The notes beneath the pieces are model-generated. The model did not search any database, was not told where the DNA came from, and saw only the letters and a program-made list of their open reading frames with translations. Shown here piece by piece: positions 1-64,000 of a DNA stretch of 64,000 bases. The position numbers and the translations under genes are program-made. The stretch is from the IMG/VR virus record IMGVR_UViG_3300010998_000005, positions 14,095 through 78,094 of that record. One strand, written 5' to 3'. Origin of the DNA: a virus (lineage: Duplodnaviria > Caudoviricetes). Numbering within the stretch: position 1 is the stretch's first letter; every line of letters begins with the position of its first letter.

Positions 1-405
1 AACGCTTGCCTTGCCGCCCTTCATATTCATAAGCAACCGAGCAAGTTGCAGAGCCTCATCATCAGCCGTTGAAGCCGTTGCAGGCTCAGTAACCTTTGCA
101 GGCTCTACCTCTGCCGTTGTAGGCTCTGTTGAGGTCGCTGGACGTGGTGCAGTGCGTGCACCCCTTTGACGCTTGGTTTCCAGCTCGTAGCCCTCGGCAA
201 GGGCAAGCTTCATAACCTCAACAGGTGCACCCTTATACTCGATTACAACTCGCTCGCCCGTATCTTTCATAAACGGGTAATTGTTGAAGAAGCGAGTCTT
301 AGGACAAGGACACTGCCCCTCTGCGTGAATAACTCCGTTTTCAACTTTCACATTGTGAACTTTTGAAACCTCGCCCGTAGCGAGATTCTTAACATAGATT
401 GCCAT
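1..405 (-). CDS. Hypothetical protein, N-terminal part only (runs off the window start)
   Basis: Manual translation from ATG at 405: MAIYVKNLATGEVSKV...DDEALQLARLLMNMKGGKASV, open to base 1. Absent from the ORF track because it has no stop in the window. Confidence 0.75.
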   Translation of the reverse strand, partial: MAIYVKNLATGEVSKVHNVKVENGVIHAEGQCPCPKTRFFNNYPFMKDTGERVVIEYKGAPVEVMKLALAEGYELETKRQRGARTAPRPATSTEPTTAEVEPAKVTEPATASTADDEALQLARLLMNMKGGKASV

Positions 406-775
406 GATTTTTTGATTTTTTGTTTGTTGGTAATATTTGCTTTTTTTTCTATCGTATTTCAAACCTTGTGCCATTATCAAAGGCACATTTTTCTATTACT
501 TTTTCAAGTTTCCAAACCTCGCCAACAGTACAGCGGATTTCTTGTCCGTCTGTGAAAATAATAAATAACTCTTTCATTTTTTTTGCTTATTAGTTTATAT
601 CATAGTTAGGCAGGCGGAGTTGAACCGCCCAGAGTTCTTGCAACAAGAAAATTACGAAAAAAGTTTTGCAATTTAACTCTCCTTAACTAAACCACAACAA
701 AAACAACAAAAAGTTTACATATTTTTACAATTAAAGGTGCATGATGCCTGCCAGTTGCGACAAGTAAGACAATTT

Positions 776-788
776 GCCACAAAGGTAC
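776..788 (-). promoter_or_regulatory. Bacteroidota-type -7 promoter element (TACCTTTGTGGC) driving leftward genes
   Basis: Reverse complement of gccacaaaggta matches the TAnnTTTG consensus. Confidence 0.55.
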
Positions 789-794
789 AAAGGT

Positions 795-897
795 AGTCAG
801 TCAGTCACTCAGTCAGTCACTCAGTCAGTCACTACACACTACATACTACACACTACATACATAAGTAATACACAATCCACAATACACAATACACAAT
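795..897. repeat. Short tandem repeats (GTCA/CAGTCAGTCACT, CTACACA/CTACATA, AATACAC)
   Basis: Directly visible: gtcagtcagtcactcagtcagtcactcagtcagtcact, then acacactacatactacacactacatac and aatacacaatccacaatacacaatacacaat. Confidence 0.9.
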
Positions 898-1330
898 ATG
901 GATAATTGCGTACCTTTGCCGTTTTTCTCCGCTGTGTGCGCTTTTTCTCAGTATAATGGATAACTACAAAGGTACAAAGAGAAAAACGCAATACGTGCAC
1001 TCTTTGTGTTTATATATAATGTACGTAATATTGTGTGTGCTCTGTATCTTTGCTATCTTTGCTATGTTATTCCAGAACTTTTGATTTTTGCCACTTTTTA
1101 GCCGTTCTAAGCGCGTTTTTCTATCTTTGTGGATAACTACAAAGGAGCAACAAAAATAATTGATTTGTGCACGCACACAATTACACAAACAAAAAATGCA
1201 CCTAGAATGAGGTGCAAAGATACAAAAAAACGTACCTTGAATAAGATACGTTTTTATGTAGGTAGTCTGTAGGTCAACACTCATACCAACCGTGCACGTC
1301 GATATGTTTGCCATAGTTATTCCTCGTTTC

Positions 1331-1501
1331 TTAGTGATTGAGATAGAATGCTACATTGTTAGCTACATAGCGACTGCAAGGGTAATTAGCACGCACCCAC
1401 GTTGCAATCTCAGCCTTATTCCAGCGCATGAAGTTGTTGAAACCTCCACAACCATCTATGTTGGCGAGTATCTCATTCGTTGTCATATTCTTCTGTTTCA
1501 T
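1331..1501 (-). CDS. Small hypothetical protein (56 aa)
   Basis: Manual translation MKQKNMTTNEILANIDGCGGFNNFMRWNKAEIATWVRANYPCSRYVANNVAFYLNH*, with an A-rich start context. Confidence 0.6.
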   Translation of the reverse strand: MKQKNMTTNEILANIDGCGGFNNFMRWNKAEIATWVRANYPCSRYVANNVAFYLNH

Positions 1502-1555
1502 AATTTTTGCGTTTTTAAGTGTTATTTATATAGTGTTTTCTCTCTCTCTCTCCGA

Positions 1556-1912
1556 TTAGATAAAACCGAGTTTGTTGTTCACCTCAAGTGAGATTGCTTC
1601 CTGTTGCATTTCCTCTTTGAGATGTTCGCAGAGAGCTACAATTTTCTCCATGTTTTTGTTAAGAATCTGGCTTGTTGTAAACGCATATACGAGTGTAACG
1701 GACTCAGTAACAAGACTACCATCGTTACAAACCCAGCTACCGTGTGCGTTTGTGGCAGTTGCACCGCCAAACATGATGGAGAGTTCTCTCAGTACGTGCT
1801 TCACCTGCTCGTTATTATCCGTTTCCACAGAAACATTGAACGTTGAGGGTACGTACACAGTTACTTTTGAGTCGAGCTCGAACAGATACTTAATTTGCTT
1901 TTTTGTTTTCAT
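1556..1912 (-). CDS. Hypothetical protein (118 aa)
   Basis: ORF track; globular-looking sequence, A-rich start context and an upstream TAACTTTG promoter on the - strand (~1945-1952). Confidence 0.75.
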   Translation of the reverse strand: MKTKKQIKYLFELDSKVTVYVPSTFNVSVETDNNEQVKHVLRELSIMFGGATATNAHGSWVCNDGSLVTESVTLVYAFTTSQILNKNMEKIVALCEHLKEEMQQEAISLEVNNKLGFI

Positions 1913-3049
1913 TTTGTTTAATTTTTAGTGAAAAATAATAACTGCTTTTTCTTATCTCTGGTGCAAAGTTATATATATTATTTTATTGAAGCAAATTTTT
2001 TTATTTATCTCTTTACTTTTTAACGTTTATTTATATTTATATATTATATATATATATTATATTATATTATGTATATTCTTTTTTTCTTTTATTCTTTATA
2101 ATACTTTATACTCTTTATTCTTATTATTATTATATCTTATCTCTTATCTTATTTTACACGTAGACTATACAGCGAAAATATATTTTATATCTGTAGATTT
2201 GCAGCAAAAAAACTTTTTCTTTTTGATTGGCTGCCGGTACACTCTCCTCGACTCTGTGCGTACCATTGCCCCTGGCTGTATTGCTTTTATCGGTTCCCCA
2301 ACGAACGTTTGAAAACTGAAAGTATCTGGTTATCATTTTCTTGCGTTTCTTGCGCTTTTGTTTGATGGGGAGGGGGATATTTGGGCACTCGCTTTTTATA
2401 TGGTGCAAATCCTATTTTTTTGAAAAAATTTTCTGATTTTTTTTTGAAGAAGAAGAAAAAAAAATAAAAACGAAAAATTAAAATTGTAACCAATTTTTGA
2501 AAAAAGAAAAATTTCCATTTTTGAAAAGAAAAAAATTTTGGAAAGCGAGGATTTTGAAAATTGAATTTTCGGAAAAAAGAAAAAAGATTTTTCAGCGATG
2601 TTTATTTGTTGGTATTGATTTTATTTTGTACTTTTGCATTGCTTTTGCAAAAAATAGATTGGAAATTAGATTTAATGTTTTTAGAATGTTTTTAGTCATC
2701 TTCGTTGTGAAACGGGGGTGGCTGTTTTTTTTGTGTGTGTATTGCGGGTGTATGTATGTGTGTATGTATGCGTGAGAAAAGTTTTGGTTTGGGTTAGTTT
2801 TGGTTGTGTTTTTGTGTTTTGCGGATGGTGTTTGTGGTTGTAGGATTTGATTTTTGGTGGTTTTTAGACTTGTGGTGCGATTTTTTATGTGTTTCCTTAC
2901 AACTTATCCACCCGACTTAAAAAATGGCTTAGAACGGCTAGAAATGCGTTTTATGTTTTTTTAAGTTAAAAATTCCCAAGAAAATGTTAGGTTATAGTCT
3001 TAAAAGTGTATATTTGCACAGAAAATCAATTAAACAAGTTATATCTATT

Positions 3050-3271
3050 ATGAAGCAATTACATTTTTACGTGTTAGGCGAGTGCAAAAAGCGTGAGTAC
3101 CTAAAGGATTGGGTTAATTGGTCTGGTGAAGTTCCACAGAAAGGAGATGTGGTTCTTATTCATTTTGGAGACAACGACGAGGAAGAGTACAAGTATCGTG
3201 TTGTCGGTCGTATCATTGATGGTGGGAAGCCAGAAGATGTGGATATTATTGTATCTTTGTTGAAGTTTTGA
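3050..3271 (+). CDS. Hypothetical protein
   Basis: Probable start MKQLHFYV at 3050, downstream of a TATATTTG promoter element (3009-3016). Confidence 0.7.
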   Translation: MKQLHFYVLGECKKREYLKDWVNWSGEVPQKGDVVLIHFGDNDEEEYKYRVVGRIIDGGKPEDVDIIVSLLKF

Positions 3272-3274
3272 TGT

Positions 3275-4135
3275 ATGACAGAGGATTTAGAGAAAAAGGT
3301 TGAGCGTGCGATAAAACTCATTCAGAGTGCGAGTAAGATTGCTGCTGCTAATGGTTGTCCTGAAATAGAGGTGTGTTATTCAGGCGGCAAAGATTCCGAT
3401 GTTATCTTGGAGTTGACGAAGATGGCTGGTGTGCCTTATAGGGCTATTTACAAGAATACTGGCATAGACCCTAATGGAACTATCAGACACGCAAAAGACA
3501 ACAACGTAGAGATAATGCCGCCGAAGAAGAAGTTTATAGACCTGCTTGCTTATTATGGTATGCCTTCACGCAGAAACAGGTATTGCTGTCAGCATTTGAA
3601 AGAGTACAAGATACTTGACTATGCTATATTGGGTATAAGAAGGGATGAAAGCGTGGCAAGGAGGGAACGATACAAGGAGCCAGAGCAATGTCGGGAATAT
3701 AGCAAGAAAGAGAAATGTCGGCAATACTTTCCTATACTTGATTGGACGAAAGATGACGTGTTGGGGTTTATCAAAGAACGTGGTATCAAGTTGCATCCTA
3801 TATACTACAAGGACAATGGGGAGATAGACGTGGAACGCAGATGCGGCTGCATGGGATGCCCTATGGCTTCATACAAAAAGCGTCTTGAGGAGTTCAAGAA
3901 GTACCCCAATATGGTTAAACTTTATGTACGTGGTGGGGGGCAATACCTTGACAATCACAGCCTTAGCAAGATTGCGAAACTATGCAAAGATGGTTATCAG
4001 TTCTTTTGCTTTGACGTTTTTTGCGAACGCTCAAACATTAGATTCCAACAAAAGTTTGGTGCAAACCTCTTTGATGACGGCATAGACTGCAAGAAATTCT
4101 TGGAGGACTATTTCAAGATAAAGTTCAAGGATTAA
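3275..4135 (+). CDS. PAPS reductase / DndC-like PP-loop protein
   Basis: YSGGKDS PP-loop, RNRYCCQHLKE, GIRRDES, PILDWT and RCGCMGCP motifs typical of the family. Confidence 0.85.
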   Translation: MTEDLEKKVERAIKLIQSASKIAAANGCPEIEVCYSGGKDSDVILELTKMAGVPYRAIYKNTGIDPNGTIRHAKDNNVEIMPPKKKFIDLLAYYGMPSRRNRYCCQHLKEYKILDYAILGIRRDESVARRERYKEPEQCREYSKKEKCRQYFPILDWTKDDVLGFIKERGIKLHPIYYKDNGEIDVERRCGCMGCPMASYKKRLEEFKKYPNMVKLYVRGGGQYLDNHSLSKIAKLCKDGYQFFCFDVFCERSNIRFQQKFGANLFDDGIDCKKFLEDYFKIKFKD

Positions 4136-4271
4136 ATATTTGCATATAACGAGAAAAGTTGTTATCTTTGCAAGTGAAAAGATGATGTAGTAATGATTTT
4201 TTCATAATATTTTTGTGTTTTCCCTTTATTTTTGTCTGTGATAGATAGAGATAAAGGTTTTTTTGTGTATA

Positions 4272-4406
4272 TATACTTATTAAAAGAATATATATTTTTG
4301 CGTGTACGTGCGCACGTGTGTGTATGTGCGTGTAATACGTTATACTTGTTAAATGAATATACTTTGTATGCACGTGCAAAGAGGGTATATTTGTTAAAAG
4401 AATATA
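4272..4406 (+). repeat. Three 21-bp direct repeats TATA(C/T)TT(A/G)TTAAA(A/T)GAATATA
   Basis: Copies at 4272-4292, 4341-4361 and 4386-4406. Confidence 0.85.
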
Positions 4407-4454
4407 GTGTATATGTTAAAACTTAGTATCTTAATGTTAAATTCTTTATAATTA

Positions 4455-4487
4455 TTTGGTTTGTTCAAAAAGAAAGTTGTACCTTTG
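4455..4487 (+). promoter_or_regulatory. Bacteroidota sigma promoter (TTTG ... TACCTTTG)
   Basis: TTTG at 4455-4458 and TACCTTTG at 4480-4487. The same architecture occurs at 6792/6816, 16946/16970 and 49927/49951. Confidence 0.7.
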
Positions 4488-4702
4488 TAGTCGATAAACT
4501 TTTAATTTATATTTTTTATATTTCCTCTGACACTTGTGAAAGCGGTAGGAGGTTTTTGAAAGAGGGTTCTTTGAAAAATTGAGATATGATAGGATGGAAG
4601 TGATTTCCGAAAGGATGACGCTCCCCACGAAGATGCAAGGAGGGTGAAACCTTATAAAAAACACAGGCTTAACACGCATCAATCATTTCTATTCTATCAC
4701 AC

Positions 4703-4867
4703 AAAAGTGGCACAAGTTTACGGACGGCCCAATGAACATAAGCCTGTGGCAGGATAAATGATGTTGCCCATTAGTGGGGTCTGAATGCCATGCTCTCCGT
4801 ATTTTTCTTCTAAGCCTATGGATTGGGGTTACTCGGTCGGGGTTTGGTAGCGTTGTGTGCCACTTTT
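4703..4867 (+). ncRNA. Candidate structured ncRNA of unknown class
   Basis: 12-bp closing helix AAAAGTGGCACA (4703-4714) / TGTGCCACTTTT (4856-4867) with nested helices; lies between a promoter and tRNA-Glu. Confidence 0.45.
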
Positions 4868-4871
4868 ATTT

Positions 4872-4946
4872 GGTCGCATCGTCTAATGGTCAGGACTCAA
4901 GATTTTCATTCTTGCGATGGGGTTTCGATTACCCCTGCGACTACCA
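4872..4946 (+). tRNA. tRNA-Glu (TTC), CCA encoded
   Basis: Acceptor GGTCGCA/TGCGACT, anticodon arm CAAGA-TTTTCAT-TCTTG, T-arm GGGGT-TTCGATT-ACCCC, 3' ACCA. Confidence 0.95.
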
Positions 4947-4971
4947 CGTTTAATGAAAACAAAAAAGTAAG

Positions 4972-5538
4972 ATGTTAGAAAAGATTGAAGAATACACCAA
5001 TCGTGCCTATGCCAACGCTCGCAAGCACGGCTTTCACGACGAGGAACTAAGCATTGAGCATTGTTTAATGCTTGTAATAACCGAGGTGTCGGAAATGGTA
5101 GAAGCGGACAGAAAGGATAGGGAAAGGGCTTCCGTTGAAATCTTTGTTGATGCTTTGCGAAATGTAAAGTTTACGCAGGCATTTGAGGACTATATCAAAG
5201 ACCGTGTTCCTGATGAAATGGCTGACGTGTGCATACGTTTGTTTGACCTCTTGGGTGTATTAGACAAAAAGGAAAGGATAGACTTCGATATGCTTGGACG
5301 TGTCATTAACACAAGCAAAAAGAGTGTAGGCTTTGATGCCATGTCCTTTACCGAGCGTGCGTATGCTTTATGTGGTATATTGACAAACAAGCCTCATATC
5401 GCTATACGACTTGTATGCCGTGCGCTGGCTTTTGTTATGTATTGGGCAAAGGACTTGAATATAGACCTTGACTGGCATATTGAAATGAAGATGCAGTACA
5501 ACGAATTGCGTGCAAACAAGCACGGAAAGAAATATTAA
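4972..5538 (+). CDS. MazG-like nucleotide pyrophosphohydrolase (all-alpha NTP-PPase)
   Basis: LMLVITEVSEMVEADRK and DEMADVCIRLFDL acidic metal-binding helices. Confidence 0.75.
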   Translation: MLEKIEEYTNRAYANARKHGFHDEELSIEHCLMLVITEVSEMVEADRKDRERASVEIFVDALRNVKFTQAFEDYIKDRVPDEMADVCIRLFDLLGVLDKKERIDFDMLGRVINTSKKSVGFDAMSFTERAYALCGILTNKPHIAIRLVCRALAFVMYWAKDLNIDLDWHIEMKMQYNELRANKHGKKY

Positions 5539-5559
5539 ACCAAATAAACAGTAAAACGA

Positions 5560-5946
5560 ATGGAATTAACAGGAACAGTAGTAGCCGTATTAGGGGAACA
5601 GAAGTTCAACGGCAAGAACGGAGAAATAAGGAAGCATGGCTTTGTCATTGAAACAAGTGGCGAATACCCCAAAAAGGTTGCCTTTGATGTCTTGGATAGT
5701 GGCGACAAGGACAAGTGGGGAAAGATGCAAGAACACGTTGTGGATGGCAATAATGTGTCCGTTTCTTTTGAAGTTTCTTCAAGGGAATATCAAGGCAGGT
5801 GGTTTACACAAGCCAATGCCTTTAGGGTAATGCCTTTGTCGGGTGCAGGTGCAAGCGCACAAGCAACACAAAACCAAGCGTCTAATGCCGAACCAATACC
5901 AGCGAGTGCGCCAGTGGTACAAAATGAAGGCGTAGTGCCATTTTAG
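5560..5946 (+). CDS. DUF3127-family OB-fold (SSB-like) protein
   Basis: MELTGTVVAVL...YPKKVAF...VSVSFEVSSREYQGRWF pattern with a flexible tail ending in PF. Confidence 0.8.
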   Translation: MELTGTVVAVLGEQKFNGKNGEIRKHGFVIETSGEYPKKVAFDVLDSGDKDKWGKMQEHVVDGNNVSVSFEVSSREYQGRWFTQANAFRVMPLSGAGASAQATQNQASNAEPIPASAPVVQNEGVVPF

Positions 5947-5984
5947 GCAAAGCAGATAGTTCACACGAAAACAAAAAGAATTTT

Positions 5985-6365
5985 ATGGGTAGGAATGATG
6001 CGTTGCAAGCGTTGTGTAGGGAATACCTATGCAGGCTTGAAAGCGTGGCACGGAAATACGGTTTGTTGCCACAACTTAACACCTTGATTGTATCAAGCAA
6101 TAATAACACTTGTGTTGCGACCTTGGAAGATGTAGAAATGCTTTCAAGGGCGTGTAACGATGAACGTGTGTCGGCTTGTGGATTGACTAAGTTATTAGGC
6201 TTGTCATATCGCTATTGCCGTGAACACAACGTGTTCGACAAAATTAAAAGGCTACACAACAACGGCACTTATAGCAAGGTAGATGCGATGTTGTATGAAG
6301 TGGAGCAACCCAAGCCTGCGACCAAGAAGAAAAGGATTAGGCATAAGAAATGGACTATTGTATAA
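5985..6365 (+). CDS. Hypothetical protein
   Basis: ORF track, co-directional within the operon. Confidence 0.7.
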   Translation: MGRNDALQALCREYLCRLESVARKYGLLPQLNTLIVSSNNNTCVATLEDVEMLSRACNDERVSACGLTKLLGLSYRYCREHNVFDKIKRLHNNGTYSKVDAMLYEVEQPKPATKKKRIRHKKWTIV

Positions 6366-6383
6366 CGAAAACGAAAGAAAAGT

Positions 6384-6788
6384 ATGAATAAGAAACCGAA
6401 ATTCTACATTAAGAACGCAAAGGGCAGATACGAGGAATACAAAGAACCCGTACAAGACTACGACAACAAGTTATACCGTAAAGTGGGTAACAGATATGAG
6501 CCTTGCGATATGCTTGTAACGCAAAGTTTAAGCGAGGGTGTGTGGGTAGTGACCAAGCATAAAAGCAGTAAGTCCTATGCAAGCGGAAAATATCTTTTGG
6601 AAAACTTCATGTGCCTAAAGGCGAGTGACATTCAAGAAGTATCGTTGGCAAAGTTAGGCGGTATGGAGAAGTTAGCACACTATCTATCGCAACATTGGGA
6701 TGAGTTACCTACAAACGCAAGCCAATACGAGCGATGTCAAGCGATAGTAGGGTTGTTGTTCAAGTACGAAAATCACAACGAAAGTTAA
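6384..6788 (+). CDS. Hypothetical protein
   Basis: ORF track, co-directional within the operon. Confidence 0.7.
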   Translation: MNKKPKFYIKNAKGRYEEYKEPVQDYDNKLYRKVGNRYEPCDMLVTQSLSEGVWVVTKHKSSKSYASGKYLLENFMCLKASDIQEVSLAKLGGMEKLAHYLSQHWDELPTNASQYERCQAIVGLLFKYENHNES

Positions 6789-6943
6789 AATTTTGGTGTA
6801 TTCAAATTCTTTTCGTAACTTTGCACAAGAATTAGTTGAAAGTGGTGTGCGAGACCGCTAATGACAATACTTATAGCCCCTTTCGTGTAGGTGATACTCG
6901 CACTATCCCTACCGATTGGGGCGTTTTATTTGGAAAATGTAAA

Positions 6944-7786
6944 ATGGAATATACGAAAGATAACCCACTTAAAGTAATAACCCTTTGCAGTGGTTATGAT
7001 AGTCAGTGCCTCGCCCTGAATAGATTAAAAGGGTGTTATCCCGATTTCGACTATGAATTAGTTGCTTGGTCTGAGTTTGACCCCGAAAGCAAAGCATCGC
7101 TGGAGAAGCAGCCTGCGGTTATAGCACATAATGCCTTATTCCCACAATGGAAAGACCGCAATCTTGGCGATATGACTAAAATAGAGTGGAATAAACTAAA
7201 TCTGCAATGCGACTTATTGTTTTATAGTACTCCATGCCAGAGTATTTCCGCGGCAGGACTGCAACACGGATTTGTTGAGAGTAGCGGTACACGTTCAAGC
7301 ATTATCTGGAACGTGCGTGATGCAGTAATAGCACTAAAACCAAAATTCCTATGCCTTGAAAATGTTAAAGCAATGGTGTCAGGCAAGTTCGTGGGAATGT
7401 TTAATCTGTGGCAGAGAGAGTTGGAAAAACTCGGCTATGCTAACTTTGCACAAGTCCTTAATTCTAAAGACTACGGCGTACCACAAAACAGAGAGCGTAT
7501 ATTCCTCGTTTCAATAAGGATTGACAATGAGAATGATTACCCTAAGTATTATTTCCCACAGCCTTTCCGTTTGGAAAAGAAACTCAAAGATGTGTTAGAG
7601 GACAATGTGGACGAGAAGTATTACCTGAGTGATGAAAGGGTGCAGGGTTTAATGGCAAGTACGGAGAAAGAGCAGGAGCGTGGAAATGGCTTTGCGTGGA
7701 ATCCGACAGATGGCAGCGGTGTTGCTTGCACCATTCAGACGACACAGAACAGGAAAACGGATAATTACTTGTTTGATGAACAATAA
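6944..7786 (+). CDS. C5-cytosine DNA methyltransferase, N-terminal catalytic part (motifs I-VIII)
   Basis: Motif I TLCSGYD, catalytic STPCQ, motif VI ENV, motif VIII DYGVPQNRERIF; motifs IX-X are missing. Probable start ATG 6944. Confidence 0.9.
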   Translation: MEYTKDNPLKVITLCSGYDSQCLALNRLKGCYPDFDYELVAWSEFDPESKASLEKQPAVIAHNALFPQWKDRNLGDMTKIEWNKLNLQCDLLFYSTPCQSISAAGLQHGFVESSGTRSSIIWNVRDAVIALKPKFLCLENVKAMVSGKFVGMFNLWQRELEKLGYANFAQVLNSKDYGVPQNRERIFLVSIRIDNENDYPKYYFPQPFRLEKKLKDVLEDNVDEKYYLSDERVQGLMASTEKEQERGNGFAWNPTDGSGVACTIQTTQNRKTDNYLFDEQ

Positions 7787-7971
7787 AATTACCCCCCCAG
7801 AGGTGGATATGCGAACAGCGGATACCGACACCGCAGACAAAGGATGGTTGTTGTCCTGCGTTGACAGCGACATACGATTATGCGAGTTTTGCGAATATGT
7901 TTAGCGTGGGTCATTATCCAAGGATGGGTGTAATAGAGATAGGTCATTATGAAGAAGTTTATACCGATTAA
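7776..7971 (+). CDS. MTase variable-region cassette 1 (frame broken at C7 tract 7792-7798)
   Basis: With C6 it reads MNNKITPQRWICEQRIPTPQTKDGCCPALTATYDYASFANMFSVGHYPRMGVIEI... Confidence 0.6.
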
Positions 7972-8134
7972 CACGGACGCTGATGGTAATGCAAAGACTA
8001 TTTTGGCTTGTTGTTATAAATTTGGTTTTTCAGCCTTGTTGAATTGGGAAGGTTCAACAATGACTTGCGTAGGTGTGGTACAAGATGAAGAAACTGACCG
8101 AAGGAATCCGAATGAAGAAGATACTTGTTTATGA
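7949..8134 (+). CDS. MTase variable-region cassette 2
   Basis: MKKFIPINTDADGNAKTILACCYK...TCVGVVQDEE. Confidence 0.65.
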   Translation: MKKFIPINTDADGNAKTILACCYKFGFSALLNWEGSTMTCVGVVQDEETDRRNPNEEDTCL

Positions 8135-8320
8135 TGATTATAATTCTGTTCTACCCCCCCCAATAAGCAGGGGGTTATAGGAACGATAACGCCACAATTC
8201 GGCAACTCTACATTAAGAAATGGCTGGAAAATAATAGAAGTATATGAAGAAGAAAGCGACAGGCGGTGTGCGCCTTGCGAAGATGATACACAAGGTAAAC
8301 AAGCCTTATTTGTGGATTGA
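8085..8320 (+). CDS. MTase variable-region cassette 3 (frame broken at C8 tract 8154-8161)
   Basis: With C9 it reads ...MKKILVYDDYNSVLPPPNKQGVIGTITPQFGNSTLRNGWKIIEVYEE... Confidence 0.6.
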
Positions 8321-8414
8321 CACTTACAACCAATGTGTAAGTGACATTGCCGGAACGATAAAAGCGAGAATAAATAGTAATAATATGTATTATGTAAGTG
8401 TACCAAATGGCTAA
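8244..8414 (+). CDS. MTase variable-region cassette 4
   Basis: Manual translation MKKKATGGVRLAKMIHKVNKPYLWIDTYNQCVSDIAGTIKARINSNNMYYVSVPNG*. Confidence 0.65.
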   Translation: MKKKATGGVRLAKMIHKVNKPYLWIDTYNQCVSDIAGTIKARINSNNMYYVSVPNG

Positions 8415-8595
8415 ACAAGCATACGGACTCGGACGCTCTCGCAGTAGCAGTGGGAAAGGTGATATTGTAAATTGGCATCTTAATCCTTACGTCAACTGCA
8501 TCCACACTCTTGTAGGTGGAGGGTGGAAAACGATGGAAGTCTTAATTGTAGAAGTTTATGATGATACTGACTTGTGCGATAAGAGGAAGGAGTGA
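8407..8595 (+). CDS. MTase variable-region cassette 5
   Basis: MAKQAYGLGRSR...YVNCIHTLVGGGWKTMEVLIVEVYDD. Confidence 0.65.
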   Translation: MAKQAYGLGRSRSSSGKGDIVNWHLNPYVNCIHTLVGGGWKTMEVLIVEVYDDTDLCDKRKE

Positions 8596-8728
8596 TGGCG
8601 AGTGGCATTCGTCCGACCATAGCCAGAGGTTAGAAGTCGGCGGTGACATAGCTAATTCGATAACGTCTGTAAGCAAGAACAGTTTAATACTGATAGTTAA
8701 TGAAGATAGTAAAAGCGATAGGTCGTGA
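8558..8728 (+). CDS. MTase variable-region cassette 6
   Basis: Manual translation MMILTCAIRGRSDGEWHSSDHSQRLEVGGDIANSITSVSKNSLILIVNEDSKSDRS*. Confidence 0.65.
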   Translation: MMILTCAIRGRSDGEWHSSDHSQRLEVGGDIANSITSVSKNSLILIVNEDSKSDRS

Positions 8729-8882
8729 AAGGACGGAAGAGGAAAAGAGACGTAGGCATTTGTATGGTGACAAAGGGGCAAGGTTCTCTAAAGGTAAGCA
8801 GTTATGCCTACTTGGTGATATAATAGGAGCGATAACGACTTTATGCACAAAAGACAACTTGATATGCGAGATAGAATTATAA
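8700..8882 (+). CDS. MTase variable-region cassette 7
   Basis: MKIVKAIGRERTEEEKRRR...DIIGAITTLCTKDNLICEIEL. Confidence 0.65.
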   Translation: MKIVKAIGRERTEEEKRRRHLYGDKGARFSKGKQLCLLGDIIGAITTLCTKDNLICEIEL

Positions 8883-9044
8883 AATTAGGGTACTATATAA
8901 AGCCCAACCGAAAGAATCCGAGCAAGGGTGTGGTGTATAGCATTGAAGGCATTGCACCTTGTATGTGCGATTTTTCTGGGGGGGGGTAATTTAGTGCCGA
9001 CAATAGTAGTAAAAGATGAACGGGAAAGTAAAGAAACTGTTTAA
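8864..9044 (+). CDS. MTase variable-region cassette 8 (G9 tract 8978-8986 places TAA in frame)
   Basis: MRDRIIKLGYYIKPNRKNPSKGVVYSIEGIAPCMCDFSGGG*; with G8 it continues GNLVPTIVVKDE... Confidence 0.6.
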
Positions 9045-9158
9045 CATCTACGGCTTTGATGGCGGCAACTTCGCAGGGAATGTGTACGACCCTGAATATA
9101 TCAGTCCTGCCCTCAGCACAATGGGGGGGGTAATCAGCAACCTTTAATAATTACAGAT
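9016..9158 (+). CDS. MTase variable-region cassette 9 (G8 tract 9123-9130; G9 would fuse it to the C-terminal gene)
   Basis: MNGKVKKLFNIYGFDGGNFAGNVYDPEYISPALSTMGG; with one extra G it reads GNQQPLIITDMEQKQK... in frame with 9159. Confidence 0.65.
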
Positions 9159-9431
9159 ATGGAACAGAAACAAAAAATCACCTTGCCTAAAGAATTAGAG
9201 GGCAAGAAGTTTAGAATCAGAAAACTTACTCCGAGAGAATGCGGACGTTTGCAAGATGTGGATGATAAAGACATTGACATCATCGAGAACGCAGGTTTGA
9301 GTAATTCAGCAATGTATAAATTGTACGGGAATAGTATAACTTTATCGGTCTTATTTTTCATTTTTGAAGAATTATTTATACCTTTGCACCCGAAAAGGGG
9401 CAAAGAGCCTATTCAATTATTATTATTTTGA
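9159..9431 (+). CDS. C5-cytosine DNA methyltransferase, C-terminal part (motifs IX-X)
   Basis: RIRKLTPRECGRLQ (motif IX) and YKLYGNSI (motif X). Confidence 0.85.
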   Translation: MEQKQKITLPKELEGKKFRIRKLTPRECGRLQDVDDKDIDIIENAGLSNSAMYKLYGNSITLSVLFFIFEELFIPLHPKRGKEPIQLLLF

Positions 9432-9432
9432 T

Positions 9433-10728
9433 ATGAGAAAGGAAAAAGTAATTCAGATGGATTTAGATGGAAACTACATTTCCGTCTTTGAAAGTGCAGT
9501 TGCTGCTTCTAAAGCATTAGGAGTTGGTTGTGGTAACATAAGTTTATGTTGTCGTGGACTTGCGGACAGAGTAAAAAATTATCGTTTTAGGTATGTTGAT
9601 GATGTACTAAACGAAAAAGCCGTGAAAATTCGACAAGTACGACACAACAAAGCGTCAGATAACCACAAGAAGGCATGGATTCCGAAAAGGAGAAAGGTTT
9701 ATCAATTCTCTTTAGATGCAGTATTGATTGCTTGCTATAAAAACGCAGATATAGCATCAAGTAAAAACGGAATCCCAAAGCATCTAATATTCCAATGCTG
9801 TAATGGGACAATCATCCAAAGCGGAGGGTATATATGGAGTTATAATAACAAAGTAGAATCTGTATTGAAGAACGATATTCCAACTGAACAAGGAGAAGAG
9901 TGGCGTGATGTAGTCGGGTACGAAGGTCTTTATATGGTAAGTTCTTTTGGTCGAGTTTGGAGTTTAAGGAGGAGAACAGAAAAAGTCGGGAATTTGATAG
10001 GTGGATTTATGCTTACAAACCATATAGACAATAGGGGGAGAACGTCCAACACGCTAACAACAAAAAATGGGGAAAAAGTTAATGCAGTAACCGCTCGTCT
10101 TGTTGTAATGTCTTTTATTCCTAATCCAGACAACCTTCCTCAAGTAAACCATAAGGATGAAAATCCATTAAACAACCATGTGGATAATCTTGAATGGTGT
10201 ACGGCTAAATATAATTGCAACTATGGAACAAGGATTGAAAGGATTAAAGAGAAGCAAAACATACCAATACTCCAATACACACTGAATGGTGAATTTGTTG
10301 CAGAATACGCTTCAATGCACATTGCCGCGGATGCTATAAATGCAGATGCAGGACACATTTGTGATTGTTGCTTGGGAAATAGGTCTTATGCCTATGGTTT
10401 CTTTTGGCGTTACAAAGATGATGAAATGTATAATTCTGCCAAAGTAAGGCTGCAAGATAAAATTTCCGCAAGTAAAAAATCGAGAGCAGACAAGTTTACG
10501 GCGAGAGCATTAAATGTAGTACAACTTGATATGAACGGTAAATATATACAGACACATCAGTCAAGTAGGCTTGCAGCGGAAAGAGTTGGAAGTTTCCGAC
10601 CAATGATTATAAATTGTTGCAATGGGAAAATATCAAATGTTAAAGGCTACAAGTTTATGTACGAGCGAGATTTCCGCAAGATGTTCATAGAAACGGAAAA
10701 CGAAAGCCAACAACTAAGTTTATTCTGA
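9433..10728 (+). CDS. HNH homing endonuclease with NUMOD4 and multiple NUMOD1-like DNA-binding repeats
   Basis: EEWRDVVGYEGLYMVSSFGRV (NUMOD4), QVNHKDENPLNNHVDNLEWCT (HNH), four VxQxxLxG...S...A(S/A) repeats. Confidence 0.85.
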   Translation: MRKEKVIQMDLDGNYISVFESAVAASKALGVGCGNISLCCRGLADRVKNYRFRYVDDVLNEKAVKIRQVRHNKASDNHKKAWIPKRRKVYQFSLDAVLIACYKNADIASSKNGIPKHLIFQCCNGTIIQSGGYIWSYNNKVESVLKNDIPTEQGEEWRDVVGYEGLYMVSSFGRVWSLRRRTEKVGNLIGGFMLTNHIDNRGRTSNTLTTKNGEKVNAVTARLVVMSFIPNPDNLPQVNHKDENPLNNHVDNLEWCTAKYNCNYGTRIERIKEKQNIPILQYTLNGEFVAEYASMHIAADAINADAGHICDCCLGNRSYAYGFFWRYKDDEMYNSAKVRLQDKISASKKSRADKFTARALNVVQLDMNGKYIQTHQSSRLAAERVGSFRPMIINCCNGKISNVKGYKFMYERDFRKMFIETENESQQLSLF

Positions 10729-10733
10729 TATAA

Positions 10734-11543
10734 ATGGGAGAAAGTATGATTGAACTTGACCATATCTATTGTGAAGATTGTTTAATCGGCATGAAGCGGA
10801 TTCCTGACGGGAGCGTGGATGCGGTGATTTGCGATTTGCCGTATGGGACAACCGCCTGCGCCTGGGACTCCGTGATACCCTTCGACAAGTTGTGGGAGCA
10901 GTACCGACGTATCTGCAAAACAAATGCTCCGATAGTGCTGTTTGGCATAGAGCCATTTACGGCGGCTCTCATTATGTCGAATGTAAAGGAGTTTAGGGAG
11001 AAATTAACATGGGAAAAACATAAACCGAGTAATATTGGCAATGCAAAGTACATGCACCTAAAATATTCGGAAGACATTGTAGTATTCTCCCGTGGAAAAT
11101 GCACTTTTAATCCTCAAATGCAACCAAGAATAAGCGACAGAGTAAGAGAGGCGCAAAAAGGGAACAGTAAGCAATGGCGTAGTAATCGCAAGGAAACTGG
11201 CGAAGTGTCTTTTGCAACGCAATATGAGCCGCGAGATTGGAACTCATTTGATGCTGATAAGAAATACCCAGGAAATGTATTTTATTTCCCAGCCGTTGTT
11301 TCTAATTCCCACGAGAAATGCGACCACCCCACCCAGAAGCCCGTTGACCTGCTGCGCTATCTCGTGCTGACCTACACCAACGAGGGCGACACGGTGCTCG
11401 ACAACTGCATGGGCAGCGGCACGACGGCCATCGCCTGTATCAAGGAAAAGCGGCACTTTTTAGGATTCGAGCTGAATGAAGATTATTACAAGAAAGCAAT
11501 CAAGAGAATAGAAGTTGAAAAATCTCAATTAACGCTATTTTGA
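10734..11543 (+). CDS. N4-cytosine/N6-adenine DNA methyltransferase (beta class)
   Basis: CDLPYG catalytic motif, HPTQKPVDLL and LDNCMGSGTTAIA SAM-binding motif. Confidence 0.9.
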   Translation: MGESMIELDHIYCEDCLIGMKRIPDGSVDAVICDLPYGTTACAWDSVIPFDKLWEQYRRICKTNAPIVLFGIEPFTAALIMSNVKEFREKLTWEKHKPSNIGNAKYMHLKYSEDIVVFSRGKCTFNPQMQPRISDRVREAQKGNSKQWRSNRKETGEVSFATQYEPRDWNSFDADKKYPGNVFYFPAVVSNSHEKCDHPTQKPVDLLRYLVLTYTNEGDTVLDNCMGSGTTAIACIKEKRHFLGFELNEDYYKKAIKRIEVEKSQLTLF

Positions 11544-11544
11544 C

Positions 11545-12108
11545 ATGAAAGAAGAATGGAAAGAAATAGATGGTCATAGTGGGTACATGGTATCTAACTA
11601 TGGAAACATAAAAAGCCTGTCATTTAACAAGACTGGTGTAGAGAAAAAACTTACACCATGCGTTGATAAGAAAGGCTACCTTTTTGTGTGTCTTCACGGT
11701 AAACAATTAAGGGTACATAGACTTGTGGCATTAGCATTTATACCAAAAGTTAATGGAAAAGAACTAATCAACCACATCAATGAGGATAAACAGAATAATG
11801 CCGTATGGAATTTAGAGTGGTGTACCGCATCTTATAATCTTAATTACAATGGTAATAGAGAAAGGATTTCCAAGAAGCACAAAAAGAAAGTGTATGCTTA
11901 TAAAGATAAAGAGTTATTTCAATCTTTCGACAGTATAACAGAAGCCGCTAAAGCGTTCGGTGTTTCTATCAATAATATATCTTCGTGTTTACACGGAAGA
12001 AAGAAACAAGCATGTGGGTGTGAATGGTCATTCGAGTTGAACAAGGAATACTACGACAAAGCCATGAAGCGCATCGACAACGAACGCCGACAACTGACAT
12101 TATTTTAA
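11545..12108 (+). CDS. NUMOD4-HNH-NUMOD1 homing endonuclease carrying an MTase-derived C-terminal tail
   Basis: EEWKEIDGHSGYMVSNYG, RVHRLVALAF, INHINEDKQNNAVWNLEWCT; tail FELNKEYYDKAMKRIDNERRQLTLF. Confidence 0.85.
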   Translation: MKEEWKEIDGHSGYMVSNYGNIKSLSFNKTGVEKKLTPCVDKKGYLFVCLHGKQLRVHRLVALAFIPKVNGKELINHINEDKQNNAVWNLEWCTASYNLNYNGNRERISKKHKKKVYAYKDKELFQSFDSITEAAKAFGVSINNISSCLHGRKKQACGCEWSFELNKEYYDKAMKRIDNERRQLTLF

Positions 12109-12438
12109 TTATCACCCCGAACCCCGAAAGCATAACAATAAAACTATGTAACATTCAAAAGGAGATACAACTATGACACAATACATCAACAAAGCCGCTG
12201 TAGTGGCGGAGAGTTCAACAGTTGCGACTTTATGACGTTCTCTCCGCGAAAAGGTTTTGTATGTAGCAAATATTTTGATGACTGAGTATGCGTATGATGC
12301 CGAATTTGGCACTTTTCGTGGCTTCTGGCAGCTTCGAATCGCAAAATGGTGTAGTTATCATGTCGGTTGGAGAAATGCGCTCAGAGCGGCTTAAATGCGT
12401 TTTTGGTTTTTTAAGTTAATAAATTCAAAGAATAAGAT

Positions 12439-12903
12439 ATGGAAGAAAAGAAGACACACATCTACAATCTGCAACTGACAGAAAAGCAGGCAACGCTGTT
12501 GTCCTACGCTTGCGACAGACTTTCACGAATCATCTGCGGGCAAGACTGGACTTATCAAGAGTTCATGGAAGAAGCGTGGGAGAAACGCTGCAAGGAAGCC
12601 ACTGGCAACATGATGGATGATAAGTGGGATGGCGGTTGGCACAATATGCGGCATGAAGCGGAAGAAATCAGCAAGAACATCAAGAAGAGGTTTTGGGGTT
12701 TGGAACGTAATGCCATGTACGGCATCCACTATGACGATGCGGCGGACATTCTATTTGACTTGCACCAATGTATCAGACACCAACTTTGGCTCGATAGACC
12801 CGAAAGCGAGAAATCGACTATCACGGTGGATGCTTCCGAGGCAATGCGTGTTGGAAATGAGCCGTTGGCAATTATTGAACGGATAAAATATAAAGAACTA
12901 TGA
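12439..12903 (+). CDS. Hypothetical protein
   Basis: ORF track; overlapping operon structure. Confidence 0.75.
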   Translation: MEEKKTHIYNLQLTEKQATLLSYACDRLSRIICGQDWTYQEFMEEAWEKRCKEATGNMMDDKWDGGWHNMRHEAEEISKNIKKRFWGLERNAMYGIHYDDAADILFDLHQCIRHQLWLDRPESEKSTITVDASEAMRVGNEPLAIIERIKYKEL

Positions 12904-13157
12904 CAAGAGAACAATTCGAGACGTTAAAGGTTGGCGACAAAGTACGCCATGCTTTCGGTGGTATCGGTGTTGTCACGGAGAAAGAGGAAAACGGCTATAC
13001 GGTGAAAGATAAAGGCTTTGACCAAGGTGATGGAATGTGTGAGGTTTCATTTGCATGGAATGAAGGTGAGATATGGTTGCCAACAGGGGTAATGGAATCT
13101 CCTTCTAAAACATTTCCAAGAGTTAATGAAGAACGGATAAAAGACAAGGCGGAATAG
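12900..13157 (+). CDS. Hypothetical protein (possible SH3/KOW-like)
   Basis: LKVGDKVRH..GGIGVV pattern; ATGA overlap with the upstream gene. Confidence 0.65.
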   Translation: MTREQFETLKVGDKVRHAFGGIGVVTEKEENGYTVKDKGFDQGDGMCEVSFAWNEGEIWLPTGVMESPSKTFPRVNEERIKDKAE

Positions 13158-13159
13158 TT

Positions 13160-13585
13160 ATGTTACAGGCGAGAACGAAAGAACAGAATGAGCACATCGA
13201 AGGTATCGTAAAAAAATATGTCGACGTGAATACGCAAAACAGCAAATTTGTTTCTGCGGATGTTTATAAAAACTTTGAAGAACTTGTTGAAATCAATTTA
13301 AGATGCGAAGATTGTGATGAATTATTATCCATTGATATTCGTTTCGACATGATGGCTGAAATTGTCGATTACTTGCGAAAAGAGAATGAACAAATAGAAA
13401 CTCCAACTCGATGTGAAGTTTCTTTTTCTGACGGTATATTGAGTTATGGCTTGCTGCATACACCACATGAGGAGGTGATGAATTTCTGTAAGAAACTTGC
13501 ATGGGTGAAAGGTAATGACTTTGACTATTATTACAAGCAGTACGTTAAAACAAGAAAGATAACGATACGAATGAGGGAGAAGTAA
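13160..13585 (+). CDS. Hypothetical protein
   Basis: ORF track; tight packing. Confidence 0.7.
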   Translation: MLQARTKEQNEHIEGIVKKYVDVNTQNSKFVSADVYKNFEELVEINLRCEDCDELLSIDIRFDMMAEIVDYLRKENEQIETPTRCEVSFSDGILSYGLLHTPHEEVMNFCKKLAWVKGNDFDYYYKQYVKTRKITIRMREK

Positions 13586-13734
13586 TATGAACAGAAGACA
13601 GAAAAATAAATACCTAAAGCGTAATGTGCCATGTGCACACGAATATCGGTATATGGCATATTACGGTGATATAGCGACACGTTGCCTTTGCAAAACGAGC
13701 AAAGAAGACAATGACTGCTGTAATACGCTGAAAC

Positions 13735-13956
13735 ATGAAAATAAAAATAGTTCCAAGATGGGAGCAATTTATGGCTCCAGAAGGGTATGAAACAAAACTA
13801 TACGATGTGTATCATGGCTTCACCCACTTTCTGTTCTTTACCAAGTGGAAGTTAGATAAGGCAGGTCTTGACGAACAAGAAATGAAAGAGTATCTGCAAC
13901 CATTTATGTTTGGTCATTCACCCTTATTGGTATCTAAAATTACGATAAACTTATGA
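13735..13956 (+). CDS. Hypothetical protein
   Basis: ORF track; ATGA overlap with the next gene. Confidence 0.6.
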   Translation: MKIKIVPRWEQFMAPEGYETKLYDVYHGFTHFLFFTKWKLDKAGLDEQEMKEYLQPFMFGHSPLLVSKITINL

Positions 13957-14393
13957 AAAGTAAAATCTACGAATTTGACCCAGTGCTTTATCCGTTCCCT
14001 ATCCATGTCACAAAAGACTTTGACAAGGAAGAACTGAAAAGCATCTACAACGGAACGAACAGTGAAGGAGATGAAGTGCCATTGGATATAGATATTCCAT
14101 CCACGACTACGGCAAGAACATTTCAAGCCGTGGAAAAGGAAAGTGGAAATCACTATTACCTTGTCTGCTTGTTAAAGCCCGAAGATATAGGTGCAGGAAT
14201 TGTGGCACACGAAGCCGACCATATTACCAATGCCTATTTGCAGGACTTGGGCTTTTCCTTACCTACACCTTGGAATGATGAACCTCATGCCTATTTCCTT
14301 CAATGGGTGACTGACTGCATTTGGTCTGTCTTGATAAATGAGCCAGAAGAAATGAAAGGAGTATTGCTTGACCAAAAATCAGGGGAACAATGA
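13953..14393 (+). CDS. Small HExxH (zincin-like) protein
   Basis: IVAHEADH...NDEPHAY motif. Confidence 0.55.
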   Translation: MKSKIYEFDPVLYPFPIHVTKDFDKEELKSIYNGTNSEGDEVPLDIDIPSTTTARTFQAVEKESGNHYYLVCLLKPEDIGAGIVAHEADHITNAYLQDLGFSLPTPWNDEPHAYFLQWVTDCIWSVLINEPEEMKGVLLDQKSGEQ

Positions 14394-14580
14394 ACACAAT
14401 TAGACAATCAGCGAAAAAATGGTGCAGAACATTAAGGCATTAAAGTATGGCAGCAAAAGCGTGTATTCTTAATTGTAAACATTGGATGTGTGTGGAAAAT
14501 TACTGCATAGTTAGCGGTTGCAAGCCGCCAACGACTTACGACCCTGAAACGTGCCCTTATTTCAAATCAAAGAAGAAATT

Positions 14581-14880
14581 ATGAAATGGCGTAAAGTAAA
14601 GAAGCAGTTCAAGAAGGACAAACACAAGTATTTGGGACTAAACCTTGTCGCACAAGATTCGACTGGCATGAATGTGGGCATGGTAGTAAGTGACGTAAAG
14701 ATTCGTCCCGCTGGCGGAAAGCAAGTCTATTACGACTTTGAGGCTGAACCGATACAGAGCAAGTTGTGGGTGCCGAGAGAAGAGCCCAAAGGCTATTATT
14801 CCAACCACGAATTCAGCGCAACCTTTGACATAACTATTGATACACCGACAAAGGATTTGAAGAAATTATTGAATATGTAG
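14581..14880 (+). CDS. Hypothetical protein
   Basis: Probable ATG start MKWRKVKK within track ORF 14551..14880. Confidence 0.65.
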   Translation: MKWRKVKKQFKKDKHKYLGLNLVAQDSTGMNVGMVVSDVKIRPAGGKQVYYDFEAEPIQSKLWVPREEPKGYYSNHEFSATFDITIDTPTKDLKKLLNM

Positions 14881-14970
14881 ATTTTTATGGAATAAACTTT
14901 CTTAATAATCCTTAAACAATTTACGAATACCAAATATAAGTAGTATTTTTGCAAAAGAAATAAATAATCA

Positions 14971-15070
14971 ATGTGGCGTGTCCTACTTAAAGCCACAAAG
15001 ATAACAATAGATACTTGCAGGCGTGATGAACGGGTAGTAGGACACCTTAGTAGTCACGCTTGCAAAGTTT
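14971..15070 (+). promoter_or_regulatory. Structured leader of the replication initiator gene
   Basis: GTGTCCTACT (14978-87) / AGTAGGACAC (15036-45) and TTGCAGGCGTGA (15015-26) / TCACGCTTGCAA (15054-65). Confidence 0.6.
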
Positions 15071-15955
15071 ATGCAGGTTACAATGAAAAAAAAAAGAACA
15101 TCTTTTGTCTTTTATGGCGATTGGTATGATGCCATTTGCGGACTTGATGACAGTACGGCTTTAGAGGTCTGTAAATCCATTATGGCTTACGCCCTTGGAA
15201 GAGATGAGCCAAAACTATCCGACATGGCAAAAGCAATAATGATGCTTATACGACCCCAAATTGATAGAGATACCGAAAAATGGCTTAATACAAGAGAAAA
15301 GCGAAGTATCGCAGGAAAAAAGCATAAAGGAAATCAATATAGTAAAGTGGAACAAATGGAACAAAATGGAACAAATGGAACAAATGTTCCAACAATGGAA
15401 CAAAATGGAACAAATGGAACTGTTAATGTAAATGATAATGTAGATGTAGATGTTAATGATAATGTTGTTACCATAGATGATAACAAACAATTATCTTCAT
15501 TACATTCAGATAATATAATATCAACTAAAGTTGATGCGTCATCTTCTCCTGTCTGGGCAGAGAATTTTGTAAAATTCTTTAATAATGCGATAGACAGGAA
15601 TAATTCGGTAATAGCAAAAATAAGAATTATTCAAGGGAATAGGGAAAAGCAACTGAAAGCGAGAATAAAGCAATATGGGGAAGAAGCCGTATGTGAGGCT
15701 ATCACAAAAGCAACGCAATCTGCTTTCCTTAACGGGCAAAAAGGATTTATAGCAACAATAGACTGGATATTAAAACCAAACAACTTTCCAAAAATCTTAG
15801 AAGGTAATTATGACAACAGAGAAACAAGCGTATTTAGAACCAATGAATGTGAGCAGATTAATAAGCGGATTGCCTACGGACAGCAGACAACAAGACTTAT
15901 GCGAGAGGAAGAAAATGTCCTTAACCTTGCAAACGCGGACAATCCACCGTTTTAA
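15071..15955 (+). CDS. Replication initiator (DUF6291-like N-terminus, DnaD-like C-terminus)
   Basis: RTSFVFYGDWYDAI...IMAYAL N-domain, internal DNA repeats, and C-domain ATIDWILKPNNFPKILEGNYD. Confidence 0.75.
   Translation: MQVTMKKKRTSFVFYGDWYDAICGLDDSTALEVCKSIMAYALGRDEPKLSDMAKAIMMLIRPQIDRDTEKWLNTREKRSIAGKKHKGNQYSKVEQMEQNGTNGTNVPTMEQNGTNGTVNVNDNVDVDVNDNVVTIDDNKQLSSLHSDNIISTKVDASSSPVWAENFVKFFNNAIDRNNSVIAKIRIIQGNREKQLKARIKQYGEEAVCEAITKATQSAFLNGQKGFIATIDWILKPNNFPKILEGNYDNRETSVFRTNECEQINKRIAYGQQTTRLMREEENVLNLANADNPPF
15348..15420 (+). repeat. Iteron-like repeats (7x TGGAAC[AA]) inside the initiator gene; probable replication origin
   Basis: Copies start at 15348, 15357, 15367, 15376, 15396, 15406 and 15415, followed by an AT-rich stretch. 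Confidence 0.7.
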
Positions 15956-16475
15956 GACCAAGGAAGAATTGCTCTTGAAAGCAAACAAAGACTCCGGCTC
16001 TTACTTCGTGCGCAACGAAAGAATTGCGTTTATGGGGGAATATCCCACGCTTACGGATTTAAGGAAAGCATACGGAGAGGGAACAGATGTACAGTGGCTC
16101 TTACCGCAGATAGGCTCTTTGGTAATGTTTACAGGTGCAAAGATGATGGACGAGGAACAACAAAGATACCTTGCAAGGATTATTGCCACCGACTATCATT
16201 TCTTGAAGATTACCGAATTATTGATATTCTTCCATAAGTTTGCAGCAGGGGAATACGGAAAGTTCTACGGCTCGGTAGATGCCCTTACCATAATGGAGGG
16301 GTTAAGGGATTTTATGAACTATCGGATTTACGCCCTGCAAAAGTATGAACAGGAAGAGCAAGAGGAAGAAAGGCAAGAGGAAGAAAAGAAAAACCCTCCC
16401 TTGTCTTTGCAAGAATGGCGAGAGATTAAGGCAATAATCGCAATGTATAATTCCGACTACACAATAGAATACTAA
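15915..16475 (+). CDS. Replication accessory protein (DUF6633-like), possible helicase loader partner
   Basis: Directly follows the initiator; YPTLTDLRKAYG...ELLIFFHKFAAGEYGKFYG pattern. Confidence 0.5.
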   Translation: MSLTLQTRTIHRFKTKEELLLKANKDSGSYFVRNERIAFMGEYPTLTDLRKAYGEGTDVQWLLPQIGSLVMFTGAKMMDEEQQRYLARIIATDYHFLKITELLIFFHKFAAGEYGKFYGSVDALTIMEGLRDFMNYRIYALQKYEQEEQEEERQEEEKKNPPLSLQEWREIKAIIAMYNSDYTIEY

Positions 16476-16539
16476 CAAATAATTATTCACAAACAAAAGA
16501 AAGAAATTATGAAACCAGAAAAAAGCAAAGAAGTTCTTT

Positions 16540-16941
16540 GTGGACTTCGACAAGGCAATGAGCGACGATGAAACTTTCTTCGCACTATGGAACAAAGACA
16601 GTGACAAGGAAAACACCACCTTGGTTGTTGCACCTAATACGGTGGAAAGCCAAGCGCAGGCAGCAGCCATATTGGCAAAGCGCATTTACGAAGGAATGAA
16701 CGGTGAGGGTAACGAAAACGATAAGGTGCTTGCCGATATAATCGTGTTCGCAGTCAAGAAAGCATTTGAATGGCAAGAGGAAGATGATGAAGAAGAATAC
16801 GATGAAGATGAAGACTACAAAGAAGAAGAATGTGCCGATTGTTCCGATATGCGCACTTGCAACGAAAAGAAAGCAATAGCATATCGCAAGAAACACCATA
16901 TACCAAGACCAAAGAAGAAATCAAACAAAAAAATAAGTTAA
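16540..16941 (+). CDS. Hypothetical protein with acidic stretch and CxxC
   Basis: ORF track. The natural start may be ATG 16509, which is out of frame by one A. Confidence 0.7.
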   Translation: MDFDKAMSDDETFFALWNKDSDKENTTLVVAPNTVESQAQAAAILAKRIYEGMNGEGNENDKVLADIIVFAVKKAFEWQEEDDEEEYDEDEDYKEEECADCSDMRTCNEKKAIAYRKKHHIPRPKKKSNKKIS

Positions 16942-17082
16942 AATATTTGGTATATTCAAAATAAAATAGTACCTTTGCATTGTACTTATGTGATTACATG
17001 ATTTTTTGTTTGATTTAATGGTAGATAATAATTGCTTACACCTACAAGGCTTGTGATAAGTAGTAGTAGGTTTTTCAAAAAT

Positions 17083-17154
17083 TGGCGTATGGTGTAGCGG
17101 TAGTCACATTTGCCTTTGGAGCAAATAGCCCAAGTTCAAATCTTGGTACGCCAA
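17083..17154 (+). tRNA. tRNA-Gln (TTG), CCA not encoded
   Basis: Acceptor TGGCGTA/TACGCCA, anticodon arm TTTGC-CTTTGGA-GCAAA, T-arm CCAAG-TTCAAAT-CTTGG. Confidence 0.92.
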
Positions 17155-17163
17155 CAAAGTTAA

Positions 17164-18339
17164 ATGTTTAACGAAAACGAAAAAGAAAAAGAAAGTATGA
17201 AAATTCAATTAAACGTAAATGACATCCTTACGCCGCTTGTAAACGCAACAAGCGTGGTAGGCACAAAGAACTCTATCGCAATCCTTTCTTGCGTAATGAT
17301 TGAGGTAGGAAAGAACAACACCCTTATAATTACGGCAAGCGATGGCTCGCAATGGGTTTCCACTAAGGCGACAATCATAGAAACGGATATTGCCGAGGGA
17401 ACAAAGTTCTGCATCGAAGCAAAGGACTTAAAGCAAGCTCTGTCTAACCTTTCAGGGCGTATCGTAGAACTTAACTTTGATGAAACAGCGCACACGATGA
17501 CTTGTGCTTTCGCCAATGGTAAGTTTACGTTGCCATACCTTAGTGCAGATGAATACCCACAAAGCACACCAATAGAGGGTGATGACAAGGTGGAATACAT
17601 CTTAGACGCACCAAAGATTGCAAGAATGATTGCGCAAACCAACTACGCAATGGCTAACGACCCATTGAGAATGGTTATGAACGGTGCGTACTTTGATTTC
17701 CATAAGGATGACCTTTCCATTGTGGCAAGTGACGGACATAAACTCGCACTTTGCCAAGATAAGACCATAAAGAACGAAGATGGCGAGGACAAATCCTTTA
17801 TCCTTATGGCTAAGTCTGCAAGCATCCTATCTACGTTAATAGACAAAGAGGAAGGACAAATCAAGATTGCTTTCAACGGTAATAATGTTTGCATCAACAA
17901 CCAGAGCTTCAGACTTACGGCAAAACTCATAGAGGGCAGGTTTCCCAACTATAATGCCGTGATACCAAAGGATAGCGACAAAAGGGTTAAGGTGAACAAG
18001 GATGATATACTTAGCGCAATGAAGCGCATACTGCCTATGAGTAGTACAACGACCGAGATTGTAAAGTTTATCTTTTCACCAAACCTGCTTACTTTGTTCT
18101 GCGAGGATGTAGATTACAGCAAGTCTGCAAGTGAAACAATGCAAAGCGACTACCCTAATCAAGCGGACTTTACCATAGGCTTTAAGGGTAGCGCAGTCGT
18201 ACAATCTTTGCAAGCCATAGAGGGTGACGAAGTTGTGATACGAATGACCGAAAGCAGCAGGGCAGCGATATTCACAAGCGCAACAACCGATGAAACGTAT
18301 TCACACATAGCATTGATAATGCCCATATTGGTAGATTAA
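17164..18339 (+). CDS. dnaN: DNA polymerase III beta sliding clamp
   Basis: Three-domain clamp length; NGAYF, VASDGHKLA, KLIEGRFPNYNAVIP and IGFKG...ALIMPI motifs. Confidence 0.92.
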   Translation: MFNENEKEKESMKIQLNVNDILTPLVNATSVVGTKNSIAILSCVMIEVGKNNTLIITASDGSQWVSTKATIIETDIAEGTKFCIEAKDLKQALSNLSGRIVELNFDETAHTMTCAFANGKFTLPYLSADEYPQSTPIEGDDKVEYILDAPKIARMIAQTNYAMANDPLRMVMNGAYFDFHKDDLSIVASDGHKLALCQDKTIKNEDGEDKSFILMAKSASILSTLIDKEEGQIKIAFNGNNVCINNQSFRLTAKLIEGRFPNYNAVIPKDSDKRVKVNKDDILSAMKRILPMSSTTTEIVKFIFSPNLLTLFCEDVDYSKSASETMQSDYPNQADFTIGFKGSAVVQSLQAIEGDEVVIRMTESSRAAIFTSATTDETYSHIALIMPILVD

Positions 18340-18374
18340 AAGAAAATTCTTTTTCATATAATATATTTTTTTGT

Positions 18375-18917
18375 TTGGTAAGGGGGCGCAAAGGGCAAGA
18401 TAAGCATAATCCCACCTATCTTGTACCACCCCTTACCAATTTTAGGAAAACAAGCGAGGAAGTGAGCGACTACAACAATGACATATACGGTAATGCAAGC
18501 GACGGTTTCCTGCAAAGGAAAGGAAAAGGAAAGTACGATGGGGAACTTTCTATTGATGGTGTGAATATTTCACCTATAATGGGAATATTCTTCGAGGACA
18601 ATAATAAAACCTACCTTTGGCTAAAACGTAAACCTTTACTTGAATATGACTTTGAAAGTGGCAGATACAAGGAAAGACCACGTGAACCACGATGGGAAGC
18701 ATACTTGGAAAAACAAAGCGATGGGGTGGTAGCCTTTAAGGGCATTTTCGCCTTTCTTCGCTTCAAATACCGCATAGTCGCCATTTGGGATAGGGTCTTG
18801 GGAAAAGACTTGCAAAGAATGAATTTCTACGTGGAAAGATTACCAATGGAACAACAAACAATAATCAACAATATCAATGAACGAAAAAGACAAGATTTCA
18901 AGACTGAACGCCATTGA
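18375..18917 (+). CDS. Hypothetical protein (true start probably later, e.g. GTG 18462)
   Basis: ORF track; the first ~25 codons overlap the hairpin. Confidence 0.65.
   Translation: MVRGRKGQDKHNPTYLVPPLTNFRKTSEEVSDYNNDIYGNASDGFLQRKGKGKYDGELSIDGVNISPIMGIFFEDNNKTYLWLKRKPLLEYDFESGRYKERPREPRWEAYLEKQSDGVVAFKGIFAFLRFKYRIVAIWDRVLGKDLQRMNFYVERLPMEQQTIINNINERKRQDFKTERH
18377..18437 (+). terminator. Long hairpin downstream of dnaN (terminator or attenuator)
   Basis: GGTAAGGGG/CCCCTTACC outer stem and CAAGATA/TATCTTG inner stem. Confidence 0.55.
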
Positions 18918-19314
18918 GTCTTACGCCTCGCAACTTGTGGAATTGGTTTCCGAGGTATGTGATGTTAGCATAGAGGAAATTTTTGCAGAGGAAAAGAGGG
19001 TGCATTGCGTACACGCACGCTGGCTATATTGGTATGCCCTTAGATATATAACAGGAGAGAGTTACGAGATAATCAGCAGACCAAGGTATTTCTGTACACG
19101 CAAGTACACTTCTAATGCCGTGGGGGTTGGGGTAAAGAACATCGGGGAAATGATGGCACGTGAACCTCTATGGCACAAACGATGGATTTTACTGAAACAA
19201 GCAATCAAGGAAAAAATTTCCGATATAGATATTGTAGAAGATAACACGATAGTTATTAACGTTCCAAAAGGTATGCGAAGCCAGTTTAACGTAGTGATAC
19301 AAGAAAAGAAATAA
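18877..19314 (+). CDS. Helical protein resembling the DnaA C-terminal (domain IV) fold
   Basis: LVELVSEVCDVSIEEIFAEEKRVHCVHARWLYWYALRYITGES resembles the DnaA dom. IV pattern (V...FxISxxEI...R..xVxARxxAMYL). Confidence 0.45.
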   Translation: MNEKDKISRLNAIESYASQLVELVSEVCDVSIEEIFAEEKRVHCVHARWLYWYALRYITGESYEIISRPRYFCTRKYTSNAVGVGVKNIGEMMAREPLWHKRWILLKQAIKEKISDIDIVEDNTIVINVPKGMRSQFNVVIQEKK

Positions 19315-19331
19315 AAGAAAGGGAAAAATAT

Positions 19332-19730
19332 ATGCTATACGAAGTAGAAATATCTTACACGTCATTAGACGACAAGACTATCAAGGAAAAGTATTTGGTG
19401 GAGGCAGAAGAGTTCTTTGCCAATGTTGAACACTCCATGTATAAGAAGTTCATAACACTTAACGACCTTGATGTTACAAAGATTAAGCGTAGCAACATCA
19501 AGGAAGTGGCTAACAAGCGCAACCTTACAACCGACAAAGTATGGATTGCGCAATTGCAAGATGTGTTTGTAGATGATGAAGGAGTGGAAAAGCCCATCAA
19601 ATACAAGATTGCCTTTTTCTCCGAAACCTACGAAAGCGCAAACGACTTTATCATTGAATATTCTAAACAAGGCTATCAAATGTCGCTTGTAAGCATGAAA
19701 CTCTCTAACTTTAACGATGTAATACAATAG
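19332..19730 (+). CDS. DUF4494-family protein
   Basis: MLYEVEISY...KEKYLVEAEEF..VE...LDVTKIK pattern typical of Bacteroidota DUF4494. Confidence 0.65.
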   Translation: MLYEVEISYTSLDDKTIKEKYLVEAEEFFANVEHSMYKKFITLNDLDVTKIKRSNIKEVANKRNLTTDKVWIAQLQDVFVDDEGVEKPIKYKIAFFSETYESANDFIIEYSKQGYQMSLVSMKLSNFNDVIQ

Positions 19731-19734
19731 AATT

Positions 19735-20226
19735 ATGAGCAAGGTATTTGTAGGTGTTGACAATGGTGTAACAGGTACGATTGGAATAGTAGGAGACAAT
19801 ATACAACCACAAATATATCATACGCCAATCAAAGTAGAGCAGGACTACACCAAGGCAAAGAAAAATATAAAGCGTTTGGATTGTAGTGCCTTTATGGAAA
19901 TCTTTAGCCAATTCAACAAGAACGACATTCATGTGGTATGTGAAAGACCCATGATTAACCCTACACGTTGGAACGCATCTATGTCTGCTATCCGTTGTTG
20001 GGAGGCACAACTTATAATACTTGAAGTGTTAGGTGTGCCGCACCAATTTATTGATAGCAAGGAATGGCAAAAGGAATTGCTGCCAAAGGGTATCAAGGGT
20101 GCTGACGAACAGAAGAAAGCAAGTAAGGATATTGGCAAACGCTTGTTCCCACAACTTGCTGACTTTAAGCATACGGACTTTGACGGATTGTTGATTGCGG
20201 AATATGCACGACGTAAAAATTTGTAA
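19735..20226 (+). CDS. RuvC-like Holliday junction resolvase
   Basis: VGVDNGVTG, VVCERP and DGLLIAEY catalytic acidic motifs. Confidence 0.8.
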   Translation: MSKVFVGVDNGVTGTIGIVGDNIQPQIYHTPIKVEQDYTKAKKNIKRLDCSAFMEIFSQFNKNDIHVVCERPMINPTRWNASMSAIRCWEAQLIILEVLGVPHQFIDSKEWQKELLPKGIKGADEQKKASKDIGKRLFPQLADFKHTDFDGLLIAEYARRKNL

Positions 20227-20439
20227 ATTATGAAGTACGAAAATTATCCAAGATTATGAACAAAGAAGAATTAGAAAAACTCGCAAAACCGTTAAATGAG
20301 TGGTTGCGAAAGAACGGAAAGAACGGTGGTGCGCACACGCATATCTTTATTTACTCTAATGGTGTGGAAGTTGTTGAATCAAAAATGTTTTTTGCCGTTG
20401 ATGTTTCGGACTAATAATTGATTGTAACAAAGAAATAAT

Positions 20440-21060
20440 ATGTTAGACTTACTTTCTACACAAAACCAACTCCACACAAGGCTTGTGGACTTTACCTTGC
20501 AAGAATACTTATTCACGCTCCAAGTAGTCTTAGGAGAGAGAATAGAAGTTGCATACGCAAATACTTTTGACACGCAAGAATACAAGCGTAATATTCCATC
20601 CGAGGATGAAGAAGAATACCTTGCAAGTAAGCGCAAGGATGCCGAAATAATGTTGGAACAACAAAATTGCCGACATCTACGTGAATACCTTGAACAAGAA
20701 TACCGTAGCGACATCCAAGAAAAAGCAAGCACGCTAAAGGACTTCAAGTTTACGGGTGCTGAGGTTCAAAGGCTTTTGAATAACCTTTTGCATGAAAGGT
20801 CGCAAGAGCTAAGTGAGGCAAGTGTTAGAGATATTCTTGCACTTATCAAGAGTATGTATGATTCTGGTGCACTTGATTCGGGGGATGCTTTCAGCCAGCA
20901 TTTTGTGACCATCCCAAACAAGTACAACACTATTTGCCCTCGATGCTCACGTGAGGGCTATGCGATTGAAGGGCTTGACTTTCGCTGCGAACATTGCGGT
21001 TGCATAGCGAAGTGGGATGAAAGTTCTCGTAGATATTTTCCCGAATTAAATCACCTCTAA
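20440..21060 (+). CDS. Hypothetical protein with C-terminal Zn ribbon (possible terminase small subunit)
   Basis: CPRC...CEHC. No other small-terminase candidate is seen, so the function is inference only. Confidence 0.6.
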   Translation: MLDLLSTQNQLHTRLVDFTLQEYLFTLQVVLGERIEVAYANTFDTQEYKRNIPSEDEEEYLASKRKDAEIMLEQQNCRHLREYLEQEYRSDIQEKASTLKDFKFTGAEVQRLLNNLLHERSQELSEASVRDILALIKSMYDSGALDSGDAFSQHFVTIPNKYNTICPRCSREGYAIEGLDFRCEHCGCIAKWDESSRRYFPELNHL

Positions 21061-21072
21061 ACTTTAACGCTT

Positions 21073-21231
21073 ATGGAAACGGATTTTAGAATTGCAGAGA
21101 GTAGGTATCTTAGAATGTTAGGAGACCCTGACCGTTATAGCGAAGAAGAAAGGTTTGAGATTGAAAGAGAATTTTCAAGACAATCAACCGAAATGATTTT
21201 AGCAAGTTTAATTTTAGAATGTCGCTTATGA
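21073..21231 (+). CDS. Small hypothetical protein (52 aa)
   Basis: Manual translation METDFRIAESRYLRMLGDPDRYSEEER...; same start context as its neighbours. Confidence 0.55.
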   Translation: METDFRIAESRYLRMLGDPDRYSEEERFEIEREFSRQSTEMILASLILECRL

Positions 21232-21575
21232 CACAAGAAGAAAGAATATCTAATTACCACAAACTTTTTGATGGAATAAAGAAAGAAGGGCGTTTCGCAG
21301 GGATTACTGTATATGATAGCGTTGACCCACAAGATTGTGAAGACTATGCTGGCAACATTATACACGACCATGTTCGATATATGCGAATGTTTTTGAACTT
21401 TACCGACAATAAAGATAAAGGTCGTGAGTTCATTGACAATATCACGGTAGAAAAATTGCAAGACTGTGGCTTAAACCCTTACGACGGAAAGTTGGATAAA
21501 GACTATATGCTTTCGTTGTTGGACGCAACAGGTAAGTTCGATATTAAATTAGAATTTGAAGTAGTAGAATATTAA
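21228..21575 (+). CDS. Hypothetical protein
   Basis: Probable start MTQEERIS at 21228. Confidence 0.7.
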   Translation: MTQEERISNYHKLFDGIKKEGRFAGITVYDSVDPQDCEDYAGNIIHDHVRYMRMFLNFTDNKDKGREFIDNITVEKLQDCGLNPYDGKLDKDYMLSLLDATGKFDIKLEFEVVEY

Positions 21576-21580
21576 CGCTT

Positions 21581-21811
21581 ATGGAAACCATTTGGCACGA
21601 CTTACGAAAGAAGCCAATACCACTTGAATATCTGCTTGTGGAAACACACACAAAGCACTATCCGTATAGGGTGTGTTTATATTTTGAAGATGGAACTTTT
21701 AGGGACGCTTACAAGACATCTTATTTCTTTCCAAAGTCATGTAAAGTGCCACACCATCGGGATAATGACTTTACAGTTAAGAGGTGGGCTTACATAAAAG
21801 ATATAAAATAA
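21581..21811 (+). CDS. DUF551-like small protein
   Basis: WHDLRKKP...VKRWAYI, the W...W pattern of DUF551-type phage proteins. Confidence 0.5.
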   Translation: METIWHDLRKKPIPLEYLLVETHTKHYPYRVCLYFEDGTFRDAYKTSYFFPKSCKVPHHRDNDFTVKRWAYIKDIK

Positions 21812-21816
21812 CGCTT

Positions 21817-22161
21817 ATGGAAGAAAATATGGTATATTGCCACCGAAACAAATGGCATTGGGGTGAAAGCATAGATATTGTGCGCAAGGACGGTTTGGCT
21901 ATAATGTGTGTCAAGTTTGATAAAGACTTTCCAAGTGTGGCTTACTTTTGCGATTTGTCGGTACTTGAAACCGAACGTAGGCAAGGATTAGGCAATGATA
22001 TGCTTGACCACGCTTTTGCCGTTGCAAGGAAATACGGCAAAACCTTTGCACGGTTGTATTGTGACAAGACAAAGATTTGGCTTAAAGAATGGTACGAAAA
22101 ACGTGGGTTTAAGATTTTCTCGCAAGATGAACACGATTACGAAATGATAATGGAATTGTAG
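21817..22161 (+). CDS. GNAT-family acetyltransferase
   Basis: LSVLETERRQGLG acetyl-CoA motif A and WYEKRGF motif B. Confidence 0.85.
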   Translation: MEENMVYCHRNKWHWGESIDIVRKDGLAIMCVKFDKDFPSVAYFCDLSVLETERRQGLGNDMLDHAFAVARKYGKTFARLYCDKTKIWLKEWYEKRGFKIFSQDEHDYEMIMEL

Positions 22162-22180
22162 ATAGTAACACAATAACGAG

Positions 22181-22224
22181 GAAACACCCCTATTTGTCGT
22201 TTTAAGGCACGTAGGGGCGTTTTC
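22181..22224. terminator. Probable bidirectional terminator between convergent operons
   Basis: GAAACACCCCT...AGGGGCGTTTT imperfect hairpin at the +/- junction. Confidence 0.45.
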
Positions 22225-22282
22225 TTGTGCTTGGTGGTATAGTTGACCACACGAACAAAAATAATCGCTTAGAGAGGGGTTT

Positions 22283-22651
22283 TTAGTTTTGTGGTATCAT
22301 ATATACCTTTTCCTCCTCTCCTCCTTGTTCGTTCTTTTTATCCTCGTTAGTCGTTTCCTTCAAGAAATCCGTGTTTGGTGTTGAACTCCCAAAACCACCA
22401 TAGTTGAACATTGAACCGAGGATGCCTAAAGCAAACATATCGGCAAGCCCACTGTTTAGTTGAATTTTCGCACCCCACAATAGATTGCATAGCGTACTTA
22501 AATGCCCTTCGGTAGCCATCTTGTCCTTTTGATACTTTTGCTTGTCGAACTCGTCAAGTTTGTAGAACTCTTCCGAATAGCGAAATCTTGTTTTCTCTAC
22601 AAGGCTTTCAAGCGTTGCCTTGTATTCTTCTAAAAGTTTTTCTCTTTCCAT
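22283..22651 (-). CDS. Hypothetical protein
   Basis: ORF track; last gene of the - strand operon. Confidence 0.7.
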   Translation of the reverse strand: MEREKLLEEYKATLESLVEKTRFRYSEEFYKLDEFDKQKYQKDKMATEGHLSTLCNLLWGAKIQLNSGLADMFALGILGSMFNYGGFGSSTPNTDFLKETTNEDKKNEQGGEEEKVYMIPQN

Positions 22652-22693
22652 TTTTTTTGTTTTCTTTGTAAAAGTTATATTTAATAATATTCT

Positions 22694-23080
22694 TTAATAG
22701 CAAGGCAGCGCAACCTCGGTAACAAATTGTCTCATAAGTTCACCCATAGTATAAGCAGACTCTTCCGCATCCAATCCCTCACCATAGAAGCGTATAATAG
22801 AACAAGTTGCATGGTAGAGTTCGTGAGCAACGCTCGACCAAAATTCATCATTGCTTGTTGCCTTGGAAATCATAACAAGCGACATCTTTACTTCGGGGAA
22901 AGATACGCACATACCCGTATTGGGTGCGGAAAGTATGTTCAACGAGCGACGTGCTTGGATAGGCGACACACCAAAAGACACTATGATTTCAAACAATTCG
23001 TCATATTCACTTTCAACATCGTAGTTGAAAAGAACTACACAACCCCATTTGCCCGCAAGGTCTAAATACGCTTTTTCCAT
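22694..23080 (-). CDS. Small HExxH (zincin-like) protein
   Basis: VAHELYH...AEESAY motif. Confidence 0.55.
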   Translation of the reverse strand: MEKAYLDLAGKWGCVVLFNYDVESEYDELFEIIVSFGVSPIQARRSLNILSAPNTGMCVSFPEVKMSLVMISKATSNDEFWSSVAHELYHATCSIIRFYGEGLDAEESAYTMGELMRQFVTEVALPCY

Positions 23081-23084
23081 AAGT

Positions 23085-23495
23085 CTATATCATTTCGTTC
23101 CAATGAATAATGCAACCGCCAACACTACAATCGGCAAGGTAGCGTGCAAACACTTGACCCTCGGAAGCATCAACATCACACAGTGTGTCCTCGATATACT
23201 TCGCAAGATGCTCTTCATCCTCGATAGATGAACCCCAATAGTCTGCTTTAACCATCGCGGCGAGATACAAAGCGTTATATAGGTCATTGCTTTCAATTTC
23301 TATCTTGTGCTTTGTAAGCAACGATTTAAGTTCGTCAAGTGTCATAGGCTTAACCATTTCAAGTTTACCATCGGCACTTTCCCTGCGCATATTCTCAACT
23401 GCAAATTCGTACAGTTTCTTTGAGAAATTCATTCCATAGTAGGATAGGTAGATTTTCATATCCTCTGGAATATCATATTTCATAAAGTTTGCCAT
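23085..23495 (-). CDS. Conserved gut-phage hypothetical protein
   Basis: YLSYYGMNFSKKLYEFAV...AMVKADYWGSSI...YIEDTLCDVD pattern. Confidence 0.75.
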   Translation of the reverse strand: MANFMKYDIPEDMKIYLSYYGMNFSKKLYEFAVENMRRESADGKLEMVKPMTLDELKSLLTKHKIEIESNDLYNALYLAAMVKADYWGSSIEDEEHLAKYIEDTLCDVDASEGQVFARYLADCSVGGCIIHWNEMI

Positions 23496-23576
23496 AATAT
23501 ATGTTCTTTATAATTCTTTACAATTCTTTCAATATTGGAAAGGATTGGCAGTTGCCCACCAATCCAATCCGTGTAG

Positions 23577-23801
23577 TTAAACGTATCTGCCCATAGAGTC
23601 TCTGCGGCGACGCATTTCCATTTCGTCATCCATATCCTCCATTGCGTGTTCATAACCTTTCTTGTAGTAGTGTTCACGCATGGTAGCACTTGAACCTCCG
23701 TAGTTGCGATAGTTACCGCCACCACGATAAGCACGGCGCATTTGAGAGCGTAAGCCCTGCATTTCGTCATCTCTGTCTGTGTTGAAAATCAAATAGCCCA
23801 T
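23577..23801 (-). CDS. Small Arg/Gly/Tyr-rich hypothetical protein
   Basis: ...YEHAMEDMDDEMEMRRRRDSMGRYV. Confidence 0.75.
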   Translation of the reverse strand: MGYLIFNTDRDDEMQGLRSQMRRAYRGGGNYRNYGGSSATMREHYYKKGYEHAMEDMDDEMEMRRRRDSMGRYV

Positions 23802-23839
23802 TTTACTATTCCTTTCTTGTTTTTAATGAATACCTAAGT

Positions 23840-24349
23840 TTACGATGGTGAGTCAAGTTTCTTTAAGATGTTCAGAATGCTATCTAACTTTTGGTCGGTA
23901 GCAGACTGCCTTTTCTCTAAGTCACTTATGGTACGTGCTTGCCTTTTTTCTTCCGCATAGCGAGGATTAAGGGTTTCAAGCATTTTTTCTGACTCTTGTA
24001 TCACGCTCTTGTGGAAAGGTATTTGTTCCAACGCCTTTTTAGAGGTTTGTAGCATCGTATCGACTGCTTGTAACATTGCTTCCCTGCTACCACTAAAGGT
24101 TTCGTTACCCATAGCAGCAATCTCTACATTGATAGGAATGCTTGGTATAACCCTGTCACTGCCATTTATCGTAACGGTCAAATCCACCACTTGCTGAAAG
24201 TTTAAGCCATTCATCAAGTTAGGGGTTGAGGTTTGATACTGTGGGCGTGGTTGGGATTTTCCCTTTACCGTTCCTACTTCAAGTATTGGTCGCTCGCCTT
24301 TCTTTAGCACATAGAACGGACAACCGTTTGTAAGACTTTGAATATCCAT
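23840..24349 (-). CDS. Conserved hypothetical protein (beta domain plus coiled coil)
   Basis: ORF track; operon context. Confidence 0.75.
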   Translation of the reverse strand: MDIQSLTNGCPFYVLKKGERPILEVGTVKGKSQPRPQYQTSTPNLMNGLNFQQVVDLTVTINGSDRVIPSIPINVEIAAMGNETFSGSREAMLQAVDTMLQTSKKALEQIPFHKSVIQESEKMLETLNPRYAEEKRQARTISDLEKRQSATDQKLDSILNILKKLDSPS

Positions 24350-24381
24350 TGTTTTTGTTACTTTTAATTGTTAAACACTAA

Positions 24382-24717
24382 TTACACTATTGTACGAGAC
24401 GTAAGCACAAGCAAGCCATTAAACTTGTCATTGAAAACCTGCAAGATGCTTGCACCAAGCACATCAGTAACAGTTACAGCATCGCCATTAGCCAAAGTTA
24501 ATGCCCTTGTCACTCCATTCAATGTCAATGTTATTGGCAAAGTTGCAGTAGTGCCAGTAGGTATTGCATTTTCCATTCGGATAGTAAAGTACCCGATAGG
24601 TTGTATGCGCCTCCAACCAAGTGCAATGTTTACGGTGTCAGTACCTACGGTAACTTGTGTATTCGCAATATAAGGCTGACCACCTGCGTTGATTGTTATG
24701 TTTGTATTACAATTCAT
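24382..24717 (-). CDS. Hypothetical beta-rich protein
   Basis: ORF track; operon context. Confidence 0.7.
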   Translation of the reverse strand: MNCNTNITINAGGQPYIANTQVTVGTDTVNIALGWRRIQPIGYFTIRMENAIPTGTTATLPITLTLNGVTRALTLANGDAVTVTDVLGASILQVFNDKFNGLLVLTSRTIV

Positions 24718-24741
24718 GCGTTTTACCTCCTATGCCTTAAA

Positions 24742-25665
24742 TTAGAATACTACAGAGCCACCGAAGCCGTTGCCCCACCAACCATAACCACCGTTGTACG
24801 GAGTGTTATTGACTGCCTGAATGTTTGGATAAACTACAGGTACGGTCGGAAGTTGCTTGTTGGCGATTGTGTCAACCGTCTTTTGCAATGGAGTCACAAG
24901 ACCATTTACATAGTTCGTGATAGCAGCCGTCTGATTTGCATTGTCTATCTGAGAACGAAGAAGTGCATTGTTAGCAGTCAAGGTTGTAATCTTGTCTTGC
25001 AGCTCACGCTTTTCAAGGTCGCAGAACTTCTCATTGATGAATGTGGTCTGCTGTGCGATGTCAGCACGTATCTGCGCAGTGTTCACATTTGCTTGGTTAG
25101 AGAGCGTACCCGTCTGCTCGATTGTGCGGATTTGGTTCTCGTAACCTTGTGCCATAATCTGCTGTTGTGTCTGACAGCAACACTGACAGAACTGTTGAGA
25201 AAGTGTCTGGTTTCCACTCTGTATAGAGTTGATAATCTGTGGAGTGCTTACGGCTTGTTGCAATGCGAGAGTGCTCAAAGAGTTTTGTATGCCTTGTATG
25301 CCTGTATTGACAAGGTTAAAGTCCTGACCTAACATTGTAGCAAGGTTTTGTACGGCGTTGCGATTTGCTTCTCCTTGTGAAGTGATTGCATTCATAAGCA
25401 ATTCGCGACCGCTATCGGTGTTGAGTTGCGTAGCAAGTGCTGCCATTTGTGCATTTCCACCGCCCCAATTACCGAAGTTGCCATTTCCACCCCAGCCAAA
25501 CATGTTAGCCACAAGTGCAAGTGCGAAGATGTCAAATACACCGTTCATGCCGTTGCCGAAGCCCCAGCCGTTGTTACCCATTCCACCGAAACCGATTGGA
25601 ATAGAGAAAGGAATTGTTGCATTCCCATTGTTGCCGTTTTCGGGCAACTGATAAATCTCTGCCAT
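24742..25665 (-). CDS. Gly/Asn-rich coiled-coil protein with CCC motif (function unknown)
   Basis: GN-rich N-terminus, hydrophobic segment IFALALVANMF, QFCQCCCQTQ and a long Q/N coiled coil. Confidence 0.8.
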   Translation of the reverse strand: MAEIYQLPENGNNGNATIPFSIPIGFGGMGNNGWGFGNGMNGVFDIFALALVANMFGWGGNGNFGNWGGGNAQMAALATQLNTDSGRELLMNAITSQGEANRNAVQNLATMLGQDFNLVNTGIQGIQNSLSTLALQQAVSTPQIINSIQSGNQTLSQQFCQCCCQTQQQIMAQGYENQIRTIEQTGTLSNQANVNTAQIRADIAQQTTFINEKFCDLEKRELQDKITTLTANNALLRSQIDNANQTAAITNYVNGLVTPLQKTVDTIANKQLPTVPVVYPNIQAVNNTPYNGGYGWWGNGFGGSVVF

Positions 25666-25885
25666 AGTTTTGAAAGATTTTACTTGTTAAACAATTTAGT
25701 TGAAATAATAGATTTTGTAACGCATTACGCCCACAAAATTAAATGTTATGCAAGCAAATCTTTCATGGATATTTTGATGTCCTTTTCAACGTGGGAAAAA
25801 CAAAATAAAAAAAACAAGCACCGATATAAAAACGATGCTTGTCAAGAGTAAAATGTATGAGGGAAAAAGAAATCTTCCTGAGAGA

Positions 25886-28800
25886 TTACATTTTCCCACC
25901 GTTATAAACGAAGAAGTCAAATGCGCAATCTACATTATTACCATTTATGTCTGTAGTTTGTGCAATAAAGTATGGGTATTGGATGTTATCAATAACTTCT
26001 GTCTTACATGTAGAGAAGAATATGCGTCTTTTTTCATCGGAGTTGGTGTGCCCACTAATAGATGGGTGAGAGGCAAGAATGTTGTTAGGCAATACAATTT
26101 TGTAAGTGCCAGTTGCGGTTTGGGACACAGAAAACAATCCAGTAGTAGTGCTCTGGGAGGAAGAGTAGATAGTCCCATTGGCGTTAACCATTGCTTTGAC
26201 AAAACAATTCAAAGGTAATCCCATATCTCCTTGGATGGCGGTCTTATTGAGTACAAGCCACCCCAAGAACTTTGTCTTAGTGCCCAATCCGAGCAATTCA
26301 ACAACTTCTCCATAAGAAATAGAAAGTTGTTTGATGCCGATACCATGATAATAAAAGTATTCCTCATTGATTGGCTGCCCCGTGTCAGGGTCTGTGTCGT
26401 TACCTTGCAGAACCAAGGTCGCTCTTGTGGTGTAGCCCGTAGAAAAATCCTGAGCTGCAAAACGCAATATGCGACCAGCGTTTTTAACGCCCGTGTATAT
26501 CTTATAGGTGACGTCGCTTAAACTTGCGAAGTTATTATCATAGGATTTGTCTTGAGTATCAGCAAGGTCATGCCAAGGTGAATACATACTATTTTGCATC
26601 AGTCCTTGAAACTCACCCTTATCTGCGTACACAGTACCTGCAACATTAGCATCATTGATATAAGCCTTGCCAGTTAGACCGTCAACGGCATAAGATGGGA
26701 TAAAATTTTCTCCCGTGTTGTCATTCGGGTGCGAGGGGTCAAATAAGTTGTAGTCAGTTGACACAACACCATTAACTGTACCATTTTGAGAAATCATCCA
26801 ATCCCCGCTGATGACAAAAGAGCCTAATTTTGCAAAGTTGGCAAATATTGCTTCCGAAATAAGATACTTGAAGTCCGTAACCATTATTTGCCAATTAGCA
26901 CTTGCACTTGATGGTGCGCCCATTTGAGCCATAGTGTAAGTACCATTAGCACCCACCCACACCCACTTGTTGTTATTGTAGGCGAAATAGGGTGTTTCGT
27001 AATCGGTAACGGAGAATTGTGTGGTAGTGTCGCTTGCATCGAAATCGCCGCCATAGTAGTAGTTCTTGCCTATCTTGCCCTGCCTGTCCTCTACATTGTC
27101 CATCCATTCCGTAGCGCAATCACCCTCTTCAATCTTTGGCATTGTTAACCACATCTCTGCTTGGTCGCCACTATTATCACACTGCAACCTCCACAAGACC
27201 CATGAATAACTCGGCAAGGTACTTGGTGTGCGGAACTTTACAACGCACTTAGTCCATGCCATAGATGATGCATGACCATGATAGAAGTCCATACCACCTG
27301 CCATGTACGACACGATGTTTCCGTCCGCAAGATAAAACCCTGCGCTATCCATTGTGAACGGATAAACAAAAACCCTTACGCTTGCATTGTTAACAATATT
27401 ACACTTTAGCCAATAAGACAAGGTGTACCACGTATTGGGTTTTAACTTGTTGGCTAATGATTGAGCAAGTATTTCTTTATAATGGCTACTTGAAGATGCT
27501 TCATACGTGTAACTTCCGTAATAACAAGGGATATTATTTATGTTATAACCGCTATTGGTCTGCACCTGACCATTGTAATCCCCCCACTTCCTTGTATCGG
27601 CAAAGCCGTAAGTGTCAGCAAGGATATTTTGTCCTATCGGCAGTGTGTTTTCAGCAAGACCGTTGTAGGACGTTGCCACTTGATTGGTCGTGTCGGTAAC
27701 GTCTTCTATTTTCAAGTTCTCCACTTTGTAGATGCCCTCAAATGACACAGTGCCAGTAGTCTCCAATAAAGTGCAAACGACATTCCTTATATCCACAAGG
27801 GGTGACAAGTACAACTTAAAGGTTTTTGCAACATTGGCAACAACATCAATAAAGTCAGAACCTACTGCAAAGGTGGTGTCTTCTTGTCGGCTTTCGATAC
27901 GAAAATAGCAGGAAACGGGAGAAGTGACTTTTCCCGAAATGGCATATTTGTGGTTGGCAGGCAGGTTTTCTGCCATGATTATATCGACGTTAGATGCAAT
28001 AATACTATCTCCCGTGCTCTTTGTGTAAGCCACAAAACCATTGTCAGAATGTGCACAGCTTGTGATATGCGCACCTAAAGCGAATTGCCTGTCATATCCG
28101 AAAAGATTGGCTTGGGGAGCATCGACTCCGCTTTCACCTGTATCACCTTTCTTACCCATACAACAATACTTGGTGGTATTCTTGCTTGTGTCGGTATATA
28201 CAGTTACCTCTTTCTTCCATAGATATGGGTAATCATTTGTGGTGATTGGCTGCGCGCTACTCCAAGATCCTTGTATGGCAGGTGCGGTAGTGTCATTAGA
28301 TGTTGTTCCTTGCGAAGAAATTGCATAGGTGTTAGTAATACTTACAATGCCATTACCATCTTCCACCAACTTGAATGCACTACCCCATGCACTTGCACTT
28401 ATAGTCGTAGTGGATTGTTCACTTTGAACAAACACTTGCCTTACCCAACAAGGGTTTCCATCACTATTAGGCACAACGACGCTCCATCCATTCAAAGTGC
28501 CGCTAAGCGTGCCATCCGCAAAAGAATATGTTGTGGTCGAGGTGGGCTTGTCGGAAGAAGTAGGCTGACTTGCAGAACGCTTGTAGATAAAAACAGTAGC
28601 AGTATTCTTTCCGTCATCACCCTTGTCACCTTTGATTTGACCGACATTTTCCCAAGAACTTTCATTGGCAACAAAAAGGTCTCCATCTACCATGTAACCA
28701 TCGCCCTCATCTGCCTCTGTTGCTTCCCAAGTAAAATCTGGGGCATTGATATAACACATCACTGTAGGCGAACTATAACCGTCATGATCTTCCCCGCCCT

Positions 28801-31800
28801 CGCTTTCGTAATAGTCGCTACTTGTATCAAGAATAAACAGGTCTCCTTCGGTTGGTTGTATATCGGACAAATCCTGTTCTAATGCCGTAAAGTTAGCATA
28901 ATGACCTATGGCAATACCACTAATCCTGATACTTGTTCCGTCCTCTGCATAATGTGCAAACAACGCAGGGCTTGACCACGCCCCCCATGTTCCATCTGTC
29001 TTTGTGCGCTTGGATATATAGACATTTTTATTTGAAGCACTGACACTAAGTGGGGATACACTCCAATTCGCAGGTACGTACTCATCGTCTTGTTCATAAC
29101 CACTTGGTATAGTAGGGGTGTTGCCTGAATAAGAATAGATGGTGCGCATACTACTACCGCTTGTCAAGAGTTTCTGCCAATAGAGAGAATTATTATCCGT
29201 AGGCTCATAGTAAACGTTGTTGTACGGCTGTGGTGTTTTACATCTCCAATAGTTGCCATTGTGCCAGACATTATGGGTTTCATATTGTCCTGTGTCCTCG
29301 TTGTACTGATTGAAGAGATATTCAGTATTGTCTTGCCATTCCCCCTTATCAATATACTCTACCTTTGGGTTTCCTTGCTTGTCAATCTTGATTAAATCCT
29401 CGACGACAATACCTTGCGCATAAAGGTAATCCGCACCATCTGCGACACGCTCCGCTACATTAGCATACGCTTTGACAAATGCAGGCAGTTCACCAAATGT
29501 TGCACCATAGTTGCCGTTAACAAGTTTTGGGCTGTTAACGCCCACAAGCCTTGTAATGCGACCATCGGTATTAGAAAGAATGAACAAACTTTGTAACCTC
29601 CTGCGTCTTTCTTTTTCCGCACTACTAATACCATCTTCTTCTGGATTAAGCACGTTACCCATTCTTGCGATAGTCATAAGTTCGCACGGCTCAAAGTTTG
29701 TTCCTGCGGGTGTTTGATTGTCGGCAAACAAAGACACGAGAATTTGATTGTTCGCAAGTGATATGCCTGTAGTGTTGCTATTGCTGGTTGCTATACACTG
29801 CATCCAAGAAGTGTAATACTTGTTGCTTCCGTCCGTTTCGACACTCTGACCTGTCGTGACATCACTCACGTTAGCAAGATTGGCAGCCAAGGTATTTACA
29901 ACCCCACGTAAGATATTGCCAACGCTTTGCGTGGTAATATAGCCACCCCATTTTTCTTTAAGGGATAGGCGATAGGCATCTCCACCCCCATAAGACAATT
30001 TTTCCACATAGTCTATTTGGTCATTGTCAGTAAACATAGTATCGCCCTCTTGTGCTTGCACACGATTTACCAACAACTCCATAATCTCCATAAAGGAACG
30101 TACCCTTATGCTTTCCACCTCCGCATTGCCAAGTTCATCTATGCGCCAACCACGACCTTGCGTAGTCATTCCTTGTATGTAATTGTTTGACCTTATATCA
30201 CTATGCAAGATAAGACTTCCGATACTATCCAATCCTTGTTGGAACGTAATCTTACCCAAGGCAATATCATCTTGAATACGGCTTAACCTACTTGATATGT
30301 CATTGATAAGGTTTTGAGCGTAATACTTTTGCATTTCGCTCATTTGTACCCTTAACGATGATACATCTTCCGTTACTTGCCCTATTTGGTTAAGCACTAC
30401 CTCAATATCATCGGTAAGCGTAATATCGTATTGTGGCAATACGTTATCACCCCATTTGATGCTTATCTGCTTAACGAACAAAGCCATTGTACTTTCGCCA
30501 CCAAATTGGAACTTAATACGTGTGTTGTTGTGTATCTGTTGCAGTATGTCAAGGTTGTTCGCCAAGAAGTATTCATCAAATTTCAAAGGGTATTCAAAGT
30601 GAGGCACGTTGTTTTCAAGCATATATTCCTTTGAAGCATCATCAAGCCTTTGCTCTGCATCTTGAATATATGTCAAAGGCAAGGATATACCTAAGAAAAC
30701 AATAATATCATTTTCCTTTGGCTGTTGGTACACATTAGGCATTATTGTGCCAAAAGTTTCGTATTCCTTTTGGCATATAACAGTTATGCTACCTTGTGAA
30801 CTATCGGGGTATTTGTCGTAATCACGTTGTTCACCTTGTGGATTAAACTTGCCATCGCTGTCATAGAAATTCTTTTTGTAATCCTCCCAATCGACTTGTA
30901 TGGGGAAAGTACAACCTATGCAAGCACCGCTACGCATATAGATTTTCATTTCCTCGGTAATGCTTGCACAAGCGTAAAGGTCAAATGACAGTTGTGGCAA
31001 AGTCATTTGGAAGTAACTTTGGAGATAATTACCATCATCATCCATTGTATCATCCCAATCGGGTTCGGGTGCTTCGTTGGCATATAATACTTTCTTTTCA
31101 AAGTTTACGCCACTTGACTCGTATTTTTCCGTAAGGAAATAATCATTAAGCACCTTCACTTCGTATTTGTAGGTGTATGCCCCGCCAACACTTTCTTCAT
31201 CCTTATCTGTTGGAGGAGATTGCGTTATAACCAAAGAACCAAGCACATCTTTTTCTTCTGCTATGGCAGATACGCCCATAATTTGACCAAGAAAGGTGTT
31301 AAAACCTGACACGGTTACATAATCACTCTCTTCTTCTTTTGTGTTGTATGGTTTTGCATTCTCTGGAAGTTGCGTGCTATCCCCCAATTCGGGTTTAATA
31401 TCCTCAAATTGATGTATTTCATACGAGGGGCTTGACGGATTGATGGGGTTAGGATAAGAATTGTCGGCATCATAGTAGTCTATAATCCTTGTTTCGGGGT
31501 CATAGTTCGTATTAAGCGGATTAACCTTTTTGTTCACCGTTTCACCGTATATACTTGGCATAAGGTGGTTACGTGTGAAAGGGTGCATGATAAGCCTTAC
31601 CTTTTGACCATTCACAACACCATCATAGATAGGGTAAGAAAGGAAATTGTCCTTGTCGTTGTCTATCGTGTAATCCCACGTTTGGTCGCCAGTCCACACA
31701 ATTTGCGGATAGCCGTAAGGAATATTACTCTCGCTACCATAGCCCGAAATCCTTGTTACTATCTTATTATTCTTTGGTGTGCGTGAATTATTCTTTAAGC

Positions 31801-32506
31801 CAACACCTTGACCTAACTTGAACACATATTCCTCACCATCTACCGATACCATTTCATTAGGCATACCAAAGGTAATAGCATAGCGTTTTCCATCTTGGTA
31901 ATCTGCATCGCTATCTGCAAGTTTTTGTATGGTAAATGGCTTTTCCCACGTTTCGTAAGCCGTTTTTAAGGCATCGCTTATAAAGTTGTTGTCGAAAGAT
32001 AAAACCTCGCTTAACTTGTCATCTGCTAAGGTTACGTTGTTTCTTACAATCCACTCCGTATGCGCAAGGTTGGCATTAAGTTTAGCCACAAAGTCACGCA
32101 AGTAACCTATCCAAGAGAATGTCTTGTTTTGCGCAAGGTATCTTTCCTCACTGTCGGTTACTGCCACATCGGTAAACTCAAAGTTGCCTAACATATACAT
32201 AGGGTGATAGAACGTAAAGGAATACTTAGTCAACCCCTTTGCCGCACTATTGTCCTTTACCAATCCCTCACGCACAATGGTAGGAGGGGTTACAAGGACG
32301 TAACGCACACCCTCGTATTCTATGTATTCTTGCATAGTAACTGCAAGGGTGTTGTCCTTATAATACGCATCACCTGTAATCTTGTCACCAAGTGACATTA
32401 CAACACTTTCAAATGCCGACTTATGTAACACCAAATCCTCAAATGATGTGCCGTCGGCGTTGTATATCGGAAACTGTACGTTCAACCCTTTTGCGCTAAT
32501 ATCCAT
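25886..32506 (-). CDS. Large tail-tip / tail fibre (host-recognition) protein, 2206 aa
   Basis: Hub-like N-terminus (VTRISGYGSESNIP), short GxxGxxG collagen-like linkers, and beta-rich carbohydrate-binding-like C-terminal domains. Confidence 0.75.
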   Translation of the reverse strand: MDISAKGLNVQFPIYNADGTSFEDLVLHKSAFESVVMSLGDKITGDAYYKDNTLAVTMQEYIEYEGVRYVLVTPPTIVREGLVKDNSAAKGLTKYSFTFYHPMYMLGNFEFTDVAVTDSEERYLAQNKTFSWIGYLRDFVAKLNANLAHTEWIVRNNVTLADDKLSEVLSFDNNFISDALKTAYETWEKPFTIQKLADSDADYQDGKRYAITFGMPNEMVSVDGEEYVFKLGQGVGLKNNSRTPKNNKIVTRISGYGSESNIPYGYPQIVWTGDQTWDYTIDNDKDNFLSYPIYDGVVNGQKVRLIMHPFTRNHLMPSIYGETVNKKVNPLNTNYDPETRIIDYYDADNSYPNPINPSSPSYEIHQFEDIKPELGDSTQLPENAKPYNTKEEESDYVTVSGFNTFLGQIMGVSAIAEEKDVLGSLVITQSPPTDKDEESVGGAYTYKYEVKVLNDYFLTEKYESSGVNFEKKVLYANEAPEPDWDDTMDDDGNYLQSYFQMTLPQLSFDLYACASITEEMKIYMRSGACIGCTFPIQVDWEDYKKNFYDSDGKFNPQGEQRDYDKYPDSSQGSITVICQKEYETFGTIMPNVYQQPKENDIIVFLGISLPLTYIQDAEQRLDDASKEYMLENNVPHFEYPLKFDEYFLANNLDILQQIHNNTRIKFQFGGESTMALFVKQISIKWGDNVLPQYDITLTDDIEVVLNQIGQVTEDVSSLRVQMSEMQKYYAQNLINDISSRLSRIQDDIALGKITFQQGLDSIGSLILHSDIRSNNYIQGMTTQGRGWRIDELGNAEVESIRVRSFMEIMELLVNRVQAQEGDTMFTDNDQIDYVEKLSYGGGDAYRLSLKEKWGGYITTQSVGNILRGVVNTLAANLANVSDVTTGQSVETDGSNKYYTSWMQCIATSNSNTTGISLANNQILVSLFADNQTPAGTNFEPCELMTIARMGNVLNPEEDGISSAEKERRRRLQSLFILSNTDGRITRLVGVNSPKLVNGNYGATFGELPAFVKAYANVAERVADGADYLYAQGIVVEDLIKIDKQGNPKVEYIDKGEWQDNTEYLFNQYNEDTGQYETHNVWHNGNYWRCKTPQPYNNVYYEPTDNNSLYWQKLLTSGSSMRTIYSYSGNTPTIPSGYEQDDEYVPANWSVSPLSVSASNKNVYISKRTKTDGTWGAWSSPALFAHYAEDGTSIRISGIAIGHYANFTALEQDLSDIQPTEGDLFILDTSSDYYESEGGEDHDGYSSPTVMCYINAPDFTWEATEADEGDGYMVDGDLFVANESSWENVGQIKGDKGDDGKNTATVFIYKRSASQPTSSDKPTSTTTYSFADGTLSGTLNGWSVVVPNSDGNPCWVRQVFVQSEQSTTTISASAWGSAFKLVEDGNGIVSITNTYAISSQGTTSNDTTAPAIQGSWSSAQPITTNDYPYLWKKEVTVYTDTSKNTTKYCCMGKKGDTGESGVDAPQANLFGYDRQFALGAHITSCAHSDNGFVAYTKSTGDSIIASNVDIIMAENLPANHKYAISGKVTSPVSCYFRIESRQEDTTFAVGSDFIDVVANVAKTFKLYLSPLVDIRNVVCTLLETTGTVSFEGIYKVENLKIEDVTDTTNQVATSYNGLAENTLPIGQNILADTYGFADTRKWGDYNGQVQTNSGYNINNIPCYYGSYTYEASSSSHYKEILAQSLANKLKPNTWYTLSYWLKCNIVNNASVRVFVYPFTMDSAGFYLADGNIVSYMAGGMDFYHGHASSMAWTKCVVKFRTPSTLPSYSWVLWRLQCDNSGDQAEMWLTMPKIEEGDCATEWMDNVEDRQGKIGKNYYYGGDFDASDTTTQFSVTDYETPYFAYNNNKWVWVGANGTYTMAQMGAPSSASANWQIMVTDFKYLISEAIFANFAKLGSFVISGDWMISQNGTVNGVVSTDYNLFDPSHPNDNTGENFIPSYAVDGLTGKAYINDANVAGTVYADKGEFQGLMQNSMYSPWHDLADTQDKSYDNNFASLSDVTYKIYTGVKNAGRILRFAAQDFSTGYTTRATLVLQGNDTDPDTGQPINEEYFYYHGIGIKQLSISYGEVVELLGLGTKTKFLGWLVLNKTAIQGDMGLPLNCFVKAMVNANGTIYSSSQSTTTGLFSVSQTATGTYKIVLPNNILASHPSISGHTNSDEKRRIFFSTCKTEVIDNIQYPYFIAQTTDINGNNVDCAFDFFVYNGGKM

Positions 32507-32916
32507 CTTATTATCTTATATATAATGAAACCTATAATCAAAATGCAAAGAAAAAGAGCATACTTATATGTTGTAGGTATTTTAGTAACTTCTTTTGTTA
32601 CTTCTTTCTCTTTGTTTACTATCTTATCCCTATACAAAGTATCTACCTTGATTACAACCCTGTCCTTATATGCTATCTTTTGCACATACTTGGTCGCAAA
32701 CACCGTATCGCCTTTCTTTACTACCTCGTAGTACACGCTATCGTGAATGTGGGATATAAGCGTGTCATGTTGCATCTTGGTAACATATTGCGTCACGATG
32801 CTATCCCTATATTCAATGTGCTTTTGTGTCTTGCAACCACTTAGAAGCAACAGAACAAGAATTGCACCCAAAGCGACATAGAATATGCCACACAAAAACT
32901 TCGTTTCCCTTTCCAT
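32482..32916 (-). CDS. Spanin-like lipoprotein (unimolecular architecture)
   Basis: Lipobox LSGC near the N-terminus, a C-terminal TM helix, and adjacency to the endolysin. Confidence 0.65.
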   Translation of the reverse strand: MERETKFLCGIFYVALGAILVLLLLSGCKTQKHIEYRDSIVTQYVTKMQHDTLISHIHDSVYYEVVKKGDTVFATKYVQKIAYKDRVVIKVDTLYRDKIVNKEKEVTKEVTKIPTTYKYALFLCILIIGFIIYKIIRWILAQKG

Positions 32917-32923
32917 GCCCTTT

Positions 32924-33403
32924 TTACTTTTTCTTTATGTTGTCACTTGCATCGACAAAATAGCGTTCTTTGCCAAGAAACATATTTGCCTCGGCTACAC
33001 GCCTACGTTTCAGTCCTAACAAAGGTCTACCACCTGCATTGTGCCACTTTATGAGTTGGTCAGTAATTTCTTCATCGTTCCTATTAGCCACTATATAGCG
33101 TTTCATTGTACTTGAATTGAAAGCACCGCTACCAAGATTGAATATCCAACTGCACAAAGCATCAAACTCGTTTTGTGTAAGGTTTACACCAAGTTTATTC
33201 AAGGTCTGTTCGCAAGTAGCCAAGTCACTACGCAAATAAGCATCGGCTTGCGCTTGTGTTACGGTCATACCCATCTTTACACCTTTGGTATGCCCGACAC
33301 CGATAGTGGGAATACCTACACTATCACGATAGGCGGTTAACTTGCACCCCTCAAACTTTTTAATAAGGTCGATACCTTTTTGTGAAATCTTCATAAGCGT
33401 CAT
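32924..33403 (-). CDS. Endolysin, GH24 phage lysozyme
   Basis: LIKKFEGCKLTAYRDSVGIPTIGVGHT with E-8aa-D-5aa-T catalytic triad; FDALCSWIFNLG. Confidence 0.93.
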   Translation of the reverse strand: MTLMKISQKGIDLIKKFEGCKLTAYRDSVGIPTIGVGHTKGVKMGMTVTQAQADAYLRSDLATCEQTLNKLGVNLTQNEFDALCSWIFNLGSGAFNSSTMKRYIVANRNDEEITDQLIKWHNAGGRPLLGLKRRRVAEANMFLGKERYFVDASDNIKKK

Positions 33404-33409
33404 ACCCTT

Positions 33410-33829
33410 TTAGTTTTCATTGTCTGTGCTATCTTCTTGTATCTCCACTTTCTTGCGATTTGTGCATCCTGCAACGGCACACGAAAAAGGGAGTATCACC
33501 TCCAACTTCCTGCCCATACGTGCCATATCCCTGCGTAAATCTATGACTTGGTTTTCTATATTGTTATACTTTTCATGCAACTTGCGATTTTCTTCACGTA
33601 GGACTATATTTTCCTCCATAAGCATATCCCTGTCTTTGCGTATTTTGTCGCATACATTGTTCAAGTCATCAATCGTCTGCTGGTACACGTTTTGCATCTT
33701 TTCCCACCCATCAGCCTCGGCTTGTGCGGCTTCTCCGTTTTGTTTGCGCTTGTAGGCACGATAGGTCACAAACCAACCACCACTTGCTATGAGTGTCATT
33801 GCAGATATTACATAATTTAACCAATCCAT
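33410..33829 (-). CDS. Holin-like membrane/coiled-coil protein
   Basis: N-terminal TM helix plus coiled coil, immediately upstream of the endolysin. Confidence 0.5.
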   Translation of the reverse strand: MDWLNYVISAMTLIASGGWFVTYRAYKRKQNGEAAQAEADGWEKMQNVYQQTIDDLNNVCDKIRKDRDMLMEENIVLREENRKLHEKYNNIENQVIDLRRDMARMGRKLEVILPFSCAVAGCTNRKKVEIQEDSTDNEN

Positions 33830-33833
33830 ACGC

Positions 33834-35375
33834 TTAACTGTTTACTTGTGCAGGTTCAACTTCAATCTTATCTTCATTGTCACGAATTATATCGTTACGG
33901 TTAATTGCCATACTTGAAGCCTTGCCCGCATTATCCTCTACGGTCTTGTCGCTACGACTTATAAGCTTGCCACGCTCGGCAATAATACGTTCAACCTCAT
34001 CGGGTGCTGCATCAGGGCATCTCTCCACAATAGTCTGTGTAGAAAGATATGGTGCTTCCATTCCAAGATTGACAAGTTTGGTGTTCGTGGTTTCAAGCGA
34101 CCAGGGAATAATCCTTGCACCTATGCGAACTTGTGCAAACTTCTCCCTGCCATTTGTTTCCAAATCCATACCCTCTTGATGTAAGTAAACCATATCATTG
34201 ACAAACCTTTGCCAATCAATAGAGGATTGTACGGCAAGTGAGTAGTCGTTAGACATTGCAAGAGCAATACCGTTGCCGCCACTATTTGATGTGGTAATAT
34301 CTTTCGGGGTGATGAACGAAGTAGAAGAAAACAAGGAAATCTTTTCTTCTAAGGTCTTTAAGTACCCATCCATTGTTTGTGGCTCTGGGAAATCCAAAAC
34401 CTTTGCATCTTGCTTTCCATTTGTAGTGTCACTTGAAAGGTTTACGATAAGTGTGGAATTGTCACGCTTGAAACTATCCTTATCCATTTCGCCTATAAAG
34501 ACAAGTGCAAATGTACCAAAGCGTTTTAAGGCAATAGCATTGATGTTTGTCATCAACTCCCACATTTCAATAGAACTTTCGGCATATTCCCAAGCCACTT
34601 TGCCACGATTATAAAGAAGTGGGCAACGTGAAAAGCCGTGAGGTCTTTGTGTTATCTCCCATCCACCCTCTACGGCTTCGTTTTGAACAAAGCGATACAC
34701 AAACTTATTATCATAGGTATCAAGAACTAACTTACCGTCAAGTTCATAGGCAAGCGTGCGTGCTACCTCTGCACCATATTCATCATAGTTAGGTATGATT
34801 TGATAGCCATCTTCGTAAGAAAAGTTTGTAACCGTGTACTTGCTCGTTTCCTTGTCGTAACTAAATAATACACCGCAATTACCAAGTTTCTTGCAAGTAC
34901 TTATGGCTTCGTACTTGTACCATTCCATCTCACGCCAAAGCCATTCCTGTTTAATCTTGCTGAACACCTTTCTTTCGTTTTCCTCTGGTGTTTCGTTGCA
35001 AAGATTAAATTCCAAAGGGTTTGCCGTAAGGTTTCTTACGTGCGCTGCGTGTATCAACTTTTGGAACGATGCCGTTTGCACAATCTCCATTATATTCGTA
35101 GGCAGTTCCGTGCCATTCAAAGTAACCCTAATCTTAGGTATTGACTTGTTCAATATAATGTGGTGCAAATCGGGGTTGTATTCCGTAATGTACGTGTCTT
35201 GCGAAATAGGGTGCAAGGTAAGGTTGGCAAACCCCGTATTCATATACGTATTGTTAAGTATGCTTTCATCCTCAAACCCGTGTGCATTCAAAGAACCACC
35301 ACGTGTAAAGGGTTTCATACTCAACAATCTCATTGGGTCTTGTGCAAACCATTTAATGTCGTGTAGTCTATTCAT
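33834..35375 (-). CDS. Portal protein
   Basis: 513 aa, directly downstream of the terminase; SGGNGIALAM and late-helix pattern typical of SPP1-like portals. Confidence 0.75.
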   Translation of the reverse strand: MNRLHDIKWFAQDPMRLLSMKPFTRGGSLNAHGFEDESILNNTYMNTGFANLTLHPISQDTYITEYNPDLHHIILNKSIPKIRVTLNGTELPTNIMEIVQTASFQKLIHAAHVRNLTANPLEFNLCNETPEENERKVFSKIKQEWLWREMEWYKYEAISTCKKLGNCGVLFSYDKETSKYTVTNFSYEDGYQIIPNYDEYGAEVARTLAYELDGKLVLDTYDNKFVYRFVQNEAVEGGWEITQRPHGFSRCPLLYNRGKVAWEYAESSIEMWELMTNINAIALKRFGTFALVFIGEMDKDSFKRDNSTLIVNLSSDTTNGKQDAKVLDFPEPQTMDGYLKTLEEKISLFSSTSFITPKDITTSNSGGNGIALAMSNDYSLAVQSSIDWQRFVNDMVYLHQEGMDLETNGREKFAQVRIGARIIPWSLETTNTKLVNLGMEAPYLSTQTIVERCPDAAPDEVERIIAERGKLISRSDKTVEDNAGKASSMAINRNDIIRDNEDKIEVEPAQVNS

Positions 35376-35394
35376 AAACCTTTCTTATAATATA

Positions 35395-37221
35395 TTATAT
35401 ACTGCTTAAAATATTCAAAACATCGTCACTTACATTTTTTATCTTTTGTGTGTGACGTATACGGCTATCCATTCCTTGTGACATATCACCATTGATATTC
35501 AGCATAGCCATCATATCCTCTGCCCTTAACTGCTTCTTTATAATGCCTGCATCATCACGCAATATTCTGTAACAATCATAGCAAGTGCCACCACAAAGCA
35601 TTATCACGTTATCGAACAAATCGGGCGACATACCTTTCAACAGTTTATGTTGGCTTTTCTTATCCAACATGGTAAACCTGCCATTTGGGGTTTTGTCGAA
35701 TTGAAAGATGCAACTTTCAAAAATCATGTGCTTTAACACCGTAGTAGAACCTATGCGTTTCATATTTTGGTGTGTGTAGCGCATATCGGCAAACCGTGGT
35801 TCATAGTGTATCAAGCCACTTTGTATCATTTCCATAGCAAGATGTGAAGCTTCATCCTTTGCAGTCTTATATTGCGCCTTAGAACGCTTGCTTGGTTGCG
35901 ATGCACCGCTAAATTGTATGGCATTAGGATAACAATCCCTTAGATAGCCAAAGCCTTGCACATCGATGATTATTTGCTTGTCTTGTAGGTTGTGTTGGTT
36001 GCGGAAATCGCTAATCATCATTACCGCCCCCCTATTGTCGTTCTTTACGCTATAACGTATATCACGACAAATAAAGCCGTAGTGTGACCACAATTCCCAA
36101 TATTTCATTACAAGATTGTCAAAGCCCGTAGTTGCCACATCGACGGTCATAAACCTTTTTATCAGTTCGCTGTTGTAGGGTATCTCACGTGGTCGGAACA
36201 TTCTTTCTACATCGGTTGAATGTAGTTGTACGTTAGCCAAGTCCTCTATGTCCTTTTCTTCGTCTGTTATAGAATAGTTCCAGTTGCCCTCGTGTGCAGA
36301 CTTTGCCGTAGCCGAGTTAGCAGCCAAGCCACGATATTGCTTGTTCTTTGCAAGCATCTTCTTGTTGTCACGCACATCAAACGTATAGAATACCATAGAA
36401 AGAATATAATCTTCGTAGGTCATATCCGTGTCTAATGCCAACAAAGCATCTATGTGGTCTTTGCATTTCTCGTAAACCTCACGCTTGGTTCTTCCGAAAT
36501 AAGTTTTTTCAAGGTCGCCCTCTTGCATATTGAGGTACATAACGACACCATCCATAGACTTATCTACCGTACCATCATCGTTTATCCAACCGCCACCATG
36601 TTCACCCTTTCCGCAAAGTTTTCTAAGAAAGCACTCCCTTTCGGGGTTTTGTGCAAGGAATATTTGTGCCTTACCTGCGCTATCGGAACGCAAACGTGGC
36701 ATAAATGATGTTATTGTGCGCCAATCAAACTTGTTACATTCGTCAAAGATAAGTTTCTTTGCCTGCAAGCCCTTTGCTATCTTATCAATCACAATAGGAC
36801 TTTCGTTGTCAAGTTGTTGGAACTTTATCTCACTTCCGTTGTAAAGTTTCAAACCCATATCCGTTTGGTTGCGGATTATCTCACCTATCGGGTCATGGGG
36901 TTGCTTCTTTGCAATCCTATCAATCAAAGGGTACATCTTTTTCAAAGTGTCCGAAACTTTGCCTGCACCCCAGAAGTCACTTACGTTACGCATAAAGCAC
37001 ACAATCTTTGCGTTATCGTTCATTGCAAGGTATTCAATAGGGGCATAATAAAGGGCATAACTCTTGCCGCCTCCTGTCTGACCTGTAAAACAAACAATAT
37101 CCGCATTGCTACGAATGGCATACTTTTGGTTGCCATCCTCCAATGGTGCTAATACTATGTCGTTTCTCTTTCTTGCCATGCTTTCCTTTTCGTGTTGCCA
37201 CAAAGGTAAACATTGTTTCAA
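35395..37221 (-). CDS. Terminase large subunit (probable start MARKRND at 37179)
   Basis: Walker A GQTGGGKS, Walker B LIFDE, nuclease TVDVA...SPDLFD. Confidence 0.9.
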   Translation of the reverse strand: MKQCLPLWQHEKESMARKRNDIVLAPLEDGNQKYAIRSNADIVCFTGQTGGGKSYALYYAPIEYLAMNDNAKIVCFMRNVSDFWGAGKVSDTLKKMYPLIDRIAKKQPHDPIGEIIRNQTDMGLKLYNGSEIKFQQLDNESPIVIDKIAKGLQAKKLIFDECNKFDWRTITSFMPRLRSDSAGKAQIFLAQNPERECFLRKLCGKGEHGGGWINDDGTVDKSMDGVVMYLNMQEGDLEKTYFGRTKREVYEKCKDHIDALLALDTDMTYEDYILSMVFYTFDVRDNKKMLAKNKQYRGLAANSATAKSAHEGNWNYSITDEEKDIEDLANVQLHSTDVERMFRPREIPYNSELIKRFMTVDVATTGFDNLVMKYWELWSHYGFICRDIRYSVKNDNRGAVMMISDFRNQHNLQDKQIIIDVQGFGYLRDCYPNAIQFSGASQPSKRSKAQYKTAKDEASHLAMEMIQSGLIHYEPRFADMRYTHQNMKRIGSTTVLKHMIFESCIFQFDKTPNGRFTMLDKKSQHKLLKGMSPDLFDNVIMLCGGTCYDCYRILRDDAGIIKKQLRAEDMMAMLNINGDMSQGMDSRIRHTQKIKNVSDDVLNILSSI

Positions 37222-37330
37222 TGTTTCGATATTTGGCAGAATGGGAAAGTTTTTGGAAAAAGTGGTATTCCAAAAAAGAAAGTAAACGAAAAGGTATTTT
37301 ATATAGTCTATTTGTTTTTATCTTTGTGGC
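37197..37330. promoter_or_regulatory. Divergent late promoters, both TA(C/T)CTTTGTGGC
   Basis: - strand 37197-37208 and + strand 37319-37330. Confidence 0.65.
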
Positions 37331-37370
37331 AAACAATTATTGTTTAACACGAAAATTATAGTAGAAAACT

Positions 37371-38003
37371 ATGACAAAAGAACAAGCGTTACAGAAAGTA
37401 ACAGATTATTGTACGGAGAAAGCGTACACAAGTGAAACTCTCACGGATGGTTTTAAGGACAAGTTCGCAGAACATTTTGCAAAGCGTTTCCCCGATGCTG
37501 ATGCAGATGACGAAAATGCGATTGCGGAAATGAAATTTGCGCTTAATTCCGCTTTTAGTGGTGCAAGCCTTATCATTACCGAAAAGACAAATGCCTTTAC
37601 ATCGAAAGAAAACGATTACAAGAACCAAATCGCAGAGTTGAACAAGAAACTTGGCACACCAACACCGCCACCGCCAACGGTTACAATACCAAAGGAAGTG
37701 CAAGAGCAGTTGGATGAACTAAAGAAGTTCAAGAACGAAGAGGCAAAGAAAGCCAAATCAAAGAATATTCTTAGTATTGCCAAGAACAACATTCGAGAGG
37801 ACTTACATAGGTCGTTTGAGAACTACGCAAAGGACTTTGTAGTAAACTTGGATGAAGCCGATGAAGAGCAAGCCAAGAAATTGACCGCTCGTTTCCAAGA
37901 AATCTTCAAGGATAGTATTGGTGACATAAAACCTTTCAAGCCACAGCAGACGCAGAAGCAAGAAGATGAAATCATCGGCAAGGTAAAGAAAGTAGAAATC
38001 TGA
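37371..38003 (+). CDS. Capsid scaffolding protein
   Basis: Helical, charged, with a Pro-rich linker; first gene of the head operon. Confidence 0.6.
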   Translation: MTKEQALQKVTDYCTEKAYTSETLTDGFKDKFAEHFAKRFPDADADDENAIAEMKFALNSAFSGASLIITEKTNAFTSKENDYKNQIAELNKKLGTPTPPPPTVTIPKEVQEQLDELKKFKNEEAKKAKSKNILSIAKNNIREDLHRSFENYAKDFVVNLDEADEEQAKKLTARFQEIFKDSIGDIKPFKPQQTQKQEDEIIGKVKKVEI

Positions 38004-38034
38004 TTTTTTAACAACAACTTAAAACTTAATTATC

Positions 38035-38721
38035 ATGGTTACAAACCTTGGATTTTATTTTGAAACGCAAAAGGAAGTACGTGGTGGTAAGTTCGTTTGG
38101 TGGGGTGATACCAATCCTACCTTGAAGAAGAACCAGTTGCTTGGTGGTGATTTGCTCAACCCTAAGAAGGGCTTTGACCATTTCTACGCAGGACAACTTG
38201 GTAAGTATGTGCCAGGAGGTGGTCTTTCCGAGGACACCGAGGGTATTACCATTTATCGTGCTTTTGCGCCAAAGGAGGCTGCAAGTGCAAGCACCACTAT
38301 TGTTCTTAACGCTACGGGTTGGGATGATGCACCCGAAGCAGGTATGCTGATTATGGTTGCTCCTGATACTGCTTCTACTACGGGTCAGTCTGCAAAGATT
38401 ACCAACGTAGAGTATGACAAGGAGGAGGAGAAGTTTACCGTTACTGTTGACACCGAACTTACCGTTGCCACTACCGATATTCTCGTAGAGGCAAAGGGTG
38501 ACGAGGCAAGCAGCGAGGCAACACCACTTGTTGACTATGTTAATATGTGGGTACTTGCCGACGAGGATTTGCTTCCTACCGACGGCTTTGGTATCAAGAA
38601 TGGTCACTACTATATGTCTGGCGTAAGCGGTTGCGCTGCTTACATTGGTCGTATGCAACCATTGGCAAAGTACATCCTTGCACAGAACAAGTCACTTATT
38701 GACGGAGTGTTTGAACTTTAA
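38035..38721 (+). CDS. Head decoration / auxiliary capsid protein
   Basis: Position between the scaffold and the major capsid gene; beta-rich. Confidence 0.55.
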   Translation: MVTNLGFYFETQKEVRGGKFVWWGDTNPTLKKNQLLGGDLLNPKKGFDHFYAGQLGKYVPGGGLSEDTEGITIYRAFAPKEAASASTTIVLNATGWDDAPEAGMLIMVAPDTASTTGQSAKITNVEYDKEEEKFTVTVDTELTVATTDILVEAKGDEASSEATPLVDYVNMWVLADEDLLPTDGFGIKNGHYYMSGVSGCAAYIGRMQPLAKYILAQNKSLIDGVFEL

Positions 38722-38744
38722 TAAAAAGAAAGGAGAAACAAGAT

Positions 38745-40010
38745 ATGGCAAACGCATATAAATATCCAGATAATCCGCAAGCACTTGTTGAAAAGCTTTA
38801 TGCAAAGGGTTTGCTTAACGAAGGTGGCAACGGATTTGTACAGAAGTTGATTGACCAAAGCATTGTTCTTAATGCCAATCGCTTCTTCTGGCAGGAAAAC
38901 TTTACCGTTGAGGGCAACGAGTATCAAATAGACCTTGGCGCAACGAAGAAGAACCCTGCTTGGACTGTAAGAATGAAGACTAACCGACCAGTACCTACCG
39001 CTGATGCGATGGCACCTCTGAGTGAAACCGCACAACTTGACGGAGAGGGTTACATCGAGAAGTCAGGCTCTATCCACCAATGGGGTAAAGGACTTTATGA
39101 CACTACAATGTCTAAGTTGGAACTCCAAGCACGTCTTCGTGAACTTGGTAGCGTAGATGCAGACCTTCTTGATGGTTATGTACGTGGCGTGGCAGCCCTT
39201 ACCGCTACACACATGTATACACTTAGCCACATTGCAGCACAGACCATTTCTAAGGGTGGTGCTTACGACAACTCTAAGATTAAGGGCTTCTCTGCAATTA
39301 ATGTCAACCAAGATGCTTACATTCCACAAGCAAACTTCAAGACCGCAGGTGCAAAGGTTTGGGCAGATGCCGATTGTGATATACCATCACAGATGCAAAA
39401 GATTGAGCAAGATTTCAAGATGGCTAACAACATTGCCGAGGACGCTCCTTTTGTATGGCAGATACCTTACGACATCCTTATTTCCGTATTCTTGAACAAT
39501 CAGTACGTTAAGGAAGAGGTAAATCGTTACATTCGCCTTTACGCACCCGATAAGGTTGTTGTCATACAGGCAAATGGCACATCAAGCATTGATGCACAGA
39601 CCATTTCGCTTGAACAGCTTATCGAGTACAGCCGTAACACCAACATCTCCAAGATTGCGCCTATTATGGTTGCAAAGGAGTCGCAAGTGGTACAGGACAT
39701 CAAGACTATCAGGACTGTTAGCGGATGGGAGCAAGGCAAGGTTGTTCTTCGCCCACTTGGTGATAATGGCAAGTGCGGTGTTATCGTTCACGCACAAGTA
39801 GCCGATGTTGAGATGATAGGCACAGGTGAGATTAACAATTCTGTAACTGCTAATGCAAGCAAGATTGCTAATTTCCTCTATCTGCTTAACGAGGTGTCTA
39901 ACGATGGTAAGTACAAGAAGTACGCAACCAAGGTTATTGGTCGCTACGGTACGGTACTGACCGAGGCTATGCAACACGTGGTAGTTGATATAACAACCGC
40001 TGATGCATAA
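38745..40010 (+). CDS. Major capsid protein (HK97 fold, lambda gpE-like)
   Basis: 421 aa, head-operon position, strongly biased codon usage. Confidence 0.8.
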   Translation: MANAYKYPDNPQALVEKLYAKGLLNEGGNGFVQKLIDQSIVLNANRFFWQENFTVEGNEYQIDLGATKKNPAWTVRMKTNRPVPTADAMAPLSETAQLDGEGYIEKSGSIHQWGKGLYDTTMSKLELQARLRELGSVDADLLDGYVRGVAALTATHMYTLSHIAAQTISKGGAYDNSKIKGFSAINVNQDAYIPQANFKTAGAKVWADADCDIPSQMQKIEQDFKMANNIAEDAPFVWQIPYDILISVFLNNQYVKEEVNRYIRLYAPDKVVVIQANGTSSIDAQTISLEQLIEYSRNTNISKIAPIMVAKESQVVQDIKTIRTVSGWEQGKVVLRPLGDNGKCGVIVHAQVADVEMIGTGEINNSVTANASKIANFLYLLNEVSNDGKYKKYATKVIGRYGTVLTEAMQHVVVDITTADA

Positions 40011-40062
40011 AGCCACGCACGCTTAAAAGGATTGTAGTAGAAACTTGTAAAGATTTAATACG

Positions 40063-40446
40063 ATGACGGTACTTGAATGGCTTAGAGCATCTACAAGATA
40101 CACCTTTGAGGATGAAACCTTTAAGAAGATTGCATTGGATAGGGAATGTAACCTTGAAGATGATGTATATGGCGAAAGTGTAACGAAGCGTCAAAGGGAA
40201 CTTATGACTGCCGATATTATATTCACAGCCGTACTTCTAAGTCCTTCAAATACCGCTTCTTTAAGTCAATCCCACAATGGTTTTCAAAAGACCATAGGGC
40301 AAGAGCAGGATTTCTACCAAGATGAAAAGATAAAGTACGCAATAAGCATCTATAGCTTGTACGAAGATGAGCGTGGTGACATCTTAGAGGCTGCGACAAG
40401 GAAGAAGATTACCTTTATACCAATCGTTGATGTAGATAGGCTATGA
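40063..40446 (+). CDS. Head-tail connector (adaptor) protein
   Basis: Synteny after the MCP; helical. Confidence 0.55.
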   Translation: MTVLEWLRASTRYTFEDETFKKIALDRECNLEDDVYGESVTKRQRELMTADIIFTAVLLSPSNTASLSQSHNGFQKTIGQEQDFYQDEKIKYAISIYSLYEDERGDILEAATRKKITFIPIVDVDRL

Positions 40447-40778
40447 TAAGGGGTGAGATAGATGAATACCCTTACGAGGGAACGATAACACGCACCGTTG
40501 AGGGTAGTGGTAGAGATGAAGATGAAACCATCGTTGTCTATCAAGGCAAGATGGATGAACACATGGTAACGGACGAAGAGGGTCGTTCCTTGCAGACATC
40601 ATCTTATATCATTTCCATACCCTTGGTTCAAAACGAAAATGGTGTGTGGTGTATTCCTAAGAAAGGTGACAATATCGAACTTGTGCGCTATGGTGAAACG
40701 ATAGAATTTAATGTTGACAATGCCGAGCCATCGCAAATAGGTGGTGTAAGTGTTTACGCATCAAGAAACAGTTGGTAG
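40443..40778 (+). CDS. Head closure (stopper) protein
   Basis: Synteny; small beta protein. Confidence 0.55.
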   Translation: MIRGEIDEYPYEGTITRTVEGSGRDEDETIVVYQGKMDEHMVTDEEGRSLQTSSYIISIPLVQNENGVWCIPKKGDNIELVRYGETIEFNVDNAEPSQIGGVSVYASRNSW

Positions 40779-40790
40779 TTCAAGGTATAT

Positions 40791-41504
40791 ATGGCAAGGG
40801 TTTACATAAAAGGTCTAAATGCTTACTTGAAAAAGTATGGCAAAGATTTGAAGAAAGAGATTTCTGGCAAGCAGACCGCAAACCTTTTGGAATATGCTAA
40901 GAACACTATACAAAGTATTGGTGACAAGATAGCATCTTACAGTAGCGCAAACAATCTTGACAGAACGGGCAATTTGCTTGATAGTCTATGTTGGGGATTG
41001 GTGTATAATGGCAAACTTGTTGGCAAAGGTTTCTACCGACCACAAAAGGCATCGGAAGAGTCTCATTTGCACGAATGGATGTCAAGCGACATTTCTTCTT
41101 TGTTTCCTGTTTACGGTCACGGACTTGCAGAGCAATTTATCCAAAGGTTTGCTAAAAGAAATGGTAGCGGACAAGGTTGGAGGGTTTTCTTTGCTGTTCT
41201 TGCACCTTATTGGGGATATTGGGAAGAAGGGTTTACGATGGTACATGGCTGGAGCAACAATGGCGGGAAGAGTAAATTTATGGGTGCTACATTTAAGCAG
41301 TTCGCCGTAATGACAGAGTTCTACGATGTCGTAAAATCGGACTTAAAGCCTGCAAAGGTTACTTTCCATAACTATGTGCCAAAGTACAACACCAACAAGA
41401 AGAACAATCTTCAAAGTTTGCGTAAGAGTACCGCTAACCAACCATACAAAGAGACAAGGCATTTTAAGAATATACCACGTATCAAGACAAAGGGCAAGAA
41501 GTAA
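40791..41504 (+). CDS. Neck / HK97 gp10-like protein
   Basis: DRTGNLLDSL and YWGYWEEG motifs resemble gp10-like proteins. Confidence 0.55.
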   Translation: MARVYIKGLNAYLKKYGKDLKKEISGKQTANLLEYAKNTIQSIGDKIASYSSANNLDRTGNLLDSLCWGLVYNGKLVGKGFYRPQKASEESHLHEWMSSDISSLFPVYGHGLAEQFIQRFAKRNGSGQGWRVFFAVLAPYWGYWEEGFTMVHGWSNNGGKSKFMGATFKQFAVMTEFYDVVKSDLKPAKVTFHNYVPKYNTNKKNNLQSLRKSTANQPYKETRHFKNIPRIKTKGKK

Positions 41505-41950
41505 TGTTTGAAAAGTCAAGAATAGCGATATACGATTATTTGTATAACTTGTTTTATGACACGGTAACAAAGAACGTGTATTCTATGCACGAACCGCAAG
41601 AACTTATCCAAAGTGACACAAAGGATGGCTTTCTTGTAATTCGTGTTGGTGACATACAAGATATGAGTGAGTTCAGGGCAAACGCATACGGACAAGTTCG
41701 TTGCTACGTTGAAGCCTATGTACCGCCTATGTCACGTGGTCGCCTTGATTACAGCAAATACGAAGCCTTTGAGAATAAAATCGAACATGTGATAGAAGAA
41801 GAAATTGCAAGTGGTGGCAATGGCGACTATTCCATACAAGACGAGGAAATCTTGTCTATGGACACGAAAGAGGACAGCCAAAGCAACAACCAATATTTCT
41901 TGTTCATCAAATCCTTTATAGTGACAATTAACAAAGAAAGTATTTCATAA
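41504..41950 (+). CDS. Tail terminator protein
   Basis: Synteny immediately before the tail tube gene. Confidence 0.55.
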   Translation: MFEKSRIAIYDYLYNLFYDTVTKNVYSMHEPQELIQSDTKDGFLVIRVGDIQDMSEFRANAYGQVRCYVEAYVPPMSRGRLDYSKYEAFENKIEHVIEEEIASGGNGDYSIQDEEILSMDTKEDSQSNNQYFLFIKSFIVTINKESIS

Positions 41951-41993
41951 TCATATTATTCATTATTAACCAAACTTAGAAAGGAAACAAGTT

Positions 41994-42482
41994 ATGGCAA
42001 CAAAGAAAACAACCTTAAAGACCGCTTCGCTTGGCTATCGTGCCGTTGGCGGTAGTGGTGATTACACTATGGTAATGGGTGTTTTGAAGGGTCTTACCCT
42101 TTCACAAGACGAGCCAGATGCAACCGAGATTGAGGCAGAGTTCTATGACACGCCGTTTGACATCAGTTACGATGGCAACCCACCCGTAATGTCTTTCTCT
42201 CTTGTGAACTTTGCGCTTGATGAACTGCCAAATATTTTTGGTGGCGAGTATGATAGCACAACCGACACTTACACCTTTGCACCAAATGCATATTCAAGCG
42301 AGTGGGAGTGGAAGCTGGAGTTCCAAAAGGGTAACAAGGCATACGTTATCCATCGTGGCGTAACACTTGGTACTATTTCCAAGGAAGAGGACGGTGCTTT
42401 GCAGTTCAATGTGACCGTTACAGGTCTTACAACCGACGACAGCAAGGTACAGTCTATTGTTGGTAGCACTACCAATTCTTAA
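41994..42482 (+). CDS. Major tail (tube) protein
   Basis: 162 aa beta-sandwich pattern; synteny before the chaperone and tape measure genes. Confidence 0.75.
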   Translation: MATKKTTLKTASLGYRAVGGSGDYTMVMGVLKGLTLSQDEPDATEIEAEFYDTPFDISYDGNPPVMSFSLVNFALDELPNIFGGEYDSTTDTYTFAPNAYSSEWEWKLEFQKGNKAYVIHRGVTLGTISKEEDGALQFNVTVTGLTTDDSKVQSIVGSTTNS

Positions 42483-42519
42483 TAAAAAAAACAAATTTCT
42501 TTTTGTTTTCGTGTGAACG

Positions 42520-42561
42520 TGGGGAGGCGTTTATTGGGGTGTCCCCGATGATGTCTCCCCA
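42520..42561 (+). terminator. Hairpin between tail tube and chaperone genes
   Basis: TGGGGAGGCGT/ATGTCTCCCCA outer stem with inner GGGG/CCCC. Confidence 0.55.
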
Positions 42562-42564
42562 TTT

Positions 42565-43272
42565 ATGTTTATTCGGAAACAAAGCAGAAAAAAAAAGAAA
42601 ACGAAAAGGAAAGTTTTACACGAACAACAAAAGAAAGGGAAGAAAGATATGCAGTTATCGGGAAAGAAGATACGTGAATCACAGAAGAAGAAGCAAGAGG
42701 CACTTGATAGGCTTGAAGAAGAACTCAGTGACTTTTCTATTGACGTAAAGCGTGAAATAGCCGACATAATCAATGACTGCCCTACCATAGTACGTTTAGG
42801 TGAAAAGGACTATGTGATGAAAGATTTGCGTTTTTATAGCATCTATCGCATCTTTAACCTTGCTTACAAGATGATAAAGGCAGATGAAAAGTTAGATGAT
42901 GACAACAAGGTTATTGTGGCTTTGTGTACCGATTTGGATGCTATGTGTGAGATAATGGCAATTATACTTTGCAATCACTTGTTTACGGCAGAAGGTGCAA
43001 AGACCTATGATGATATAGAAAGTTTGCGCACAAGGAATGACAAGATGGTTGAAATAATGAAAGCCAAGGTAATGTATTCCACCTACGATACTAACCAATG
43101 GGGTGCGATAGTGATTGGTGCTATAAAGTCTATTGATTTAGGCGGTTTTTTTTTACTCAAAAAATCGGTGAATACGCTTTTAACTTCGCATCTGTCGAGG
43201 AAGAAGAAGTCAGTGGAGACAGCCTCACAATTTACGGAAGCACAGTCGTTGCGGATGCTTCAGACTTCTTAA
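42565..43272 (+). CDS. Tail assembly chaperone (G form; probable start MQLSGKK ~42649)
   Basis: Synteny before the tape measure gene; contains a slippery T9. Confidence 0.7.
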   Translation: MFIRKQSRKKKKTKRKVLHEQQKKGKKDMQLSGKKIRESQKKKQEALDRLEEELSDFSIDVKREIADIINDCPTIVRLGEKDYVMKDLRFYSIYRIFNLAYKMIKADEKLDDDNKVIVALCTDLDAMCEIMAIILCNHLFTAEGAKTYDDIESLRTRNDKMVEIMKAKVMYSTYDTNQWGAIVIGAIKSIDLGGFFLLKKSVNTLLTSHLSRKKKSVETASQFTEAQSLRMLQTS

Positions 43273-43469
43273 AGGTTTTCACGCAATACACCCTTGACGA
43301 CTATCTTTTTAATCTTAGTGTGGCGCAGATACAATTCATGTCAATAGACAACACCCACACAAAATACTTGAAAGGTGCGGATAAAAAGGCTTGGAATGCC
43401 TATGCCGATGCCTTGAAAGGTCAAAAGCAAGTATCAAGTTTTCTTGGTGGCTTGGATAACAAGGAATAA
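43146..43469 (+). CDS. Tail assembly chaperone -1 frameshift extension (GT form)
   Basis: The -1 frame is open from the T9 tract (43146-43154) to TAA 43469: FTQKIGEYAFNFASVEEEEVSGDSLTIYG...SFLGGLDNKE*. Confidence 0.75.
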   Translation, partial: FFFTQKIGEYAFNFASVEEEEVSGDSLTIYGSTVVADASDFLKVFTQYTLDDYLFNLSVAQIQFMSIDNTHTKYLKGADKKAWNAYADALKGQKQVSSFLGGLDNKE

Positions 43470-43498
43470 CAACAACTACAAAATAAGAATATAGCATT

Positions 43499-46400
43499 AT
43501 GGCAGCAACAGAACCAACGATTATAGTCGGAAAATTAGATGACAAGGCGTTACAAGAGTCTATCGACAAACTTATTTCCGATGTTAACAACAAGTTAAAC
43601 GGAAGTGATGGTCTTGCAGGTAAGTTTAAGAGTGGTATAGAGGCAATGCAAAATAGCCTAAACTCTTTTGCGACCACCATAAAAGCCGTCAAAGGTGACG
43701 TTGGTGATATGTCAAAGTCCTTTGAGGCTATGTTCAAGGCTATGAGTGGTACTGGTGGTAGTGGTGCAAGTGGCGGTGGAAAAGGTGGTACTACAAGTGG
43801 TGCATCTACAACCGCATCTGCACCAAACACTATTGGCGAACTTAAAGAGCAAATTAAGTTGCAAGGTCAAATTGTAGACCAACAAGTAAGAAGTACGGCA
43901 GAAAAGGAACGCCAAGTAAACAAACAACGTCAACTTACAAACGAACTTGAAAAAGAACTTCGTAGCACTGCACAATCAAGGTTGCAAAGAGGATTAAATA
44001 TGCAACCCCAAGGTTTAGACGAAGCACAAAGAAAATTACAATATCTGCAAGCCGTACAACGTAGATATGCAAACACTACACAACTTAGCGCACAAGAGCA
44101 AAGAAATCTTGCTAACGCTATTGCAGGAACACAAAGGGAAATTGCAAAGATAAACAATACACGCCCAAAAACCTTAAAAGAGGTGCTTGGTATGGATGAA
44201 AGTAGCGTGGATGCCATAACACGTAAGATGCGCGAATTAAAGCGCGTACAAATAGACACAAACGATGCAACGCAAGTCAAGAACTTGGCAAGCAAATATC
44301 AAGAACTTACAAACAAGCGGCGTGAAATGCTTGGTCAAAACCAGTTATTAGAAAACTCTAACCTTTCACTTGCTCGTTCATTCAACTACATACGCAACCG
44401 ACTTGTGTATGCTTTTACTATTGGTGCGGTAGTAAACTTTACAAAGGAAATTGTAAGGGTAAGGGCAGAATACGAAATGCTTGACCGTTCACTTGGTATT
44501 CTTATAGGTGACATGGAAAAGGGAACGCAGATTTTCAATGAATTAAACGAAATGGCATTGAAATCTCCGTTTACCTTGATAGAACTTGGTACGGCTGCGA
44601 AGCAACTTACGGCATACAACTTCGCCGCTAACGAGGTTGTAGATACTACACGCAGATTGGCAGATATCAGTGCTGCTTTGGGCGTACCTATGGAACGTCT
44701 GACCTATAACTTAGGACAGATTAAGGCGCAAGGTGTATTGAACGCACGTGATGCACGTGACTTTGCCAACGCAGGTTTGGCTATCGTGCCTATGCTTGCA
44801 CAACTTTACACAAAGCAAAAGAGATTTGGTGATGAAATAGTTACTACGGCACAAGTGTATGATATGATGTCAAAGAAGATGGTATCATACGGTGATGTGT
44901 TGCACGTACTTACGGACATCACCGATGAGGGTGGTAAATTCTTTGATTTCCAAGCAAAGCAAGCCGACACGTTAAAGGTGCAACTTGCAAACCTTACTTT
45001 GGCATACAACAATATGCTAAACGAAATAGGCACGGACAATCAAGGTGTTATTTCGGGCGCATTGGGTCTGCTAAGAAGTTTGGCGCAAAACTGGAAAACG
45101 GTGAAGAACGCAATCCTTACCGTTGTGACTGCCCTTGGAGCATACAAGGGGGCTTTGATGCTTGCCTATTTATGGAGCAAGAGGGTAGCTGCAGGGGAAA
45201 CGATAAAGGCATTTTATGAACTTGCGAAATCTGTAAAGACTGCCAAAGATGCAATGATTTTGTTCAATACCGTTTGTAAAGCAAATCCTTTGGGAATATT
45301 TGTTAGTTTACTTGCAACCGCAGGTGCGGCTTTCCTTGTGTTTGGCGATGATGTAGATGAAGTATCCGAAAATGTAGAAATGTTTGGAGAAAATGCTTGG
45401 CAAACCGTAAGCAAAGTCAAGTCTTTACAAAAGGTGTTGCTTGGATTGGATGAAAATACTTCTACTTATAAAAAGACATTACAAGAACTTAACGGTATAT
45501 TAGACGAATACGGCATAACGGAGATAAAGAACCGTGATGAGATAAACAAAAAGATAGAGCAAACAATCGCCTTAATAGAAGAAGAGGCTTCTGCACGCCA
45601 ATATGCTAACCAAATGGCAAAAGGTGAAGAAACCTACAATAAAGCCGTTGCAGATGCCAATAGTAAACTTTCAAGTGAATACAACGATTTATTTAAGGGG
45701 GTATTTGGTTATGACAAGGCAATGGCTGAACAGATGGCTAATGCCTTTACAAGTGTCACTGCGCAAATCATACAAGCGAACATAAAAAGTGTCATCAACA
45801 AAACTGGGGATGAATACGAAAAGGGTGTAGTACAAATAAAGGTACGTTTGGAGGATGCTTTCAGAAAAATGGGATATAGCGAAGTGCAGATTTCCATGAT
45901 TATGAGAGAAATGAAAGGCGATATTGATGATAACATAGAGTCAGTAAAACAAGCCACCGAAGCACAAAATGCACACAACGAGGTTATAGAAAAGGCTTAT
46001 AGCAAAGGACAAAAACTAAGCAAGGGCGTACTTGCCTTCAACCAAAAGTTGCAAGCACAAAGGAAAGTTATGACCGATGCTTCTACGGATGCCAAAACCT
46101 TGTATAATCGCATATATAGCATTGTTGACCTTGCAAAGAAGAATAGCAAGAATACTATTACTTTCGACCTGCAACTTACGGCAACAAACCCACCAAAGTG
46201 GATGAAGAACTTTTCCGATGAAAGGATAAGGGAACTTGCAGTTTCTTTCGGTGCAATCGCAGCCGCAGGTGGTCGCGCAAAGGGTATGACGAGGGAACAA
46301 ACCCTACAAAGGTCTTTGGAATATGCGAGCGAGAATAGGTTGCGTGAAGAAGCCAAGGCAAGCGACAAGGCAGACAAAACCTCCAAGACACGCACGAAGC

Positions 46401-49303
46401 AAACCGATGAATTTGCCAAGGCGATAAAAGAAGTCGGTAATGCCATGACCAATACACGAAAGAAGCAACAGGAATTGCTTAAAGAGGGTATTGATGGCAC
46501 TACGATATTGAATAGCATTTCGGAAAACTACGGCAAGACCATAGATATAAACAACGAGAAATTGCAATCTTTCGGCGTGAAAGGCTTGAAGACTGCAAAA
46601 GACTTTGCGAATATGGGGCAAAGGGAACAAAAGAGTTTCCTTATGTCTTTACTTGATGTTGCAAAGTTAAGGGGTAGTGCCGAGGCAATAGAATACATTG
46701 AAGGCAAACTTGCAGACCTCAATGAGGAAATCCTTAAAACGGATAACAAAACGCTTGTAGATAGCCTTAAAAGCGATTTAGAGCAGTTAAAGAACGAATA
46801 CGAAATAGGCATAGAATTAGATGCGAACCCCGAACTTGGTGGTATTATTGCACAAACTTTCGGCTTTACCGATGAACAAATGCAATCTATACCACGCACG
46901 GCAAAGGATATTGCGGAAAAGATACAGAAAATCTTTGACGACAAGCTTGGCAAGGGTAAGTTGAATTTCCTTGACTATACCGACAAGAAAGCCCTTCAAA
47001 GTGCTATGGGTAATCTTGGTATTGACCCCAAAAGTGCCAAAGCAGAGGCACTGTATGCTTATGCTGAACTTTATAACAAAATACTTAAAGACGAAACAAA
47101 GGCGCAAACCGATGAATGGAACAAGTTGCTTGAAAAGTATGCAGAATACGAATACAAGCAATCGCAAATACAAAAGAAAGCCGTAGAGGAACGTAAGGAC
47201 TTTGCTATGCGTCTTGGCAATGAGGAACAAAAGAGTCGTGCAATGCAACTCGTTACTCTAATAGGTGTTGCAGCCGACCCAACGCAAAAGCAAGCACTCG
47301 TAGAACAATTAAAGACTTTGTTGCGAGAAATTGCAGGCGATGATGAGGCAAAACTAAATATCGTTGTTGGTATCGACAACAAGGAAGCGGAAGAAAGTGC
47401 TACTTTGGCATTTGAGGAGTTCAAGAAGAACCCTGAATGGCTTGTTGCTACGGGCGACCTTGCAGGACTTACCGACAAGGCTTTGCGTGGTCTTATTGGG
47501 GATATAGAAGATTACAAGAAGAAAGCCAAAAATCTTAATCCAAAGCAAATTAAGGAAATCAACAAGGCTTTGCGTGCATTGCATAAGCAAGTGCGCCAAG
47601 GCAGTCCGTTTGCTGCCATTGCTGATATATTTGAACAAGCCAAAGAAAGGGCAAGCGAATACGATGAGGAAATCGCAAAGGTCGAAAAGCAAATGCAAGA
47701 CCTTAACGAAATCAGCGAGAACGGAGGCGAACTTTCCGATGAACAATCAAAAAAACTTAAAACCCTTAAAGACCGTTGGGAAGAACTTAAAGAAAAGAAA
47801 AAGGATGCTGAAAAGGTTGACACAAAAGCCCTTGTGGATGGCATAAATGGAATGATAAGCGTTATATCGCAAGCCACGAATGCTATTGGCGAAATGTTTG
47901 AAGCCTTTGGCTCTGGAGGTAAAAATGCCTCAAAAACAATGAAAGACATTATGTCCGTCGTAGAGAAAGGCGGTCAATTTGCTGCGATAGGTGCGCAAAT
48001 CGGTGGTGGCTATGGTGCTATCATTGGTGCTGTGGCAGGTGTTGCAACTGGGCTTATTTCCATACTTGCAAGTGCTTCAAATGAAAGAATCACCGAACAG
48101 GTCGAAGAGTCCGAGCGTGCAGTAAAGGAACTTGAAAACGCATACAAAAGACTTACCTATGCGGTCGAAGACTCCTTTGGCACTATAGTAATGGGATTTA
48201 AGCAAGCGCAAAAAGCAAACAGGGAATATCAACTTGTAGAACTCAAGCGTCAACTCCAACTTGAACAATCACGTTCAAGCAAGAACCGTGACGAAGATAA
48301 AATACGTGACCTCCAATCCCAAATTATTGAACTCGAACACGAGATAGCGAAAGCAACAGAAGAAACCCTCAACGATATAATGGGAATATCCTCTCTTGGT
48401 GAGTTCTTCCAAGGTCTCGTGGACGATATGATAGATGCGTTCAAGAATGGCGAGGACGGTATGAAGAAGTTCGCTGAAAGTTGGGATGAAATGGTGGACT
48501 CTATGGTAGGTAAGTTACTCCTTCAAAAGGTCTTTACACCTTTCATAAACGCTATGAGCGAGGATATGCAAGACATTATAGAAAAATACACCAAAGATAG
48601 TTCCAAGGAAAGAGCGAATTTGACAAGCCTTACTGCCAACCTAAAGGACATGACGGGAGAACAAGTCTTAGGACACTATTTTCAAAAAAACTTGGACGAA
48701 TTGGAAGATACGCTCGTAGCAATGGGGCAAGAAGTTCCTGAGTGGTTAAGTGAAAGGAATTGGTCAAAAAATCAGGGAAATGACCGTTGGAAGTGGCAAG
48801 CAAGTGTTGATTTGGAGGCAATCAAGCAGGCGTATATCGCTCGTATCGAAAATGGTATATCTTCCCTCGATGAAAAGATTGCTTATCAAACTGCCGATGC
48901 TACGGAGGAACTTATTGAGTACGCAAAGCAAAAGAAAGAGGAAGCAAAGGGGTTGTTCTCCGAGGATTTAATGAATCTCTTAAAGGGGTACTACACCTTT
49001 GGTCAAGACAACGAAAAGGAGTTGTCGGCGTTGCAAAGGGGTATTCAGGGCATAACCGAAGATACGGCAGGAGCGTTGGAAGCAATAACAAATGGTATAT
49101 CTCAACAATGCTACTTGCAGTCAGACCTCCTTACCCAAATCCGCGATGCCGTAGTTGCCATTGACAGTGATGTTCAAACGAGTACACAAGCCGAAATGCT
49201 TTTGCAACTGCAACAATCCTATCAAGTTCAAATGTCTATCGAAAGCATTTTGCAAGGCGTACTTGTTCCGAGTGGTCGTGCATTTGCCGTAGAAATACAA
49301 TAA
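43499..49303 (+). CDS. Tape measure protein (1934 aa)
   Basis: Long helical protein; TMP domain ELGTAAKQLTAY...LADISAALG...LGQIKAQG. Confidence 0.92.
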   Translation: MAATEPTIIVGKLDDKALQESIDKLISDVNNKLNGSDGLAGKFKSGIEAMQNSLNSFATTIKAVKGDVGDMSKSFEAMFKAMSGTGGSGASGGGKGGTTSGASTTASAPNTIGELKEQIKLQGQIVDQQVRSTAEKERQVNKQRQLTNELEKELRSTAQSRLQRGLNMQPQGLDEAQRKLQYLQAVQRRYANTTQLSAQEQRNLANAIAGTQREIAKINNTRPKTLKEVLGMDESSVDAITRKMRELKRVQIDTNDATQVKNLASKYQELTNKRREMLGQNQLLENSNLSLARSFNYIRNRLVYAFTIGAVVNFTKEIVRVRAEYEMLDRSLGILIGDMEKGTQIFNELNEMALKSPFTLIELGTAAKQLTAYNFAANEVVDTTRRLADISAALGVPMERLTYNLGQIKAQGVLNARDARDFANAGLAIVPMLAQLYTKQKRFGDEIVTTAQVYDMMSKKMVSYGDVLHVLTDITDEGGKFFDFQAKQADTLKVQLANLTLAYNNMLNEIGTDNQGVISGALGLLRSLAQNWKTVKNAILTVVTALGAYKGALMLAYLWSKRVAAGETIKAFYELAKSVKTAKDAMILFNTVCKANPLGIFVSLLATAGAAFLVFGDDVDEVSENVEMFGENAWQTVSKVKSLQKVLLGLDENTSTYKKTLQELNGILDEYGITEIKNRDEINKKIEQTIALIEEEASARQYANQMAKGEETYNKAVADANSKLSSEYNDLFKGVFGYDKAMAEQMANAFTSVTAQIIQANIKSVINKTGDEYEKGVVQIKVRLEDAFRKMGYSEVQISMIMREMKGDIDDNIESVKQATEAQNAHNEVIEKAYSKGQKLSKGVLAFNQKLQAQRKVMTDASTDAKTLYNRIYSIVDLAKKNSKNTITFDLQLTATNPPKWMKNFSDERIRELAVSFGAIAAAGGRAKGMTREQTLQRSLEYASENRLREEAKASDKADKTSKTRTKQTDEFAKAIKEVGNAMTNTRKKQQELLKEGIDGTTILNSISENYGKTIDINNEKLQSFGVKGLKTAKDFANMGQREQKSFLMSLLDVAKLRGSAEAIEYIEGKLADLNEEILKTDNKTLVDSLKSDLEQLKNEYEIGIELDANPELGGIIAQTFGFTDEQMQSIPRTAKDIAEKIQKIFDDKLGKGKLNFLDYTDKKALQSAMGNLGIDPKSAKAEALYAYAELYNKILKDETKAQTDEWNKLLEKYAEYEYKQSQIQKKAVEERKDFAMRLGNEEQKSRAMQLVTLIGVAADPTQKQALVEQLKTLLREIAGDDEAKLNIVVGIDNKEAEESATLAFEEFKKNPEWLVATGDLAGLTDKALRGLIGDIEDYKKKAKNLNPKQIKEINKALRALHKQVRQGSPFAAIADIFEQAKERASEYDEEIAKVEKQMQDLNEISENGGELSDEQSKKLKTLKDRWEELKEKKKDAEKVDTKALVDGINGMISVISQATNAIGEMFEAFGSGGKNASKTMKDIMSVVEKGGQFAAIGAQIGGGYGAIIGAVAGVATGLISILASASNERITEQVEESERAVKELENAYKRLTYAVEDSFGTIVMGFKQAQKANREYQLVELKRQLQLEQSRSSKNRDEDKIRDLQSQIIELEHEIAKATEETLNDIMGISSLGEFFQGLVDDMIDAFKNGEDGMKKFAESWDEMVDSMVGKLLLQKVFTPFINAMSEDMQDIIEKYTKDSSKERANLTSLTANLKDMTGEQVLGHYFQKNLDELEDTLVAMGQEVPEWLSERNWSKNQGNDRWKWQASVDLEAIKQAYIARIENGISSLDEKIAYQTADATEELIEYAKQKKEEAKGLFSEDLMNLLKGYYTFGQDNEKELSALQRGIQGITEDTAGALEAITNGISQQCYLQSDLLTQIRDAVVAIDSDVQTSTQAEMLLQLQQSYQVQMSIESILQGVLVPSGRAFAVEIQ

Positions 49304-49326
49304 TAATCACACAAAACAAAAGAGAT

Positions 49327-49920
49327 ATGGAAGATGCTTCATTCAACTATTACAAAAACGCTTTACTAAGTAATCTTTGCGAAGAATACAAAGCAGAGTG
49401 GAGGGCAAAGAGAAACGACAAGTTAGCGTTGATGAAACTTGCGCTAAAGCAACAGAGCATACCGCATTGTGCTACGTTCGCCTATCAAGGCAAGGGTATA
49501 ACCAAGGAATATATGCTAAAGGAATTTGGCGATTATCTAAACGGCTATGTGGTAAACGATGCGGACAATGTTAAAGGCTACACCTATACTTGGTATGTAG
49601 GCTATGACTACGACAACGACATAGATGTTACTTGCGATGTAACGCATATATCGTGGACTAAGAATAAGACGCTTGTTGTGCCGCAATGCCGATGCCCTAT
49701 CATTCATATTAGCAACAAGTCAAAGGTAAGGATATTATGCGAGGGGTGGAATAGCCTTATCATACACCTCTATGACGAAAGCGAAGTGACGATAGATGAT
49801 GCCGACGAGCATAGCAAGGTCTTTGTCTATCAGTATAGCGACAAGGTGAAAGTTAGTGAGGGCAAGTATAACTTTGCCACGATATGCAAGCGTGAACGCA
49901 ATATAAAAGATTTTGTGTAA
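49327..49920 (+). CDS. Hypothetical protein (tail module)
   Basis: ORF track; follows the TMP. Confidence 0.7.
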   Translation: MEDASFNYYKNALLSNLCEEYKAEWRAKRNDKLALMKLALKQQSIPHCATFAYQGKGITKEYMLKEFGDYLNGYVVNDADNVKGYTYTWYVGYDYDNDIDVTCDVTHISWTKNKTLVVPQCRCPIIHISNKSKVRILCEGWNSLIIHLYDESEVTIDDADEHSKVFVYQYSDKVKVSEGKYNFATICKRERNIKDFV

Positions 49921-49990
49921 AAGTATTTTGCATTTTCCGAAAATAAATACTATCTTTGCAACAAAGAAAGAAAAAGATACATAATCGCTT

Positions 49991-50776
49991 ATGGCACTAT
50001 TACAAGATAAATACTTTGTCAGAAAGACGGAAAACGAGGAATGGCACGATGTCACCACGCTCATAGATGGCTGTAGGATACTCTCTATCGGCGGCTATGA
50101 CGAAAAAGGCAAGGCTGTGAATGTCTATGCGGAGCAATGGATAGGCGAACAAGCCGAGGACTTTATGATAGCCACGCTTGACGATGACGATAACCCGATA
50201 GTCATACGTGAGAACGTAGATATAGAGATAACCTTTATCTGCGGCAACAAATACGCTACCAATGCCATCGACGCAAGGACACAACATGATGCTTTCGTAG
50301 AGTATATGATGAATAGCGATGTCTATGTCAAGAGTGCATACACAGGAAAGGAGGTGCGTTGTGTGTGCTTGGATGGGTACAAACCTACTACAGAAAATCT
50401 CCATCGGGGGCAGGCGTCCTATGTCATGGGAACGATAAAGTTACACACCCTTGATGTTCCAACAGTATCACAGGTTATTATTGTAGGCAGCTTGTATATA
50501 GGCTTTGGTGGTGATGCCATTACGAACGAACAAGAGATTGCATCACTCACCAACGTACAACACTACAACGTGGCAGATGCACACGGCAGTTACACTATTG
50601 TCTGTCCGAGCACAAGTTACTTGTGGATATGCACCAAGGGAACTATAAGTGGCGTTAATGCCAATGGCTTTGAAGTGCCTATGGAAGGAGTTGCCAATGT
50701 GGGCGAATATCATTGCTATCGCACGTCTAATAGCATCAAGCCACACACCATGTCATTTAACATAACAACATCATAA
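49991..50776 (+). CDS. Distal tail (Dit-like) protein
   Basis: Synteny; N-domain followed by a beta C-terminal extension; own promoter at 49951. Confidence 0.5.
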   Translation: MALLQDKYFVRKTENEEWHDVTTLIDGCRILSIGGYDEKGKAVNVYAEQWIGEQAEDFMIATLDDDDNPIVIRENVDIEITFICGNKYATNAIDARTQHDAFVEYMMNSDVYVKSAYTGKEVRCVCLDGYKPTTENLHRGQASYVMGTIKLHTLDVPTVSQVIIVGSLYIGFGGDAITNEQEIASLTNVQHYNVADAHGSYTIVCPSTSYLWICTKGTISGVNANGFEVPMEGVANVGEYHCYRTSNSIKPHTMSFNITTS

Positions 50777-50794
50777 ATAAAGACAATAACGATT

Positions 50795-51052
50795 ATGGCA
50801 AATATCAATGTGTATGGAACGATAAACACTATGGCTTCGGACAATAAAGTTGTTGTCGCTTCGCAAGTGTACGATGAAGCGCAACAAAAGTTTCAAGACC
50901 AAATAAACCAAGAAACTGACAACGATGGACTTGTTTCAGCAAAGGTGGTGCAATCTTTCACCGATGCCCAGAAAGTGCAGGCAAGGGCGAATATAGGGGC
51001 TGGAGATTTGCAAAGTGTTACCCAAGAACAATTTAATGCAATATTTGAATAG
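50795..51052 (+). CDS. Small tail-fibre-associated protein
   Basis: QSFTDAQKVQARANIGA fibre repeat motif. Confidence 0.55.
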   Translation: MANINVYGTINTMASDNKVVVASQVYDEAQQKFQDQINQETDNDGLVSAKVVQSFTDAQKVQARANIGAGDLQSVTQEQFNAIFE

Positions 51053-51054
51053 TT

Positions 51055-51750
51055 ATGATTAAGTGGATTTTCGGAAATACCTTACCCATTGTCGTTGAAT
51101 TGAAAGAGGTCATCAAGACGCAAGAGGGTACGACTACGGAGGATTATATACCACCCGTAGGCAGTGATATAGAGGTGTGGGCAATAGGCGAATGCAAGAA
51201 GAAGCAATTTGACTACACCATAGACGGAAACGTATTGATGTTTACCGATGACGGAACATTGAACGTAGGTACTTACGGCATAAGGATTACGGTCATAGAA
51301 CCCGAAAGCCGTAGGTTGAGGTCTTTCAAGTGCGAGGAACTGAAAATCGTGAATTGCACGGAGGATTTGGACTTAGGTGAGTTTATACAAGAGGGTGCGG
51401 TAACACTTGATGCAATGCCTTTCTTTTGGGCAAAAGGTGAGAAGGGCGACCAAGGAATACAAGGTGTCCAAGGTGAAAAGGGTGAACGTGGCGAACAAGG
51501 TGAGCAAGGTGTAAAGGGAGATACGGGTAACGGAATATCAAGTGTAACACTTAATGCCAACTACACCCTTACTTTGAACTTCACCGATGGTACATCATAT
51601 ACCACACCAAGTATTCGTGGCGAAAAGGGAGAAAAGGGTAACAAAGGTGATGCAGGCACAACCGACTACAACGACCTTGAAAACAAACCCGATTTAAGCA
51701 TCTATATGCAAGAGGTAACACAAGAACAATTCGATAACATTTTTAACTAA
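51055..51750 (+). CDS. Baseplate upper (BppU-like) protein with collagen-like repeat
   Basis: GEKGDQGIQGVQGEKGERGEQGEQGVKGDTG Gly-X-Y run. Confidence 0.65.
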   Translation: MIKWIFGNTLPIVVELKEVIKTQEGTTTEDYIPPVGSDIEVWAIGECKKKQFDYTIDGNVLMFTDDGTLNVGTYGIRITVIEPESRRLRSFKCEELKIVNCTEDLDLGEFIQEGAVTLDAMPFFWAKGEKGDQGIQGVQGEKGERGEQGEQGVKGDTGNGISSVTLNANYTLTLNFTDGTSYTTPSIRGEKGEKGNKGDAGTTDYNDLENKPDLSIYMQEVTQEQFDNIFN

Positions 51751-51758
51751 TTAAGGAT

Positions 51759-52145
51759 ATGACAACGATTGAAATTTTAACAGGGATTAGGGATTGGATA
51801 TTAGCCAAACTTACGCCAAGAGATACGGTGTTGTCCGAATTTCTTGCAAGCCTTCGTCAAGACGTGGATAACATTAAGGACGGACTTGGAAATGTGTATG
51901 ACTTGCGTGCAAGAAAGGCTATGCTTGACAATGTACCCGATGTGGCAAGTGCTCCGATGAAAACAATAGGAACAGGTGCACCAAGCGCAAGTATTATACC
52001 AGAGAATTGGGATAGTGACAGGTACGGCATTTGGACTGGCGTACCACGTTTTATAGGACAGGAATACTACGACATCACCAACAAGAAAAGATATGACGCT
52101 TTTTCCGTTACTAATTCGGTAGGTGATTGGGTTTTGATGAACTAA
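51759..52145 (+). CDS. Tail fibre-associated protein
   Basis: GTGAPS...PRFIGQEYYD..NKKRY motif seen in fibre segments. Confidence 0.5.
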   Translation: MTTIEILTGIRDWILAKLTPRDTVLSEFLASLRQDVDNIKDGLGNVYDLRARKAMLDNVPDVASAPMKTIGTGAPSASIIPENWDSDRYGIWTGVPRFIGQEYYDITNKKRYDAFSVTNSVGDWVLMN

Positions 52146-52162
52146 AAAAAAATTAAAGAACC

Positions 52163-53437
52163 ATGATAAAGTTATTTGAAAACAAAACAGAATACGATGC
52201 TACGGTAAAGCCAACAGATGAAAGTCGTGTAGGTCTTATAGAAGATATTAACCAGTCCGTAGTTGATGGTGTTAACGTGCATGTCAAATACCCAAAAGTA
52301 GGTGATTTGGTGTTTGAGAACGGCGATGATGAGGTGGTGTTCATTGACTACCTTACCGCAGTCAGAAGCCTCATACCAAGCACCTATACACACGTGGGGT
52401 ATATCTTGGAGGTTATGGGGGATAGTGTCAAGATAATCCATGACCTCGGTACAACGGCACAGTGGCTTGATTGCTGGCAGTATGCTATCACGGCTATTGC
52501 TTCAACCGATATAACGATAAGGCTTAGGATGTCTAACGACTACAGCTCAAATACCTCCGTTGCGGTGACACTAAGCAGTACAGACATCAACGCTACTACG
52601 GCACAGGAGATAAGTGACGCAGTATCAGCAAAGGCTACGGAGGTCGGTGACACTAACCCTTGGTGGGCGTGGTATGATGAAGATAACGAGCGTATCATAG
52701 TGCAGACGGACACATGTGTGGACTATCAACAAAATGCCGTTGGGGGCGTTAACTGCACCATATCTTTATGTGTGTGGGAGGATATGCCAGCAAGCGGTAA
52801 TTTATGGAGGACAAGCGGAGTATCTACAAACTATTGTATGTGCAACCCAGCAAAATTCATTTCTTATTATAGTACGCATGGAACTACACCTACTGCTGAT
52901 ATACCATTACACTCTGCTACGATAGTAACTGAGGCAGGTTTTGAGAACAGCGAATTTTGCCAGTTGCTACGAGACGCCTATGGTGATTATTCTACATATA
53001 TGATAGCGGAACATAGTGGACTTATCCCATCAAAATATGGGGTATTCGGTTTGCTTAGTGGCGAGGAGATGACCAAGATGTATGGCAATTCTAATGCACC
53101 TACCAAGGATGGCGATACGATGTATAAGTTCCCTGCGCTTCATCAATGCGCCACGCTTGATTTTGAGGTCGAGGGATTAGAATCTGGAGACTGGCATCTT
53201 GCTACACCAGAGGAAACGCTTATCGAGATGAGTACAGATGTGTTTGCCGCACTGCGTATCTCGGCAACCAAAGTAGGCGAGACCTATCCAGATAATAGTG
53301 TCAGTCGTTGGACTTCGGCAAGAAGCTCCGCCTACCGTGCTTGGCTGTTCAGCGGTACGATCGGCTTCCTCTTCAGCAACCTCAACGTCCCCAACGCTTA
53401 TCGGGTGATGGCGGTCACGCTTTATAAAATATCTTAA
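52163..53437 (+). CDS. Receptor-binding protein with C-terminal CLec-fold, DGR-type variable region
   Basis: C-terminus RWTSARSSAYRAWLFSGTIGFLFSNLNVPNAYRVMAVT; dense NNC codons at 53320-53400. Confidence 0.75.
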   Translation: MIKLFENKTEYDATVKPTDESRVGLIEDINQSVVDGVNVHVKYPKVGDLVFENGDDEVVFIDYLTAVRSLIPSTYTHVGYILEVMGDSVKIIHDLGTTAQWLDCWQYAITAIASTDITIRLRMSNDYSSNTSVAVTLSSTDINATTAQEISDAVSAKATEVGDTNPWWAWYDEDNERIIVQTDTCVDYQQNAVGGVNCTISLCVWEDMPASGNLWRTSGVSTNYCMCNPAKFISYYSTHGTTPTADIPLHSATIVTEAGFENSEFCQLLRDAYGDYSTYMIAEHSGLIPSKYGVFGLLSGEEMTKMYGNSNAPTKDGDTMYKFPALHQCATLDFEVEGLESGDWHLATPEETLIEMSTDVFAALRISATKVGETYPDNSVSRWTSARSSAYRAWLFSGTIGFLFSNLNVPNAYRVMAVTLYKIS

Positions 53438-53446
53438 ACTTAAACT

Positions 53447-53474
53447 TCTCTCCTTGCCTCCGTGCAAGGGGAGA
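53447..53474 (+). promoter_or_regulatory. Hairpin just downstream of the variable region (DGR homing hairpin or terminator)
   Basis: TCTCTCCTTGC-ctccgt-GCAAGGGGAGA. Confidence 0.55.
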
Positions 53475-53490
53475 TAAAAAAATAGAAGAA

Positions 53491-53748
53491 ATGAAAAAAG
53501 AAGAACAAACAAGGCTCATAAACGAGCAATGGTCAATCATTAGAGATAGAGAGGCGAAACTATCGTCTATGGACTACAAGAACACCAAAAACGGTGAAGC
53601 AGAAAGGGTAGGACAACCACTACCCTACGACCCTATGGAAATCTACAACATCAACCAAAACTATCGCAAGGACATCAATGATGCCTACGATGAGATTGCA
53701 AGGCTTGAGGCTATTGAAATAGAGCCAGACGAAGAAGAAATAGAGTAA
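53491..53748 (+). CDS. Tail fibre assembly chaperone-like small protein
   Basis: L...DYK..K......LPYD.......Q..R..IN pattern following the fibre gene. Confidence 0.5.
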   Translation: MKKEEQTRLINEQWSIIRDREAKLSSMDYKNTKNGEAERVGQPLPYDPMEIYNINQNYRKDINDAYDEIARLEAIEIEPDEEEIE

Positions 53749-53898
53749 CAACGATAGTTTTTGTTTGATTTAGTATAAGATTATGCCCTTGCTTGTCTGC
53801 GAAAGATAGGCGAGGGTTTTTCTTTACTCTACTCACATAAAAAAAGACCACCAAACAAATGGCAGTCCTTTTTTGAAATAAAAGCATTTGTTAAAAAC

Positions 53899-54129
53899 CT
53901 ATCCAAAAATCTTGCTCCACCAAGACTTATCCTTCTTGGCAAGTTCGGTTTCAGTTTGCAAAAGCACATCTTCCAAGCGATTAACCTCGGCTGTAAGGTT
54001 GTTCACTCTTTCTTGTAGTTGTTTGTTGATGCCCTTATAGGCGTTCACTTGCTTTCTAAGATACTTAATTTCCTCTTGGGGATTGTCAAATGTCTTTTCT
54101 TGTTTCTTCTTTGTTGCCATAGTTTTCAA
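53899..54129 (-). CDS. Coiled-coil hypothetical protein
   Basis: ORF track. Confidence 0.65.
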   Translation of the reverse strand: MKTMATKKKQEKTFDNPQEEIKYLRKQVNAYKGINKQLQERVNNLTAEVNRLEDVLLQTETELAKKDKSWWSKIFG

Positions 54130-54155
54130 AATTGTATATTGGTTAGTAAATATGA

Positions 54156-54599
54156 TTAGAAATCAGGTTGATTGTAATCTTCTAAATCGGGTTGCCCTAC
54201 AATTTCATTTTGGCTTTCCTTTATAAGTTTCCTTTCTTGCACCATATTCGTGCTTGGATATGGCGCAATATCTATTGTCTGTCCTATAATAGTAAAGCCA
54301 TCCGTAGATGTTTCGTTTTCTTGCGTTTTAACATACGGCAACAAAAAGCCTTTTATCTTTACAAGCATATTGGTAGAAAAGAAACTGCTTATGTACTTTT
54401 TGAAGTAAGGCTTAAAGGTTACAACAAAGGTAAGCAATTCATCTTTCACCTTTGTGCCATCCTTTTTCTTGTAGCCTAACTTTCTTTCCACCAAAGTGAC
54501 ATTGACACAAGTTTCCTTATATCTTATACCTACTATATGACCACAAAGTGTTATATCTGCCATACTAATTTGTCTTAAAAACCTTATTTTCGCCACCAA
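54156..54599 (-). CDS. SSB-like OB-fold protein (probable start MADITLCG)
   Basis: ITLCGHI...LVKIKG pattern with an acidic tail ending NQPDF. Confidence 0.5.
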   Translation of the reverse strand: MVAKIRFLRQISMADITLCGHIVGIRYKETCVNVTLVERKLGYKKKDGTKVKDELLTFVVTFKPYFKKYISSFFSTNMLVKIKGFLLPYVKTQENETSTDGFTIIGQTIDIAPYPSTNMVQERKLIKESQNEIVGQPDLEDYNQPDF

Positions 54600-54665
54600 A
54601 AAGGCTTTCTAAGCGCATTTTACGTTGCTTGTGGGTACTTTATAAGGTGGTGCAAAGAAAATGCC

Positions 54666-55070
54666 TTAAAACGCATTTGTTGTTTCTTCGCCTTGACCTA
54701 ACTTTTTCTTTGTTTCCTCCATCAAGTTTTCAAGGTCTTGTTTTGCCTTTCTTATGTTCGCAAATTCTTCCTTTGTGGCGCGTGGGCAACCTTTGTGCCA
54801 ACTTTCGAGGTTAGGGGCTGTTATTCCGTAATCATACGCTTCAAGGCAATAGTCATAGTATTGTAAGTATTCGTTAAAGGTGAGATTGTTATCCACGATG
54901 TAACGTATTTCTTCAAAACTAAAGTAATAGTCGCCTACGTTGGCAATAGAGCCTATATCGCCTGCCACCCAAGCATCTTGTTCGTATGGCAGTTCAAACA
55001 TTTCGCAAAGGGTTTTCAAGTAATCCTCGCAAGCCTTTTCAAAGTTTTCCTTTATCTCTGTCTTATTCAT
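54666..55070 (-). CDS. Hypothetical protein
   Basis: ORF track. Confidence 0.7.
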   Translation of the reverse strand: MNKTEIKENFEKACEDYLKTLCEMFELPYEQDAWVAGDIGSIANVGDYYFSFEEIRYIVDNNLTFNEYLQYYDYCLEAYDYGITAPNLESWHKGCPRATKEEFANIRKAKQDLENLMEETKKKLGQGEETTNAF

Positions 55071-55242
55071 TGTCTTTCGGGTGTTTTATAAGAACACCAT
55101 TTTTTGTTCCTCGTTCAAAGTTCATAGTTTCCAACAAACCATCCTTAATCATGTTATAGACCGTCTGCGTGGATTTGCCTATCTTGTGTGCATAGCAACT
55201 TACACTAATCCATTCGTATTCTTGATTGTTGTTCTCTTGCAT
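55063..55242 (-). CDS. Small HTH (excisionase-like) protein, 59 aa
   Basis: Manual translation MQENNNQEYEWISVSCYAHKIGKSTQTVYNMIKDGLL... Confidence 0.6.
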   Translation of the reverse strand: MQENNNQEYEWISVSCYAHKIGKSTQTVYNMIKDGLLETMNFERGTKNGVLIKHPKDNE

Positions 55243-55908
55243 CTATTCTTTCATTAGGTTTTCATCTTGCATTTCTTTCAAGGCATCAATTTCCTTTTGT
55301 ATTGCCTCTTCATCTGTAAGTTTCTTATACAATACCGTGTCGGCAATATTCTTTACTGCTTCTTTCATCTTGTCGCAGATATTGTCTATGAATTGACCTT
55401 GTGTGACATCTTCTGTCTTTTCTGCCAACATTACTTCCATTCTCGCCAAGTTGTGAATGTACTGCTCAAAGGTTAGGAAACCGCTTACATTATCATTGCC
55501 TATGCTATAAAGCGGCGCATTGATATTCGTAAACCACCAATCGGCATAAGTAATAATGTTAAGGTCGCCACGTGCTTCCTCGCCTTTTTCTTGCAACAAC
55601 TTTTGCAACAAGGTAAAAGACATACCCCTTTCGGTGGTGATTTCCTTTTTGTACTTTGTCGCAATTTCCACAACGGCTTGCACGTAGATAAACGGCTTGC
55701 TATATCCGTTTGATGTTACCATTTGGAAATAGTGTGTGTGGAATGGTGTGCCGACAAGTGCATACCCCTCGGTTTCATCAACGACAAGTCTTAAAAACCT
55801 ATCGTCAAAGAAAACTTCCTTTGTGTCCTTTGTCTTATCCAAGTGCAAGGTAGCACGTTCTATTCGCCTTGCAAGTTCTTTGTTTGTTGGTTTCTTTTCG
55901 TTAGCCAT
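55243..55908 (-). CDS. Hypothetical protein
   Basis: ORF track. Confidence 0.75.
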   Translation of the reverse strand: MANEKKPTNKELARRIERATLHLDKTKDTKEVFFDDRFLRLVVDETEGYALVGTPFHTHYFQMVTSNGYSKPFIYVQAVVEIATKYKKEITTERGMSFTLLQKLLQEKGEEARGDLNIITYADWWFTNINAPLYSIGNDNVSGFLTFEQYIHNLARMEVMLAEKTEDVTQGQFIDNICDKMKEAVKNIADTVLYKKLTDEEAIQKEIDALKEMQDENLMKE

Positions 55909-55917
55909 AGTGTTTGT

Positions 55918-56454
55918 TTATTTCTTTTTGTTTCGATTATCTTCCATCCACATTGCAAGTAACTTAGAAGTTATGCCATCGTGTGTCGTAGGTACTTTAC
56001 CTTTCTTCATTCCATGTCTTTTGTTCCATTCACGAATAAAAGCCATTGCTTGTTCGTCGTTTGTTATGTGGTCATAGCAATATTCGTTTTCGGGCATAGG
56101 TGTTTGCTTAACCTCAACACCTGCATTTTCTAACTCTTGTGCCTCCTTTACAAGTTGCTCGGCACGCTCCTTGTCCTTTGGTGACAAGTCCATATCATCC
56201 ACGTTGTCATCCATATAAGACGGAACAACAAAAATCTTTTCTATGTTTTTGTATGGTGTTGTGCCAAAGACTTTCTTTATCTTTGGCTTATTCATCGTTT
56301 CACCGTCAAAGGTGCATACGGCATAGGCTTGCCCACCATTAACGAGATTTACGATAGCAACGCCATCCTTAAAAGACTGTTTGCCATCGTGTTCTTTCTT
56401 AGGTATATTTGGCAACCTAAGATATTCGATTATTTCTTTTTCAAATTGTACCAT
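55918..56454 (-). CDS. Hypothetical protein
   Basis: ORF track; upstream TAACTTTGTGGC promoter (~56559-56570, - strand). Confidence 0.75.
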   Translation of the reverse strand: MVQFEKEIIEYLRLPNIPKKEHDGKQSFKDGVAIVNLVNGGQAYAVCTFDGETMNKPKIKKVFGTTPYKNIEKIFVVPSYMDDNVDDMDLSPKDKERAEQLVKEAQELENAGVEVKQTPMPENEYCYDHITNDEQAMAFIREWNKRHGMKKGKVPTTHDGITSKLLAMWMEDNRNKKK

Positions 56455-56601
56455 ATATATATTAAATTTGTATTATGTTCTTAAAGAAAAAGTTACTACG
56501 TATCACTACGGTTCGCTTTATAGAAAATGATTAAATACATGAGCAAAGACCTATATGTCGCCACAAAGTTACAAATAAGTTTGAATATACCAAAGGAAAT
56601 A

Positions 56602-56841
56602 TCACAAAATTATGTTAATACGCCCTTTAAGCCTGTCAATTCTCCTTTGTGCTTCTTCCGTGGGTTTGCCGTTCTTGTCGCAAGGAACAAGGATTTTGGT
56701 AAGTTTGCCTATCTTTACCCACTGCCATCCTTGTTTAATCCTTCCTTGCTCTATATTCTTCGCTTTTTTAAGTGCTTTGTTAGCCTTTGCAAGCAAATCC
56801 TGTTGAACGGAAAATGTGCTATTTTGTTTGTTCTCGCTCAT
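56602..56841 (-). CDS. Hypothetical protein
   Basis: ORF track; ATGA overlap. Confidence 0.65.
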   Translation of the reverse strand: MSENKQNSTFSVQQDLLAKANKALKKAKNIEQGRIKQGWQWVKIGKLTKILVPCDKNGKPTEEAQRRIDRLKGRINIIL

Positions 56842-57044
56842 TTCTCCAATGCTTTGAACGTGCCGTTTTTAGCCACGAAGTCCAAGATGTTGACTTTTAG
56901 GTATTCCTCGCCCTCGTATTCAAAAGGCTCGCTATTGGGAAATGTTCTCTTGTATCGCCAATCCACAAGGACGGTATCTTTTTCAAAGCCAAGTTTCTGT
57001 TCCAACTGACTATGGCTATGTAAATATCTTATGTTTTTTGACAT
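56838..57044 (-). CDS. Hypothetical protein
   Basis: ORF track. Confidence 0.6.
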   Translation of the reverse strand: MSKNIRYLHSHSQLEQKLGFEKDTVLVDWRYKRTFPNSEPFEYEGEEYLKVNILDFVAKNGTFKALEK

Positions 57045-57114
57045 ATCGTGTTGTTTGTTTTGTTATTAGGGTAAGGGTATTGTTAGCATACCCCTACCCA
57101 TTGTGCTTATGCTT

Positions 57115-57936
57115 TTACTTTACTTCCTCACCATCGAAATCAGCGAACTTGTTTGCAACTGCTTGTGCTTTTTCTAAGTCAATCACATTTTCATCGTTGT
57201 CGATATAACGAACAGAATTATTCTCGCCAAGAACAGCGGAGTCACTTATAATTGCATCTCTCATTTCAACGGATAGTGGTGCGTATTTTGACAAAAGTCT
57301 TTTGAGACACGTCTTTTCGCACATTGCTTGTTTCATATCTTTATCAGCCCATAATCCGTACCCTTTGCGGTATGTCTGCGAAAATCTTTTTGCGTGAGCG
57401 TCCAATTCCTCTACGGTCATATAAAGTTGCTTTTCAAAGCCATTAACAAGGCGCATAAAGGCAACATAACCGATAATGGGTGCTTTTTCACGGCCTTTCT
57501 CCAATTTTTTGAATTGCATTTCGCCACTTACAAAATCTTCCCCTACAATTTCACCCTCACGAACATCACGAACGTTTAGTTTTTTGAATTGAGCAGAACG
57601 CAAGGCTAACTGCACATATCCACGTGCGCCCAACTGCCAAGTTGCCACCGTTGTGCCATTCTTGTTATCCTTGAATGGTATCACGTAACTCAAACCTAAT
57701 GCGGGGTCAAGGCTCAGGTCAAGTGCGCTACTTTTCAAACAACTAAACATAATTGTAGATGGGTCGCACTCACTTAACGCCTTGTTGTTGCTGACAAGTG
57801 CTACCATATTACCTACAAATGTTTGTTTCTTTTCTCCAAGAACGCTTGCAAGATAATCTTGTGTTCTTGTGTTCTCCAACATTGCGTTGAATTTTTGTAA
57901 GCCTGTCATAGGCTTCTTTACTACTTCGTTTGCCAT
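57115..57936 (-). CDS. recT: RecT-family single-strand annealing recombinase
   Basis: CDPSTI...LDLSLDPALGLSYVIPF, QLGARGYVQLALRS, HAKRFSQTY and MCEKTCLKRLL motifs. Confidence 0.9.
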   Translation of the reverse strand: MANEVVKKPMTGLQKFNAMLENTRTQDYLASVLGEKKQTFVGNMVALVSNNKALSECDPSTIMFSCLKSSALDLSLDPALGLSYVIPFKDNKNGTTVATWQLGARGYVQLALRSAQFKKLNVRDVREGEIVGEDFVSGEMQFKKLEKGREKAPIIGYVAFMRLVNGFEKQLYMTVEELDAHAKRFSQTYRKGYGLWADKDMKQAMCEKTCLKRLLSKYAPLSVEMRDAIISDSAVLGENNSVRYIDNDENVIDLEKAQAVANKFADFDGEEVK

Positions 57937-57945
57937 AATCTTGTA

Positions 57946-58938
57946 TTATTTGTTATTATCTTTTGCTTTAATCACTACATACCCTTTCTTCTTCGTTGTT
58001 TTCTTGAAGTCACGTTGCAATCTCTTAGCCTTGACAGGCTTGTTGCCGAACTCCTTTTCAAAGATAGCCTTGTAGTCCACGCTAATGCTTTCTGTAGGGT
58101 CAACCCTTGTAATAGACCACACATCCGACTTTATACTTTTTATATCCTTTTCAAGCATAAAATCAAAAAGTTTAGCCTTAAAGTCCGCTACTTTTTGCTC
58201 ACGTTCCTTAATTTCAACAAGCACGTTGCTTATTGTATCAAACTCCTGCTTGACTTTTTCGGGCAAATACGCCGCTTGTATCTCATCGCCCTCGGAATAG
58301 AAATCAAAGGTTTCGAGGAAATCGGAAACTATATCCATTGCCTTGTTCAAGTCAAACAGGGGTGCACCGCCTAAGTGAACACGTTTGATGACAAGCCTGT
58401 CCATATCAAACTCTTGTGGCTGTGAAAGGTCAAGACCATCGGTTTGGTAATGCACAAGATATAGTTGTATCTTCCAATTCTTGCCGTATTCTTTTGCTTT
58501 TTCCTTTGCGAGAAGCCAATGTTGGAATAGTTGGAATTTATATTCGTTGCGTACTTGTTCTGTTGTGTACCTTGATGCTTTTATCTCGTAAACATACAGT
58601 GTCTTTGCCTTGTCGTCTTTGCGTGTGATGTCAGGATGGGATATACATTTCGCCCATTTGCGTGAATAGGTTTTACTAACCCATAGTGGGTTGCTTTCAT
58701 ACCCCTCGTTTGATTGGCTAAGATACGCGAATATTGCTTGTTCAGTTTCGTCACCAAATCTAACCGCATCGGTATAAGGTATATCGGTTTGTTCTATCAA
58801 GCCCTTACATACCGCCAAACGCTTGTATGCGCTTTTTGGAACTACACCCTGTGTTGCTATTGTAGCGAGCATTTTAGCATCGCTTGAACCAAGACACCCC
58901 TTGCGAGTGTTGGCTATTTCAAGTTTGTAATCTTCCAT
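57946..58938 (-). CDS. YqaJ-like (lambda-exonuclease family) nuclease
   Basis: RKGCLGSSDA, FGDETE, SHPD and EIKAS PD-(D/E)XK motifs; paired with recT. Confidence 0.8.
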   Translation of the reverse strand: MEDYKLEIANTRKGCLGSSDAKMLATIATQGVVPKSAYKRLAVCKGLIEQTDIPYTDAVRFGDETEQAIFAYLSQSNEGYESNPLWVSKTYSRKWAKCISHPDITRKDDKAKTLYVYEIKASRYTTEQVRNEYKFQLFQHWLLAKEKAKEYGKNWKIQLYLVHYQTDGLDLSQPQEFDMDRLVIKRVHLGGAPLFDLNKAMDIVSDFLETFDFYSEGDEIQAAYLPEKVKQEFDTISNVLVEIKEREQKVADFKAKLFDFMLEKDIKSIKSDVWSITRVDPTESISVDYKAIFEKEFGNKPVKAKRLQRDFKKTTKKKGYVVIKAKDNNK

Positions 58939-58951
58939 ATTGTTTTGTTGT

Positions 58952-59290
58952 TTAATCAGCCTTTGTTTTCACTATATAACATTCATGGCAGTTAATCGCA
59001 TTCACGATAACATCCTTACCTTTTACCTCATCTTTGAAAGCACTGACAAAGCCAAAAATTACGGCTATATTGCCTGTGTGTGCTTTTACCCTACGCAAGT
59101 ATTCTATTACTTGTTTGCGGAAGCACATTATATGCAAGTGTTGGTCTTGGTTGTTTTCGGTGCTATTCTGCGTTTGCTTAGATTGCAATTCAAATGAGAA
59201 ATATATATAGGGTTCTCCATTCTTTGTTTTGCCCTCCTTGAAAGCACTTCCAATCCTACCTACAAGAGTTAATTGATTGCGGTCAGCCAT
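58952..59290 (-). CDS. Single-stranded DNA-binding protein-like (no acidic tail)
   Basis: NQLTLVGRIG...HLHIMCF...G..AVIFG SSB pattern. Confidence 0.6.
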   Translation of the reverse strand: MADRNQLTLVGRIGSAFKEGKTKNGEPYIYFSFELQSKQTQNSTENNQDQHLHIMCFRKQVIEYLRRVKAHTGNIAVIFGFVSAFKDEVKGKDVIVNAINCHECYIVKTKAD

Positions 59291-59474
59291 TCTTTTCTCT
59301 TCTTATCTTAATTCCACTACAAAGTTACTAAAAATATTTGGGATATACCCAAGATTTACTATCTTTAACACACTCAATTTAGGCTTGCACGATACCTTGC
59401 GAACAAAACACATTTCATGCAATTACAATCGCAATCATGTTGTCTTTCGCACATTTGGTCTAATTCATATTCCG

Positions 59475-59675
59475 TCATGTTGTCATTTCCTTAAAGTCAA
59501 ACATTTTTACAAGGTGTGTAAGGCTTTCGTCGTAGGTCTTGCCCATATACTCGGCTTGCACCTTTGCCATTTGTCTAATTCTATGTGATGCACTGCGCCA
59601 ACATAGCAATTTCTTAAAGTTATTGAATTGTGTTACCAATTCGTTCATTCTTTCTCCGTATTGTTCTTTATTCAT
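59475..59675 (-). CDS. Hypothetical protein
   Basis: ORF track. Confidence 0.6.
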   Translation of the reverse strand: MNKEQYGERMNELVTQFNNFKKLLCWRSASHRIRQMAKVQAEYMGKTYDESLTHLVKMFDFKEMTT

Positions 59676-59677
59676 GT

Positions 59678-60244
59678 CTATTCGCTTTTAATAATTATTA
59701 CTTTTACTTTGTCACCCTTTTCCACAAGAGGTACATCTTCATCATAGTCCCATAATTCTAACTGTGGTATGTATGGATAGCCACCAGCATCAACTCTTAC
59801 TTCACACTCAATAGCATCTTTCATTATCTGCTCTTTCTGCAACCTCATACCATACTCGATAGCATCAATGAATGTTGGTGTGCGATTGTGCTTTTTCAAG
59901 TGGCTTGTCACAAAGTCAGACTCCATATGTGCCTGCTCTGCTGTTAGCGCATCACAATGTTTGAGCCTTTCTTTTTCAAACTGATCTTCTTTCCACTTAG
60001 CACCCATAATAAACCCTGCACGGACTCTTGCATCTGCACCTTTGTTCCCACTACAATAGTCTATTGCCGCTTGTTCCAAGTCCTTGCTTACAGGATTTTC
60101 TTCATTGTATTCAGTGACAATAAAGTTATGATATTCTTTCATTGCTTTACGCAAATGTGAAGCATCGGTAGTAAGATACTGTGCCGCATAATACATTGCA
60201 TCTGCAAGTTTTTTAGTCCTCTTTAGTTTCTCTTTGTCTGTCAT
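59678..60244 (-). CDS. Hypothetical phage protein
   Basis: DLEQAA..Y...GF..GAKW modular motif. Confidence 0.7.
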   Translation of the reverse strand: MTDKEKLKRTKKLADAMYYAAQYLTTDASHLRKAMKEYHNFIVTEYNEENPVSKDLEQAAIDYCSGNKGADARVRAGFIMGAKWKEDQFEKERLKHCDALTAEQAHMESDFVTSHLKKHNRTPTFIDAIEYGMRLQKEQIMKDAIECEVRVDAGGYPYIPQLELWDYDEDVPLVEKGDKVKVIIIKSE

Positions 60245-60245
60245 A

Positions 60246-60575
60246 CTATTCTCCTTTCATATATTTTCTAAACTCGCCAATAATCTGGTCTGAACAAGTA
60301 GGGATGTACTCACCCTTACCCCCTTTATTGTATAAATACTTGTTTTTGTTTTCTTTCAACCACTCTATAGCTCTTCGGGTTGCCTCATCGTAACCTTCCT
60401 CTTTATATTCGCCAACAGACTCAAGAATAACCTCCGAGACGGCTTCTATCTTGTAATTAGGTTTACTCAGTTTGTTGTTTGTGAAGTAGCACAGACAATA
60501 GCAATAGTCGTGTTCCAATCTATCATAATCCTTAATCTTAAAGATTATGTCTTTGATTTTATCTATTACATTCAT
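60246..60575 (-). CDS. Hypothetical protein
   Basis: ORF track; RAIEWLK...FRKYMKGE tail resembles its neighbour. Confidence 0.65.
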   Translation of the reverse strand: MNVIDKIKDIIFKIKDYDRLEHDYCYCLCYFTNNKLSKPNYKIEAVSEVILESVGEYKEEGYDEATRRAIEWLKENKNKYLYNKGGKGEYIPTCSDQIIGEFRKYMKGE

Positions 60576-60811
60576 ACCTTATCCTCTTTCATATAATTTT
60601 GGAATCGTGCAATAAAATCTTCTGTAAATGATATGCCAACCATTTCACCTTGCTTTTCAATCCAATTACAAGCCTTTTCGATAAAGGCATCAGTACGGGT
60701 GTACTCAACGCTCTCATTGTTCGCTGCTCTGCGTAACCAAGGACGCAGAAATTCTCTACCACCAATATCGGGGTGAATATAAATCTTCTCTGGTGCCTTA
60801 CTTGGTTTCAT
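60572..60811 (-). CDS. Hypothetical protein
   Basis: APEKIYI...VEYTRTDAFIEKAC.W...F..YM motif. Confidence 0.7.
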   Translation of the reverse strand: MKPSKAPEKIYIHPDIGGREFLRPWLRRAANNESVEYTRTDAFIEKACNWIEKQGEMVGISFTEDFIARFQNYMKEDKV

Positions 60812-60814
60812 AAC

Positions 60815-61702
60815 TTATTCTCCTCTTAGTTTCTTTAATTGCTCTAACAAGTCTTCAAGTACCGCCTCTGCTTCATTTGCTATTTCAGTATCAGGCATTC
60901 TATTTATCGCCCATTTAAGCCAATGAATATGCTCATCACTCGGCTTCCACCTGTTCTGATGTCTGAGGGATTTGAGCCAGTCAATGTCTTGTTCTTGCTG
61001 ATAGATAGTATCGGTATCTCCTTTTCTATTGTACCACAAGAAATCAATAACACGCTGTAGTCTTGTACTATCCTCTTCACTCCAAGCAGGCTTTTGTTTA
61101 CACAACTTTCTTACATCGCTGAGAGCACACTTATGTTCAAGGATACCATCATCTGTCTGATAACCTTCAACTTTGCCTGGTGTTCTTTCAAGAATTCTCT
61201 GGGCATGCCATAAAGAGTCTATACCAAAGTTCTCGCCATTGTATTCTTCGGTTTTAAACTTAGGCTCAATCTTATTAGCAAGTTGCTGTTCACTTATCTT
61301 TTCAATTAGCTCATCAATATCATTAAGAGAGAACATTTTTGTAGTATCATCAGAGTAATTAGGCTCGTGCCTGTTACCACTTGCTTGCTGATAGACTTCA
61401 AAACGCATATCTTTCCATGTTTCAAGCAACGTTTTGCCTTGCGATTGCTCACCTTGCTTTTCAAGCCAAGCAATCCATGCCCTAATATTCTTATACTTAG
61501 GGTCGTTGGAATATTTCTCGGCTCTGTTTTTGCAAAAGGCAAGAAGTTCTTTTCTCACCCTCTCACCCTCGCTCTCTTTGAGTTCGGGGAAGATTTCTTC
61601 AATTATTCGATTAGCATACGTTGGAATTTTATCTGCATTTGGAGCATTATGCCATTTCTTTGCTCTTTCAAGAGCCTCTTCGTATTTCTTTTCGTAATCC
61701 AT
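60815..61702 (-). CDS. Modular hypothetical protein (WSEED / WKPS repeats)
   Basis: KKYEEALERAK, ESEGERVRKEL, KPAWSEED and RWKPSDE modules. Confidence 0.75.
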   Translation of the reverse strand: MDYEKKYEEALERAKKWHNAPNADKIPTYANRIIEEIFPELKESEGERVRKELLAFCKNRAEKYSNDPKYKNIRAWIAWLEKQGEQSQGKTLLETWKDMRFEVYQQASGNRHEPNYSDDTTKMFSLNDIDELIEKISEQQLANKIEPKFKTEEYNGENFGIDSLWHAQRILERTPGKVEGYQTDDGILEHKCALSDVRKLCKQKPAWSEEDSTRLQRVIDFLWYNRKGDTDTIYQQEQDIDWLKSLRHQNRWKPSDEHIHWLKWAINRMPDTEIANEAEAVLEDLLEQLKKLRGE

Positions 61703-62032
61703 AATTATATGTTATTATTGAATAATATTATAAAAACCGAGTGAAATGCCTCCTATTAAGGCTAAAATGATATTGTTGTCTTGTAATGCTAACGTGATAC
61801 AACTAACACCACCTACTAATAAAATCGTTGTTAAGTATTTCATATCTTATATTCTTTCGATTGTTAAGTTTTGATTAGTACCCACACATACAATAGGCTT
61901 TTTCGTTGTCTAATTCTATTTCCATGTTAGTGCACGCACGGCATATAGGTGAGCGATACCAAAAATCTTTTGGGCAGACATATTGCCGTTCTTCTTGTGT
62001 AGCATACTTGATTGGTTGAAAATCGTTGTTAT

Positions 62033-62284
62033 TCATTCAAAGCCCTCCCATATCTTTATTGCAAGGCTGTCAAGTTCTTTCTTACGCCTTTCGGCACAGA
62101 ACTTGCAGTTGCCTTTGTGGGCAAGAAAGCCTTTATAGCCAACACTGCGCACTACATATTCACATGAGTCATATACGCAAACACCAAAATTATCATTATT
62201 TGCTAAGGCTTTTGCATATCTTTGTTGATCTTCACACCCCACCATTATCAAGACGGTAAGTGCCAATAATGCAATCTTTTTCAT
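62033..62284 (-). CDS. Predicted lipoprotein
   Basis: Signal peptide with lipobox MVGC; HKGNCKFC. Confidence 0.65.
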   Translation of the reverse strand: MKKIALLALTVLIMVGCEDQQRYAKALANNDNFGVCVYDSCEYVVRSVGYKGFLAHKGNCKFCAERRKKELDSLAIKIWEGFE

Positions 62285-62287
62285 ACG

Positions 62288-62479
62288 CTATTTCTTTTTG
62301 AATATTAGTTTATCTACTTTATAGAATACAAGTCCGCCTATAAGGTTGGCAAGTATGGTGCTTGCAAGGTTTCCGTACTTGTCTATGGTAAGATAGATTA
62401 CCAAAGATAGTATTGGCGTGGAAAGTTGCCATCGCAGTAAGTATATAATGAGTTTCATATCTACTTGCAAAGTTATCAA
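62288..62479 (-). CDS. Small two-TM membrane protein
   Basis: YLLRWQLSTPIL...ANLIGGLVFY hydrophobic helices. Confidence 0.6.
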   Translation of the reverse strand: MITLQVDMKLIIYLLRWQLSTPILSLVIYLTIDKYGNLASTILANLIGGLVFYKVDKLIFKKK

Positions 62480-62518
62480 TAAATTTGGCGAATACCAAAT
62501 ATATTAAACTTAATTAAG

Positions 62519-62977
62519 TTAAGATTTGTTATCGCCATCTTCCTCTGTATCTTTTATTAGTTCTTGTATTTCTTTGTTGTTGGCAACCTTATCCGTTGCT
62601 TTGAGTAATGATTTTAGGTTGGACTTTATTTGCTTGATATTACCTACGGCAGTTACCAATTCACGCAGGGTATTGGCACTCTCGTTGGTGAGTAGCGGTT
62701 CTTGCAAATTTTTAGCCTCTCTAATCCATTCCCAAATAGTTCGTTGTGTAACTTGCCTCTGCCACTTTTTGAAAGCCTCTATCGCCCTATTTTTGTTGGC
62801 AAGTTCATTTTCGAGGTATTGTATTTCGCTTTTCAGTTTGCCGTTTTCTATTGATAGTTGCTTGATAACTGTGCTATCGGGAACGTCTGGGTTGCTTACC
62901 GTTTGTCTGTTGAACATATCTTTTTTTTGCTTTGTTTGTTTATAACTTATACGGCTTAAATCCGTATCGTTCTTCAA
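62519..62977 (-). CDS. Coiled-coil hypothetical protein
   Basis: ORF track. Confidence 0.6.
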   Translation of the reverse strand: MKNDTDLSRISYKQTKQKKDMFNRQTVSNPDVPDSTVIKQLSIENGKLKSEIQYLENELANKNRAIEAFKKWQRQVTQRTIWEWIREAKNLQEPLLTNESANTLRELVTAVGNIKQIKSNLKSLLKATDKVANNKEIQELIKDTEEDGDNKS

Positions 62978-63075
62978 TAAGTTTGTTTAGCCAAGGACAC
63001 CATTCGCCATCGTGAAACACCTTCTGCAAGAATGTACTCGCACGTTTAATTGCCTCTTCTTTTGTCATAATCCTT

Positions 63076-63504
63076 TTAGTTTTTAACCCATGCAATGTAT
63101 AGAATAATCCAAGCCACAAACATAATTCCGAACGCCCACCAAAGGTTGCGGATGGTTTTCTTGTAATTACGGATAATTTCATCATAAACAATTTCGTTGT
63201 TAGTACAACTTTTTTGTATTTTTTCTCTATCGTAAGACTCGTTTGCGGACATTTTATCTACAAAATCAGCATCTTCACGACTTATAAACTGACAGATTCC
63301 TTCATCCGATAAGTCGCAACCTTTAATGTCTGCATGACGCTTATCATTTACCCAAAGGATTTTTACGAGGTCACCTCTTATTGCATCCTCTAATCCTTTC
63401 TTGAAATTTTCTTTGCTTTTCTTAACCTTTTCATCAAAGTTCTTTTCGATGTCGGTTAGTCTATTATAGACCTCTTCGCTAATAATAATTCCTTTTGTTT
63501 TCAT
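63076..63504 (-). CDS. Hypothetical protein with C-terminal TM helix
   Basis: LWWAFGIMFVAWIILYIAW. Confidence 0.7.
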   Translation of the reverse strand: MKTKGIIISEEVYNRLTDIEKNFDEKVKKSKENFKKGLEDAIRGDLVKILWVNDKRHADIKGCDLSDEGICQFISREDADFVDKMSANESYDREKIQKSCTNNEIVYDEIIRNYKKTIRNLWWAFGIMFVAWIILYIAWVKN

Positions 63505-63535
63505 TTTTTTTATTTCACTTCCGTTAATAATGTTT

Positions 63536-63730
63536 TTATTCCCTAAACTTGTTTATGACACGTTGGATATCATTAGAGAGCAATCCTTCTTCCTTAAATG
63601 CTTTTTCTATCTCATTAAGTAGTACGTTCATTGCAGCAATGGATTCGTATTCGTCTATCCATCCATAACAAAGTTCCTTTATTGTTTCCATATTCTTATT
63701 TATTTCTATGTTTTGCCCAATACCATTCAA
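63536..63730 (-). CDS. Hypothetical protein
   Basis: ORF track; probable start METIKEL. Confidence 0.55.
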   Translation of the reverse strand: MNGIGQNIEINKNMETIKELCYGWIDEYESIAAMNVLLNEIEKAFKEEGLLSNDIQRVINKFRE

Positions 63731-63884
63731 ATTTCCACCATGTAAAGATAAAGTAGAAATAGATTCCTCCTATATCAGTGTAATTCACTTTTAATCGTGG
63801 ACGTAAGCCAAAACCATCATGAGCAACCCAATAGGCCCACATATTGGAATCGCTTTTCTTAAAATAGTACTTAAATAGTCTCAT
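63696..63884 (-). CDS. Hypothetical protein
   Basis: ORF track; aromatic-rich. Confidence 0.5.
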   Translation of the reverse strand: MRLFKYYFKKSDSNMWAYWVAHDGFGLRPRLKVNYTDIGGIYFYFIFTWWKFEWYWAKHRNK

Positions 63885-64000
63885 AATTTAGCGTATTTTA
63901 GTGAATATTTAGGTTTGTATCTCTTGCATCCATATCCGATACAGCAGTCATTGTCTTCTTTGCTCGTTTTGCAAAGGCAACGTGTCGCTATATCACCGTA

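Follow-up and report, generated by a model that had tools for sequence, protein, structure and literature searches.

A phage C5-methyltransferase locus in which nine small genes, each with its own start codon, lie between a catalytic head and a tail

Multispecific and split cytosine methyltransferases

Temperate Bacillus phages encode multispecific C5-methyltransferases (C5-MTases), M.SPRI, M.Phi3TI, M.Rho11sI and M.H2I, whose single catalytic core carries, between motifs VIII and IX, several target recognition domains (TRDs) in tandem, each of ~40-60 aa (Trautner et al. 1996, cited in PMC12707154). Here we describe a phage locus of the same outline, and both are presumed to guard phage DNA against a wide range of restriction systems. 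The Bacillus phage enzymes hold three to four TRDs, all in one polypeptide, which agrees with what an earlier note on this DNA had said of them. At our locus, tandem modules also lie between motifs VIII and IX, but they occupy separate ORFs instead of one contiguous chain, and there are nine such units here and up to ~20 in relatives. Compared with the Bacillus phage TRDs, these ORFs are also distinct in having their own start codons, in usually lying in another frame and, for some, in containing homopolymer runs.

Split C5-MTases offer a second comparison. In M.AquI, in M.EcoHK31I and in the fragment complementation of M.SssI, as at our locus, the enzyme is split in or near the variable region into chains carrying motifs I-VIII and motifs IX-X (PMC3404938). 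The genes overlap in different frames in both cases, and splits in the variable region are tolerated (PMC3404938). The split enzymes have two chains and one specificity (PMC3404938), whereas here the TRD belongs to neither half and comes in many alternative copies. For a C5-MTase assembled from three pieces there is no experimental precedent: the known cases are natural enzymes of two pieces and complementation between two fragments (PMC3404938).

Two other systems share single features with the locus. Type I HsdS, like the proposed units, is a separate polypeptide that gives specificity to a methyltransferase core, and its genes can be exchanged or shuffled; unlike them, it belongs to an unrelated fold and class (N6-adenine, M2S1) and is a protein of ~400 aa with two TRDs rather than a 50-aa module. 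In phasevarions (Type III mod, Type I hsdS/hsdM), as here, a homopolymer in coding sequence sets the frame, and ON/OFF states differ among relatives (PMC7383803). There, one run switches a whole bacterial enzyme, whereas here several runs, as candidate switches, would each gate one module of a phage enzyme (PMC7383803). In the literature, we found no paper describing an architecture of separately encoded TRD mini-genes.

A catalytic head, an array of small units and a tail

The window, a 64-kb stretch of DNA from a gut or rumen phage, encodes a C5-MTase as a catalytic head (alpha), a tail (beta) and nine tiny, separately started genes between them:

4872-4946: tRNA-Glu(UUC) gene, 2 kb upstream of the locus, with a normal 7-nt anticodon loop
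6836..7786, + strand: alpha gene, N-half of the C5-MTase, with motifs I-VIII, a conserved variable-region start and one in-chain TRD-like unit (ACTIQT...NYLF)
7776..7971, + strand: unit 1 (PP...CPALTA...VIEI), ATG in frame 0, body in frame 1 past a C7 run; OFF as sequenced
7949..8134, + strand: unit 2 (MKKFIPINTD...AKTILA...VGVV), 61 aa, intact; 23-nt overlap with unit 1, +1 frame
8112..8320, + strand: unit 3 (MKKILVYDDYNS...IGTITP...IIEV), ATG in frame 0 (another ATG at 8085), body in frame 2 past a C8 run; OFF
8244..8414, + strand: unit 4 (MKKKATGG...AGTIKA...YVSV), 56 aa, intact
8407..8595, + strand: unit 5 (MAKQAYGLGRS...NCIHTL...LIVEV), 62 aa, intact; homologs in 11 loci
8558..8728, + strand: unit 6 (MMILTCAIRGRS...ANSITS...LILIV), 56 aa, intact
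8700..8882, + strand: unit 7 (MKIVKAIGRERTEEE...GAITTL...LICEI), 60 aa, intact
8864..9044, + strand: unit 8 (MRDRIIKLGYYIKPN...APCMCD, with TIVV past a G9 run), start ATG 8864 or 8843; OFF as sequenced
9016..9147, + strand: unit 9 (MNGKVKKLFNIYGF...SPALST), closing strand LIIT past a G8 run and in the beta frame; OFF as sequenced
9159..9431, + strand: beta gene, with N-terminal strand KKFRIRKL, motif IX TPRECGRLQ, motif X GNSI and C-terminal QLLLF

The alpha ORF (6836-7783) matches PF00145 positions 2-227 (E 4.5e-42), and its translation carries STPCQSIS (the catalytic Pro-Cys of motif IV), LENV (ENV, motif VI) and QNRER (QxRxR, motif VIII). The beta ORF (9159-9428) matches positions 265-322 (E 1.4e-7). 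The catalytic gene ends at 7786 and the motif IX-X gene lies at 9159, as had been noted. Judging from the consensus start of 13 alpha relatives, MEYxKxxPL, the true start of alpha is likely the ATG at 6941 (MEYTKDNPL). The gene fits an M.AquI-type half, with motifs I-VIII and the proximal variable region, and the best 120 N-half homologs listed (68-81% identity) are truncated in every case, at 238-340 aa. Alpha stops at 7784-7786, and motifs IX-X are encoded 1.4 kb further downstream by a different ORF in a different frame, so that the enzyme is not a single polypeptide. As sequenced, beta has no TRD, and unit 9 would be joined to it only if the run at 9123-9130 had one extra G; the beta chains of four relatives (L006, L008, L011 and L015) consist of a TRD plus motifs IX-X. 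The remaining ORFs of the window are unbroken, the longest encoding 2206 and 1934 aa. The phage's two tRNAs, Glu-UUC and Gln-UUG, are both ordinary, which speaks against quadruplet decoding by a phage tRNA.

All nine unit ATGs reported earlier are present (7776, 7949, 8085, 8244, 8407, 8558, 8700, 8864 and 9016), as is the beta ATG at 9159. In the three-frame translation we located 10/10 of the core strings (ACTIQT to SPALST) and 10/10 of the closing hydrophobic strands (NYLF to LIIT), making ten TRD-like modules at the locus with the alpha tail included. The coding pieces follow the frame path 2 > 0 > [C7] 1 > 2 > 0 > [C8] 2 > 0 > 1 > 2 > 0 > 2 > [G9] 0 > 1 > [G8] 0. Between units, eight junctions are +1, so that the earlier count stands; one further junction is -1 (8700 to 8864, a 19-nt overlap) and one is in frame (the last unit into 9159). 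Across the window and its relatives, 45 of 64 junctions are +1, 12 are -1 (six of them ATGA overlaps) and 7 consist of an in-frame stop plus a restart.

The enrichment of ATG at unit starts exceeds chance. When the arrays of 15 loci are cut into stop-to-stop segments and those of 38 aa or more are kept, an ATG lies within 6 codons of the preceding stop in 99/186 segments on the + strand and in 20/201 on the - strand. Among the supported segments, the ATG follows the upstream stop by no more than 6 codons in 79 and immediately precedes the conserved part in another 14; nearly all intact units start with ATG. These start codons lie, in xAT-GAx codons, where the unit before ends in an acidic C-terminal tail. 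Where TAT-GAA has become TTT-GAA (L042) or TAC-GAA (L001 and L006), a TTG or GTG start is found close by. The arrangement is not always overlapping: the unit genes of L045 are separated by gaps of 3-7 nt, and in relatives with a permuted core the unit genes flank a complete core ORF on both sides. Shine-Dalgarno sequences are absent at the unit starts, which is uninformative because the long genes of this phage, with their A-rich leaders, also lack them. Internal promoters and terminators in the locus did not rise above shuffle level.

In a blastn search of a phage collection, the sole match was to methylases of Clostridioides phages, over 60 nt and at the level of a motif. Related phage loci with a head, an array and a tail number 15 and hold 3 to ~20 units each (motif IX was located in them by HMM), and the order and content of their units vary. 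Every unit of the window has homologs at 40-75% identity in several of these loci, in its own frame, while off-frame segments have almost none. Own-frame dN is 0.17-0.47, with dS at least 0.9 or saturated, compared to omega mostly 0.7-2.6 in shifted frames (the comparison of the C-part with L014 was excluded from this set). For single units, unit 2 has homologs in 6 loci (dN 0.35, dS 2.3), unit 4 is 74% identical to its counterparts in L009 and L011 (dN 0.24, dS 2.4, omega 0.10) and unit 7 is 75% identical to that in L014 (dN 0.17-0.26).

The modules are, by sequence homology, TRDs like those of single-chain and two-chain C5-MTases. Members of the unit-6 family form 371 free-standing clusters and 363 clusters of longer homologs, and the family occurs both in TRD+IX-X proteins of ~150 aa and, between motifs VIII and IX, inside PF00145 proteins of 465-751 aa. 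In Dulem virus 40 (PP511379.1), head and tail are homologous to those described here, and identical module types stand at the same position; unlike our locus, it has no mini-genes, its seven modules being concatenated in frame ahead of motifs IX-X in a chain of 374 aa. Unit 2 matches residues 2-23 of that chain. Single units on their own gave no match in Pfam, where five were searched, or among PDB sequences, and a natural TRD+IX-X chain used as a query likewise matched no PDB sequence. The earlier note had proposed a modular specificity library rather than random decay, and had asked whether layout, order and content vary among relatives at dN/dS below 1. The layout proves to be kept while order and content vary, and dN/dS is far below 1. 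The specificity library is supported because the layout is conserved across the clade and the units are under purifying selection in their own frames and homologous to embedded TRDs.

We also predicted the complex of both halves with a unit, as the earlier note had suggested. The alpha + beta + unit 6 model scores 0.70 compared to 0.21 for the best of 3 controls, although this score may reflect the model's memory of, or resemblance to, solved single-chain (monomeric) C5-MTase folds. That mark is attained by 58/80 solved complexes and 2/110 mismatched pairs. Agreement between runs extends to 76% of contacts or more, with partner pLDDT of at least 64. In the predicted complex, unit 6 is seated between alpha and beta, and its residues 43-48 pair with residues 16-23 of beta.

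Homopolymer runs inside four units

The 64-kb window holds four G/C runs of at least 7 nt, and all four lie inside the 1.4-kb array, where they set the coding frame as in phase-variable loci:

7792..7798, + strand: C7 homopolymer run in unit 1
8154..8161, + strand: C8 homopolymer run in unit 3
8978..8986, + strand: G9 homopolymer run in unit 8
9123..9130, + strand: G8 homopolymer run in unit 9

In these units, the frame of the ATG is not that of the core or closing strand, and only the homopolymer bridges the two. The earlier account of the units overlooked these breaks: its ATGs, cores and strands are real, but four of its nine mini-ORFs (7776, 8085/8112, 8864 and 9016) are truncated as written. 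The ATG it gave for the third unit, 8085, is likewise present, but homologs in L008, L044 and L021 begin at the second ATG, 8112. At each of the four runs, a one-base change brings back a full-length homologous unit. Deleting one C from unit 1 gives a full-length match, and C8 and C6 runs occupy the equivalent place in its homologs in L042 and L034, respectively. Inserting one C into unit 3 gives a 54-aa match to L015, and the homolog of this unit in L008 is fused in frame to motifs IX-X. Deleting one G from unit 8 gives a 49-aa match to L011, and inserting one G into unit 9 gives a 101-aa match to L006, whose counterpart carries a G10 run in frame with motifs IX-X and is fused to them.

Runs of 7-9 nt fall at Gly-Gly-Gly or Pro-Pro-Pro positions, and 4/4 are out of frame here. 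Across loci, ~13 runs are in frame and ~29 out, near the 1:2 expected for freely slipping tracts. The runs vary between relatives: unit 5 encodes Gly-Gly-Gly as GGT GGA GGG where its L001 counterpart has a G10 run, and L009, L010, L011 and L016 have full ladders free of any G/C run of at least 6 nt, with one such run each in L021 and L034. Between L001 and L006 (87-92% identical), run length and frame are unlike at 3/4 shared runs; these differences could be fixed, since they are seen between two phages rather than inside one population. A flank-pattern search of viral and metagenome contigs for polymorphic copies of the G9 run gave no match, and the only other contig with an identical N-half, L049 (JGI 3300011005), is identical across 6.9 kb. 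The searches turned up no second, near-identical copy of this genome. That all four runs are OFF in this genome would also fit ongoing loss of function.

Possible workings of the array

We consider it probable, if well short of assured, that the locus encodes separately translated recognition subunits of a multi-chain, multi-specificity C5-MTase, some of them gated by slippage-prone runs. Alpha (6941-7786) holds the catalytic motifs I-VIII together with a recognition module of its own, beta (9159-9431) holds motifs IX-X, and each of the nine genes between, of ~45-62 aa, encodes one TRD and has its own start codon. With start codons lying inside the preceding unit's tail, the units are therefore probably translated in a coupled manner along one mRNA. 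Each mini-protein may then dock in trans between alpha and beta, where pairing of its final hydrophobic strand with the one before motif IX would restore the small domain of an ordinary C5-MTase. A mixture of cores holding TRDs of distinct specificities would methylate many targets and thereby shield phage DNA from many host restriction systems; one core probably marks many sequences and varies the set to escape host restriction. The G/C runs may serve as switches within a population, turning single modules on or off with the rest of the enzyme untouched, which is possible only because the modules are separate genes. Of the three modes put forward earlier, the one that fits the data is the first, in which coupled translation yields mini-proteins for insertion into a split enzyme.

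An alternative that strikes us as unlikely is that a module functions only when joined to alpha or beta; the free mini-ORFs would then be expressed in some other role, for example as regulators or competitors of the core, or would be recently detached remnants. The in-chain TRD-like tail of alpha, which could compete with free units, is in line with this, as are the TRD that beta acquires when the G8 run is in frame and the restriction of known natural split C5-MTases to two chains (PMC3404938). However, purifying selection on the free units is as strong as on the N-half, arrays of up to ~20 free units are retained across diverged phages, and unit 6 is modelled at the canonical TRD position with a strand paired to beta.

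Poorer still are the prospects of a silent store of TRD cassettes, each active only once deletion or recombination fuses it in frame to the head or tail, the third of the earlier modes. Unit order and content are unlike among relatives, terminal units are fused to alpha or beta in L006, L008, L011 and L015, and junction sequences amount to short shared homologies, all as such a store might leave them. Yet silent cassettes would have no need of the start codon and nearby stop that each unit retains, free-standing homologs annotated as genes run into the hundreds and no rearranged near-identical variant occurs among the relatives. The array itself offered this mode no supporting feature: it contains no direct or inverted repeats of at least 17 nt beyond trivial complementarity between C-runs and G-runs, and no recombinase adjoins it.

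We think it very unlikely that programmed +1 frameshifting or quadruplet decoding at every junction yields one long, multispecific SPR-like chain, which was the second mode. The +1 step at 70% of junctions, their stereotyped sequence (TATGAAAC / TATGAAGA), the single-chain versions known for the same modules and the upstream tRNA-Glu(UUC) gene would all suit such a ladder. It is contradicted by the -1 junctions, including ATGA overlaps, by the in-frame stops with restart and by the spaced unit genes of L045. The start codon, moreover, is the conserved element, with TTG or GTG substituting if it is lost. GAA-G words are frequent in all genes, and the tRNA-Glu anticodon loop is of normal length. 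Nine or more successive shifts would each require near-100% efficiency.

That the locus is a pseudogenised multispecific MTase, or its breaks homopolymer or assembly errors, is scarcely credible: four breaks do fall at homopolymer runs, all out of frame, but the frame changes between units lie away from homopolymers and recur in 15 independently assembled loci, four loci have full ladders free of such runs, dN/dS is far below 1 with the rest of the genome intact, and the ~1:2 ratio of in-frame to out-of-frame runs across relatives is unlike that of rare errors.

If the units are separately translated subunits, a bolder form of that reading, which we hold only tentatively, is phase-variable combinatorial bet-hedging. 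A core, perhaps anchored to the sliding clamp, would take free ~50-aa subunits in trans, and the runs would switch each independently, so that a single phage lineage would keep yielding progeny with up to 2^n methylation patterns. Such patterns, if they exist, would strike a balance between escape from classical restriction and attack by methylation-dependent nucleases. Were free 50-aa TRDs to dock on a shared core, C5-MTase specificity would come from an exchangeable subunit, as is known for Type I systems and not for C5-MTases. This could explain how gut and rumen phages handle very diverse host restriction systems, would be a case, in a phage, of phase variation module by module and would make the hundreds of small modules a natural parts list for programmable cytosine methylation. 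The locus type also bears on annotation, as such loci are currently called a truncated methylase plus hypothetical proteins, or pseudogenes.

The methyltransferase locus and its relatives

The phage record that holds the window is complete (78 kb, with terminal repeats), and two of the window's ORFs are both ends of one C5 DNA methyltransferase:

6836-7786, + strand: head (alpha, or N-half), C5 DNA methyltransferase N-terminal end; PF00145 positions 2-227, E 4.5e-42
9159-9431, + strand: tail (beta), C5 DNA methyltransferase C-terminal end; PF00145 positions 265-322

Between them lie nine small ORFs, the units, which we name by ATG position (7776 to 9016). The unit ATGs described in the earlier note are all present in the window sequence, and its core strings and closing strands were all recovered by three-frame translation. 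Its count of eight +1 junctions also holds for the inter-unit junctions; the single -1 junction is from 8700 to 8864, and the tail gene shares the frame of the last unit. Four frame changes within units had gone unmentioned, at C7 (7792), C8 (8154), G9 (8978) and G8 (9123), and these are the only G/C runs of at least 7 nt in the 64 kb. Along the coding path the frame order is 2 > 0 > 1 > 2 > 0 > 2 > 0 > 1 > 2 > 0 > 2 > 0 > 1 > 0.

The array is neither artefact nor decay. Genes elsewhere in the window are unbroken, two of them ORFs of 2206 and 1934 aa. For the N-half, the best 120 relatives in the databases share 68-81% identity and span 238-340 aa, which means that every one is truncated in the variable region. 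Each of the 15 related loci, taken from assemblies in IMG/VR, ENA and Logan, has a head, a small-ORF array of 3 to about 20 units, and a tail. L009, L010, L011 and L016 are clean ladders although they lack any G/C run of at least 6 nt, and L021 and L034 are clean ladders with one such run each. Most junctions in the latter two are stereotyped, reading ...V-x-Y-E-T-x-stop with the next ATG within TAT-GAA and an overlap of 11 or 14 nt. Each window unit has own-frame homologs in several loci at 40-75% amino-acid identity, and off-frame segments of the array have almost none. The earlier claim that the region is not random decay is borne out by this retained layout in 15 loci and by purifying-type selection on each unit frame: dN is 0.17-0.47 with dS at least 0.9 or saturated, and omega, where computable, is 0.10-0.24, below 1, the outcome that the earlier note had proposed to test for among relatives. 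Selection on the N-half is similar (dN 0.16), and shifted frames mostly give omega of 0.7-2.6.

Three more distant relatives (42-52% identity), L027, L030 and L045 (IMG/VR contigs 3300009958_000025, 3300021256_000066 and 3300028048_000166), carry a complete single-chain core ORF that is circularly permuted (IX-X-I...VIII), with target-recognition domain (TRD) mini-genes on either side. The L045 units are ordinary non-overlapping genes with gaps of 3-7 nt, all terminating in ...YG(Q/E)(P/T)IKF.

Units as candidate TRDs of a split enzyme

Pfam searches with single units gave no match. Dulem virus 40, from lemur faeces (PP511379.1 45859-47799, L050), has a two-gene methylase with a 259-aa head and a 374-aa chain, the latter annotated as Cyt C5 DNA methylase and made up of about seven in-frame modules (TRDs) followed by motifs IX-X.

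Unit types matching the Dulem virus 40 beta chain
Residues 2-23: window unit 7949
Residues 55-83: window unit 8864
Residues 91-136: window unit 8558
Residues 201-233: L016 unit type (relative)
Residues 232-283: L043 unit type (relative)

A profile search with unit 8558 recovered free-standing proteins in 371 clusters, most of them 47-65 aa long, as well as 363 longer proteins, which include ~150-aa TRD+IX-X chains and 465-751-aa full-length PF00145 enzymes where the module sits between motif VIII and motif IX. The last unit is itself joined in frame to motifs IX-X in L006, L008, L011 and L015. Because of these chain matches, module placements and fusions, the units are, by homology, TRDs. The Dulem virus 40 locus offers a ready natural comparator for experiments.

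Complex prediction was given alpha, beta and unit 8558 as three chains (alignments A1, A3 and A2). The best control scored 0.21 and the model 0.70; among 80 solved complexes 58 attain the latter mark, and among 110 mismatched pairs 2 do. Contact agreement among runs was at least 76% and partner pLDDT at least 64. In the model, residues 43-48 of unit 8558, its closing strand, pair with the strand immediately ahead of motif IX (beta residues 16-23), and the N-terminal part of the unit contacts alpha residues 246-279. Monomeric C5-MTases have this topology in their small domain, and the high score may therefore come from the fold having been learned by the model; what the prediction shows is compatibility of the three chains, not binding.

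The earlier proposal of a modular specificity library is supported in the first of its modes, in which translationally coupled mini-proteins would plug as TRDs into a split C5-MTase. In the Bacillus phage multispecific enzymes, TRDs are arrayed within one polypeptide, according to a passage of PMC12707154 citing Trautner 1996. Two-chain C5-MTases occur naturally, examples being M.AquI and M.EcoHK31I, and complementation is seen between C5-MTase fragments whose break falls in the variable region (PMC3404938). Bacteria are known to have phase-variable methyltransferases (e.g. PMC7383803). We searched the literature for C5-MTases with TRDs encoded as free-standing genes or with repeat switches for single TRDs, and found no description of either. 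As predicted here, the locus would be a variation on three known kinds, multispecific, split and phase-variable methyltransferases.

Initiation at units and homopolymer runs

Stop-to-stop segments of 38 aa or more have an early ATG, at most 6 codons past the upstream stop, in 99 of 186 cases on the + strand and in 20 of 201 on the - strand. Among homolog-supported segments, 79 have an early ATG, 14 further ones have an ATG directly ahead of the conserved part, and the rest are head pieces or halves downstream of homopolymer runs. Where the usual TAT-GAA is TTT-GAA (L042) or TAC-GAA (L001 and L006), a TTG or GTG start substitutes. The junctions do not share one direction: 45 are +1, 12 are -1 (six of them classic ATGA overlaps), and seven are an in-frame stop followed by a restart. 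Two phage tRNAs in the window have ordinary 7-nt anticodon loops:

4872-4946: tRNA-Glu(UUC)
17083-17155: tRNA-Gln(UUG)

A +1 frameshift ladder, the second mode of the earlier note, is contradicted by the -1 and stop/restart junctions and by the separate L045 unit genes; these, together with the unit start codons and normal tRNAs, led us to reject it as an explanation of the family. What does account for these sequences is a separate start of translation at every unit, probably coupled to the stop of the one before it. For the third mode, cassettes brought into frame by recombination, neither supporting DNA repeats nor a recombinase was found.

As sequenced, none of the four window runs is spanned by homology, and a one-base change at each (C7-1, C8+1, G9-1, G8+1) restores a full-length unit. 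Run positions are ordinary Gly or Pro codons in other phages; window unit 8407 has GGT GGA GGG at the site of L001's G10. Counted over the 15 loci, in-frame runs number about 13 and out-of-frame runs about 29, which approximates the 1:2 expectation for freely slipping tracts. L001 and L006 (87-92% identical) share four runs, three of which have a different length and frame in the two phages. Units broken in frame at a run keep conserved halves 3' of it. We read the G/C runs as putative contingency switches, which make sense because splitting the TRDs into separate genes would confine frameshift damage to one module, silencing it while sparing motifs IX-X. At the G10 run of L001 (5937) and L006 (4935), all three frames are open for 20-50 codons, one being the unit's own tail and another entering the next unit, which is itself ATG-less; run length there could therefore choose between two module fusions, rather than simple ON/OFF.

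Genes around the methyltransferase tail

Four consecutive window proteins terminate in Q-L-x-L-F-COOH:

9417-9431: MTase tail, IQLLLF
10714-10728: HNH/NUMOD endonuclease, QQLSLF
11529-11543: N6_N4 methylase, SQLTLF
12094-12108: ORF 11545-12108, RQLTLF

In alignment A3, the MTase C-parts of all 11 relatives have this ending too. It matches the bacterial sliding-clamp-binding pentapeptide QL[SD]LF and suggests that these DNA-modifying enzymes may ride on the host clamp. The MTase tail gene is overlapped at its 3' end by the HNH/NUMOD homing-endonuclease ORF (9364-10728). The final 18 residues of this ORF (FRKMFIETENESQQLSLF) are identical to the C-terminal consensus that relatives' MTase tails give, so it looks like an insertion into the end of the tail gene or a product of recombination with it. 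A similar HNH gene lies directly upstream of the head gene in L008. ORF 11545-12108 (187 aa) has a C-terminus close to that of the neighboring N6_N4 methylase, FELN.(D/E)YY.KA.KRI...QLTLF; it may encode another amino-methyltransferase or part of one. In L009, an IS605 OrfB/TnpB (Cas12f-like) gene (6626-7573) lies about 1.5 kb 3' of the methylase array.

Follow-up and report, generated by a model that had tools for sequence, protein, structure and literature searches.

A split C5 cytosine methylase whose target sequences probably vary at random in a gut or rumen phage

Introduction

Phage-encoded methylases are a main escape route from restriction, and it is an open question how a phage weighs wide protection against what methylation costs it, for example through methyl-dependent restriction. 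The 64-kb stretch of phage DNA analysed here (the window) raises this question through an array of TRD cassettes for a C5 cytosine methylase, four of which are interrupted by runs of G or C. Is this array a broken gene, or are its recognition modules switched one by one? Multispecific C5 methylases have reportedly been described by Trautner and colleagues in the temperate Bacillus phages SPR, phi3T, rho11s and H2. In such SPR-type methylases, several TRDs lie in a row between motifs VIII and IX within one reading frame and one polypeptide, and each TRD is thought to give one target, resulting in protection against several restriction systems. To our knowledge, repeat tracts have not been described in them. 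The evidence presented below led us to conclude that a phage of the gut or rumen probably varies at random which sequences get methylated.

Results

A C5 methylase encoded in three parts

The locus encodes a C5 cytosine methylase in three parts, namely an N-terminal ORF, nine TRD mini-ORFs and a C module, all on the plus strand. The N-terminal ORF (6944..7786) carries motifs I-VIII and the first TRD (TRD1, approximately 7676-7786), matches Pfam PF00145 at profile positions 2-227 (E 4.5e-42) and ends in ...NYLFDEQ*. An in-frame TTG lies upstream at 6836; relatives instead begin at an ATG (MEYTK...; alignment A1, nine relatives). The C module (9159..9431), with motifs IX-X, matches PF00145 at profile positions 265-322 (E 1.4e-7), ends in QLLLF and starts at a conserved Met, which is found 8-13 residues ahead of LPxEL in 20 of 22 relatives. 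The C5 motifs are conserved in both parts, including PCQ, ENV and QxRxR among motifs I-VIII, and RKLTPRE and GNS in motifs IX-X.

The single polypeptide usual for C5 methylases was not found, as the N and C modules lie in different frames with many stops between them, and the same holds for every close relative where both modules were found. The division of the motifs over separate ORFs, each with its own conserved start, is a feature of heteromeric C5 methylases of the M.AquI/M.EcoHK31I type, and the locus displays it. Between motifs VIII and IX, we identified ten TRD-like units in series, all of which have a T-[LI]-type core and end in a hydrophobic strand. The preliminary description of this DNA had counted nine cassettes; the number is revised here to ten units, consisting of TRD1 and nine mini-ORFs. 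These units are not contiguous in one frame, each being a separate ORF, mostly shifted by +1. No Pfam match was obtained in the TRD mini-ORFs, as expected for variable regions.

Four G/C tracts each interrupt one cassette

The preliminary description had placed four G/C tracts in the array and named, for each, a single-base change that would repair the interrupted cassette. Both the coordinates and the frame effects were reproduced at all four tracts. Cassette 2 (7776..7971; body ...CCPALTATYDY...GVIEIGHYEE), which starts at an ATG within the last codons of the N-terminal ORF, is moved from frame 0 to frame 1 by the C7 tract (7792..7798), and C6 restores it. Homologous positions in relatives carry C6, C8 or C9, the L003 ortholog being in frame with C9 (dN/dS 0.07 against L003). 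Cassette 4 (8085..8320; body ...GVIGTITPQFGN...WKIIEVYEEE) is moved from frame 0 to frame 2 by the C8 tract (8154..8161) and is restored by C9; its orthologs have no tract at this site in L004, L019 and L014, C8 in L012 and C6 in L043. Cassette 9 (8843..9044) is interrupted by the G9 tract (8978..8986), where a TAA immediately follows a GGG and the ORF as sequenced stops at 8989. Shortening to G8 removes this TAA and gives ...SGGGNLVPTIVV..., and the ortholog in L001 is tract-free and fused to the C module. Cassette 10 (9016..9147) terminates as ...MGGVISNL* at the G8 tract (9123..9130). One extra G yields ...TMGGGNQQPLIITDMEQKQK..., in frame with motifs IX-X, so that the cassette reads into the C module; orthologs carry G7, G8, G9 or the interrupted GGGGGGAGG at this site, and eight of the ten that were scored are OFF.

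The remaining five cassettes are intact. Cassette 3 (7949..8134) is a 61-aa mini-ORF without a tract, and its orthologous TRD is the last cassette in L049 and L028, where it is fused to the C module. Cassette 5 (8244..8414; 56 aa) shares 74% identity with its L001 ortholog. In cassette 6 (8407..8595), the GGG loop is written non-repetitively (GGT GGA GGG), while its orthologs carry G10 (L002), G7 (L011) or G8 (L012) there. Cassette 7 (8558..8728) encodes 56 aa (AIRGRS...QRLE...ANSITSV...LILIV), and cassette 8 (8700..8882) encodes 60 aa. The family of the latter comprises 126 clusters of stand-alone 47-105-aa proteins in the protein collection; the cassette-8 proteins P0001 and P0002 are 88-95% identical. 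As assembled, the window thus holds four OFF cassettes and six open recognition units.

As the preliminary description had also observed, no G/C run of 7 or more bases occurs in the window beyond these four tracts, the next longest being three C6 and one G6; the A10 at 15086 and the T9 at 43146 that it had named as control runs are both present. About 1.4 such G/C runs would be expected from base composition, against four observed, all within 1.34 kb. The whole circular genome (78,094 bp) contains only one further run of this length, a G8 on the coding strand of a third methylase gene (Pfam PF01555), where it is in frame, and therefore all five runs of the genome are in methylase genes. In the rest of the window, only 10% of Gly residues are encoded by GGG and 17% of Pro residues by CCC; because both codons are rare there, the runs do not reflect ordinary codon use. 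A first mark of a contingency gene is a homopolymer inside its coding sequence at which a one-base change toggles the frame, and the window tracts have this mark.

The lengths of the window tracts are known from assembled contigs only (Logan contigs of four runs, three of them from the probable source sample), and homopolymers are error-prone on some platforms, so it could be asked whether the real tracts are in frame and the interruptions are sequencing or assembly errors. In run X2, a contig ends at the C8 tract; however, X2 has a depth of only 3-4x and its contigs are broken in many other places, which makes this end uninformative. Two further runs of the sample yielded contigs with identical C7, G9 and G8 lengths, which are thus not one-off consensus errors. 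In run X4, the N module was present only as a diverged relative. Moreover, the OFF tracts of relatives described below come from many independent studies and cannot all be consensus errors, and the staggering of the frames is independent of the tracts. Such an artefact is therefore scarcely credible.

Tract lengths vary among relatives at homologous sites

The preliminary description had called for a comparison of tract lengths across related genomes; 12 viral loci and 80 metagenome loci were fetched. About 70 related arrays from viral and metagenome contigs have the same design. The split, staggered layout is shared by relatives whose N module is at least about 48% identical; more distant ones are ordinary single-ORF multi-TRD methylases without tracts (e.g., L077). 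Rumen and gut metagenomes commonly contain members of this family, with at least 600 pattern matches and at least 480 confirmed relatives. A search with the exact flanks of the G9 and G8 tracts found no near-identical relatives in viral contigs, and the only hit among GenBank phages was a 60-nt motif shared with Clostridioides phage methylases.

Tract density was 2.14 per kb in the arrays versus 0.039 per kb in the flanks, an enrichment of approximately 55-fold. At homologous sites, relatives carry a tract of 6-9 bases or non-repetitive codons instead. The clearest case is provided by L050 and L051, which come from different metagenomes and are identical over 3,597 nt save for G8 versus G9 in one cassette; the cassette-8 ortholog is consequently ON in L051 and OFF in L050. 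Between L011 and L024, all four indels fall at G/C runs. The second mark of a contingency gene, a tract length that differs between otherwise identical genomes, is thus found among the relatives. By this comparison, the earlier proposal that slipped-strand tracts act as independent ON/OFF switches of single cassettes is supported. Of the 166 family tracts, 64 were in frame, a share that does not depart from one third (p=0.16), and the 102 OFF tracts comprise 59 that need +1 and 43 that need -1.

The excess of OFF tracts, with all four OFF in the window and most scored cassette-10 orthologs in the same state, is also what might be seen if the runs were non-adaptive hot spots that arose in Gly- or Pro-rich loops and broke unneeded cassettes in an eroding array. 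Yet the breaks are almost confined to the runs, and both halves of the broken cassettes remain open and conserved. For every cassette with orthologs, the four OFF ones included, dN/dS was 0.07-0.33 with dS saturated; judged by these ratios, the cassettes, interrupted ones included, are under purifying selection. Erosion would account neither for the strong enrichment of runs in the arrays nor for their construction from rare GGG and CCC codons. Furthermore, the ON share equals the one third expected for free switching, and homologous sites differ by single-base steps in both directions. We consider erosion decidedly unlikely for these reasons. Nevertheless, for the window tracts and the cassette-10 orthologs themselves, decay or constant counter-selection would fit too.

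OFF lengths would also be tolerated if RNA polymerase or the ribosome slipped at the runs, so that OFF-looking templates yielded some full-length TRD and the run set a dose rather than a heritable state. Transcriptional slippage is generally possible at runs of 8-10 identical bases. Non-programmed transcriptional frameshifting is discussed in PMC6260861. Against such slippage, the known programmed transcriptional slippage in bacteria uses mainly A or T runs, and heritable length differences were seen directly between near-identical genomes. We regard slippage at the level of expression as very improbable here.

Returning to heritable switching, the preliminary description had further suggested that the last tract could switch the whole enzyme. 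This is probably not so, as a conserved Met of its own starts the C module, which in L025 and L039 is an ORF by itself. A tract inside the N module was found in relatives, in frame in L017 and out of frame in L050 and L051; this N-module tract is a whole-enzyme switch in some relatives.

Each cassette has its own start in a staggered frame

At the junctions, the preceding mini-ORF has a conserved end, in which a hydrophobic strand leads to Tyr-Glu (codons TAT GAA), and the next ATG lies inside this end. Because the ATG sits in TAT GAA, the mini-ORFs are mostly shifted by +1, and each overlaps its successor by a few codons. Among the automatically detected junctions, 265 of 364 are +1, and roughly every second junction has a stop within 0-2 codons. 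For the junction Tyr, TAT is used 133 times and TAC 12 times (TAT 92%), as compared with about 52% TAT elsewhere. This evidence speaks for separate initiation, and the staggered layout is that expected for termination-reinitiation coupling.

The tracts are not the cause of the array's fragmentation, as L001 and L005 have no tracts and yet show the same staggered mini-ORFs. We also rejected the possibility that the four tracts together restore one long ORF: frames are staggered at every junction, tract-free relatives included, and no combination of tract lengths gives such an ORF because every cassette is its own mini-ORF and most are shifted by +1. Programmed +1 ribosomal frameshifting at TAT GAA, which would produce a fused multi-TRD protein, was likewise rejected. 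The junctions lack any slippery or re-pairing codon, and the stop may follow at once or only after more than 16 codons. What is conserved is the ATG (TAT over TAC), and nine shifts in series would leave almost no product.

TRDs may act in trans on a split or permuted core

A circularly permuted core, encoded by a single ORF (IX-X-I..VIII) with two PF00145 stretches, is found in L009, L036, L074 and L007. It is followed by 4-7 free-standing TRD mini-ORFs and then by unrelated genes; even the first cassette is +1 relative to the core. As this subfamily has only free-standing TRD mini-ORFs, we argue that the TRDs act in trans. Two further observations point the same way: one TRD family can be a mid-array mini-ORF at some loci and C-fused at others, and the cassette-8 family includes the 126 clusters of stand-alone proteins.

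Alternatively, only TRD1 and the last, C-fused cassette might be used, with the mid-array cassettes as untranslated spares that are moved to where they are expressed when conserved junctions recombine or the DNA between them is deleted, and that are inactivated by the tracts. A silent reservoir of this kind would be in keeping with this difference in the position of a TRD family, mid-array or C-fused, between phages, with the varying cassette order among relatives, and with the short arrays of L049 and L028, which hold just TRD1 and one fused TRD. However, start codons would be needless in spares, whereas the TAT bias at the junctions preserves them; the permuted-core subfamily has no downstream fusion partner and its first cassette is out of frame with the core; recombination between junctions cannot create a fusion, because the +1 stagger is reproduced; and purifying selection persists across saturated synonymous divergence. 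Silent spares are thus an unlikely explanation, and we return to translated cassettes that supply TRDs in trans.

A complex model of the N module, the C module and cassette 7 reached an ipSAE of 0.80, against 0.01 for the best control. In calibration, 58 of 80 solved complexes attained the mark set for this score, as did 2 of 110 mismatched pairs. The model runs had at least 89% of contacts in common, with a partner pLDDT of at least 69. In the predicted complex, the tail strand of the TRD pairs with KKFRIRKL (motif IX), and a TRD loop touches PQNRE (motif VIII). Since the pieces come from a fold solved as a single chain, this pass may be a memory of the canonical methylase. The model shows that the predicted pieces fit together, not that they bind in trans, and no activity data are available.

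Discussion

We favour, with reasonable though far from complete confidence, the view that the phage encodes a multi-specificity C5 methylase in separate cistrons, with TRDs that are exchangeable and individually switched; there are no data on methylation, expression or switching rates. According to the proposed mechanism, one ORF would provide catalytic motifs I-VIII with the first TRD and another would provide motifs IX-X, while the nine mini-ORFs between them, of about 50-65 codons, would provide one TRD each. The TRD peptides are inferred to dock non-covalently between the N and C modules as exchangeable specificity subunits, and each would add one methylated target sequence. The G/C runs sit in Pro-Pro-Pro or Gly-Gly-Gly stretches of individual TRDs, so slippage of a run in replication would flip its TRD ON or OFF independently of the others; as every cassette has its own start, an OFF cassette would leave the downstream ones unaffected. 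The likely benefit, again inferred, would be bet-hedging of the phage methylome. More methylated sites may protect from more host restriction systems, at the possible cost of exposure to methyl-dependent restriction, or at other costs.

For the lineage as a whole, a more specific proposal can be made, on which we are not quite evenly balanced and lean slightly towards doubt. It holds that the free-standing TRD mini-proteins of approximately 55 aa are exchangeable subunits that dock by their conserved terminal strand on a shared core, split or permuted, each being switched by its own hypermutable G/C run, with a master core tract in some relatives.

Like the SPR-type methylases, the enzyme of this locus is phage-encoded and has serial TRDs between motifs VIII and IX, and the single-ORF form of the SPR type is that of the outgroup loci here, e.g., L077. 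Unlike in the SPR type, the TRDs are frame-shifted mini-ORFs, many of them with G/C runs, and the core is either split or circularly permuted. We know of no three-piece C5 methylase that has been demonstrated. The natural C5 methylase heteromers known have two subunits, as in M.AquI and M.EcoHK31I, where the small subunit of the latter carries motif IX only; in addition, M.SssI, M.HhaI and others show fragment complementation, with break points in the variable region being tolerated (PMC3404938). The likeness to M.AquI and M.EcoHK31I consists in catalytic motifs divided among separate polypeptides, whose assembly is inferred in our case. Those enzymes have two pieces and one specificity, whereas three kinds of pieces are proposed here, with many TRDs competing for one core. 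In the S subunits of Type I restriction-modification systems, a separate polypeptide also supplies target recognition, but the likeness is one of working principle only. S subunits belong to an unrelated fold and class (N6-adenine), are large, have two TRDs and vary by recombination, and the locus is not a member of that group.

With respect to switching, the locus resembles the phasevarions of bacteria, which include the phase-variable Type IIG methylase cj0031 of Campylobacter (PMC4889913, PMC6902483), Type III mod genes and Type I hsdS. In both, repeat tracts in coding sequence shift the frame through slipped-strand mispairing, which in phasevarions leads to random, heritable ON/OFF methylation. 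Phasevarions are cellular genes with one switch per enzyme, their specificity differs by allele, and the role studied has been gene regulation or defence; the present locus differs in its phage carrier, its C5 class and its several independent switches on the specificity modules of one enzyme. Hypermutable polyG tracts of Campylobacter phages are said (Sorensen et al. 2021, Cell Rep 35:109214, in the reference list of PMC10877375) to create phenotypic diversity within a phage population, and they reportedly concern receptor binding and host resistance. These runs are likewise phage-borne, the difference being that DNA modification is reportedly not involved there.

In the literature searched, we found no virus in which repeats drive phase variation of DNA modification, nor does a 2026 review on epigenetics in prokaryotes list such a case. 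If the phage does switch single recognition modules at random, it would be the first case found. Given how common the family is in metagenomes of rumen and gut, existing samples allow a direct test of the idea. Trans-acting TRD peptides, if real, would represent a new way of building a C5 methylase and a natural toolkit of small, portable DNA-recognition modules. If the proposal for the lineage is true, a phage population would possess a combinatorial, heritable and reversible repertoire of methylomes.

Organization of the split methylase and its TRD cassettes

The C5 methylase of the window is encoded in separate pieces. An N-terminal ORF (6944-7786) matched the C5 methylase family at profile positions 2-227, corresponding to motifs I-VIII (N module), and a second ORF (9159-9431) matched it at positions 265-322, corresponding to motifs IX-X (C module). 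Three-frame translation revealed ten units resembling target-recognition units (TRDs) from the tail of the N-terminal ORF, which forms the first, up to motifs IX-X. The other nine (cassettes 2-10) are mini-ORFs. Each opens at an ATG of its own with basic residues (e.g., MKK), contains a T-[LI]-type core for recognition, and closes with a hydrophobic strand and then acidic residues. In successive units, the frames (coordinate mod 3) are 2; 0 then 1; 2; 0 then 2; 0; 1; 2; 0; 2 then 0; and 1 then 0. The changes within units are four G/C runs (tracts), and the remaining ones are junctions, where each new ATG is embedded in the tail of the preceding unit. Most of these junctions are +1; cassette 9 (ATG at 8843) has a +2 offset. 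A single long ORF arising through altered tract lengths was ruled out, as no combination of lengths yields it. The C5 and N6/N4 methylase genes have two HNH/NUMOD homing-endonuclease genes at their 3′ ends (9364-10728 and 11545-12108), and four consecutive proteins terminate in QL(T/S/L)LF-like tails.

A protein-pattern scan of viral contigs gave 12 related loci with an N module identity of 62-80%, and an alignment-based scan of metagenome contigs gave at least 80 further loci (at least 600 stretches matched a pattern, and at least 480 encoded a relative). Among the matches listed, all relatives down to about 48% identity share the design of an N-terminal ORF, staggered TRD mini-ORFs and a C module; at 46% identity or less, the relatives are tract-free methylases of the ordinary single-ORF type, and several of them hold at least four TRDs in frame, the classical multispecific form. 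Two loci, L001 and L005, contain no G/C run at all, yet have staggered intact mini-ORFs like those of the window, indicating that the stagger is a design feature and not decay. The architecture around the tracts is conserved and unusual. In locus L035 (L035:2034-2372), a single mini-ORF joins a cassette-7-family TRD in frame to one of the cassette-8 family, and in-frame TRD pairs also occur in L004, so the mini-proteins are able to carry one or two TRDs.

Several further features were seen in individual relatives. Residues 5-80 of the N module are inverted in L010 (5744-5974, minus strand) directly upstream of the rest of the gene (6001-6498, plus strand), through either an inversion or a misassembly. 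An intein-like insertion interrupts the C5 core of L074 (L074:3345-5528) at the catalytic Cys of motif IV (...FYSTPC/FVAGTLVL ... VHN/CQSIS...), and insertions of about 1 kb are found at the same residue in L011 (about 5010-6001) and L012 (about 5004-6001). A related phage has a C9 run (L069:6889-6897) close to the 3′ end of an ORF of 317 codons; the ORF has a CxxxCxxC-like motif and may encode a radical-SAM enzyme.

Proposed separate translation of the mini-ORFs

Among the matches listed, 265 of the 364 junctions detected automatically, by a heuristic that includes some false ones, are +1. The typical TRD terminus is a hydrophobic strand and then Glu, a hydrophobic residue and Tyr-Glu, with the next ATG inside TAT GAA. 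The Tyr codon at the junctions is TAT in 133 cases and TAC in 12, compared with about 52% TAT elsewhere in arrays (the TRD stretches between the modules) and N modules; judged from codons alone, this synonymous preference is as expected if the embedded start codon is under selection. At about half of the junctions a stop follows 0-2 codons on, giving overlaps of the ATGAATAA kind, which are typical of termination-reinitiation coupling. The C module starts at a Met located 8-13 residues before LPxEL in 20 of 22 relatives, among them 16 of the 17 with a TRD fused in frame upstream, and the C module is a stand-alone ORF in L025 and L039.

G/C tracts as candidate switches

The four tracts, all on the plus strand and out of frame (OFF), are C7 (7792-7798) in cassette 2, C8 (8154-8161) in cassette 4, G9 (8978-8986) in cassette 9, and G8 (9123-9130) in cassette 10. 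Sequence inspection placed them exactly where the preliminary description had, and the one-base changes that it proposed do restore each of the four interrupted cassettes. Its remark that no other G/C run is as long was borne out by a count of all homopolymers: the 64 kb hold no further G or C run of at least 7, the next longest being three C6 and one G6. About 1.4 such runs would be expected from base composition, against four observed, all within 1.34 kb. A G6 at 3935 lies in a PAPS-reductase-like gene (3275-4135; ...LYVRGGGQY...); in the relative L049 the matching codons form a G9 (L049:1690-1698), at which the ORF stops.

The whole genome (G000:C1), identified as a phage by a large terminase subunit, a sliding-clamp gene and related IMG/VR contigs, is circular, with 78,094 bp and 40% G+C. 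It contains a single further G/C run of at least 7, which reads as G8 on the coding strand of a third DNA methylase gene (Pfam PF01555), so that all five such runs of the phage lie in methylase genes. This G8 (G000:C1:3491-3498; L093:692-699), in a minus-strand gene (G000:C1:2920-3876) whose protein ends in QPTLF, is in frame (...ENGGGRTS...), and the gene may be a further phase-variable methylase, currently ON.

In loci with both modules, among the matches listed, 96 G/C runs were counted in 44.9 kb of arrays (2.14/kb) versus 7 in 177.8 kb of flanks (0.039/kb). Of 166 classifiable array runs among the matches listed, 64 (39%) keep the frame, a share that does not differ from one third (p=0.16); among those out of frame, 59 would be restored by +1 and 43 by -1. 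The preliminary description had proposed comparing tract lengths across related genomes, and at sites homologous to the four tracts they range from 6 to 9 bases; some of these sites are tract-free and use non-repetitive codons, e.g., GGG GGA GGT in L019 and CTT GGT GGC in L001. Two loci from different metagenomes, L050 and L051, share 3,597 identical bases save one indel, G8 versus G9, in a cassette-8-family TRD that is truncated in L050 and complete in L051; between L011 and L024, at 96% identity, there are four indels in 1.6 kb, every one of them at a G/C run. Outside the array, GGG accounts for 10% of Gly codons, CCC for 17% of Pro codons, and GGG-GGG for 1 of 54 Gly-Gly pairs, so the runs do not reflect ordinary codon use. 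Moreover, dN/dS is 0.07-0.33, with synonymous sites saturated, for every window cassette with orthologs, the four interrupted ones included. The interrupted frames could instead stem from erosion of the array or from sequencing error, but the tract density, frame share, length changes, codon use and dN/dS, taken together, argue against both and fit contingency tracts, as far as comparative sequence data can tell. The phase variation suggested in the preliminary description is thus supported by comparative evidence, and it remains unmeasured in the window's own population; at the level of assembled contigs, two additional sequencing runs of this sample show identical lengths for C7, G9 and G8.

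Some relatives carry a G run in the N module (...KIDW-GG-QPDFDLL), upstream of motif IV. It is an in-frame G8 in L017 (L017:652-659) and a G7 that breaks the module in L050 and L051 (L050:808-814 and L051:808-814), and has the appearance of a master switch acting on the enzyme as a whole. Given this tract in some relatives and the C module's own conserved Met, the earlier suggestion of whole-enzyme switching by the last tract is unnecessary and, for this phage, probably incorrect.

Inferred action of the TRD peptides in trans

That the TRD peptides work in trans is inferred from three observations. First, L009, L036, L074 and L007 have a core that is one circularly permuted ORF, motifs IX-X preceding I-VIII (the L009 core, L009:5728-6798, shows two PF00145 stretches). 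This core has no recognisable TRD and ends in the ...ENYE junction seen at other loci; downstream come four to seven free-standing TRD mini-ORFs and, after them, unrelated genes, leaving the TRDs no fusion partner there. L054-L056, L055 and L072 probably also belong to this subfamily. Second, TRDs of one and the same family can be mid-array mini-ORFs at some loci and C-module fusions at others; the cassette-8 family includes 126 clusters of stand-alone 47-105-residue proteins in a large protein collection, none with a Pfam domain. Third, a complex model combining cassette 7 with the C module and a TRD1-less N module, built with an alignment for each, scored 0.80, with the best control at 0.01; among solved complexes 58 of 80 reached this mark, and among mismatched pairs 2 of 110. 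Contacts agreed between runs to at least 89%, and partner pLDDT was at least 69. In the model, the terminal strand of the TRD is paired with KKFRIRKL (motif IX) and the recognition loop contacts PQNRE (motif VIII), a placement that is canonical. The modelled pieces belong to a fold that has been solved as one chain, so the high score may reflect the predictor's prior knowledge of that fold, and the prediction shows that the pieces fit, not that they bind. To our knowledge, a three-piece C5 methylase has not been established. C5 methylases with two subunits occur naturally, and complementation between fragments is likewise established (PMC3404938).

Discussion

The two-subunit enzymes M.AquI and M.EcoHK31I are among the closest to the window methylase. 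The multispecific C5 methylases of Bacillus phages share its logic, but are one polypeptide in which no repeats are known. Bacterial phase-variable methylases share the type of switch proposed here, although they are cellular with one switch per enzyme, whereas the window enzyme belongs to a phage and has several candidate switches. The polyG tracts of Campylobacter phages are reported to be the same mutational device with a different function (study cited in PMC10877375). Neither a phage methylase with repeat-switched recognition modules nor one with free-standing TRD peptides was found in a literature search, which left out most subscription journals, or in a 2026 review.

We infer that, if all units formed a single long ORF, one TRD with an out-of-frame run would take everything behind it out of the protein as well, motifs IX-X included. 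A separate start for each TRD would insulate the switches from each other, and such insulation would permit combinatorial states, 16 for the four tracts of the window.

Follow-up and report, generated by a model that had tools for sequence, protein, structure and literature searches.

Genes with Q-L-x-L-F endings at the locus

The DNA analysed here, the window, comprises 64,000 nt and corresponds to bases 14095-78094 of the source record, a complete virus of 78,094 bp with terminal repeats. Megablast of window positions 9000-21000 against GenBank phages returned no match. Four adjacent plus-strand ORFs end in QLLLF, QLSLF, QLTLF and QLTLF; they comprise parts of two DNA methyltransferase (MTase) genes and two free-standing homing-endonuclease genes. 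These genes are listed below together with a third MTase gene, located outside the window (G000), and a gene for a β sliding clamp.

6836..7786, plus strand: N-terminal catalytic part of a C5 cytosine MTase, motifs I-VIII (PF00145, E 4.5e-42, profile positions 2-227 of 324)
9159..9431, plus strand: C-terminal half of the C5 MTase, motifs IX-X, 90 aa (PF00145 profile positions 265-322; QLLLF codons 9414-9428)
9433..10728, plus strand: HNH1, free-standing HNH/NUMOD homing-endonuclease gene (NUMOD1, NUMOD4, HNH_3; QLSLF codons 10711-10725)
10734..11543, plus strand: N6/N4 DNA MTase, 269 aa (PF01555, E 3.5e-30; QLTLF codons 11526-11540)
11545..12108, plus strand: HNH2, free-standing HNH/NUMOD homing-endonuclease gene (NUMOD4, HNH_3, NUMOD1; QLTLF codons 12091-12105)
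17164..18339, plus strand: dnaN, β sliding clamp (PF00712, PF02767, PF02768; likely start M12 at 17197)
G000:2917-3822, minus strand, outside the window: third MTase (PF01555), C-terminus QPTLF, no neighbouring HNH gene found

Among 749 stop-to-stop ORFs of at least 40 aa in the six frames, only these four adjacent ORFs have a QLxLF ending; two further QLxLF strings in the window are internal and lie in frames overlapping real genes. The ORF coordinates and this census bear out the initial annotation, which had described four consecutive ORFs with QLxLF endings, and its full-length dnaN at 17164-18339 is confirmed by the presence of all three β-clamp domains. With the third gene outside the window included, all three DNA MTases of the phage have the C-terminus Q-[L/P]-x-L-F. 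Recoded stop codons were considered as an explanation for the interrupted C5 region; the region breaks at poly-G/C tracts, and it is fragmented likewise in a relative (L083).

The endonuclease ORFs read into displaced methyltransferase tails

Both HNH ORFs combine an HNH_3 catalytic motif with NUMOD DNA-binding modules in Pfam searches, an I-HmuI-like architecture, the HNH_3 match in HNH1 (24.4 bits) being slightly below the cut-off of 24.8. The two proteins are homologous (33% identity, E 9e-25) and are placed in the same way: the ATG of HNH1 at 9433 lies 1 nt past the C5 stop codon and that of HNH2 at 11545 lies 1 nt past the N6/N4 stop codon. For HNH1, this ATG is the more likely start compared with a TTG at 9364, because it mirrors the HNH2 arrangement. 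Neither ORF has a stop codon of its own, and each runs in frame into an original MTase tail.

The last 18 codons of HNH1 (10672-10725) encode FRKMFIETENESQQLSLF, a captured ancestral C5 tail that matches the tails of three intact C5 C-terminal halves (P0265, P0369 and P0380) at 17 of 18 residues; in L083, where the C5 C-terminal half is uninterrupted, the protein ends in FRKMFIETDADIEPGEQMSLF. Similarly, the last ~25 codons of HNH2 (12031-12105) are a captured ancestral N6/N4 MTase tail, whose final 24 residues, ELNKEYYDKAMKRIDNERRQLTLF, form an MTase C-terminus with 20/24 matches to an intact MTase (P0002). The tail now present on the N6/N4 MTase of the window is weaker in this respect, with 16-17/24 matches to its best counterparts.

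The MTase genes themselves carry replacement tails. From about 9357 onwards, the C5 C-terminal half has a tail ending in QLLLF, FIPLHPKRGKEPIQLLLF, which it alone has among 120 homologues and which resembles that of another C5 subclade (IFE.LF.P...QLELF, e.g. P0435), and from about 11463 the N6/N4 MTase has an AT-rich tail ending in QLTLF. The GC content at third codon positions (GC3) agrees with tail replacement and capture: it is 0.41-0.43 in the C5 body and 0.29 in its present tail, 0.31 in the HNH1 body and 0.50 in its captured tail, 0.54 in the N6/N4 MTase body and 0.31 in its present tail, and 0.32 in the HNH2 body and 0.65 in its captured tail. In addition, the insertions are polymorphic for presence and absence. 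The C5 C-terminal half is uninterrupted in L083 and in more than 100 clusters, and N6/N4 MTases are uninterrupted in most loci; a related-locus search with the C5 N-terminal half yielded only three loci.

The four look-alike endings thus arise because the HNH ORFs read in frame into the original MTase tails. We are confident that the four tails are in fact two tails, each present twice, and that two MTase genes have each been invaded near the 3' end by an HNH cassette. The cassette combines a replacement tail for the MTase with a stop codon, a 1-nt spacer and a stopless HNH ORF, and its recombination into a different MTase allele placed the right junction within the tail-coding part. The tail captured by the HNH proteins would then be mainly a by-product, having served the cassette as its right-hand homology arm. 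A plausible starting state for tail capture is provided by another locus (L035), in which a 62%-identical HNH gene with its own stop codon lies 2 nt behind an intact MTase ending in QQTLF.

Free-standing homing-endonuclease genes that insert into a host gene together with a substitute 3' end are represented by the Allomyces mitochondrial atp6 element and the T-even seg/mob genes. As in atp6-type elements, the endonuclease ORF at our locus directly follows a foreign copy of the sequence for the C-terminus, with the gene's own 3' end pushed further downstream. The present case differs in that translation of the endonuclease continues in frame through this displaced end, which becomes its C-terminus, in that both tail copies keep the putative clamp-binding motif, and in that two related cassettes stand side by side, each in a different, unrelated MTase gene. 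With its paired swap and capture of tails, the locus offers a clean natural example of a mobile gene that keeps its host gene working.

We considered whether the endonucleases nevertheless make use of the captured tail, such that tethering to the replisome would let them cut naive MTase alleles in a co-infecting, replicating genome and promote homing. Clamp-tethered nucleases are known, for example MutL and NucS/EndoMS (PMC9690074), and five HNH2-type clusters (73-100% identity) keep the in-frame junction EWSFEL and the open tail, four of them with QLxLF and one with QPTFF. However, the captured tails track the local intact MTase alleles (20-22/24 identities), as fresh capture or gene conversion would produce without selection. 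Among 120 HNH2 homologues, only the four closest have the tail (73-83% identical, all 187 aa, junction EWSFEL), whereas more than 110 lack it and end in ...GGYxWxY, and the L035 arrangement lacks it as well. A search of IMG/VR with HNH2 as query revealed no second tail-capture locus; most matches were MTase tails covering only residues 164-187. Use of the tail by the endonucleases thus appears doubtful.

The HNH tails are a leftover of insertion into the MTase genes. The initial annotation had suggested that the homing endonucleases might have taken over the same tag; instead, their endings are ancestral MTase 3' ends on members of an HNH family that as such lacks the tail, relatives having it only where the insertion is shared. 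Its four consecutive tailed proteins hold as far as the endings are concerned, but they come down to two MTase genes, to which a third at another place in the genome can be added.

The methyltransferase tails are under selection

The C5 tail is strongly conserved. In 115 of 120 close clusters of C5 C-terminal-half homologues, the protein ends in the Q-L-x-L-F motif, with Q1 in 114, L2 in 115, L4 in 113 and F5 in 112 of 119 sequences, each thus present in 94-97%, while position 3 is free (T in 57, S in 50). The linker preceding the motif varies in both length and sequence. Among representatives at 50% identity, 109/150 have the motif at the terminus and 6 more near the end, and the unsplit enzymes of more than 300 aa within this set show it in 8 of 12 cases.

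In the N6/N4 family, conservation is patchy. Of 120 close homologues, 33 have Qxx[LIM][FLW] at the very end and another 12 have Qx(x)LF somewhere in their final 14 residues, giving 45/120; hexamer variants of the form QL[KR]LDL also occur in this family. The tail is common in viral loci and present in 8 of 80 homologues from cellular genomes. It is absent from 63 of these 80 (about 36-63% identity, most 40-48%), which indicates that the enzyme does not need it. A further group of viral MTases ends in QQKLF, QLTMF, QIRMF or similar in 47 of 57 loci. Across 80 related loci with 2941 ORFs, the ending Qxx[LIM]F occurs in 32 ORFs, of which at least 29 encode MTases.

These data bear on the possibility that the endings are due to chance or form a structural part of the MTase fold without any ligand function. 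Many N6/N4 family members do work without the tail, as this explanation would allow, but the conservation pattern contradicts it. In the window, only the four ORFs among 749 carry the tail, which lies outside both Pfam domains and is common to two MTase families matching different models (PF00145 and PF01555), and a variable-length linker precedes it in more than 100 C5 homologues. In an AF2 model of the N6/N4 MTase (pLDDT 86.9), the last helix spans residues 249-264 and QLTLF (265-269) is coil, the mean pLDDT of the last block being 74; the motif is thus placed on a flexible and exposed end. We regard chance or a fold-related role as highly improbable. Judged from this conservation across homologues, the MTase tails are under selection; the refutation named in the initial annotation, a lack of conservation in homologues, is not what we found.

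The retention of QLxLF in the two replacement tails was not accepted as independent evidence of selection. These tails resemble native tails of other MTase subclades and represent the same evidence as the family-wide conservation.

The phage clamp and the replication genes

The phage DnaN exceeds the cut-offs of all three clamp domains (PF00712, PF02767 and PF02768; E 1e-24, 5e-18 and 6e-11, respectively) and matches β clamps in the PDB with E values down to 2.5e-40. We compared its peptide cleft with that of E. coli DnaN, using the cleft residues listed in a 2024 review (PMC11139829). R152, G174, H175, L177, P242, V247, M362 and P363 are identical and L155M, T172S, R176K and V360L are conservative replacements. 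Within subsite I, 10 of 12 residues are either unchanged or conservatively replaced. Differences from E. coli affect two positions of subsite I and several of subsite II (R246A; Y323, R365), in a region where the alignment is uncertain. The residue pattern thus points to a conserved peptide cleft. As in other phage-encoded DnaN homologues, a three-domain β clamp with a conserved cleft is predicted; the present phage differs in that its complete genome lacks a polymerase and a convincing clamp loader.

No family A, B or C DNA polymerase was found in the complete 78-kb genome, which extends to the whole virus what the initial annotation had reported for the window and makes its suggestion that the host replicase is used a reasonable one. 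Scanning the main ORFs with Pfam and PHROGs likewise revealed no helicase, no primase and no convincing clamp loader. The genome does encode a DnaD-like initiator, RecT, a RecE-like exonuclease and a Holliday-junction resolvase. Because polymerase and convincing clamp loader are missing, the phage clamp must work with host factors. The host group is likely Bacteroidales, whose DinB ends in ..QLLIDF.. or ..QLTIDF.., which suggests that ordinary clamp motifs are used there.

We also asked whether tailed MTases and dnaN occur together, a co-occurrence that the initial annotation had put forward as a check. The PF02767 profile on its own failed to pick up divergent phage clamps, which were recovered with a second profile derived from eight phage DnaN sequences. 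A tailed MTase is encoded by each of the nine dnaN-carrying relatives with a completeness of at least 90%, a co-occurrence that is statistically weak because the dnaN-positive relatives represent only three or four lineages. The expectation held in this direction, but complete phages without dnaN have tailed MTases too: G019 and G053 (QLKLF), G039, G040 and G047 (QLDLF...), and G081 (a C5 MTase ending in QMSLF). A clamp encoded by the phage is therefore not a requirement for the tail.

Predicted docking of the methyltransferases on the sliding clamp

Clamp-binding motifs have the form Q-phi-x-[L/M]-[F/L] or, as a hexamer, Q-phi-x-[L/M]-x-[F/L], and QLxLF is the strongest form (PMC11139829). 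QLLLF, QLSLF, QLTLF and QLTLF fit this pattern, so that the initial annotation was right to assign the MTase tails to the clamp-binding consensus, here in its highest-affinity form, and QPTLF fits except for the Pro at position 2. A precedent for Pro at this position is QPLLI of MutL, which binds atypically. Established bacterial clamp clients (Pol II QLGLF, Pol IV QLVLGL, UmuC QLNLF, MutS, Hda and MuC of phage Mu) share the same terminal Q-L-x-L-F on an exposed end, and clients and MTase tails alike include pentamer and hexamer variants and leave position 3 free. What sets the present case apart is that the carrier is a DNA MTase and that clamp binding is predicted from its sequence. On these grounds we strongly infer a docking role: the MTase tails are probably clamp-binding motifs.

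The tails could instead be conserved short linear motifs for a partner other than the clamp: they might bind a phage protein, direct the enzyme into the capsid for co-injection, or act as a C-terminal degron and so shorten the lifetime of the enzyme. Conservation reveals selection but not the partner selected for, and a tail that is frequent in viral MTases and rarer in their cellular homologues would suit a phage-specific one. On the other hand, the tail is the exact clamp consensus (Q at position 1, aliphatic at 2, free at 3, L/M at 4 and F/L at 5), the QLxLxL hexamers stand beside the pentamers as in known clamp clients (PMC11139829), and no other phage protein family in the 80 loci carries it. 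We therefore consider a non-clamp partner unlikely.

The best reading, to which we assign a probability of roughly 0.6, is that the tailed MTases are tethered to the clamp and methylate DNA in a replication-coupled manner, as predicted from tail and cleft. The tail would dock the MTase on clamps that stay behind on newly replicated DNA; these may be DnaN of the host or, if the host clamp loader acts on it, DnaN of the phage. In this way, phage DNA would be methylated while being made and would escape host restriction.

A eukaryotic parallel is DNMT1, a DNA MTase tethered to the sliding clamp PCNA such that methylation follows the fork (PMC9690074). In our proposed reading, too, a short motif ties a DNA MTase to a sliding clamp, although the tethering is predicted here. 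The two systems differ in the clamp (PCNA trimer versus β dimer) and in the motif (PIP box versus Q-L-x-L-F), and they share no homology; their purpose also differs, being epigenetic inheritance in DNMT1-PCNA and likely protection against restriction here. No DNA MTase of a bacterium or phage appeared among the clamp clients in the literature we searched, and the 2024 review of the clamp (PMC11139829) never mentions methyltransferases.

If the tails bind the clamp, phage DNA methylation would be coupled to the fork and DNA MTases would join the clamp's set of partners. This would help to account for the way in which phages rich in MTases shield every new copy of their genome before restriction by the host sets in, and it would make replication-coupled MTases recognisable in metagenomes by a simple sequence feature. 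It would also suggest a reason for a stand-alone dnaN in polymerase-less phages. In MuC of phage Mu, a phage regulator recently shown to be a clamp client, excess protein is toxic, apparently via titration of the clamp (10.1101/2025.01.04.631326). We tentatively propose that phage DNA MTases might form a large, previously unlisted class of β-clamp clients, a prokaryotic counterpart of DNMT1-PCNA, and that the extra DnaN of polymerase-less phages might supply landing pads that spare the clamps of the host replisome.

Tails of methyltransferases and of other proteins in cellular and viral loci

Among cellular homologues of the N6 methyltransferase, the best, at 63% identity, lies in the Bacteroidales MAG LUJR01000019.1 (L094:3600-3780). 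Its reading frame contains an in-frame stop (...GIGI*LMQEYY...) at the site that corresponds to the window's crossover or insertion point, and its tail ends in QLKLDLTL, within which lies a putative hexamer-type clamp motif.

The third methyltransferase of the phage has a homologue with 76% identity in G012, an 80.6-kb related genome that also has dnaN. This homologue (L013:6479-7364) occupies two frames, split near 6680, and its reading frame ends in ...QQKLFKDETEK, so that the motif-like QQKLF here stops short of the C-terminus. Small viral methyltransferases of about 200-235 amino acids, found in IMG/VR loci from many samples (L184-L236), form a separate group, which has the sequence pattern ...ACELDKEYYDKAM.RI..H.. 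and ends in QQKLF, QLTMF, QIRMF or QTKLF in 47 of the 57 loci. Several proteins of unrelated viral loci (L084:43-1497, L085:1391-1843 and L085:3632-5716) carry acidic tails, ...D(S/L)DLPF or ...EDCPF, which resemble the C-terminal partner-binding tip of SSB.

Start of dnaN and the region between the C5 methyltransferase halves

The dnaN reading frame contains 11 additional N-terminal codons (17164-17197). The likelier start is 17197, because the Pfam domain and all homologues begin at M12 (MKIQL...).

Between the two halves of the C5 methyltransferase (7786-9158), several short reading frames resembling target-recognition modules lie in different frames and are broken at poly-C or poly-G runs of 8-9 nt, for example near 7795, 8165, 8985 and 9125. 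A one-off sequencing error was ruled out as the cause, since the C5 region of the relative L083 (6789-7761) is broken up in the same way.

Other genes of the phage

Three further genes were recorded:

L082:7992-8825, in the phage genome (G000) outside the window, minus strand: serine recombinase (Resolvase N-terminal domain, E 9e-25)
3275-4135: PAPS-reductase-domain protein (PF01507; phrog_424)
4972-5538: MazG-like pyrophosphatase (phrog_9236)

The serine recombinase, in a phage that has terminal repeats, could be an integrase or invertase. The other two genes lie upstream of the methyltransferase block and may also serve DNA modification or the nucleotide pool.

Follow-up and report, generated by a model that had tools for sequence, protein, structure and literature searches.

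The gap in front of the replication initiator gene of this phage holds a leader that, as covariation among its relatives confirmed, is a real folded RNA whose two hairpin loops pair with each other. The leader belongs to an RNA family that is absent from Rfam and is carried by phages of Bacteroidota (Prevotella-type gut and rumen). We favour, with some reserve, the reading that positions 14944–15082 of the window (the whole stretch of 64,000 nucleotides analysed) comprise a promoter and a structured 5′ leader of ~125 nt of the replication operon, which would act in cis as a gate on initiator expression. A first-pass annotation of the same DNA had proposed a pseudoknot-type leader before the initiator gene, and this proposal is now backed by covariation in 14 distinct sequences. 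The main outcome for that earlier finding is nevertheless that the plasmid-style antisense model attached to it fails in the comparative data.

The source record is a complete phage genome of 78,094 bp with direct terminal repeats and 40% G+C, of which the window covers bases 14095–78094. The leader lies in a 190-nt gap between a 109-aa ORF (14551–14880) and a 294-aa ORF (15071–15955). The N-terminus of the 294-aa product matches Pfam DUF6291 (3.8e-24), its C-terminus is DnaD-like, and the PHROGs matches of the protein carry the names DnaD-like helicase loader and replication initiation protein; on this homology, “replication initiator” is a reasonable name for it. The next genes encode a DUF6633 protein and the DnaN clamp. 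The N-termini of 15 homologues align with the in-frame ATG at 15083 and not with the upstream ATG at 15071, and translation probably starts at 15083, which would place the replication-initiator or helicase-loader gene at 15083–15955 on the + strand. ATG 15071 adjoins the base of the second leader hairpin, and the earlier statement that the stem ends 5 nt before the ATG holds for this codon; the probable start at 15083 is 17 nt past the stem. A run of ten As (codons KKK) is found just after the probable start codon (window 15083–15115) and could pair, with 80% complementarity, with a U-rich stretch 18 nt further 3′. This complementarity would amount to a weak hairpin that covers the AUG, or else simply to an A-rich start context of the kind favoured by Bacteroidota. 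Two HNH genes are also located near the initiator gene in this phage (9364–10728 and 11545–12108).

A Bacteroidota-type −7 box, TATTTTTG (consensus TAnnTTTG), is present at 14944–14951 on the + strand, where a forward element had already been noticed in the first-pass annotation. It is conserved among the relatives: 12 of the 14 family members have a TAnnTTTG box 9–33 nt ahead of the element. The sequence TTTACG (14920–14925, +), 20 nt upstream of the −7 box, is a predicted −33-like element, in place of which the relative L084 has TTTG; the promoter block at 14929–14963 is nearly identical in L084. The leader is probably transcribed from this forward TAnnTTTG promoter, and transcription would start near 14958. 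Elsewhere in the window, an AT-rich non-coding stretch at 1046–1062 contains two overlapping promoter-like TATCTTTGC boxes in tandem (TATCTTTGCTATCTTTGC). The promoter-plus-leader unit is bracketed by a perfect 9-nt inverted repeat (ATAAACTTT at 14892–14900 and AAAGTTTAT at 15064–15072), the left arm of which is upstream of the promoter and therefore absent from the RNA. The repeat could be due to chance, or could be a trace of cassette mobility.

The leader comprises two hairpins on the + strand, separated by a 12-nt linker. Hairpin 1 (14967–15002) has an outer helix AUC/GAU (14967–14969 with 15000–15002), a stem UGUGGC/GCCACA (14972–14977 with 14992–14997) and a 14-nt loop, which contains the core GUCCUAC of segment a (14980–14986). 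Hairpin 2 (15015–15065) is built in two tiers. Its lower stem is the helix b/b′ (15015–15026 with 15054–15065), of 12 bp including one G·U, and its upper stem is a 3-bp helix GGU/ACC (15033–15035 with 15044–15046); between them is an internal loop of GAA (15028–15030) opposite AGUA (15049–15052), and above them an 8-nt apical loop, AGUAGGAC (15036–15043). This apical loop holds the core GUAGGAC of segment a′ (15037–15043), which is complementary to a. In the window the pairing is extendable over 14978–14987, where a (GTGTCCTACT) and a′ (AGTAGGACAC, 15036–15045) are perfect complements over 10 nt. The interleaved complementarities a, b, a′ and b′ of the first-pass annotation are thus all present in the sequence. 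The two hairpins thus form a kissing complex within one RNA molecule, with the topology of a pseudoknot. Judged by its letters, which are kept in most family members, the GAA/AGUA internal loop is of the sarcin-ricin/loop-E type.

The computed folding energy of a 136-nt stretch is −37.2 kcal/mol (z = −3.9), and none of 200 shuffles folded as well; the values for hairpin 2 and for the a/a′ duplex (a 10-bp kiss) are −23.7 and −15.3 kcal/mol, respectively. Hairpin 2 is followed in the window by a weak U-tract only (AGUUUAU), and a short AUAGA/UUUAU extension of the hairpin covers AUG 15071. The segment a′ is located ~40 nt upstream of AUG 15083, in the tip of the hairpin and away from the initiation site. 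Neither a nor b has any further copy in the genome, which rules them out as iterons or repeated operators.

The family was assembled with covariance models. The first of these, built from the window alone and from the two nested hairpins only, matched L115 and L145; a rebuilt model matched L084 (E = 0.003), L283, L250 and L290; and a third model (R3) matched L319 and then L325, L326, L334 (two copies), L335/L337 and L246, the loci after L319 having been obtained after an IMG/VR pattern scan. The searches covered the fetched loci, and two rounds of rebuilding yielded 14 distinct sequences. Against R3 the window scores 104.8 bits with all five helices present, and it has the full twin-hairpin kissing-loop design, with promoter box, both hairpins, loop complementarity, a nearby start codon and replication genes. 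L084, from a metagenome scan, encodes an initiator 59% identical to that of the window, with an N-terminus that matches P0003; its leader has the same design in other letters, with CAACCAC in the loop of the small hairpin and GUGGUUG at the tip of the long one. L283 sits on an 81-kb phage contig (G001), and when 8 kb around the leader was compared with 14 kb of this contig, the sole nucleotide similarity was the leader itself (89.7% over 107 nt). L319 is a prophage-like copy and the one found in ~150 Prevotella-family genomes; the element is rare in cellular genomes, with one true match in ~300 Bacteroidales genomes sampled.

The window phage genome has a single copy of the element. On L250, a second, divergent copy was confirmed by folding. 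The two leaders of L250 (6326–6450 and 8643–8739, both on the − strand) carry the loop codes CAACCAC and GUGCGAG, and those of L334 (4664–4791 and 7427–7532) carry CAGUCAC and CAACCAC. The paired leaders are 2–3 kb apart on each of the two contigs, and the L334 leader at 7427 stands before genes of unknown function instead of an initiator gene. Among the other candidates, L111 was a weak model match to coding sequence without twin hairpins, L321 was an ordinary terminator, and a weak match at window 942–1045 had no twin hairpin; all three were rejected. L085, L120, L233 and L237 gave weak model matches only, and L142 was also a weak match. The exact promoter-block pattern had no match in IMG/VR, the GenBank phage collection gave only a chance-like match of 51 nt inside the gene, and loci reached through the protein, in IMG/VR and GTDB genomes, were all ≤36% identical over the full length and had no leader. 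A cmscan of Rfam 15 (E up to 1) returned no match for the window region or for four relatives, and no description of such a leader was found in a literature search.

Covariation among the leaders of relatives, which the first-pass annotation had named as a check on its pseudoknot, is extensive: 27 of 31 pairs changed on both sides among the 14 distinct sequences. Standard pairs fill 94.9% of the 413 pair cells, as against 35–47% when the partners are slid by 1–3 columns, although pairing counts of the nested helices are inflated by their part in the models and the alignment fit. None of 500 shuffles reached any of the five covariation measures, and a set of seven sequences gave the same picture. 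The kissing helix is exempt from this inflation, as it was never in any model; its seven pairs are 100% paired in the 12 aligned sequences, and five of the seven changed on both sides. Among the helices whose counts are inflated, the hairpin 1 stem is 98.7% paired in the family, with five of its six pairs changed on both sides; in hairpin 2, covariation extends to all 12 pairs of the lower stem, and the upper stem shows 100% pairing. Between L283 and the window, which have identical hairpins 2, hairpin 1 differs by a U-A to C-G and a C-G to U·G change. The TGTGGC/GCCACA hairpin (14972–14997) had earlier been taken for an alternative cage of a; the hairpin does enclose a, and it is a conserved, covarying structure that presents this segment.

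On the a side, the loop code is GUCCUAC in the window, L283 and L290, and CAUCCAC, CAACCAC, CUUCCAC or CAGUCAC in others, and the hairpin 2 tip carries the exact complement in every case. A sixth code, GUGCGAG/CUCGCAC, is found in the second L250 copy. Across the alignment, 32 cells are G·U and three are A·C, from which it follows that the folding strand is the sense (+) strand, the same strand that is read from the forward promoter. This excludes a duplex-DNA palindrome and makes a structure on the antisense strand unlikely.

In 13 of the 14 family members, the first or second downstream gene encodes a replication initiator, a helicase loader or a prim-pol helicase. One of these 13 (G001, via L283) has no recognised initiator; its unnamed ORFs are followed by a DnaB-like helicase. 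Where the replication gene comes second, an HNH endonuclease gene or a small ORF is inserted before it. HNH homing-endonuclease genes directly behind the leader are found in L283/L318 (3067–3852) and L335 (2090–2689, −), where they occupy the leader's start-codon position. The downstream initiators span PHROG families 270, 11233, 2514, 428 and 10469, or are replaced by a prim-pol helicase, and in six members measured by hand the start codon lies 14–29 nt past hairpin 2, whatever the gene. The L115 initiator (1400–2350) has only its C-terminal DnaD-like half in common with the window protein, its N-terminal domain being unrelated, so the leader stayed in place through a domain swap of the gene downstream. 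The variety of initiator families indicates that the RNA is tied to the replication operon and not to one protein, which argues against autoregulation by a specific initiator.

As a gate in cis, the element would set the share of promoter output that becomes initiator protein, and no antisense RNA would be required. In the window phage, a very stable, kissing-locked hairpin 2 would stand within the ribosome's reach of AUG 15083 and over AUG 15071. Sister lineages would have two further outputs. A strong U-tract after hairpin 2, which would make the hairpin terminator-like, is present in L290, L246, L115 and the second L250 copy. In four other leaders, a third copy of a (a″) ends 3–4 nt before the AUG, where it would compete for a′: L084 (385–404), L250 (6307–6325, −), L325 (−, upstream of ATG 2083) and L334:4664 (4792–4815). 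The a″ codes are CAACCAC in the first three and CAGUCAC in the last, and change together with a and a′. Since a″ matches the loop 1 code, the tip of hairpin 2 can pair with either loop 1 or the initiation region; the case for a″ is made by its position and by one triple covariation. The window leader has no complement of a′ near the AUG, and neither it nor L283 has an a″ or a strong U-tract. With 7–10 Watson–Crick pairs, the kissing interaction may also be constitutive, in which case the leader would be a fixed structural module (for stability or protein binding) rather than a switch.

In IncI/IncB plasmids, a leader pseudoknot controls repZ and is blocked by an antisense RNA, and pT181 and pIP501 use antisense attenuation. 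The first-pass annotation had carried this model over to the window, with an antisense RNA from an opposite-strand box, TATCTTTG (15003–14996), that pairs with a, blocks a/a′ and controls initiator synthesis as an Inc RNA does; we consider this very unlikely. The −7-like box is indeed present at 14996–15003 on the − strand and fits TAnnTTTG (the + strand reads CAAAGATA, of CAAAnnTA type), an RNA from it would start near 14989 and carry the a′ sequence at its 5′ end, and L115/L145 have a box at the same place (CAAAAATA). These are, however, two of 13 distinct lineages. The box is missing from the other 11, including L283 despite its identical hairpin 2, where a single base breaks it (CAAAGATT on the + strand; the box reads AATCTTTG); L250 reads CAAAGGAT at this position, and L084, L290, L319 and the remaining members have no box there. 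Seven of the eight box bases are accounted for by the GAU of the outer helix, two As of the spacer and the last two positions of the hairpin 1 3′ arm. Sense-strand structure therefore holds much of the box in place, and the box is probably a side effect of the constraints that the sense-strand helices put on these bases. When the leader is dinucleotide-shuffled, ~10% of the shuffles contain a box at some position, and the motif occurs 132 times in the genome, on both strands, against ~76 expected from a base-composition estimate, which means that many copies must be non-functional. No −33 element or terminator for an antisense RNA was seen on the minus strand, and a start inside loop 1 would give an RNA without the stem-loop typical of kissing antisense RNAs. 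Nothing in the leader was flagged by a scan for sigma-70 promoters and terminators, the sigma-70 model being inapplicable to Bacteroidota promoters. There is also no conserved leader peptide: the sole leader ORF (52 aa, 14971–15129) is not kept in relatives, its ATG being absent in L084 and L115 and an early stop being present in L283 and L250. Given the poor conservation, the overlap with helices and the shuffle rate, IncI-type antisense control is not supported, and the box is judged incidental.

Hairpin 2, alone or together with hairpin 1, could instead be released, by termination or processing, as a stable small RNA acting in trans, for negative feedback or immunity, with the loop code as its specificity determinant. 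The a′ segment in its apical loop would then pair with a, and with a″ where there is one, on further transcripts of the same phage or of a co-infecting one. We regard this as unlikely, although several features fit it. Strong U-tracts follow hairpin 2 in the four leaders named above, the a″ sites before the AUG covary with a and a′, and the loop codes differ between close relatives and between the two leaders on one contig (L334, L250), as orthogonal specificities would. The CI RNA of phage P4, which is made from a leader and pairs with seqA and seqC, is a precedent (PMC4825925). Against this, the window leader lacks an a″ and its U-tract is weak, kinetics favour pairing within one molecule over pairing in trans, nothing points to processing, and no curated small-RNA family of Rfam was matched. 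The corollary that the loop code is an address, by which a released hairpin 2 represses in trans those replication operons with a matching a (and a″), is likewise improbable. If it were true, related Bacteroidota phages, and even the two operons of one phage, would form orthogonal RNA immunity or incompatibility groups, and this would be RNA immunity of the P4/P1 kind, built on another fold and in another phylum. That the complementarities act as DNA, in an origin, a single-strand initiation signal or operator palindromes beside the initiator gene, is barely credible. Origins are often found next to or within initiator genes, and replication genes always go with the element; but the excess of G·U over A·C has one strand folding, the transcribed one, and loop–loop covariation is meaningless for duplex DNA. 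Moreover, no iteron-like repeats of a and b occur in the rest of the genome, the element has a promoter box upstream (9–33 nt) and a start codon downstream (14–29 nt in six members), and the initiators are non-homologous, which makes a common protein-binding site unlikely.

Among known systems, the leader resembles the rep leaders of IncI-alpha, IncB and IncL/M plasmids (ColIb-P9 repZ, pMU720 repA), in which an upstream hairpin loop pairs with a downstream leader site, the leader belongs to the initiator mRNA and the topology is that of a pseudoknot. It differs from them in that the partner is in the apical loop of a second hairpin and not beside the ribosome site, that no conserved antisense promoter, leader peptide (repY/repB) or Rfam match is found, and that the host is a member of the Bacteroidota, without Shine–Dalgarno-based initiation. 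Like those of pT181 and pIP501, the leader precedes a rep gene and has a terminator-like hairpin in some members; unlike them, it has no conserved antisense RNA gene, and the U-tract after hairpin 2 is weak in the window. The guanidine-IV (mepA motif) riboswitch combines kissing loops with a terminator-like second hairpin before the regulated gene, and riboswitch loops have a sequence-conserved ligand pocket and pair over few bases only. The present leader shares with guanidine-IV the two hairpins with kissing loops, the second just before the gene, whereas its loops vary freely over six codes with 7–10 perfect Watson–Crick pairs, and it shows no evident ligand pocket and no Rfam match.

A different likeness is that to phages P4 and P1/P7. 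In the satellite phage P4, the leader gives rise to CI RNA (seqB), which base-pairs with its targets seqA and seqC and so keeps transcription from reaching the replication genes (PMC4825925). For P1/P7, c4 RNA is referred to as a case of same-strand antisense control (Citron & Schuster 1990, cited in PMC8198154). As in these systems, a same-strand complementary element is found in the leader of a replication or anti-repressor operon, complementary sites are located upstream and, in sister lineages, at the downstream start codon, and matched mutations shift the specificity. Unlike in P4 and c4, the window leader has two sites and not three, the three-site arrangement being met in L084, L250, L325 and L334:4664; there is no Rfam match, the fold is another, the hosts are unrelated, and small-RNA processing is only putative here.

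The first-pass annotation had also linked the leader to a plasmid-prophage lifestyle, noting that no integrase was seen in the window. The window indeed has none, but the genome encodes a 285-aa serine recombinase (Pfam Resolvase, 2.1e-26; G000:C1:8409–8813, −; locus L338) ~5.3 kb before the window start, and its size points to an invertase or resolvase more than to a large serine integrase. Neither a tyrosine integrase nor a ParB was found in the genome, and the data speak neither for nor against the lifestyle inference.

Bacteroidota are dominant gut and rumen bacteria in which translation starts without Shine–Dalgarno pairing, and to our knowledge almost nothing is known about how their phages time or limit DNA replication. 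A covariation-backed RNA at the head of replication operons, whichever initiator follows, offers an easily mutated handle on this control. The leader is a new candidate RNA family for Rfam, and its natural, orthogonal 7-nt kissing codes are possible RNA parts for Bacteroides genetics.
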